This document shows, one piece after another, positions 1-36,888 of a stretch of DNA of 36,888 nt (positions are counted from its first letter, which is position 1; every line of letters begins with the position of its first letter). This DNA is from Chiloscyllium plagiosum (lineage: Eukaryota): contig NW_025213867.1 in the NCBI RefSeq assembly GCF_004010195.1, positions 1 through 36,888 of the forward strand. Direction: 5' to 3'. A model generated the notes under the pieces. It was not told where the DNA came from and did not search any database. It worked only from the letters and a program-made list of their open reading frames with translations. The translations under genes were made by a program, and so were the position numbers.

Positions 1-2985
1 GGAAGGTGATTGAGGTGTCAATGGGGGAGCACTTTGGGGCCAGCGACCTTAATTCTATTTGTTTTAAAATAGTGATGGAAAAGGATAGACCAGGTCGAAA
101 AGTTCAAGTTTAAATTGGAGAAAGGTCAATTCCGACGGTGTGAGGCAAGAGCTTTCACAAGCTGATTGGGCAAAGATATTTGCAAGTAAAGGGATGGCTG
201 GAAAATGGGAAGCCTTCAGAAATGAGATAACGAGGGTCCAGAGAAAATATATTCCTGTTTGGGTGAAAGGAAAGGCTGGTAGGTATAGGGAATGCTGGAT
301 GACTAAAGAAATTGACGTTTGGTTAAGAAACAGAAGGAAGCATCTGTCTGGTATCGACAGAATAAGTGAGTGAATCCTTAGAAAAGTATAGATGCAGTAG
401 GAGTATACTTAAGAGCGAAATCAGGAGTACAAAAAGTGGACATGAGATAGCTTTGGCAAATCGAGTTAAGGAGAAACTAAAGGATTTTTTAACACGTACA
501 TTAAGGACAAAAGGGTAACTCGGGAGCGAATAGAGCCCCTCAAAGATCAGCAAGGCGACCTTTTTCTGGAGCCGCAGGATATGAAGCCGAAATTAAATGA
601 GTATTTTGCATCAGTAATTACTGGGGAAAGGGACATGGAAGATATAGACTGTAGGGAAATAGATGGTGACATCTTGAAAAACGTCCATATTACAGAGAAT
701 GAAGGCTGGATGTCTTGAAACGCAGAGAAGTGGATACATCCACAGGACCTGATCTGGTGTACCCTAGAACTCTGTGCGAAGCTAGGGAAATGATTCCTGG
801 GCTTCATACTGAGATGTTTCTATCATCAATAGTCACAGGAGAGGTGCCGGAATATTCGAGGTTGGCTAATATGTTGCAACTCTTCAAGAACTCGATAGTT
901 AGGGGCACAGATAGGCGGTTTTGTGGGAACGAGAGAGACTCACGTTTGGTATGTTGCCTCCCAGGTGCAAGGGTACGTGATGTCTCTGATCGTGATCGTG
1001 TTTTCCGGGTCCTGGAGGGGGAGGGGGAGCAGCCCGAAGTCGTGGTCCATATTGGGACCAACGACATAGGTAGGAGGAGTGCCGAGGATGTTAGACAGGC
1101 TTTCAGGGAGCTAGGTTGGAAGCTCAGAGTTAGAACGAACAGAGTTGTTGTCTCTGGTTTGTTACCCGTGCCACGTGATAGAGATTCGAGGAATAGGGAG
1201 AGAGAACAGTTAAATGCGTGGCTACAGGGATGGTGCAGGAGGGAGGGATTCCGGTTTTGGGATAATTGGGGTTCTTTCTGGGGACGGTGGGACCCCTATA
1301 AACAGGATGGTCTACACCTGAAACTGAGGGGCACCAGTATCCTTGGCCTCAAAGATCAGCAAGGCGACCTTTTTCTGGAGCCGCAGGATATGAAGCCGAA
1401 ATTAAATGAGTATTTTGCATCAGTAATTACTGGGGAAAGGGACATGGAAGATATAGACTGTAGGGAAATAGATGGTGACATCTTGAAAAACGTCCATATT
1501 ACAGAGAATGAAGGCTGGATGTCTTGAAACGCAGAGAAGTGGATACATCCACAGGACCTGATCTGGTGTACCCTAGAACTCTGTGCGAAGCTACGGAAAT
1601 GATTTCTGGGCCTCTTACTGAGATGTTTCTATCATCAATAGTCACAGGAGTGCTCGAGGTTGGCTAACATGTTGCAACTCTTCAAGAAGATGGTAAGGAC
1701 AACTATAGACCAGTGAGCCTGACATCAGTGGTGGGCAAGTTGTTGGAGGGAATCCTGAGGGACAGGATGTGCATGTATTTGGAAAGGCAAGCACTGATTA
1801 GGGATAGCCAACGTGGCTTTATGCGTACGAAATCATGTCTCACAAACTTGATTGAGTTTTTGGAAGCAGTAACAAAGAGTGATAGATGTGATCATCAGTA
1901 AGGCGTATGACAAAGTGCCCCATGGGAGACTGGTGAGCAAGGTTAGATCTCATGGAATACAGGGAGAACTATCCATTTGGATCCAGAACTGACTCAAAGG
2001 TAGAAGACAGGGGATAATGGTGGAGGGTTGCTTTTCAGACTGGAGGCCTGTGACCAGTGGAGTGCCATAAGGATCGGTTCTGGGTCCTCTACTTTTTGCC
2101 ATTTACATAAATGATTTGGATGCGAGCATAAGAGGTACAGTTGGTAAGTTTGCAGATGACACCAAAATTGGAGGTATAGCGGACAGCAAAGAGGGTTACC
2201 TCAGATTACAACAGGATCTGGACCAGATGGGCCAATGGACTGAGAAGTGGCAGGTGGAGTTTAATTTAGATAAATGTGAGGTGCTGCATTTTGTAAAGGC
2301 AAATCCTGGAAGGACTTATACACTTAATGGTAAGGTCCTAGGGAGTGTTTCTGAACAAAGAGACCTTGGAGTGCAGGTTCATAGCTCCTTGAAAGTGGAG
2401 CTATAGGATAGTGAAGGCGGCGTTTGGTCTGCTTTCCCTTTTTAGTCAGAGTATTGAGTACAGGAGTTGGGAGGTCGTGTTGCGGCTGTACAGGACATTG
2501 ATTAGGCCACTGTTGGAATATTGCGTGCAATTCTGGTCTCCTACCTATCAGAAAAATGTTGTGAAACTTGAAAGGTTCAGAAAAGATTTACAAGGATGTT
2601 GCCAGGGTTGGAGGATTTGAGCTATTGGGGTGGCTGAACAGGCTGGGCTGTTTTCCCTGGAGCGTCAGAGGCTGAGGGGTGACCTTATAGTGAGGGACAT
2701 GGTTAGGGTAAATAGACAAAGTCTATAAACGAGACCTAAGAGGCATCTTTCTTAGAGGGTGTTACGTGTATGGAATGACCTGCCAGAGGAAATGGTGGAG
2801 GCTTGTACAATTGCAACATTTAAGAGGCATCTGGATCTGTTTATGAATAGGAACAGTCTGGAGGGATATGGGTCAGGTGCTGGCAGTTGGGACTAAATTG
2901 GGTTGGGTTATCTGGTTGGCATGGACGAGTTCGACTGAGGAGCTGTTTCTGTGCTGTACATCTCTATGCCTCTAGGACTATATGA
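1..2985 (+). mobile_element. Decayed CR1 LINE (ORF2 linker, reverse transcriptase, 3' tail) with internal duplication; lies in intron 2 of the cytokine gene
   Basis: Frameshifted peptides [46 protein letters not shown]1-type 3' end ...ctgtttctgtgctgtacatctctatg. Confidence 0.95.
891..1346 (+). mobile_element. Fragment of CR1 ORF1 SGNH/GDSL esterase domain inserted in ORF2 sequence
   Basis: Peptide SIVRGTDRRFCG...CCLPGARVRDV...VVHIGTNDIG...LNAWLQGWCRREGFRF...DGLHL carries the esterase block motifs. Confidence 0.88.
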
Positions 2986-2987
2986 CC

Positions 2988-5100
2988 TCACCCGTATTCA
3001 AGGATGTTCCAAAGATATCTGTTAAGGCCCCAGCTATTTCCTCTCTCGCTTCCCTCAGTAACCTGGGATAGATCCCATCCGTACCTGGGTACTTGTCCAT
3101 CTTAATGCATCTTAAAAAAACCCCAACACTTCCTCCTTATGCCGACTTGGCCTGGAGTAATCAAATAGCTATCCCTAACCTCACAATCGACCATGTCTGT
3201 CTCTTCTGCGAATACCAATGCAAAGTACTCATTAAACATCTCTGACTCCATGGATAACTTCCCTCCTTTGCCTGAAGTGGGCCAACCCTTTCTATAGTTA
3301 CCCTGTTTCTCTTTATGTACGAATAAAAGGTTTTGGGATTTTCCTTAACCCTGTTTACTCAAGATATTCCATGATCCCTTCTATCCCTCTTAACTCCTCG
3401 TTTCAGATTGGTCCGACTTCTCTGAAATACTTCCAAACCTTTGCCTATTTTCAGTTGCACAGACCCTACATTTTCCTTCCCAGCCAGTTGCACAATTTCA
3501 CCTGTCCTCCATGCTTCCCTAATCTTGCCATTTATATCCCTCATTTTCACGGGGACATGCCTATCCAGGACTCTAACCAAAGTCTCTTTTAAAGTCTCCC
3601 ACCTATCAAATGTGGAGTTACCTTCAAACAGCTGATCCCAATCCACATTCTCCAGCTCCTGCCGAATGTTTGCTATAGTTGGCCTTCCTTTACGGCCACT
3701 TTTGTCTTTGCCTACGAATATTTAAACCTTTTGGAATTGTACTTACTATTCCCAAAGTAATCCCCAACTGAAATTTCAACCACCTGGCTGAGCTCATTTA
3801 CCAACACCAGATCCAGTATGGCACTTTCCCGAGTTGTTCTATTTACATACTGGTCTGGAAACCCTCCTGGATGCTCCTCACAAATTTTGCTCCATCTAGA
3901 CCTCTAACACTAAATGTATCCAGTCAATGTTGGGAAAATTAAAATCGCCTATCACCACCAGCCTATTGCTCCGATATTTTTCCCTATTCTGTTTTCATAT
4001 TTGTATCTCTAGCTCACGCTTGCAGTCGGGAGGCCTGTGGTACAGTCCCAACATTGTTGCTGCACCCTTCCTTTTTCTGAACTCTGCCCATATTGCCTCA
4101 TTCTCAAATCCTCCACAGTGCCTTACTTCAACACAGCTGTGCTATTGTCTCTGAGCAGTAAGGCAGCTTTTCCACACTTTTTACTTCCCTCTCAGTCCCG
4201 ACGAAAGCATCTATATATGGGATATTTACGGCTAATCATGCCCTTCTCTCAACTAAGTCTCAGTAACAGCAATATTGTCATACTCGCAGGTAATAATCCA
4301 AGCTCTAAGTTCATCTGCCTTGCCTGCAACATTTCTCATAATTAAACAAAAGAACATCCGACCACCTGTTCTTTTTGTGTTCATCGTCTGCTCCCTGCCT
4401 ATTCTTCCCGCTAGTCATTATTTAGTTCCTTACAAGCTTTAGTTACAACTCCTTACTGTTCAGTAACCTCTTGATTTGGTTCCCATCTCCCTGCCACATT
4501 CGTTTTAACCCTCCCCATTCACCCCCCCCCCCTCCCCCCAGAGTTAGCAAAAGCACCTCAAGGATATTGGTTTCACTCTGGCCCAGTTGTAGACTGTCCA
4601 ATTGGTAATAGTCTCATCTTCCCAGAACCGGGCACAACGCCCCAAAAGTCTGAAACCCTCCCTCCTGCACCATCTCTCAAGCCACGTATTAAACCTGCAT
4701 ATTCTCACATTTCTACTCTGAAGTGCAATTGGTATTGGGAACAATCCTAAGAATATTACCTGTTTTTTCAATTGGATCCTAATTCCCTAAATTCTGCTTG
4801 TAGGACCTCACTCCTTTCTTTTTTTTAACCTTGGGGCGGGGAGTGCTGTAGAAGACTCTCAATAAAGTGACTGCTCGGTTCCTGTTTCTGACTTTCACCC
4901 ATACTAACTCTGTAGACAAATTCTCTTCGATATCCTCCCTCCCTGCAACTGTGTTGCTACCCCTGATTAGCAATGTTAAAAATTATACAAAACCCTGTTG
5001 TAGTCCAACAGGTTTATTTAAGCAATGTCACTCTCCCAACTCTTTCACCTCCGTGCCCATTCCGTTTGAAACATGAAACCCTGGAACATTAAGAAACCAT
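2988..5100 (-). mobile_element. Decayed CR1 LINE fragments (ORF1 esterase end, endonuclease, linker)
   Basis: Minus-strand peptides FNTWLERWCRREGFRLLG, STELVWVKVRN..AVTLL.VFY and DWDQLFEG...W; many stops. Confidence 0.88.
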
Positions 5101-5219
5101 TTTCGCTGAACAGTCAGTGAGGACCCTATTATCCCTGCCCACCCAGCAATCCCTCATCACTCTCACCCCCGTCCCCGATGCCAACGCAAAGGGCACTGCC
5201 CACTTGTGGTGATACTCAC

Positions 5220-5356
5220 GTAAGTGCTCAGCAGAGAGGAGGCTTTCTCCTGCAGGAGCAGCAATAGGTCCCGGGTCTGTCCGACTAAAATGGGCACAGG
5301 AATGGGTGCTCCCTGGGGGTGACCCAGCAACTGGATCAGGAGAAGACTCAGGATCC
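5220..5356 (-). CDS. CTF2: Coding exon 2 (137 nt, phase 1 to 0) of the cardiotrophin-2-like cytokine: (G)ILSLLLIQLLGHPQGAPIPVPILVGQTRDLLLLLQEKASSLLSTY
   Basis: Acceptor ccccttttcctctag|GG, donor TAC|gtgagt, no stop codon. Hydrophobic signal peptide ending near PQG|AP, then an amphipathic helix ending in LLxTY at a phase-0 intron, as in CT-2/CLCF1/LIF. Aligns without gaps to the mammalian CT-2 mature N-terminus as I recall it (API...GQ...L.L..Q...S.LL.TY). Confidence 0.82.
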
Positions 5357-5449
5357 CTAGAGGAAAAGGGGTGGGGGGGGGGGAGGAGTGGGTGGAGAGG
5401 GAAAGGGAAAAGATTCAGACTGGATTATACTCTGTGGCTCAGGGGCCCA

Positions 5450-6360
5450 AACCTCTCTTTTCCCATCCCTCTAACTTACACCTCATCCCTTTCTTTGTAA
5501 CTCCATCCAGCCACTACACCTCATCCCAATCTCTTTAATCCTCTCCAGGTCCGACATTGTTTCCCCAACTTCACCACCTCTGACCGCACTTATACCACTT
5601 CCCTATCTCTGTAACTCACTCCAGCCCCAGCCCTTCCTCCAGCACCTACATCACATCCCCAACTCTGTCACATCCTCCAGCCTGCACACCGTCTCCCTAT
5701 CACTGCAATCTCATCCAACCCCAAACATTCTTCTCATGTCAGTAACCTCCTCTATCCTATGCACCCTCTCCTTATCTCTATAGATTCCTCCAGCCATTAC
5801 ACTCCTCACTATCCCTTTAATCTTTTCCAACCCCTACACCCCTTCCTGTAGCTGTAATCGTCTCTAACCCCTGTACTCCTCTGTGTCTCTGTAACTTCCT
5901 CCAGCTCGTACACAATCATGATCTCTGTGACGTCCTCCAGGCCTAGACTCCTCCCTATCCCTGTAACTTTCTCTAGATTCAACACTCCCTCCCTACCATG
6001 ATAACCTTTTCAGCCCCTACACCTCCTCCCTTTCTCTGTAATCTCCTCCAGCACCTACAACCTCCAAATTTCTGTAACATCTTCCAGACCATACTCTCCA
6101 AATACCTGTCAATTTCTCCAGCCTCCTGCATCTCCCTGTCTCTGTAAAATCTTGCAGCCCCTGGATGTTTCCATATCTCTACAACCTACATCAGTCGCCA
6201 AGTCCGCTCCATTTCTCTGTAACTTCCTCCGCATCCAGCACTTACTCCTCATTTCATGTCAGTAATCTCTTTCAGGCCTTACTCCCCTCCAAATCTCAGA
6301 AATATGCTCCAGTTCCTAGAGGTTTTCTCTTTATCTGTAAACTCCTCCAACCACAACAAC
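5450..6360. repeat. Degenerate ~37-bp minisatellite (ccctatctctgtaacctcctccagcccctacacccct), probably derived from an L2-type LINE ORF2 C-terminus
   Basis: ctgtaa...ctccagc recurs at ~37-bp period. The unit translates as PYLCNLLQP, resembling the L2 'APPYLxxLL' motif. Confidence 0.75.
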
Positions 6361-6371
6361 ATTGCCATTGC

Positions 6372-6455
6372 AGGGTCAGTGTTGAGCGAGGGGGCACTGT
6401 TGGATGGTCAGTGCTGATAGAGTGCCACACTGTCAGTGGGTCAGCACTGGTGAAG
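6372..6455. repeat. 33-bp tandem units (gggtcagtgctgagggagtgccacactgtcaga), DeuSINE/SacSINE1-like core
   Basis: About three units; same unit as 13530-13720. Confidence 0.6.
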
Positions 6456-6479
6456 TGGGTGTGCATTTGTGTCGCCTTT

Positions 6480-8690
6480 TCCACTATTTTCATTCTGTTT
6501 TCCCTTTCATCTTTCCACATTGACAACTTCCCTTCCGTGACTGATTAATTTTTCTTTTTTTCATCTATTTTTGATGTCTTCCTTTCTGTTTCACTTCTTC
6601 ATTCCCTACTTTCTCATATCCTCCATTCCCCTTTTCTCTTTCCTTCTCTCCATCATTTCTTCCTTCTGTTATTTCTTCACTTCTTTCGCATGTCAGTCAT
6701 TTCATAATTTGTACCCTTTCTTTCTGACATCCTTACCTCCCTCATTCCCCTCTTCGTGCCAATCCCAAGTGACACCACTCTCTGTTCTCCACTCCATCCA
6801 TTCCCTTCCTCTCTCCATCCTTGCATTTTTCCTCCTTTTCCATCGTCCCACTTCCTCTATCCCTGTCTTCTCTCTCCCCCCTTCTCTCTCCGTCTTTCTC
6901 TCTCTCTCTTGCTTCGCCACTATCTCTGAGGAGAAAGTGAGGTCTGCAGATGCTGGAGATCAGAGCTGGAAATGTGTTGCTGGAAAAGCGCAGCAGGCCA
7001 GGCAGCATCCAGGGAACAGGAGCTCCTGAAGAGGGGCTTATGCCCGGGGCATTGATTTTCCTGTTCCCTGGATGCTGCCTGGCCTGCTGCGCTTTTCCAG
7101 CAACACATTTCCAGCTCGCCACTATCTCCCTCCCTCTGTCGTTTTCTCTCCCTGCCACACTTTCTAGTTCCCACTTCCTTTAGCTCTCTCTCTTGCTCCT
7201 CCTGTCTTTCTGTCATCTGTCTGTCTCTCTTTCTCTCCCTCCCTCCCTCCCTCTCTCCCCTGTCTCTCTCTCTCTCCTCCTATCTCTGCCTTCTCTCCCT
7301 TTCCATCTCTCTCTGTCTCTCCCTCTCTCCTCCCACTGTCCCTATCTTGCTCTATGTCTCTCCATCTCTCCAAAATGTCTCTCTCACTCTGTCTTCCTCT
7401 CTCTCCTTCACTCACTCTCTCTAACTCCTTCTGTTCCTTTCTCTCTGGCCCTTTTCCTTCTCTCTCTGCCCCTCCCCAACTCGCCCTCCCTTTCCTTCTC
7501 TCACTCGCTCTCCTTCCTCTCTCTCACCTTCATCTTCTCCTCTATCGCTCTCTTTGTCCCTCCCTCCATGACTCCCTCCCTCTATTCGGAGCTAAGGCAC
7601 AGAGCAGAAATACTCAGCACAAGGAGAGAGAACTGCAGAATCAAACAGGGGGAAGGTCGAATGGGAAGGAATGAGTGAAGAAATGAGCGAGGGAAGGATG
7701 GGGCAATTTAGAAGGGAGAGACAGAGAGCGAGAAAGAGAAAGAAAGAGAGGGAGGAAGAGGGAAATCAAGGAGAGGAGAGAAGGGGAGGGAAGAAAGAAG
7801 GGGCGTGAGAATGCAAGAGGAAGAGAGGAGGGAGAGAAGGAAGGTAAAGAGAAAGAAGTAAATTGAAGAACGACGNNNNNNNNNNNNNNNNNNNNNNNNN
7901 NNNNNNNNNNNNNNNNNNNNNNNNNNNNNNNNNNNNNNNNNNNNNNNNNNNNNNNNNNNNNNNNNNNNNNNNNNNNNNNNNNNNNNNNNNNNNNNNNNNN
8001 NNNNNNNNNNNNNNNNNNNNNNNNNNNNNNNNNNNNNNNNNNNNNNNNNNNNNNNNNNNNNNNNNNNNNNNNNNNNNNNNNNNNNNNNNNNNNNNNNNNN
8101 NNNNNNNNNNNNNNNNNNNNNNNNNNNNNNNNNNNNNNNNNNNNNNNNNNNNNNNNNNNNNNNNNNNNNNNNNNNNNNNNNNNNNNNNNNNNNNNNNNNN
8201 NNNNNNNNNNNNNNNNNNNNNNNNNNNNNNNNNNNNNNNNNNNNNNNNNNNNNNNNNNNNNNNNNNNNNNNNNNNNNNNNNNNNNNNNNNNNNNNNNNNN
8301 NNNNNNNNNNNNNNNNNNNNNNNNNNNNNNNAGGGTACAGAGAAACGTGGAGGGATGGAAAGGAAAGTGGAGAAAGAGAGTAAGGTGGAGAGATAGACAA
8401 CAGTGAAGAGAGAAAGCTTGGAGAGATAGACACAGTTCACATGAGAGCGGTTGTGTGCATGAAAGACTGAAAGAGGGAAAGAAGGAAACAGGAAGATAGA
8501 AAGAGGGAATGGAGTGATGATTCGAGAGAGGGATACTGATGGAGTGAGAGAGAGAGAGACAGACAGAGAAAGTTGGATGAAGAGAGAGGGTAGGAAGAAG
8601 AAAGAAATAGAGAGATGTAAATGGAAATAGAGGGAGGGAGGGGGAGAGGAAGAGAAGGAAAGTAGGGAGGAGGGTAATGTTGAGAGAATA
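6480..8690. repeat. CT-rich tract followed by GA-rich tract, containing the assembly gap 7876-8331
   Basis: Pyrimidine-rich 6480-7575, purine-rich 7650-8690; run of N. Confidence 0.9.
6927..7115. mobile_element. Short palindromic Penelope-pLTR-derived insertion with 13-bp TSD (tcgccactatctc)
   Basis: TSD at 6914-6926 and 7116-7128. Inverted arms ~6964-7021 and ~7059-7117. Same sequence family as the termini of the element at 27237-28555. Confidence 0.8.
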
Positions 8691-8700
8691 CTTGTCTTAC

Positions 8701-8716
8701 CTCGCAAATCCTGCAT
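8701..8716 (-). CDS. CTF2: Coding exon 1 of a cardiotrophin-2/neuropoietin-like (IL-6 family) cytokine; encodes MQDLR plus the first base of Gly (phase 1)
   Basis: Minus strand reads ctcaccATGCAGGATTTGCGAG|gtaaga: good Kozak context (A at -3), strong GT donor, TATA-like TATTTATA about 85 nt upstream of the ATG. Splices in frame to the exon at 5356-5220. A tiny phase-1 first exon is typical of LIF/OSM/CT/CLCF1 genes. The symbol is the best family match, not a proven ortholog. Confidence 0.75.
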
Positions 8717-8769
8717 GGTGAGCTGACTTTGGTGCCTGCACCTATGTTGAAAGTTTGAATGATTCTGAG

Positions 8770-8980
8770 TGTGGGTTTGGGTGACATCGAAACCCTCTAT
8801 AAATACCTCCCTGAAACGGAAAAGCTGGCTGATCACAAACTCCCCAATCCACCCCCACTGGGGTGATTGTGTCTGACAACACAGTCTGTGTGGATATTTA
8901 AAGAGATTGTCTCTCAACCTCTGTCTGGGATAGCCACATGTGAGAAAAGGGAACTCCCGTGAACACCTTTCTCGAATGGG
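8770..8980 (-). promoter_or_regulatory. Proximal promoter of the cytokine gene: TATA-like box (8798-8805), kappaB site (8949-8958), weak TT-N5-AA STAT-like site (8968-8976)
   Basis: Minus strand TATTTATA at suitable spacing from the ATG exon. GGGAGTTCCC (minus) fits the GGGRNNYYCC consensus. Unique, non-repeat sequence. Confidence 0.6.
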
Positions 8981-9149
8981 CACTTATTTCCGTTCATTAC
9001 TCACCTAGGCATTCCATCACAGGGATTACTCAGCGCATTCTTCACTATTACCATCACAGACTCCAAGTTCTTTAAAGAAATGCAACCAAACTGCGATGCA
9101 AACCAGCTCTTTCACAATCAGAGGCTGAACTCTGTGAGCGTGTGTGTGT

Positions 9150-9477
9150 AGAATCCTCATTGAGTCGAAACAGGCCATTTGGCCCATCAAGTGCACAATG
9201 ATCCTCAAAAGAATAATCCACGCAGTCCCATTCCCCTACCCTATTACTCTACGTTTACCCCTAACTAATGCACCTAACCTACACATGCCTGACCATAATG
9301 GGCAATTTAGCATAGGCAATTCACCCTAAACTGCATATGCTTGGATTGTGGGAGGAAACCAGAGCAACACGGGGAGAATGTGCAAACTCCACACAGACAG
9401 TCACCAGAGGAAGGGATCGAACCTGATCCCTGATGTTGTGAGGCAGTAATGCTAACCACTGAGCCACTGTGCCATCC
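9150..9477 (-). mobile_element. HE1-type tRNA-derived SINE
   Basis: Minus head ggcacagtggctcagtggttagca (A box) and ggttcgatcc (B box); core tgtgtggagtttgcacattctcccc. Confidence 0.9.
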
Positions 9478-11524
9478 TGAGTGTGCGTGCATATGAGTGT
9501 GGTGAGTGTGCGTGCGTATGAGTGTGGTGACTGTGCGTGTGAGAGAGGGAGAGTGTGAGAGAGAGAGAAAAACACACAGTGTTCATCAATGAAGCTTGAT
9601 TTGATGCTCACTCTTTCAGACGAACACACTCACGTGCATTCACACACGTATATACACACACTCTCACACTCTCTCACACAGACACACACATACACACACA
9701 CTCATACACATACTCTCTCGCTCACGTTTTCTGTCAGGGACTCTAACACAAACTACAGCGCATATACATTCACTTTCTCACATCCACACACTCAGTCTGT
9801 CATACATACTCTCTTCCTCTTCCCCTCCATCCCTCTATTTCCATTTACCTCACTCTATTTCTTTCTTCTTCCTACCCTCTCTCTTCATCCAACTTTCTCT
9901 GTCTGTCTGTCTCTCTCTCACTCCATCAGTATCCCTCTCTCGAATCATCACTCCATTCCCTCTTTCTATCTTCCTGTTTCCTTCTTTCCCTCTTTCAGTC
10001 CAAATATCTCTCCACCTTCCTACCTGCCTCCACCATCCACGCCATCTCTCCACTTTCCCCTCTGTCTCTCCCCCTTTGTCTCCATCTTTCTTTTTGTCTC
10101 CACCAACCTCTGTATTCTTCTACCTCTTTTCCTGGTTCCACCTATTCCTCTGTCCATCCACCTTCCTCCCTATCTTCCCACCTTGCGATCCTGGCGATCT
10201 CTCCACTGTCTCATGGGGCAGCATTTGCTGGTGAAAATTGCTGCGCTGTCTCCTTTTCCTTTGTCTCTGAGGGGAATGTCCTGGCTTTCCCAAGAGGAAA
10301 TTCTGGTCGGTGTGTAGGGATGCCCTCTCTGAGATTCGAAGCCATGTTTCCACTCTGACAGGTTTCCCCACATTCCCCACCATTCCCCCACCACTGCACT
10401 ACTGTCCAAACACTGTGTGGTTCAGTAATGTCAGTGGAAGCAAACTACAACGCTGTAAACTGAAACAGAGAGGTCCTGCCTCACACTGACACAATGTAAA
10501 CATCAGCGCAGTGTGAGGCAGCGTTAGCATGCCAACTGGGTCTTGGGAGAGAATGGGCAAGGAGTCAGGCAAGTAAGGTTCCAGCTGGGCTGTGGTACCA
10601 GTTCCGTGGAGTGGTCTAGGTAGTGTGCTAGCTCCATGGGGGAGTGTAGGGTGTCAGGAAATAGGGTGCCAGCTTATTGGGAGGGGAGAGAGAAGGTTGG
10701 ATACTTGAGTGATCAGGTGCCTAGTCGGTAGACGCCTACAAGTCATGGGTCTAGGCAGCCAGCTGGGTAACTGAGCCATATGGGTAGCGGCAGCAAGTGG
10801 AAAATGAGTGTGGCTTGACCAGTGTGGAAGAAGGAGGGCAAGAAATTGATGCGGTGGTTGGGGAAATGATGGTGGGGAGTGGGAGGATTGTAGGGGTGGC
10901 AGCGAGGCAAAGAGGGGTGATAGAAATGGCAGGGGACAGAGAACGGGAGGGTCGCACAGGGTCGAGAAGTTGACATCTTTCCTGGTCTTCCCTTCAAAGT
11001 GAGCTACAATGGGGATTCCTCAGGACTCCCACGTGTACAACCCCCACCTGAACTGGAATAATGACTGTTCAGTTAGTTATCGAGAAATCCAGGCTTTTCG
11101 CTGTCGGTCTGTCTCAATTGTCCCACCAATCACTCCAATCCACATGCCAAGCCTGCATCTTTCACTCTAATTCTCCATCATCAATGTTCTACCTCTCCGG
11201 CCATCTTTCCATTCATCTTGTCAACACATCCATCTTCCCATTAGTCCCTTTACCTGTCTATCCATCCTTCTGCCTTTCCGTCCCTCTCTTTGCCATTCTA
11301 ACCCTCCCTCTATCCTTCATTGTGCTAACTATTCTCACGACCACCTGTCTCCCCATAGGACTGTATGAATCCCCAAAATAATCCCACTGCCTTGCTCTCT
11401 CCCCATATCCCTGTATCGAACCCATACCCAAACCCATACAAGGGGAAAGTGTTTTGGAGATAGGTCCAAGTGAGGCTTTTGAGGGTGAACTCGAGAACTC
11501 TGAAAATGGATGTCACACCAAGTT

Positions 11525-11960
11525 TACACAGAAACTAGGATCAGGAGTAGATCATCCAGCCCTTTGAGGCCTTTGCGATTCAATTCTATCATGGCTGGTC
11601 ATCTATCTCAGTCCACTGTTCACACTTACCCCCCACCCTCCAACCCCAAACATTTGATTCCAGTCGTCCTGAGAGTGATATCTAACTCCTTCTTGAACAC
11701 ATCCAATATTTTTCATCTTGAACACTTTCGATAGCAGAGAATTCCACAGGCTCCCCACTCTGTGGGTGAAGACATTTCTCCCCATCTCAGTCCTAATCTG
11801 TGACAGTGACCCTGCCCCGCACCCTGATTTGTGGACTCCCCGAACTGGGGAAACATCCTCCCAGCATTGCATTTGCCTACCCCCTGTTCGAAATGGATAT
11901 GCATCAATCTTCTTAACTCAAGCGAATATGGGATTGCTCCATATCCTGCAGCTATAATGG
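11525..11960 (-). mobile_element. CR1 LINE 3' fragment
   Basis: Minus peptide RTEMGRNVFTHRVGSLWNSL plus CR1-type tail. Confidence 0.8.
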
Positions 11961-12139
11961 AAAGAATCACAAAGTAGATCTCCAACCCAGAAGGCTAGCA
12001 GGGTTTGGGTGGGACTGAGTGGTCTCCTCCCACCCTTTAATGACTCTGTTGGTCCTCTGCCTGCTCTGTCACTGATCAGCAGAAATGTAGCCAGACAATG
12101 GGAAACAAGGAGTGGAGGCTCCCCTCCTGCTCTCTCTCT

Positions 12140-13030
12140 CTCACAAGTACACACACTCGCACACACACTCTCACACACACACTCTTGCACATTGACAAAC
12201 ACACACACACAAATACACACAGTCACTCCCACACACACACTGTAACACAGAAACACTCACACACGCACTTTCACACACACACTCTTGCACGCACACTGAC
12301 ACACATACACACACACACATACACTCAAACACACACACACTGTTTCACACACATTCTCACACAGACACTCTTGCACACACACACACTAACACAGTCACAC
12401 ACACAGTCAAAGAGACACTCTCGGATACACACACACTTTCACACATGCACTCTTGCACACACACTTGCACACACACTCACACTTACACTGACAAACACAC
12501 ACACTGACACACACTGACACCCACACACACATCCACTCTCACACAACTCTTCCATACTCACATACTGACGCACAAACTCTTGTACACACAGACTGACACA
12601 TAGATACACACACACACACACACACACACACAACCACACAGCCACTCCCATACACACACAATGACATTTTCTGGCACACACTCTTCCACACACACTGACA
12701 AACAGACATACACACATACACACATTCACACAGAGATGCATGCGCATGCACAGACACACAAACACACACATGCACACACATACACACACACATTGACACA
12801 CAGACCACATACATGAACACACACATATGCACATACACCCAGGGGTGTGTGAAAGTGCGTGTATGAGTGTTTCTATGTTCCAGTATGTATGTGGTTGAGA
12901 CTGCGTGTGCATTAGTGTGTGTGTGTGCAAGAGTGTATGTGGCAGTGTGTCTGTGTGTGAATGTGTTTGTCAGTGTGTGTGTGTGCGAGAGTGTGTATGC
13001 GTGTGAGTGTGAATGAGCGTGTGTGTGTGT
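12140..13030. repeat. Degenerate (CA)n tract followed by (TG)n tract
   Basis: CA-rich to ~12838, TG-rich 12845-13030. Confidence 0.95.
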
Positions 13031-13529
13031 CTGAAAAGTGAGCATCAAATCCAAACCTCATTGATGAAGTAGAGGGTGGTGATATTGTGTGTTTTTTCAC
13101 ACACATACACACACACCAGAGAGAACAATTCGTTCCCAGAGAATTGGGATCTCCTATCAGTGGACAGACCTTACATTGTGAGGGACAATGTTCAGTGATG
13201 GAATTCTGTCTGCAAAGGTTGGGCAAACTGTCTGAGTAACTCCATCACTATCGAACAGGATCAACACACAATGATTTTCACTGTTTCGACCTACAGATGA
13301 CTTTTATAAGTGCTCTTCACCAGGAGCTTCAGCAATCCTGCCTGTTTGGGAACAGTGAGAATTTCCACTCAGAATAGAGAGAGAGAGTGAGGGAAGTGGA
13401 TTTTCTGCATATTCCTGGACAGGATCCGAGCTCTGCCCCCTACAAATATACACACTTTAAGTGAACCGAGCCCCTTCTGCTCTACCTTTCACAGAATGAA
13501 GAACAGACATGTGACACAGGAATTGGGGG

Positions 13530-13720
13530 AGTGCTACTCTTTCGAAGGGTCAGTGCTGAGGGAGTGAACCTTATCAGAGGGTCAGTGCTGAGGGAGTGCC
13601 ACACTGTCAGAAGGTCAGTGTTGAGCGAGCTCTGAACTGCCAAAGGGTCAGTGCCGAGGGAATACCGCTCTGTTGGAGGGTCAGTGCTGAGGGAATGCCG
13701 CAGTGTCAGTGGGTCATTGC
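13530..13720. repeat. 33-bp minisatellite, ~6 units, DeuSINE/SacSINE1-like core
   Basis: gtcagtg recurs at 13549, 13581, 13614, 13647 and 13680, with gtcattg at 13713. Confidence 0.8.
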
Positions 13721-14289
13721 TGCTCTGTTTTTGCAGTTATGGGAGTGGTCATCGGTGATGGGAAATTATGAGATTTCCACACAGCTCCACCAGTGCAGAT
13801 GCTGGCCCTGAGGTTTGGGGCGGAGGAAGTAGTTGAGAAATCTCAGAAGAGGAGGAGGAGAGCAGGGACCAGTTCTGCGGGGAGCTGCTTTCAGACACAT
13901 CAATAACCTCAGGCCAGTGATGAAGCAATGAATGAGTAAACATGGGCATTCGACACACAGAGAAACCACCAAAACTCGAATGCCAACCCCCAGTTTCATG
14001 GCAACGGACAGTGTGTAACCAGCTGCTGGAAGCCAGCCACAATTGGCAGGAAATGCTGGAGAGGGAGCTAGTGTGTGGCCAGTGACTCGCTCGGTCTCTC
14101 TCTCTCACTCATCATATCACTGAGTCACAGGAAGGTATCCTCCAGCTCCACGCAATCTGGAAATATGAACACCGGGTAAGTGCACCCAGGAGCAGGTCAT
14201 GGCTGTGATTCCAGCCTCAGGGCATAACACTCCAGACAATTCCAACATTTCTCATGTTCCTGAGTCAGATCAAGAGGCTGGGAGCAGGA

Positions 14290-15415
14290 AAGGGGAAGAT
14301 AGTGGAGACTGGTTAGACAGGGGAAGACTGACACAAAGAGAAAGGTAGATAGATGAAGAGAGACAGGGAGAACAAGAGTAAGGCAGAGACATGAAGAGAG
14401 CGACAGTGAGAGAGAACAAGAAAGCGGTGCAGGAGCGAGGGAGAAAGAGAGAAAGGGGGGAGAGAGAAGTATAGACAGAGATCGGGAGGAAAAGAGTGAG
14501 ACAGACAGAGAGAAAGAGAACTGTAGATGGAGGGATAGAGAGAGTGAAAGACAGGTAGACTTGCATAGAAAGAGGCAAACAAGGAAAGGTAGAGAGAGAG
14601 AATGGGAGAGAGAAAGTAGAATGATAGAATGTGAGAAAGAGAGATAGAAAGACCCAGTGAGAGTGTGAGAAAGAGAAAGAGGGACAGATAGGTGTGAATA
14701 TAGACAGATGTAGATAGAAAGAGACAGAGAAATACTGCCAGACAGATAAACAGAGACAGTGAGAGAATGACAGGGTGAAAGAGGAAAAGACAGAGAAACA
14801 GGGAGAGGTGTAGATAGAGAAGACAGAGAGAAAGAGAAAAAGTGACAAGTTACTGCAGATGCTGGAATCTGTACTGAAAACAGCAAATGCTGGAGGTCAG
14901 AGTGAGTCAGACAACATCATGGAGAGAGAGCAAGCTAATGTATCTTGTCTTTCTGGATTCAAAATGTTAGCTTGCTGCTTTTCCATGGATACTGTCTGAC
15001 CTACTGTGATCTCCAGCATTTGTTGTTTTTCAGAGAGATAGAAAGGTGTAGATGCATAGAAAGAGCTGTGGAATGAAAGAGAGACCAAGAGGAGAGATAT
15101 TGTCAGGTACTCAGACTGTAATTTTATGAGAAAGACTGAGCTAGAGAAAGTCAGAGCTAGAGAAAGAGAGAAAGACAGTGTGTGCGAGAGAGAGAGAGCA
15201 AGACAGACAGACAGATAGAGAAGGTGTTAACACAGGGAGAGAGAAAAAATGGGAACGAGACAAACAGACAGTGTCAGAGGGGTGAAAGAAACAGAGAGAG
15301 AGAGAGGTGTAGGTAAAGAGGTGTAAATAGATAGGTGTAGTCAGAGACAAAGAGTGAGGTGCATGGAGAGTGCGAGGGTGAGGTGCAGATCAAGAGAGAG
15401 AGTTGCAGAGAGAGA
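14290..15415. repeat. GA-rich low-complexity tract interrupted by a palindromic Penelope-derived element (14845-15035)
   Basis: Arms ctgaaaacagcaaatgctggag / ctccagcatttgttgttttcag. Confidence 0.8.
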
Positions 15416-16480
15416 AAGTCTAACCTTGGTTGTTGAGCAACTATTGGAAGGAATTCTGAGGGACAGAATTAATTTTCATTTGGAGAGACGTGGGGGAATC
15501 TTGAACAGTCAGTATGGTTTGGTTAAGGGGCAGTCATGTTGGAACAACGTGGTTGAAGCTTTTGATGAGGTGACTGGGTGTGTGGGTGAAGGTCGTGTTT
15601 TTTAATAGAACTTCAGCAAGGTTGTGGGTCAGGTCCCACATTGGAGACTGATACAAAAGGTAAGGGAGCATAGATCCAAGGAAATTTGGAGAATTGAATC
15701 CACAATTGACTGTGAAGTAGGAGACAGGGATTGATGGTTGAGGTGCGTTTTTCTTTCCATCTGAAAGTCTGCATCCAGTGGGATTCAAAATAGACAGGCA
15801 GGAGGCTGGAAGGACACAGCAAGTGAGGCAGGATCAGGAGGTGGAGAAGTCAACGTTTTGGGTATAACCTATTTTACAGGGATCAGTGCCCTGTTATTTG
15901 TGGATGTTATAAAATGAGTTAGACTGGAATATAGGTGGAATGGTCAGCAAGTTCACAAAGTACAGAATTAGCAGATAGGCAAAGAGTGAGGCAGATCACC
16001 TTAGATTACCGGAGGATAGAGATGGCCTGGTGGGAAAGGCTATGAGTGGCAAATGGATACATGTGAGCTGATGTCCTTAGACAGGATAAATAAGGCAGAA
16101 AAATACATGACGAACAGTAGGATGCTGGGAAGTACCAAAAATCAGCTGGACATTGGTTTGTATGCCTGCCAGTCCCTTAAGGTTTCAGGACAGGTGAGTA
16201 AAGTGGTTAGAAATGCATAGAGTTCAAGAGCAGGGACATGAAGCTCGAGAATATTGGTCAGGCCACAGCTGGAGTATTGTGTACAATTCTGGAATCCACT
16301 TTACGGGAAGGATGTAATAACACTGGAGAGGGTGCAGGAGAGATTCACCAGAATGTTGCCTGGACTGGGAGTTTCAGCTCTGTCGAGAGATTAAACAGCC
16401 TGGAGTTATTTTCTTTGGTGCAGAGGAGACAGAGGGAGGAAGTAATTGAGGTGTATCGAATGATCAGTGAGGCTGGAGTC
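15415..16480 (+). mobile_element. Old, degenerate CR1 LINE RT region (small Penelope fragment at ~15800-15870)
   Basis: SLTLVVEQLLEGILRDRI...[19 protein letters not shown] segment near 16270. Confidence 0.85.
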
Positions 16481-17369
16481 TGACTGAATCACTCCTGAGT
16501 CCCTTTAGGATCACTCCTAAATTTCACAATCCTGGAGGGTTGTGGGTCAGTCCCGCAGTGAGACAGCACATCCTCCTTTCCTCTTCTGCCTGGCCACAGA
16601 TGCACACACGAGAAAACCCATACAAAAAAAAAACACACGCGTGCACACACACACTGCAGATGCAAACTACAAAAGACACATTCACACCTATTGAAAACAA
16701 ACACACGCCAACACATACACACTCACTGAAAGCAATCACACACTAAGACAGACACACACACAATCTCTCTCTCTGACACACACACACACACACAAAACTA
16801 CACAGGTGAAAGCATGGTCTGGGGATGGGCATAGTGTTTGGGAAAGAGGGTGGTGTGTGTGTATGTGTATGGTGTGTGGTGGGAGGAGGATGAAAGATGT
16901 TGGGGTACTAACTACAAGCAAAACAGCTGTCCTAGGCCTGGGGCCTACGTAACACCTCAGAAATGTTGCGATGCCAGCGAGTAAATATCATCCACAACAT
17001 TAACAAAATAAAGGCTTTATTGTCAGTCCAAAAAATATTAACAACCAGAACTCAGTTCAGTTAAATCATTAAAGGGCAGTGACAATGATTACAAATGAAT
17101 TTGATGAAGGGCCAGCAAACAGAAAATAAACATTGGTCAATAGTTGGTTAGTTTACCCCCCTTCCTCAGTGGGTGTGCTGTCACATGGTAGGTCTAGCTG
17201 GTTGACTGCAACCTGCATCATTACCAGCTAGATCCCACATGCAACACCAGGCCTGGAAGGAAGCCTGGGCCTTTCCTGCTCATTGGGTGTTTGTGGATAG
17301 AGGAAATGCACAATTTCAATATCCCTCTGGCCCTCACTGTGTCCTCCTCTGGGTTTCTTAATGAGCGAT

Positions 17370-17700
17370 CTCAATCTGTGTTTTGTCTCTGCAAACCTCT
17401 CCAATCCCTTCACCCCCTCTCTGTCTCTAACTTCCTCCTGACCCCACAACCCTTCCCTTACTCTGTAACATCCTCCTGTCCCTATACACCTCCCTATCTC
17501 TGTAACCTCCTCCAGCCCCTACACCACCTTACTTCTGTAACCTCCTGTGCTTAAACTCCCTCCCTATCACTGTAAGTCCCGACAGCCCACACATTCTTCC
17601 CTATCTCCCTGCTCTGGGGACACTCCGATATCTATAAATTCCTCCATTTCTAGCCTGCTGGACTAACCCTTAGTGCCCTTCACTCCTCCATGGTAGTTGT
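17370..17700. repeat. Second copy of the ~37-bp L2-derived minisatellite
   Basis: ccctatctctgtaacctcctccagcccctacacc units. Confidence 0.7.
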
Positions 17701-17859
17701 TGGGGTGTGTTGAAGCTGGGGAATATTCTGACTCTGGGACTTGCTCCCCTTCTCTTTTGTCTTTCACGACTTGGCCTTCTGTTCCTGATGCATGGACCCA
17801 GCTCTCCGAGGCTGAGGGGCAGGGCTCAGGGCTCTCGCTACCCATCATCCCAGAAGCCC

Positions 17860-18470
17860 ACCCCTTTCCCAAACCCGACTCCCTTCCCCAAGCCCTGCTC
17901 AACATTCAGTTTCCACTCACATTTGCAGAATACCTCCAGTCCGTGCACAAGCATGATTTTTTAACACAGCGACCTGCTTGCATGCCCACTTGTTTGTCCT
18001 CAGTATGCTATCACACTCCGGCGAATCACAGCACAAACTCTGTGGTTTGCAAATCACAGAATAATATCTCATCTTCGAACATGGCAGGATTAAAACCTTC
18101 TGGGCTCAATGCTGAGTTCAACACCTTCAAATTGTGGACCCATTCCATCCCTTTCTTTCAGCTTTGCTCGTTCCATTCTCTGCTACCCCTCTCAACCCTT
18201 CCCCAACAACCATTGTGACTGTCTGCTCTCTCCAGTTTGGCAGGACAACACACAGTTGTTCTATAATCCTTACAGTCCGATCACTTAATCTGAACTATCT
18301 ACACCCTTTCTTCCCCCAGCACTCCAACAACCCCCTCCCAATTAATGCATAAATGCTGCCCCTCCACCCTTCAATTCAGCGTTGATGAAAAGTTATGTAG
18401 ACTTGAAACGTGAGCTGGCTCTCACCTCCATGGATGCTGCCCCAGACCCACTGTTGTCTCCAGGATTTTA
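17860..18470 (+). mobile_element. Decayed Penelope-like element 3' end (GIY-YIG C-terminus and pLTR)
   Basis: LKPSGLNAEFN motif. Degenerate hammerhead-like core ttgatgaaaagt...acttgaaacgt at ~18382-18412. Confidence 0.65.
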
Positions 18471-18479
18471 AGTTGTAAG

Positions 18480-19080
18480 GACCCATTGGACAGACCCTAC
18501 GCCTCAAACCCCGCCTCCAATCGGTATGTCCCGCCCATTATTCATCATACCCCGCCCCCAGTCACAAGAAGCCGCCCATCACTCTCCAAACCCCACCTCT
18601 AAACACAATAGCCGGCCCACCACACCCCCCGCCCCCACCCAAACTTCTCGCCGTGCCCAGCACACCGGAAACACCGCCCCCCAACTCAAAACCGCGACCG
18701 TCACTCTAAACCCCGCCCACAACTACACGCTGCCAGTTTCTCCAAGCCCCGCCCATCATTGGCCGAATCTCCCAAGCACGGCCCCTTTGTTCCCCTCGCC
18801 CCAACCAATGAGGGTCCCGTCTCCTGATCCCCTACATTTCTCCCGCACAGTCCCTCCTAAATCCGGGTCACCGCAGTCGGAACCTGACGGAAGTCTTTTT
18901 AAAAAAAACAGCCCTCTCCCACAATCCCCCTCGGCTCCGCTGCCCCCCTGCACCTCCCCTTGAAACGCCGTCACGTCGCACCCGTGAGGATTGTCCAATC
19001 GCCGACGTTTTCGCCTGTTGCTGGGTCAAGATCGGTCAATCCGTCAGCATCTGGGGGCTTGCCCCATCCGCCTCACCTGG
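18480..19080. promoter_or_regulatory. CpG-rich, TATA-less housekeeping-type promoter (multiple GC boxes, CCAAT boxes, ETS site); probably drives a + strand gene divergent from the cytokine
   Basis: At least six CCGCCC boxes 18509-18755; CCAAT/ATTGG near 18518, 18758, 18805 and 18995; CGGAAGT at 18888-18894; the most CpG-dense unique stretch of the window; possible donor ccc|gtgagg at 18984. Confidence 0.7.
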
Positions 19081-19149
19081 AACAGACCAGAAGACAAGGG
19101 AGCAGAAGTGAGGCCATTCAGCCCATTGAGTCTGTTTCTTCATTCGATC

Positions 19150-19895
19150 AAGGCAGCATCAGGAGGTTGAGAAGTTGATGTTTCGTGTGTGACCCTTCTT
19201 CGGGACTGGTGTTAAGGGGGCTGCAGATAAACGGGACGGCAGGGGCAAAGGGGTGAAGTGGGCATAGGGGAAGGCTGGCAAAAGTGAGGACTGCAGATGC
19301 TGGAAACCAGAGTTTAGATCAGAGTGGTGCTGGAAAAACACAGCAGGTCCGGCAGCATCGACGTTTCGGGCAAAAGCCCTTCAGTGAAGGCAGGTCGAGG
19401 GTACAAACTGCTTGGTCAATGGGAGGAATTCATCCGGTTGGTGGCAGGGAGCAGTGGAAGGGAATGGGAGGGGCTGGGAGTAGCTTTTGGAGATGGGAAG
19501 GGAGGTTATTTGAAATTGGAGAACTGAATATTGTGTGTGTGGTGCTGGAAAAACACAGCAGGTTAGGCAGCATTGGAGGAGGAGAGTTGACACTTCGGGC
19601 ATAAGCACTTCATCCAGAATGGGGTGGGGTGGGGATGGACAAGGGGGCTGTGATAAATGGGAGGGGGATGGGGCTGGGACTGAGGTAGGTTTGAAGGCAA
19701 TAGGCAAATGAAAGTGGGGATGATGGTGATAGGTAACAGCAGGGGGTGGAGTGGATAGGTGAAAAGGAAGATGGACAGGTAGCGCAGTTCAAGAGGGTGG
19801 TGCTGAATTGGAGTGTTTTATCTGGGCTAACGTGGGGGGAAGGGAGTTAAGGATACTGGTGAAATCAACATTGATGCCGTGTGGTTGGAGGATCC
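19150..19895 (-). mobile_element. Cluster of Penelope pLTR fragments
   Basis: Repeated gtgctggaaaaacacagcagg...gtttcgggc...cccttc motifs; aacattgatgccgtgtggttggagg is the reverse of the LQPHGINV motif. Confidence 0.75.
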
Positions 19896-19994
19896 TAACA
19901 TCCTGTACAACCTGAACATAACGTCCCAACCCCTGTGCCCAAAAGACTGAGCAATGAAGCCAGTGTGTGCCAACCGCCTTGTTAACCATCCTGT

Positions 19995-20520
19995 TTTGGT
20001 CACCTTGCTATCAGAAGGCTGTTATTAAATCGATAGGGTGCAGAAGAAATTTACAATGATTTTGCATAGACATTAGACAAGCGAGGACTTTTTTCTTTAG
20101 AGCGGAGGAGACTAAGGGGTGATCTAATAGAAGTGCGTAAGGTCATGAGAGGCATGGAGAGGGTGAATGCACTCAGTCTTTTTCCCAGGGTTGACAAATT
20201 GAGGACTTCAAAGTTTGTGAGAAGACTAGAGGGCATCAGTTTAAGGTTAGAGGGAAATGAATCAAAGGGTACCTGAGGGGCAATTTCTTTTACACAGAGG
20301 GTGGTATGTGTATGCAATGAGCTGCCAGTGGAAGTGGTTGAGGTGGGTACATCAACAACATTTAAAAGGCATTTGGACAAACACATGGGGAGGAAAGGAT
20401 TAGAAAGATACGGGCCAACTGCAGGGAAATGGGGTTAGCGTGGATGGACATTTTAGTTGGCATGTACCAGTTTGGGCTGAAGGGCCTGTCTCCATGCTGT
20501 AGGCCTCTATGATTCTATGT
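19995..20520 (+). mobile_element. CR1 LINE 3' end
   Basis: RRRLRGDLIEV motif; tail gggcctgtctccatgctgtaggcctctatgattctatg. Confidence 0.88.
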
Positions 20521-20569
20521 AGGATACAAACTTTAAAGATTAATGTACCGGACACCCTAGATCCCTTTG

Positions 20570-21220
20570 TTCCGTAGCACCAGCCACTCCCTCCACCACT
20601 GGTGTTCAGAAGCAGCAGTGGGTCCTATCTACAAGATAGTCACTAAAGACCCTCAAACAGCACTTCCAAGGATAAGGGTAGCAGATACATGGGAAGCCCA
20701 CCCCCTGCAAGTTCCCCTCCAAGCAACTTACCGTCCTGGAAATGTATCAGCCATTCCTTCAGTGTCTCTGGGTTAAATTCCCACCCTAAGAGCATTGTAG
20801 GTTAACCTATAGCATATGGACTGCAGCGGTTCAAGAAGGCAGCTCACCCCACATTCTCAAGGGCAACTAGGAATGGGTAATTTATTATTGCTGGGCCTGC
20901 CATGCCCATGAACCATGAGAGAATAGAAAAGATCGAGGCTAAGAGGCATCAGATTTAAAAGAATGACAAGGAGGAATTATTCCCTCAACTGGTTTTGAAA
21001 CAATGGAATTAATTTTCCATGGTGTGGTGAATGACAGAACATTGAATAAATGGAAAGGATGACAGTGATAGATTTTTAATTTGTAACTGGTTGAAGGGTT
21101 ATGATGGACAGGCAGAAAAGGGGAGTTAAGGCCGAGAATGAGATCAGCTATGGTCATATTAAATGGTGGATTTAGCTAGAGAGGTTGAATTGCCCACTCC
21201 TTCATCTCATGTTCCTACAG
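20570..21220 (+). mobile_element. 3' fragments of two LINEs (CR1/L2-clade 20570-20910; CR1 tail 20935-21220)
   Basis: HSLHHWCSEAAV peptide matches the family at 31520-32220; tail gatcagctatggtcatattaaatgg. Confidence 0.7.
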
Positions 21221-21301
21221 TCGTATGTAGGTGAGATTCCTTCAGTAATTGCATTAGAGATTGCCACGCGGAGAGAAGGGAGATGGAGATCTCTTCCCTA
21301 A

Positions 21302-21618
21302 TTAGATTAGATTACTTAGTGTGGAAGCAGGCCCTTCGGCCCAACAACTCCACACCGACCCTCTGAAGCACAACCCACCCAGACCCATTCCCCTACATTT
21401 ACCCCTTCACCTAACACTATGGGGAATTTAGTATGGCCAATTTGCCTAACCTGCACATTTTTGGACTGTGGGAGGAAACGGGAGCACCCGGAGGAAACCC
21501 ACGCAGACACGGGGAGAATGTGCAAACTCCACATAGTCAGTCGCCTGAGGTGGGAATTGAACCCGGGTTGCTGGCGCTGTGAGGCAGCAGTGGTAACCAC
21601 TGAGCCACCGTGCTGCCC
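21302..21618 (-). mobile_element. HE1-type SINE, near full length
   Basis: Head gggcagcacggtggctcagtggtta, B box gggttcaattcc, (aatct)n tail. Confidence 0.93.
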
Positions 21619-21659
21619 TATTGACAAAGGTTAATCCTGTGTTATGCCTGGAAAGGTCA

Positions 21660-21880
21660 TTATGCAGAGGGTAGTGGGTACCTGAAATGTGTTGCCAGTG
21701 GAGATGGTAGAGACGGGAACGGTAGCGTCATTTAAGATGTATCTAGATAGATTCATGAATGGACAGGTAGCAGAGCCATACAGATCTTTGGTAAACAGGC
21801 GACAGGTTTAGATAGAGGATCTGGATTGGCGCAGGCTTGGAGGGCTGAAGGGCCTGTTCCTATGTGGTACTTTTCTTTGT
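21660..21880 (+). mobile_element. CR1 3' tail fragment
   Basis: cagagggtagtgggtacctg...ggagggctgaagggcctgttcc. Confidence 0.75.
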
Positions 21881-21981
21881 TGCCCAGTCCCTGAGGAAGC
21901 TAAGATCCAGCAGCTGAGAGCTGCCTGGATGAGCCGTGAGTTGTGAAGGAATGATCTAGGTACTCAAAAAGGCACTGTAAA

Positions 21982-22527
21982 TGTTAGAAACGAAAATCGC
22001 TTCTCAATAATCACTCTAGACAAATTCAGGAAAACAAAGTTTTATTAACAAGTCAAGTCTGCAGAGTCGGGCACCCTTAAAGAAAAGGCGCGCTGAGGCT
22101 TACAAAGTCTCCATTATATATAGCACAAGTCCCTCCTCTCCTTGGCTCCAACAAGCCATGAGGTTCACATTCTTAAAAACATCATTATTTTTATCACAAA
22201 GTCTGCAACAAATGTCTTCAGAGTCTCTAAAGTTGCTGTTTTTCTCACCCTGTAGTCTTATCAGTCAAAGACTTATTCTTCTCTGTCTGTGCTAGCAGTC
22301 TTATCAGTCAAGGACTCATCCTTGACTGTGTTAATGGCTTCATCAATCAAGGGCCTGCTTATTTTTACTATCGCTCACAAATTGTCAGCATTCTGCACAA
22401 TTTAAACTATTCTACTTTTGAGTATATAAAATGGTTGTTAGAAAAGAAACAAAAGTTTTGTCTTTTATTATAGACCAGTCCGTGGTCCAGGCACATCTTA
22501 AAGTTTAAACCGAAATTACCTCTCTCA
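21982..22527 (-). mobile_element. Solo LTR (546 bp) of an endogenous retrovirus or LTR retrotransposon
   Basis: TG...CA termini; 5-bp TSD gtaaa (21977-21981 and 22528-22532); minus-strand TATA (22114-22122) then AATAAA (22041-22046); U3 direct repeats agtcttatcagtcaa. Confidence 0.85.
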
Positions 22528-22669
22528 GTAAATTATCTCGTGTGTTCACAGGAGCCAGTGTAACGGACGTAAAATATAAAAATGTCCCTCTCTATGTGAT
22601 TATAAGATGCTCCTCAATACTACCTCCCAGTAGTGAGGCTGCTCACTGCAGATCAATGTCTCATCCAAA

Positions 22670-22829
22670 GATAAAAATCACACAACACCAGGTTATAGTC
22701 CAATATATTTATTTGAAAGCACTAACTTTTAAAGCGCTGCTCCTACGTGTTGACGGAGCAACGTTCTGAAAGCTTGTACTTCCAACTAAACCTGTTGGAC
22801 TATAACCTGGTGTTGTGTGATTTTTAACT
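22670..22829. mobile_element. Palindromic Penelope-derived insertion with ~9-bp TSD (tcatccaaa)
   Basis: Arms aaaatcacacaacaccaggttatagtccaa / ttggactataacctggtgttgtgtgatttt; TSD 22661-22669 and 22830-22838. Confidence 0.8.
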
Positions 22830-23374
22830 TCATCCAAAAGAAAAAAAATGTTTCCACAGCTTGGCATCCTTGAGCTTTAATTGAGAGAGCTCATGAAGTT
22901 GTTGATCTGGATGACTGAACGCAGAGAGTGGCAGATAGTGAAGCCCCAGCTGGACACGGTAAAGCTGAGAAGGAACTGGTGTTGCACTGGGGTGCTCACG
23001 GGAGACTCACGCATGCGCATGTTCGAGGCAAAGAACGCTGTTGTGTGAAGAGCTTCGCCAATGGGAAAGCCTGGAGGACCGGAAGCAAGCTAGTCCTCCA
23101 GCTAATCAGCGCCCTCCATTGTCTGAATGCGGAAGTTGGACAATGTTGCTGCTGTTCCTCATCTCTCTCCTAATGAAGATTGAACTTCAGCCAGATTGAA
23201 ACAACTCTGTCAATCATCCGTGAGCATTGCAGTTTTTTTTCTTCAGTTCTTCTCTCCTTCGGGGTTAAGTTATTGACTTGCAAGAATTGCACGTTAGGGA
23301 AGTGAATCCGGAGAAGAGGCAGATTCTGCAAAGTATGATCCAGGTCTCCCGTTCTCGAAGAGACCATTACATCG

Positions 23375-23575
23375 TTTACTGTTCTGAGGAAGGGTCACTC
23401 GACCCCTCATTCTTGATGAAGGGATTTTGCCCGGAAAGTCGATTATCCTGCTCCTTGGCTGCTGCCTGACCTGCTGTGCTTTTCCAGCACCACCTTCCCC
23501 ACACGTTGACTCTTATTTCTCTGCACTGATGCTGCTGAGCTTTTCCAGCAATTTCTATTTTTGTTACTGACTTCC
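23375..23575 (+). mobile_element. Nested Penelope pLTR fragments
   Basis: ctgaggaagggtcactcgaccc and ttgatgaagggattttgcccggaaagtcga cores; gctgcctgacctgctgtgcttttccagca. Confidence 0.7.
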
Positions 23576-23824
23576 TCAGCTTGGCACACTTGTTTGCCTG
23601 GCTAACAGAATGTCATTTTTTTTTAATGTTCACAGTTAAAAGGGGTCGTTTCCATCCAAGAGCTGACATGTGATGAGGTATTAAATTGACATCTGATTGA
23701 GCTATGCTATGTTTTGTTATATTGTACATATTTGATATTGTCACTCTTTTGAAATTCACATGTTGCTTCCTTGTATGAGAGTATTACTGTAAAATTCTAT
23801 GTTACAGTGGCATTATGGCACAAG

Positions 23825-23937
23825 CAAAAAGTGAGGACTGCAGATGCTGGAGATCAGAGTTTAAAAATGTATTGCTGGAAAAGCAGCATCAAAAGAACAG
23901 GAGAATCGATGTTTCGGGCATAAGCCCTTCTTCAGGA
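23825..23937 (-). mobile_element. Penelope pLTR fragment with 10-bp TSD (atggcacaag)
   Basis: TSD at 23815-23824 and 23938-23947; contains the reverse complement of the hammerhead-like core. Confidence 0.8.
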
Positions 23938-24422
23938 ATGGCACAAGGATCAATTCAGCAAGATGAATCTGTGCCAAATCTCAAGCAATCCAGTCTCTCT
24001 CATTGTCCCTCTATATCACTATCATCCAGCAAGTTAATTTTCCTCAACTGCTCATCTAATTTTATTTTGAAACCTTACCTGAATCCTTTCAATTTTGAAT
24101 CAGTTGTTTGAAATAATACATACCTCTTCCTCATAAATTGAAACTTCCAGGTTGTGACCAATTGATGCTTAACTAGCATTCTTCCTTACATTCCTTTGTG
24201 TCTTTAATTAAGTTGCAGTCCAATTAATTTGAATACTTTAAAACTAGTAATAAATCCTGAACAGCAAGCATTCAGCCATGCAGTATAAAATAGGCTGTGT
24301 GGCCCATTGAGTCTGCATAGATAGTTAATCTATCAATTATCATGAATTACCTTGTGAATATTTTCTTTTGAATTTTTATCTAACACTGAGATGTTGATGA
24401 CTTTTTAAAACTGCCTTTACAG

Positions 24423-24516
24423 GATAATAGAAGGGAAGGATTTGAAGAAAGAAATGACCACCTTCACCACTTTGCTTCTAGTGTACGAATTGCTGAATGA
24501 AAGCAAAGATGGGAAG
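24423..24516 (+). other. Candidate internal exon of an unidentified + strand gene (open frame IIEGKDLKKEMTTFTTLLLVYELLNESKDGK)
   Basis: ctgcctttacag| acceptor and AAG|gtagac donor in AT-rich unique DNA; no family recognised. Confidence 0.3.
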
Positions 24517-25696
24517 GTAGACATTCTTCAGTTTGCATTTCACTTTCTGCAATAGCATGCTATGTTGACATGGAGATGGTCATGTTAGGCAGTTGTTTTG
24601 TTGAATTCATGTAAAATTGGCAGCTCATTTTGAATTGCTGAGGGGAGAAGAAGCTGGAAGGCTTGGTGAGCATGGAGCTGGAGGATGAAATCTCCAATAA
24701 GGCTGTCAGTGAAATGCACTGAGTGTTGTGTTGTGTTGGCAGGATACCGTCATACATTGGAGATATGAATGAGGAGCAGGAAGGGCATTCAGCTCTTAGA
24801 GACTGCCTCCCCATGTGATGAGATTGTGATCGATCGGATTGTCATTTCCACTTCATGCTCCTGTCTGACCCCTTGAAGCTTTGCCACTAAGGTGGGCAAA
24901 AAGACGGTGCCGATAATGGAACTGAGTCAATACACCTTGTAGGTACTCAATGTCTAACTTTTAAAACGAATTGCTGGTGGTCAAGGAGTAAATCAGGGTT
25001 GGTAAAAGTGGTTGGTGTTTCTTCAAGTAATGTTGCACCAAAGAGGGAAGCTTCTGAGAAACGAATCCTCTCTAATGCATTTACCGTGAGTGAAAATAGT
25101 TGCCAGGGATTCTGAAGCATTTATCTTTTCAGGGAAGCCACACTGGGTGTCCAAGAAAGCAAGGAATGATTTTAGTTTGAGTTGCTGCCTCAGCTAAAAC
25201 CTTGTTGTTAAAAGATTTGGACCTTGTCCCAAAGGTTCATTGTATTAACACAATGTATTCTTTATTACTCACATGCAAGGAGAGTCCACCAGCAGAGTTG
25301 TGGGGAAATATGTGTTTAAGGTACATGTCAGAGCACAACTGAAATAGTGTGAACAGTTTTGGGCCCTGATCGAAGGAAAAATACACTGGCATTGGAGGCC
25401 TGTGGGAGGTTAATGATAACTATGTAGAAGGTGCAGGGAGCAGAAGAGTTAATGGTGGGATGAGTAAGTAAAGCAAAAATATGAGTTAGTGCAAAACCAC
25501 AGAAAACACTAAGTTGAAAACAAGGATGACGAAGTAAGCGACTTTTGCACTCCACAACCAAAGTGGGATTGAGAAACTTGCTGATAGTCGTGTAACTGGC
25601 CCCTGGTTTTGATAAAAGCAAGGAAGTAGAAAGACCTAAGCAGCAGAGAGCAGAATGTCTTTAATTGCAAAACTGCACTTAACTGATAACATTGCG

Positions 25697-26851
25697 TCAT
25701 AGAATCTTTACAGTATGTAAACAGGCCATTTGACCAGACAAGTCCACACTGACCCTCCAAACAGTAACCCACCCAAACCCATTCCCCTACCCATGCTATA
25801 CCACATTTCCCTAACTAATACAGCTAACCTACACACCCTTCAACATAATGGCAATTTAGCGTGGCCAATTCACCGTAACTTGCACATCTTTGATTTGTGG
25901 CAGGAAACCGGACCATAAAACATACAAGATGGAACAATATAGCACAGTACAGGCTTGTTGGCCCTCGATGTTATGCCAACCTGTGAAACCAGGTTGACTG
26001 TGTGGAGTTTGCACGTTCTCCCCGTGTCTGCGTGGGTTTCCTCCGGGTGCTCCGGTTCGGTTTCCTCCCACAGTCCAAAGATGTGCAGGTTAGGTGAATT
26101 GGCCATGCTAAAATTGCCCGTATTGTTAGGTAAGGGGTAAATGTAGGGGTATGGGTGGGTTGCGCTTCGGTGGGTCGGTGTGGACTTGTTGGGCTGAAGG
26201 GCCTGTTTCCACACTGTAATGTAATCTAATCTAATGTAATCTAATCTAATCAATCTGAAGCCCATCTAACCCATTCTATTCCTTTATCATCCATATGGTT
26301 ATCCAATGACCATTTAAATGCCCTTAAAGTTGGTGAGTCAACTACTATTGCAGACAGGGCATTCTACATCCTTCCTACTCTCTGAGTAAAGAACCTACCT
26401 CTGACATCTGTCCTATATCTATCACCCCTCAATTTAAAGCTATGTTCCCTTGTGCTAGCCATCACCATCTAAAACAGCTGTCGCTGTCCACCCTATCTAA
26501 TCCTCTGATAATCTTGAATGCCTCTATTAAGTCACCTCGTAACCTTCTTCTCTGAACAAAAATAGCCTCAAGTCCCTCAGCCTTTCCTCATAAGGCCTTG
26601 CCTCCATATCAGGCAACAGCCTGGTCAATCTCCTCTGCACCCTTTCCAATGCTTCCACATCCTTCCATTAATGCAGTGACCAGAACTGTGCGCAGTACTC
26701 CAAGTGTAGGTGCAACAGCGTTTTGTACAGTTGCAACATAACCTCATGGGACTTGGAGTTAACTCACACAGACACAGGGAGAACATGCAAACTCCACGCA
26801 GACATTCACCTGAGGTTGGAATCGAACCTGGGTCTCGAGCACTGTGCTGCC
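25697..26851. mobile_element. Nested repeats: HE1 SINE (-) 25697-25915; CR1 3' end (-) 25930-26750 interrupted by HE1 SINE (+) 25995-26255; partial SINE (-) 26762-26851
   Basis: SINE core and (aatct)n tail; minus-strand CR1 LEYCAQFWS-like segment near 26680-26705. Confidence 0.85.
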
Positions 26852-27236
26852 CAACAGGTAACACTCTAATGAAATGTCATGGTTTGACTGTGTTGCTGAG
26901 GCTTCTGATCAAAATGTAACAGGACAGTGAGAAAACATGATTTGTGTGTAAAAGTGTGACTGCAATTGTCTGTTTCAGACTCGCCCCACCAGGTTGTCAG
27001 CAACTCTGCTGGTGGACTCTCCTTGCATGTGAGTAATAAAGAATACATTGTTCACCATTTGGCCGTCTGACTGGTTGTTTCTTCAATGGGCCTTTCAGGT
27101 ATGGAGGGACTGTGGAAAGGAGAGAATGAATAGGTTGGCACATGGAAGAATGATACGTTACCTTACTGAAAGAGAGAGGATTTTTCGGGGATTTAACAGG
27201 GTAGATATAATAAGCTTGTTTCCCCTTGTACATGAG

Positions 27237-28555
27237 CTGAAAAAGTGTTGCTGGAAAAGCGCAGCAGGTCAGGCAGCATCCAGGGAACAGGAGAATCGAC
27301 GTTTCGGGCATAAGCCCTTCTTCAGGAATGAGGAAAGTTTGTCCAGCAGGCTAAGATAAAAGGTAGGGAGGAGGGACTTGGGGGAGGGGCGTCGGAAATG
27401 TAATAGGAGGAAAGAGGTCAAGGTGAGGGTGATAGGTCAGACTGGGGTGGGAGCGGAGAGGTCAGGAAGAAGATTGCAGGTTAGGAAGGCGGTGCTGAAT
27501 TCGATGGATTTGACTGAGACACCTGGAACATCTACTACAAACCGACCGACTCCCACAGCTACCTGGAACATCTACTACAAACCGACCGACTCCCACAGCT
27601 ACCTGGACTACACCTCCCACCCTGCCCCCTGTAAAAACGCCATCCCATTCTCCCAATTCCTTCGACTCCGCCGCATCTGCTCCCAGGAGGACCAGTTCCA
27701 AAAACGTACAACCCAGATGGCCTCCTTCTTCAAGGACCGCAATTTCCCCCCCGACGTGGTCGACGATGCCCCCCACCGCATCTCTTCCACTTCCCGCTCC
27801 TCCGCCCTTGAACCCCGCCCCTCCAACCGCCAACAGGACAGAACCCCACTGGTCCTCACCTACCACCCCACCAATCTCCATGTAAAGCGCATCATCCGCC
27901 GTCATTTCCGCCACCTCCAAACGGACCCCACCACCAAGGATATATTTCCCTCCCCTCCCCTATCAGCATTCCGTAAAGACCACTCCCTCCGTGACTCCCT
28001 CGTCACATCCACACCCCCCACCAACCCAACCTCCACTCCCGGCACCCTCCCCTGCAACCGCAGGAGGTGCAAGACTTGCGCCCACAAGGATATGCAGGTT
28101 TTTGGACTCCTCCATCACCAGACCACAACAACACGACGGTTGGAGGAAGAGCGCCTCATCTTCCGCCTAGGAACCCTCCAACCACAAGGGATGAACTCGG
28201 ATTTCACCAGTTTCCTCACTACCCCTCCCCGCACCTTGGCACAGTCTAATCCAGCGAATTCAGCACCACCTTCCTAACCTGCAATCTTCTTCCCGACCTC
28301 TCCGCCCCCACCCCAGTCTGACCTATCACCCTCACCTTGACCTCTTTCCACCTATCACACTTCCGACGCCCCTCCCCCAAGTCCCTCCTCCCCACCTTTT
28401 ATCTTAGCCTGCTGGACAAACCTTCCTCATTCCTGAAGAAGGGCTTATGCCCGAAACATCGATTCTCCTGTTCCCTGGATGCTGCCTGACCTGCTGCGCT
28501 TTTCCAGCAACACATTTTCAGCTCTGATCTCCAGCATCTGCAGTCCTCACTTTCT
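27237..28555 (+). mobile_element. Internally deleted Penelope-like retroelement with inverted pLTR at its 5' side, inserted in a CR1 tail
   Basis: Peptides IYYKPTDSHSYLDY...NAIPFSQFLRLRRICS (RT thumb), CNRRRCKTC (Zn knuckle) and EERLIFRLGTLQPQGMN (GIY-YIG C-terminus). ~280-bp inverted termini. TSD cccttgtacatgag at 27223-27236 and 28556-28569. 40-bp tandem duplication at 27521-27600. Confidence 0.92.
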
Positions 28556-28994
28556 CCCTTGTACATGAGTCGAGGTTCACTGTGTTTAATCCGCAAATAT
28601 TTGGTCATTTATTTAAGACTGAGATGAAGAAGAATTTCTTCTCAAGCGTCTGGAATTGTTATCATGGAGGATGATTGAGGCAGGCTTACAAAGTATATTG
28701 AAGATAGATTTTTGATCAAGAAGGTGGTCAATTGTTTGAGGGAAAAGGCAGGGTGGTGGAGTTGAGGATTATCAGGTCAATGGTGGTGACTTCATTGAAT
28801 TTCTGACCAGACTTGATGGGCTGAAGGGTCTACATCTGCTCCTTTGTCTGTGTTCAGGGTGAATTGAAATTGTACTCTGGGTGTAGAGTCTCTTATTGGT
28901 TTTGTTTTCATGTTTCTCGTGTGGGATCATGTTCAAATAACGACTGAAATCAGGGAGTGGCGAAAATCGCCTCTTTATTCGACAGTCACCACAC

Positions 28995-30250
28995 AAGTTG
29001 TATTGAACAAGCCTAGATTGCTGTTAAGTCTTTCGACTTTTAGAATGGGTTACAGGTCTCGGTTCATTAGTATGTAAGTCCTAGAATTTCTTTCAAGTAA
29101 CGTTCTCGAGACGACTTAAGGTTTCTTTTTAAAAAGTCGTGACATCTCAGCTCATACAATGCATTAAAGGTGTGAGGTTAGAGTCATATCTATATCCCTA
29201 TCATGAGCCAGACTGTTCTAATTTCAAAGTAGGAATTTTTAAAATGTTACATGGATTGACTGCCTGCAGATTGTATGCTTCTGGAACAAAATAGAATGTA
29301 TCTGCAATTACAATTCTGCAAATTCATCCGATAGACTTATATGTGAGAGTGTGTGCATGTGAGTGGGATAGAGAGTGAGAGAATGGGTGCGTGCATGTGA
29401 GTGTGAGTGCTTTTGAGAGTGTGTTTGCATGTGTTTGCTTGGTAGAGTACATGTGAGTGTGACAGAGTCTCAGCCTCGAGGAATGACCTCTCCCCTACTT
29501 CGAATTCATGTCACACTATAGGTGACCCCACTACACTCAACACTCATCTCTCTCTCTCTCCCTCTCTCTGTCTCTCCCCCTTTCCCCTCCCTCTGGCATG
29601 CAATCACACACACGTCAGTCTATGGGGTGAATTTGCATTTTGCAGAACTGTAATTGCAGACACATTCTATTTTGTTTAAAAAACATACAGTCTGCAGGTG
29701 GTCAATTCACGTAACATTTTATAAATTTCTGTTTTGGAAATAGAACCAGGCTGGCTCAAGATTGGGAGCCAGACAGACTCTAACCTTATACCTTTAATGC
29801 ACTGTCTGAGCTGTCATGTCATTTTTTTTAACAAAGCTTTAAGTCATCTCGCGAATGTGATTTCAAAGAAGTTCTGGGACTTGCGTATTAATGAGCGGGC
29901 ATAGATTTAAACTGAGGGGTGATAGATATAGGACAGATGTCAGAGGTATGCTCTTTACTCACAGAGTAGTTAAGGGTATGGAATGCTTTGCCTGCAACGG
30001 TAATAGATTCGCTAACTTTAAGTCATTGGACAAGCGTGGACGTACGTGGAATAGTGTAGGTTAGATGTACTTCAGATTGGTATGATAGGACGGTGCAACA
30101 TCGAGGGCCGAAGGGCCTGTATTGCGCTGTTATGTTCTATGAACCGAGGCCTGCAACCCAAAGACGAAAGACTTAACAGCAAACTAGGTCTGTTCAACAT
30201 ATTTCAGTTATATGACACTGTGATCATTTGTTATAAATTCTGTGTCTTCT
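28995..30250. mobile_element. Two inverted copies of an AT-rich Penelope-type terminal repeat around a TG/CT microsatellite; CR1 tail inserted at ~29895-30140
   Basis: 29005-29338 is the reverse complement of 29618-29893 plus 30140-30200. Confidence 0.7.
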
Positions 30251-30604
30251 GAGGGCTGCTGCCTGGATTGGAGGGCATGTCTTATGAAGAAAGGTTGAAG
30301 GAGCTAGGGCTTTTTTCACTGGAGCGAAGAAAGATGACAGGAGACTTTGTAGAGGTGTACAAGATGATAAGATGCATAGATAGAGTGGATAGCCAGAGAC
30401 ATTTTCACAGGGTGGAAATGGCTATCATGAGGAGACCTTATTTCAGGCACATTTGATGTTATGAGCCCACAGTTGCTTCAGCTTTTGTCTATTCTGTTGA
30501 AAATGTCAGGTTTCTGCAGGCAGTTTTGCAACTATTAGTTGGTTTGATGCTTTACTTTTCTTTTATTTGAATTAGTTCCATGCTGAATTGGATTCTAAAT
30601 AAGA

Positions 30605-31310
30605 AGAACAAAGAAAATTTACAGCCCAGGAACAGGCCCTTTGGCCCTCTACGCCTGAGCCGATACAAATGTACTGTCTAAACATGTCGGTCAATTCCTA
30701 AGCATCTGTATCCCTCTACTCCCCGCCTACTCGTGCATCTGTCCAGACACATCGTAAATAAATCTACCGTGCCTGCCTCGACCACCTATGCTAGTAACGC
30801 GTTCCAGATGCCCACCACCCTCTGTGTGAAGTACTTGCCATGTGTATCCCCCTTAAACTTTCCACCTCTTGCCTTGAAAGCGTGACCTCTCGTTATTGAA
30901 TCCTTCACCCTGGGAAAAAACTTGTCTCTATCCATCCTGTCTATACCCATGATTTTGTAAACCTCAATCTCCTTTTTTCTAATGAAAACAAACCTAACCC
31001 ACTCAATCTCTCTTCTTAGCTAGCACCTTCCATACCAGGCAACATCCTTGTAAACCTTCTCTGCACCCTCTCCAAAGCGTCCACATCCTTTTGGTAATGT
31101 GGCGACCAGAACTGTACACAGTATTCTAACTGCGGCCGAACCAATGTCTTGTACAATTTTAACATGACTTGCCAGCTCTTATACTCAATACCCCGCCCAA
31201 TGAAGGCAAGCATACTATAGATGCCTTCTTGACCACTCTATCCGCCTATGCAGCAACCTTCAGGGTACAATGAACCTGTACTCCCAGATCTCTCTGCCCA
31301 TCAACGTTTC
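30605..31310 (-). mobile_element. CR1 LINE 3' portion
   Basis: [40 protein letters not shown]. Confidence 0.95.
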
Positions 31311-31519
31311 AAGAAGATTTCACTAACTTCGGAACTGTGGCTCTCCGTCCAAGTTTGTAAAAACAACAAACTGCCCACAAAATCATTTCCCTCTGTTGAA
31401 TTCACATAATTACCGAGTGTGAGATGTTGTGTTATAGACTAGTTTTATTATCTCACTCATCAGCTCGCTATATTAATTAATACAGACTTCCTGTTAACCT
31501 TTTTTAAAATTTGTTTAAT

Positions 31520-32220
31520 TCTTTTGTGGGACTTGGCTGGCCAGCTTTGATAGTCCATCTGTATTTGACCTTGAGAAGATGATGGTGAACTGCCTTCTTG
31601 AATCACTTGCTGTGGGTTGACCCACAAAGCCTGGAGGGAGGGAATTCTAGGATTTTGACCCAATGACTGTGAAGGAATGGCGGTATTTTTCCAAGTCAGG
31701 GTGGCTTAGAGGGAAAGTCGCAGGTGGTGGTGTTCCCAAGTACCTGCTGCCTTTGTCCTTCTAGGTGGAAGTTGTTGTGGGTTTGGAAGGTGCTGTCTAA
31801 GGATCTTTGGTGAAGTTCTGCAGTTCATCTTGGAGGTAGTACACACTGCTGCTAATGAGTGCCAGTGGTGCAGGGATTGAATGTTTGTAGATGTGGTGCC
31901 ATTCAAGCGGGTTGCTTTTTGCTGAATGATGTCAAGCTTCTTGAGTGTTGTTGGAGCTGCACACATCCAAGCAAGTGGAGAGTATTCCATCACACTTCTG
32001 ATTTTTGCCTTTTAGATGGTGGATAGACTTTGGGGTGTCAAGAGGTGAGTTACTCGCCACAGTATCCCCTAGTCTCTGACCTGCTCTTGTAGCCACTGTT
32101 TATGTGGTTAGTCAAGTTGAGTTTCTGGTCAATGGTAACCCCAAGGATGTTGACAGTGGGAACCAGTGATGGTAATACTGTTGAATGTGACGGGGCGGTG
32201 TTTAGAGTGTTTCTTATTAC
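31520..32220 (-). mobile_element. CR1/L2-clade LINE 3' portion
   Basis: MEYSPLAWMCAAPTTLKKLDIIQQKA...SLHHWHSLAAVC. Confidence 0.85.
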
Positions 32221-32731
32221 TAACCCATTAGTTACTATAACACAATTTCTTTAATTTATTCATAAAACCACAGTTGTGTAGTATCCAAATTTGAAAACAA
32301 CCCTTTCAAACCCATCACTGCATTTTCACACCTTATCAGCCCCTGCTACAAGCAATGTTTACCTCAGCATACGGAACAATACCATCCCCAACAAGTCTCT
32401 GTGAAACATTTCTTGTTGAATACCATTTAACTGGGCCATTATCCCTTCAAGAAACTAACCGACAAACAGCGCTCGCATGAAATTGCATGAAGGAATGAAA
32501 CTCATACCGGCAAATAGTAAATAAATCTAACCACACGGCGGCAGTAATCAGTTTATATCCTTTATTATGACATCTAACGTATTTAGAGCATGTCGGCCTA
32601 GTATGTTTACTTACATTTTACTAAGTTAAAAGACAAAAGAATGAATACCTCTAAATATGGAAGCAGACCACACAGACATCCCATTAGAAGTAGCAGTCAG
32701 CACATTGTTTTACCCATCTCCTGTCTCCCAG

Positions 32732-32794
32732 GACAGAAACCCTTCAAACCTTTGTGTACTACAGATGAAAAATGTAGCACGATAGGAAGGTTAG
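32732..32794 (+). other. Candidate 63-nt exon of the unidentified + strand gene (open phase 1-1 frame QKPFKPLCTTDEKCSTIGRL, or UTR)
   Basis: Strong acceptor ttttacccatctcctgtctcccag| and strong donor AG|gtaaga in unique DNA. Confidence 0.4.
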
Positions 32795-32978
32795 GTAAGA
32801 ACTGTGTATAAAGGGGCTCTTGTAAGATGGGAAGTAAATTTGTTAGTAAACAGAAATGCACATTTTTAAATTTTTTTATCCTATGTGGAAATCAAATTGG
32901 ATTGTTGCATATAACTTTGATTCAGGATTTTATTGTCGCTCCGAACTAGTGCTGTGATTGTGGAATAAAGAGGGTTGT

Positions 32979-33925
32979 GGATGATGGGGAGGGTAGGGGG
33001 CAGTCAGAGCTCCTGTTACTCACTCCCTGGTGGATGATGGCGTGGGTAGGGGGCAGTCCCAGCTCCTGCTGTTCCCTCCCTTGTGGATAATGGGAGAGTG
33101 AGCAGTCCCAGTTCCTGTTGCTCACTCCCTTGTGGATGATGGGGAGGGTAGAGATCAGTCCCAGTTCCTGTCGGTCACTCCCTTGGGATAAAGGCGAGGG
33201 GGAGAGAGAGCAGTCCCAGTTCCTGGTACTCACTCCCTTGTGGATGATAGGGAGGTTAATGAGCTCTGAGTGAAGAGGTGTGGGATATGAGATGTGAGGG
33301 TTCAATGGTTGGGCCAAGCGGAGGGGCCCTGTTGCTCATTCCCCGGTTGATATTGGGGGGGAAGGGGGTAGTCCTAGCTCCTTTTGCTCACTCCTTTATA
33401 GGTAATGGGGAGGATGGGGGCACTCCCAGGTCCGGTTCCTCACTCCCTTGTGGATTATGGGGGGAGAGGGGCAGTCCTAGTTCCTGTTGCTGACTGCTTT
33501 GTGGATGACAGGGAGTATCAGGGGCTGATCCAGCTTCTGTTGCTCACTCACCGGTGGGTAATGGGGGTCAGGTTGCAGTCCCAGGTCCCGTTTGTCACTC
33601 CATTTTGGATAATTGGGAGGGTAGGGGGCAGTCCCTGCTCCTGTTACTCACTCCCTTGTGGATGAAGGGGGCGGGGTCATTCTCAGCTCCTGTTGTTCAC
33701 TCCCATGTGGATAATGGGTTAGCGGGCAGCCTCGGCTCCTATTGCTCACTCCCTTGTGGAGGATGGGTGGAGAGGGGGCCGTGCCAGCTCCTGTTGCTCA
33801 CTGCTTTGTGGATGATTGGGGGAGCAGGGATAGTTGCAGCTCCTGTTGCTCACTCCCTTGTGTATGATGGGGCAAGTTGATGAACTCTGAATGAAGAGGT
33901 GTAGGGTTCACTGGTTGGGCCAAGG
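32979..33925. repeat. G-rich ~50-53-bp minisatellite (ggatgatggggagggtagggggcagtcccagctcctgttgctcactcccttgt)
   Basis: Roughly 16 diverged units; a spacer ctctgagtgaagaggtgt...ggttgggccaag occurs twice. Confidence 0.9.
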
Positions 33926-34344
33926 GCAAAGTCAGGCAGCGAGCAGACCATCCATTGAAATGAGCTCAGGGCGGAGAGGTGTTGTTATTGTCAGCCAGGC
34001 CGACCATTGAGAGGGTGCGAGGGCAGTGAGGGACAGGCTGTTCACCCTTTAGCTGGGTGTGCCGCTACTTAGTCAGGGCCAATGGGCAACAATGGGAGAG
34101 CAGGATCCGTGTTTCTTCCAATTGGAGCAATGATTGGGGTGACAGAAATGGCGGGGATTGGCCAATACAGCACCTTGGAACGATGAAGTGGGAAAAGGCT
34201 GTGAACCACAAATGCTGGAGAACACAACAGGTCAGGCAGCATCCATGGAGAGAGCAAGCTAACGTTTCCACTCTTGATGATTCGTTATCAGAGCTGAAGT
34301 GAAATGGGGACGGGGCAACATTTATCCTATCATGGGGGACAGGA

Positions 34345-34563
34345 TTCTCCCCGTGTCTGCGTGGGTTTCCTCCGGATGCTCCGGTTTCCTCCCACGGTCC
34401 AAAGATGTGCAGGTCAGGTGAATTGGCCATGCTAAATTGCCCGTAGTGTTAGGTAAAGGGGTAAATGTAGGGGAATGGGTGGGTTACGCTTCGGTGTGGA
34501 CTTGTTGGGCCGAAGGGCCTGTTTCCACACTGTAAGTAATCTAAGTAATCTAATCTAATCTAA
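34345..34563 (+). mobile_element. 5'-truncated HE1 SINE (preceded by a Penelope fragment at 34200-34340)
   Basis: ttctccccgtgtctgcgtgggtttcctccgg core; (aatct)n tail. Confidence 0.9.
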
Positions 34564-34819
34564 GGATAGTGGTGGAGAAAAGATGTTGATCGTTCAGTTT
34601 AAGTGATTGGAATGTGAGAAGGACAGACAATGATGTGTCTCCCTTGAAAGTTACAAGTCACACACCACCAGGTTATAGTCCAAGAGTTTTATTTGGAAGC
34701 TCTAGCTTTCCTTTATCAGCCAGTTGTGGAGTAGAACATTGAACAGTACAGCACAGTACAGGCCCTTCGGCCCTCAATGTTGTGCTGACCTTTTGTCCGA
34801 CTCTGAGATCAAACTAACC

Positions 34820-35560
34820 TTTCATCTTTGGGTTGCAGGTCTTGGTTCATTTATATGTAAGCCCCAGAACTTCTTTCAAGTCACATTCTTGAGATAAATT
34901 AAGGCTTTGTTAAAAAAAAGGTGACATGTCAGATCAGACAGTGCATTAAAGGTATGAGATTAGAGTCTATCTGGCTCCCAATCTTGAGCCAGTCTGGTTC
35001 TATTTCTAAAATAGGAATTTATAAAATGTTACATGATTGAATGCCTGCAGATTGTAGGTTTTTTGAACAAAATAAAATGTATCTACAATTATAAAGATGA
35101 AAGACTTAACAGCAAACTAGGTTTTTTCAATATATCATTTCAGTTATATGACACTGTGATCATTTGCTATAAATTCTGTGTCTTATGAGGGTGGAGAGGA
35201 GATTTACGAGGCTGTTGCCTGGATTGGAGGACATGTCTTATGAAGAAAGCTTGAAGGAGCTAGGGCTTTTCTCATTGGAGCGAAGAAGGATAACAGGAGA
35301 CTTTACAAAGGTGTACAAGATGATAAGATGCATAGATAGAGTGGATAGCCAGAGATATTTTCCCAGCGTGGAAATGGCTATCATGAGGGGACATCATCTT
35401 AAGGTGAAGGTTTAGGGGAGACATCAGAGGTAGGTTCTTTACTCAGAGACTGGTGGGTGCATGGAATGCACTGCTTGCGGTGGTAATAGTTCCAGATGCA
35501 TTAAGGACATTGAAACAACCCTTGGATTGGTACACAGATAATAGTAAAATGTAGGGGCAG
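34820..35560. mobile_element. Penelope-type terminal repeat fused to a CR1 3' fragment; paralogous to 29650-30435
   Basis: Same junction ttctgtgtctt.tgaggg and near-identical MSYEE.LKELGLFSLERR..TGDF..VYKMIRCIDRVDSQR peptide in both copies. Confidence 0.8.
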
Positions 35561-35675
35561 GTGTTGCACATTTTGTGGTTACATTGGAAGAGGGGGTGGT
35601 ATTGGTGGTATCAAAGTTTTTACCGATCCGAAACAAGGCTCAGACAAGTATTTGAATTGTTGAAAATCAATCTTT

Positions 35676-35976
35676 ATTAGATTAATTACAGTGTGGAAAC
35701 AGGCCCTTCGGCCCAACAAGTCCACACCGACCCGCCGAAGCGCAACCCACCCATTCCCCTACATTTACCTAACACTATGGGCAATTTAGCATGGCCAATT
35801 CACCTGACCTGCACATTTTTGGACTGTGGGAGGAAACCGGAGCACCCGGAGGAAACCCACGCAGACATGGGGAGAATGTGCAAACTCCACACAGTCAGCC
35901 GCCTGAGTCGGGAATTGAACTCTGGTCTCTGGCGCTGTGAGGCAGCAGTGCTAACTGCTGTGCCACCATACCGCCC
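35676..35976 (-). mobile_element. HE1-type SINE, near full length
   Basis: Head gggcggtatggtggcacagcagttagcactgctgcctcacagc; aatct tail. Confidence 0.92.
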
Positions 35977-36044
35977 ACGGTGGCACATTTATTTCATCAT
36001 GCATGGGGGGTAGTCCTATAAACATATATTGTTCAATATGTCGT

Positions 36045-36232
36045 ATCAGTTGCACGACAGTCTGACCTTGTGTTATAAATTCTGTGTCTTCTGATCCTGC
36101 CCTACGAGCTGCCTGAAGAGGGACCAGTGCTCCGAAAGCTAGTACATCCAAATAAATCTGTTGGACTATAACCTGGTGTTGTGTGATTTTTAACTTTGTT
36201 CACCCAAGTCCAACACCGGCACCTTCACATCA
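36045..36232 (+). mobile_element. Penelope pLTR 3' end with hammerhead-like core
   Basis: ctgaaga-gggaccagtgctcc-gaaagcta at 36113-36141, then ttggactataacctggtgttgtgtga. Confidence 0.75.
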
Positions 36233-36416
36233 CAACTATATATATATTGGAAGCAAACACCAAAGAGTCATTCGAATTATGGTCTTTTATAATAAAAATC
36301 ATGGGAATGTCATGTATAGACTTTTACTTTTAGTAATAAGTGCAGTTATGATAAAACACCATGCTGATAAGAAATAAATGGAGATAAAGCTTTACTGCTA
36401 CTTAGTTAGTATAGTT

Positions 36417-36712
36417 ATAGAATCCCTACAGTGTGGAAGCAGGCCATTTGGTCCAACAAGTCCACATTGACCCTCTGAAGAGTAACCCGCCCACATCCAT
36501 TTGCCTATTTTAGATCAGAGTGGTGCTGGAAAAGCACAGCAGGTCAGGCAGCATCTGAGGAGCAGGAAAATCAATGTTTCGGGCAAAAGCCCTTCTTCAC
36601 CCTGTTACTCTACACTTCCCCTGACTAATGCACCGAACCCACATGTCCCTGAACATTATAGGCAATTTAGCATAGCCAATTCACCTAACCTGTACAACTT
36701 TGGATTGTGGAG
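36417..36712 (-). mobile_element. HE1 SINE 3' part interrupted by a Penelope fragment (36510-36600)
   Basis: SINE tail and core on both sides of gatcagagtggtgctggaaaagcacagcagg. Confidence 0.8.
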
Positions 36713-36888
36713 TGTGAGAAACAAAAGCTCACTCACTTCAATAATTTCAGTCCGTGACCAAAAATCTGAAACAGTGTCATTTATTTGTACACTTGCAAGT
36801 GGGTGCAGTGTCTAATGCCAGGTAAGGCAATGACAAATGCACATCAAATCCAACAAACTCTCGAAATTTATACAGTTTGAATCCCCAT

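Follow-up and report, generated by a model that had tools for sequence, protein, structure and literature searches.

The question raised by this locus is whether two short exons on a shark contig form the front of a working cytokine gene and, if so, where the remainder of that gene lies and to which branch of the IL-6 family it belongs. The window analysed here is a stretch of 36,888 nucleotides from Chiloscyllium plagiosum that makes up the whole of its contig (C100462; NW_025213867.1). An earlier note, made from the letters alone, had described a spliced gene for a secreted cytokine closest to cardiotrophin-2 (CT-2). The evidence set out below argues that the window probably holds the promoter and exons 1 and 2 of a CT-2/neuropoietin-type gene, that this gene is likely completed by an exon found on another contig (exon 3A), and that the predicted product is a secreted four-helix cytokine.

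Exons, splice frame and promoter in the window

All features of the gene lie on the minus strand. The coding part of exon 1 (8701–8716) is 16 nt long and comprises five codons, MQDLR, plus one nucleotide; its start codon stands in the context CACC-ATG and the exon is directly followed by GTAAGA, a GT donor in phase 1. Exon 2 (5220–5356, 137 nt), which encodes the hydrophobic region of the signal peptide and most of helix A, has a pyrimidine tract with AG on its 5′ side and GTGAGT on its 3′ side. The two exons join in phase 1 into a stop-free frame of 51 residues, the last of which is a Tyr at phase 0. The earlier note's pair of GT-AG exons and its 51-residue product were therefore reproduced, as was intron 1 (5357–8700). 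This intron measures 3344 nt as assembled, and contains simple repeats and a gap of 456 N (7876–8331) that leaves its true length uncertain. Mammalian CT-2 genes are laid out in three exons, joined in phase 1 and then in phase 0 after the helix-A Tyr.

A loose ATG..GT pattern yields 12 candidate mini-exons upstream of exon 2. Despite this, the assignment of exon 1 goes beyond chance, since the chosen exon reproduces residues 1–17 (17/17) of five full-length RefSeq proteins from four other carpet sharks (P0002, P0012, P0004, P0005 and P0017), which are identical to the window peptide at 41–47 of 51 positions. Comparison with exon 2 of a paralog on contig C49 (paralog B, described below) gave a dN/dS of 0.19 (nine synonymous and five non-synonymous differences); as judged from this ratio, exon 2 of the window is under purifying selection. 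A Pfam search with exon 2 alone matched nothing, and no record carrying the exact exon 2 was found among 126 protein candidates (three matches, best 86%), which is a weak negative.

The proximal promoter and probable 5′ UTR (8717–9122) are 72–74% identical to five other copies in the genome. The ATG is preceded, at a distance of 82 nt, by a TATA-like box (8798–8805), and an invariant block of 22 nt (8813–8834) is found 8 nt upstream of that box. This block contains TTTCCGTTTC, which by consensus we take to be IRF/ISRE-like. It is the longest invariant run (permutation, 200/20000), and its 20-nt core occurs exactly six times in the genome, as against 0 for the control. Further upstream, a 20-nt block that is invariant in three divergent copies (8993–9012) contains TGAGTAAT, presumably an AP-1-like site. 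The promoter is flanked by a 191-nt inverted copy (97%) of the start of intron 1. A flip of the promoter and exon 1 via this inverted repeat was considered and rejected, because an upstream element (10997–11316) is still colinear with contig C99449.

The probable third exon and related copies in the genome

Because the window spans the whole contig, exon 3 must lie elsewhere. Intron 2 (1–5219) is filled with repeats and ends at the contig edge, and no exon 3 was found in it. A protein search of the genome returned 14 matches among 20 candidates; two of the CT-2-type exons 2 have undamaged splice sites, and exon 3 occurs twice in intact form. One exon 2 and one exon 3, with 7465 nt between them, form paralog B on contig C49, and this leaves the window's exon 2 and an orphan exon 3 (exon 3A; C49:2708662–2709126, minus strand, at ~2.709 Mb) unpaired. 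Exons 1 and 2 are thus seen in the window and exons 2 and 3 of paralog B on C49; no contig has all three. Both exons 3 are in phase 0, encode helices B–D and begin LTxMGLPF. A phase-0 third exon with an LxxQGxPF-like start had been predicted for this gene; such an exon exists in two copies, both off the window, and the observed start is a close match to the predicted one.

This pattern suggests that exon 3A is the probable partner of the window's exons 1 and 2. A 500-N scaffold gap lies 5.2 kb from exon 3A on its upstream side. Both exons 3 translate letter for letter, from an internal Met, to 151-aa RefSeq models (XP_043539642.1 and XP_043539645.1); as the model of exon 3A is truncated, the window would probably supply the missing signal peptide and helix A. 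Exon 2 of the window is not an allele of B, since it retains LLSTY, the ancestral form, in place of the NSY or SSY seen in B. Exons 3A and 3B are themselves separated with a dN/dS of 0.20, a ratio that again speaks for purifying selection. Comparison of the intron-2 ends of the window and the exon 3A contig gave a 65% LINE match as the sole similarity, and no unique sequence was common to the window and the 140 kb around exon 3A.

The two halves of the proposed gene differ in their distance from B. The exons 2 of the window and B differ at 14 of 135 nt and exons 3A and 3B at 90 of 462 nt (Fisher p 0.014; synonymous differences only, p 0.055), a contrast that requires either gene conversion or a third paralog. 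With flanks included, identity to B is 88% for exon 2 (303 nt compared) and 79% for exon 3A (683 nt). The window could accordingly belong to a further intact CT-2 paralog, the third, which would be a younger sister of B with its own exon 3 absent from the assembly; exons 1 and 2 of the exon 3A gene would then be missing or lost. We consider this unlikely. The window and B do share the derived motifs HPQ and TRDL, absent in Stegostoma and Rhincodon; exon 3A clusters, at 90/89, with one paralog of Stegostoma/Rhincodon; and the assembly is fragmented, and exon 1 of B was not found. However, a third paralog requires two pieces that have not been seen, where the pairing with exon 3A requires none; for exon 3, an A+B clade was not rejected (p 0.106); and no third type of exon 3 was seen in the genome or among the annotated proteins of three hemiscylliid species, which contain exons 3 of the A and B types only. 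Every A-type RefSeq model does lack exons 1 and 2 (151, 151 and 158 aa), but this truncation is a habit of the pipeline, because B was also cut to 151 aa with its exon 2 assembled. A second last exon for B was examined as well and rejected, the downstream match of B to A being 3′ UTR broken by repeats.

The genome also holds a set of dead fragments (lineage C), consisting of six copies of exon 2 and five of the promoter and exon 1. In all six exons 2 the homologous acceptor reads AA, and all five exons 1 have a GC donor; one frameshift and one exon-2 donor changed to GG add to the damage. No exon 3 was found by profile search within 11–15 kb downstream of the four longest copies. Lineage C was rejected as a third working gene on all of these grounds. 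Given that the genome does produce such fragments, the window might be a young duplicate of the 5′ part alone that yields no full protein. Its intron 2 is repeat-filled and unlinked, and the inverted copy beside the promoter is a sign of recent local rearrangement. In contrast to lineage C, however, the window retains its AG, GT, open frame, TATA box and low dN/dS, and an orphan exon 3, itself intact, could complete it, which makes a 5′-only duplicate very improbable. The pairing of the window with exon 3A is preferred to both of these alternatives.

In mammals the CT-2 neighbourhood includes CTF1, BCL7C and FBXL19. Searches of the genome for neighbour families found nothing on C49 or the contig of the window; the third-paralog candidates that they returned map to C39 or to small contigs that are unplaced. 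Among 110 open reading frames of the window and 148 of the flanks there was no host gene, and an exon-pattern scan of 29 genomic stretches produced 58 candidates with no obvious host gene, as judged by eye.

Family membership, fold and proposed function

When searched against a panel of 21 proteins, the exon-2 peptide gave CT-2-named proteins as its top 6 of 11 matches, with coelacanth CT-2 best. Exon 3A and P0002 also matched coelacanth CT-2 first in this panel (one-way search). By blastp, P0002 scored 133–153 bits against five bony-vertebrate CT-2 proteins, compared with at most 117 for CT-1, 89 for CLCF1, 61 for CNTF and 58 for LIF/M17, the lowest in the panel. Moreover, the leader hydropathy of the window peptide (2.63) falls within the range of six CT-2 proteins (2.2–3.6) and above that of six CT-1-type proteins (−0.6 to 1.5), so that an N-terminal signal peptide is predicted from hydropathy. 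At residue −3 of the proposed cleavage site the window has Pro, where Stegostoma and Rhincodon have Ser; under the −3/−1 rule of signal-peptide cleavage, Pro at −3 is unfavourable. These data support a leader-bearing IL-6-family cytokine closest to CT-2, as first suggested; the best matches were to CT-2, and not to LIF/M17, CLCF1 or CT-1.

The trees, like the structural model below, were built on paralogs and orthologs, with the window's own peptide in none of them. A maximum-likelihood tree of 34 rows (LG+G4) grouped the sharks with CT-2 at 90/90. In a mixture-model tree of 22 of these 34 rows, from which 12 long-branch or redundant rows had been dropped, the sharks, CT-2 and a long CT-1 branch formed an unresolved group inside a CT-1+CT-2 clade (90/92), and AU tests did not reject grouping the sharks with CT-1 (p 0.19), CLCF1 (p 0.075) or CNTF (p 0.10). 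In a quick 68-row tree, C. plagiosum has separate orthologs of CLCF1 (C47), CNTF (C89810) and LIF/M17 (C25); the CLCF1 clade (support 100) contains the C47 gene and not the shark CT-2-type family, and the LIF/M17 clade (support 100) contains the C25 gene.

The annotated name is a poor guide. Sixteen of 21 cluster members, from nine shark species, are already called cardiotrophin-2(-like) in NCBI, but the name was rejected as evidence and carries no weight, because it is also applied to IL-11-type shark proteins (P0079 and P0148) and to leaderless CT-1-type proteins (P0033 and P0055). The unreliable name, the mixture-model tree and the AU tests would all be compatible with a working cytokine derived from the ancestor that CT-1 and CT-2 had in common, or a relative of CT-1 or CLCF1 that kept its leader, rather than a strict CT-2 ortholog. 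This appears rather improbable, as a leaderless CT-1-type gene seems to exist separately in sharks: Mustelus P0055 groups with CT-1 (81/87, subject to a long-branch warning), and a divergent member in C. plagiosum (C79660) has no hydrophobic leader in its assembled exon. The presence of the genome's own CLCF1, CNTF and LIF/M17, together with best matches to CT-2, also speaks against it. The preferred assignment is to the CT-1/CT-2 clade. Within it, the best matches, the hydrophobic leader, the fold and the residues of the receptor sites speak for CT-2/neuropoietin; strict CT-2 orthology goes beyond what the trees prove.

A model of the close paralog P0002 (pLDDT 87) has helices at residues 26–55, 89–116, 125–150 and 171–202, and its best PDB match is CLCF1 (8d7h; E 1.5e-6, TM 0.83), followed by CNTF. 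On this model, the fold is a long-chain four-helix bundle. The five receptor residues of CLCF1 are W67, F151, K154, R170 and D174 (PMC8780587). The same W/F/K/R/D set is aligned in all 12 shark rows, that of exon 3A among them, and in 27 of 30 rows overall; CT-1 and CLCF1 have these residues too, so they are not specific to CT-2. Those of site 1 (W, R and D) and site 3 (FxxK) are encoded in exon 3, outside the window.

Together, these features allow a mechanism to be proposed for the gene, which would be one of two intact duplicates (A and B) arisen in carpet sharks. A TATA promoter would drive a three-exon transcript, and the 51 residues from the window plus 154 from exon 3 would give a protein of 205 aa, the size of full-length orthologs. 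The leader would likely be cleaved near residue 21, ahead of Ala-Pro-Ile, as in coelacanth and rodent CT-2. The up-up-down-down bundle would then bind CNTFR-alpha at site 1 (W84, R191 and D195), LIFR through F172-x-x-K175 of site 3, and gp130 at site 2, which would lead to JAK/STAT3 signalling. Neuropoietin reportedly signals through CNTFR-alpha/LIFR/gp130, as the title of Derouet 2004 has it, and from this title and the receptor-site residues the same route is predicted here. Cartilaginous fish possess CNTFR-alpha, a LIFR/OSMR-type receptor and gp130 (PMC6238376). In adipocytes, according to one review, neuropoietin activates STAT3 without LIFR phosphorylation (PMC3742226).

The result is mostly an ordinary annotation repair. 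A 151-aa RefSeq protein would likely gain its signal peptide and helix A, and the completed model would describe a secreted protein where the present one seems to lack a leader. This single genome contains CT-2 in two copies, CLCF1, CNTF, LIF/M17 and a leaderless candidate. The importance for the origin of the subfamily that was first claimed is overrated and the gain modest, given the nine sharks with proteins already named by NCBI and a reported lamprey CT-2 homolog (PMC13081863). The literature searched yielded no account of a CT-2 duplication in carpet sharks, of the six dead exon-2 and five promoter/exon-1 copies, or of the conserved IRF-like block beside the TATA box. A wider interpretation, which we offer as doubtful, is a birth-and-death expansion of CT-2 in carpet sharks, with two working paralogs, a gene-converted front end, at least six dead fragments and an IRF-type element fixed beside the TATA box. 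Shark CT-2 might on this account be a secreted cytokine inducible by interferon or infection, beyond the neurotrophic role described for mammals, and a slow-evolving, leader-bearing CT-2 might be ancestral to the leaderless CT-1.

Comparison with known proteins

The nearest known relatives are the carpet-shark CT-2-like models of RefSeq, of which XP_072422710.1, XP_060709499.1, XP_059499095.1, XP_048382063.2 and XP_048476921.1 are full-length and the two Chiloscyllium models cited above truncated. Unlike the window, A-type models lack the signal peptide and helix A, and site 3 of the Chiloscyllium A type reads FKRK instead of FERK. In Pfam, exon 3 matches plethodontid receptivity factor best (PF06875; E 3.8e-13), at only 28% identity. 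This factor belongs to a cardiotrophin-derived family expanded by duplication (PMC8904931); in contrast to it, there is no hint here of a role as a pheromone or in sperm.

Within the PDB, the closest matches in both structure and sequence are CLCF1 (PDB 8d7h) and CNTF (PDB 1cnt and 8d74), which share the receptor-site residues; as proposed for the present gene, CLCF1 is encoded by three exons and bears a signal peptide (PMC8780587). As sequence and structure searches gave no PDB match labelled CT-1 or CT-2, the best PDB match cannot test orthology. CTF1 (CT-1) falls in the same clade, with 28–39% identity, but the CT-1-type proteins examined lack the hydrophobic leader and score lower by blastp.

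CT-2/neuropoietin of coelacanth, reptiles and mammals is ~40–42% identical over ~200 aa. In humans, CTF2 is a pseudogene (PMC2134963). The carpet-shark gene differs from CT-2 elsewhere in its duplication and its dead amplified fragments, and in the QGxPF motif the shark has Met where others have Gln. It shares with CT-2/neuropoietin the hydrophobic leader and the site-1 and site-3 residues, and with coelacanth and rodent CT-2 the Ala-Pro-Ile at the presumed mature start.

Exons of the gene fragment

Exon 1 (8716-8701, 16 nt, minus strand) ends at a GT donor, and exon 2 (5356-5220, 137 nt, minus strand) is preceded by a pyrimidine tract and AG and followed by GTGAGT. The two are separated by a 3344-nt intron, of which 456 nt are N, and join in phase 1 to give an open frame of 51 aa with Tyr as its final residue, which bears out the two canonical, in-frame exons proposed in the earlier note. 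Exon 2 supplies the leader together with the greater part of helix A. Under a loose pattern there are 12 candidate upstream mini-exons, so the choice of exon 1 is not fixed by sequence alone; it is picked out by the database, because four other carpet sharks together have five full-length RefSeq proteins that share the first 17 residues (41-47 of 51 residues matching). The window is a real gene fragment, correctly recognised. It is contig C100462 in its entirety, from a genome of 3.56 Gb and 101,977 contigs, so nothing is readable past position 1.

When exon 2 was used as a DNA query, a single close paralog came up: B, at C49:5.489 Mb (89%). Exon 3 of B lies on C49, 7465 nt downstream of B exon 2, in phase 0, and codes 154 aa that match the Pfam families PRF (E 3.8e-13) and CNTF (E 1.2e-11); no exon 1 of B was found in a genome search. 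With exon 3B as query, five of ten candidates were matches: B itself, exon 3A and three distant relatives. Exon 3A (C49:2.709 Mb) is intact, with a good acceptor and a stop, and is identical to exon 3B at 120/154 aa. The phase-0 third exon expected in the earlier note thus exists elsewhere in the genome in two intact copies. A 500-N gap lies 5.2 kb upstream of exon 3A, and no exon 2 was found in the 140 kb around it.

The simplest bookkeeping, we infer, is that window exons 1-2 pair with exon 3A, which would yield a product as long as the full-length orthologs (51 + 154 = 205 aa). No overlap was found between the window and the exon-3A intron ends. Against this pairing, exon 2 is less diverged from B (14/135 nt) than exon 3A is (90/462; p 0.014, or p 0.055 for synonymous changes only), and this mismatch would require either that the front end was gene-converted or that there is a third paralog. 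The dN/dS is ~0.2 for both exon 2 and exon 3. Approximately 450 nt upstream of exon 3A is a 370-nt, 79% copy of the gene A 3' UTR (G000:C49:2709570-2709939), probably a relic of local tandem duplication. Immediately downstream of exon 3A (G000:C49:about 2,696,500-2,704,800) are endogenous retrovirus remains, whose zinc knuckle, RT, RNase H, integrase and env domains occupy distinct open frames.

Two 151-aa RefSeq models (XP_043539642.1 and XP_043539645.1), both beginning at an internal Met, match the translations of exons 3A and 3B exactly, so RefSeq probably has the gene already, except for the part in the window. Among 126 candidate proteins, 3 were hits (the best at 86%), and none of them carries the window's exon 2.

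Placement within the IL-6 family

An exon-3 query against proteins found 8 of 105 candidates, whose clusters hold 21 members from nine shark species, 16 of them named cardiotrophin-2(-like). The name by itself carries little weight, because NCBI uses it as well for proteins of the IL-11 type and for leaderless proteins of the CT-1 type. Pfam PF07400 is present in many so-named proteins of sharks and rays (P0079, P0148-P0159), which group apart in an IL-11-type clade; on these the label is a database naming error.

Among 1.84 billion representatives there were 79 hits, and the non-shark list was led by coelacanth CT-2 and a rodent CT-2. In a 21-protein panel the close paralog P0002, a full-length carpet-shark CT-2-like protein, scored 133-153 bits with five CT-2 proteins of bony vertebrates, versus at most 117 for CT-1, 89 for CLCF1, 61 for CNTF and 58 for LIF/M17; the top 6 of 11 hits of window exon 2 were CT-2-named. 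The leader hydropathy of 2.63 falls in the CT-2 range (2.2-3.6, n=6) and outside that of CT-1 (-0.6 to 1.5, n=6). Sharks join CT-2 at 90/90 (34 rows, LG+G4), and their branching within the CT-1+CT-2 clade (90/92) is not settled under a mixture model with 22 of the 34 rows; AU tests rejected none of three alternative placements (p 0.075-0.19). Best hits and leader hydropathy therefore support the earlier claim that CT-2 is the closest relative, whereas the tree does not secure it. CT-2 membership is likely, not proven, and judged from its sequence the gene may work like CT-2.

The genome has separate, clear orthologs of CLCF1 (G000:C47:10581167-10581595), CNTF (G000:C89810:4511-4861) and LIF/M17 (G000:C25:22827398-22827832), in strongly supported clades of a quick 68-row tree. 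C25 also bears BCL7, ORAI, CXXC, N-SET and AUTS2-family genes, with a parallel set on C28, likely a paralogon. A divergent family gene (G000:C79660:1622-2110 and 3691-3786) sits on a long branch close to a CT-1-type protein of Mustelus; its assembled upstream exon lacks a hydrophobic leader and has a final Tyr at phase 0, and the gene is possibly the shark CT-1. Cetorhinus carries a further CT-2-like lineage that is divergent (P0030, P0117, P0038), in which site 3 reads FxxR and the site-1 Asp is altered. This lineage falls with coelacanth CT-2 (84/76); it was not found in the C. plagiosum genome. Seven family searches for genes that neighbour the mammalian CTF genes gave no match on C49 or the window's contig, and above the cut-off the flanks held only retroelement domains.

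A literature search, with most subscription papers outside it, found no published description of a shark CT-2. Passages of PMC6238376 report shark CNTF and LIF/OSM; for the jawed ancestor, CLC and a gene of CT-1/CT-2 type are only inferred there. Passages elsewhere report a lamprey CT-2 homolog (PMC13081863), four fish family members without CT-2 among them (PMC4929537), loss of CT-2 in humans (PMC2134963), derivation of salamander PRF from cardiotrophins (PMC8904931) and summaries of neuropoietin (PMC3742226, PMC12580398). Word searches of main text found no shark passage in PMC13203501 and no mention of cardiotrophin in PMC7677710. The family is already named in sharks by the database; what is added here is the N-terminal part that was missing, a history of the duplications and a promoter element open to testing.

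Duplicated copies and the promoter

Hemiscyllium and the two Chiloscyllium species have exons 3 of both A and B type, and two types are also present in Stegostoma and Rhincodon; in the clusters read, Heterodontus and two Scyliorhinus species have one type each. A further lineage, C, comprises at least six exon-2 copies (L055-L060; C49:8.845, 8.871 and 8.941 Mb, C94267, C100451, C92861) and, on other contigs or sites, at least five promoter/exon-1 copies (L019-L023; C93691, C99449, C91136, C80870, C49:6.551 Mb). The five in-frame exon-2 copies are identical to the window at 93-96 of 135 nt and to one another at 128-133. Most exon-2 copies sit within large segmental duplications, and for five of the six a duplicated flank of 1-17 kb (92-95%) was shown to be shared. 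A working lineage-C gene is ruled out by the homologous acceptor, which is AA in 6/6 exon-2 copies, by the donor, GC in 5/5 promoter/exon-1 copies, and by the lack of an exon 3 within the retrieved sequence; in most exon-2 copies, read-through of the weak donor would end five codons on. These copies are pseudogene fragments.

Aligning the window promoter with a pair of divergent C copies leaves 265 of 406 columns unchanged. Of the invariant runs the longest, 22 nt at 8813-8834 (200/20000 permutations), lies just upstream of a TATA-like box and holds a TTTC-NN-TTTC motif, which fits the IRF/ISRE consensus. The motif-plus-TATA arrangement occurs only once in the window, and the block is a lead, no more, for possible inducible expression.

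Flanking the promoter and exon 1 is a 191-nt inverted repeat (8465-8655 and 9810-10000, 97% complementary, 1154 nt apart), either a recent copy of the intron-1 start or an assembly artefact. Within intron 2, a 274-aa open frame (703-1524, plus strand) with a GDSL esterase domain (E 1.7e-11) is most likely a LINE ORF1. The CpG-rich, repeat-poor stretch at about 18400-19050, with many GC boxes, resembles a promoter of its own; no coding exon belonging to it was found.

Fold and predicted receptor use

The model of P0002 (30-row alignment, pLDDT 87, pTM 0.81) is a long-chain four-helix bundle behind a low-confidence leader, and its best PDB matches are CNTFR-alpha-bound CLCF1, and CNTF. By homology, the product is predicted to be secreted and to use a CNTFR-alpha/LIFR-type receptor with JAK/STAT3 output; passages of PMC6238376 place the receptor chains in cartilaginous fish. 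CLCF1 contacts CNTFR-alpha through W67, R170 and D174 and LIFR through F151 and K154 (PMC8780587), the LIFR motif FxxK being also given in PMC9601804. These residues align with W84, R191, D195, F172 and K175, and all five are preserved in 12/12 shark rows, including exon 3A.
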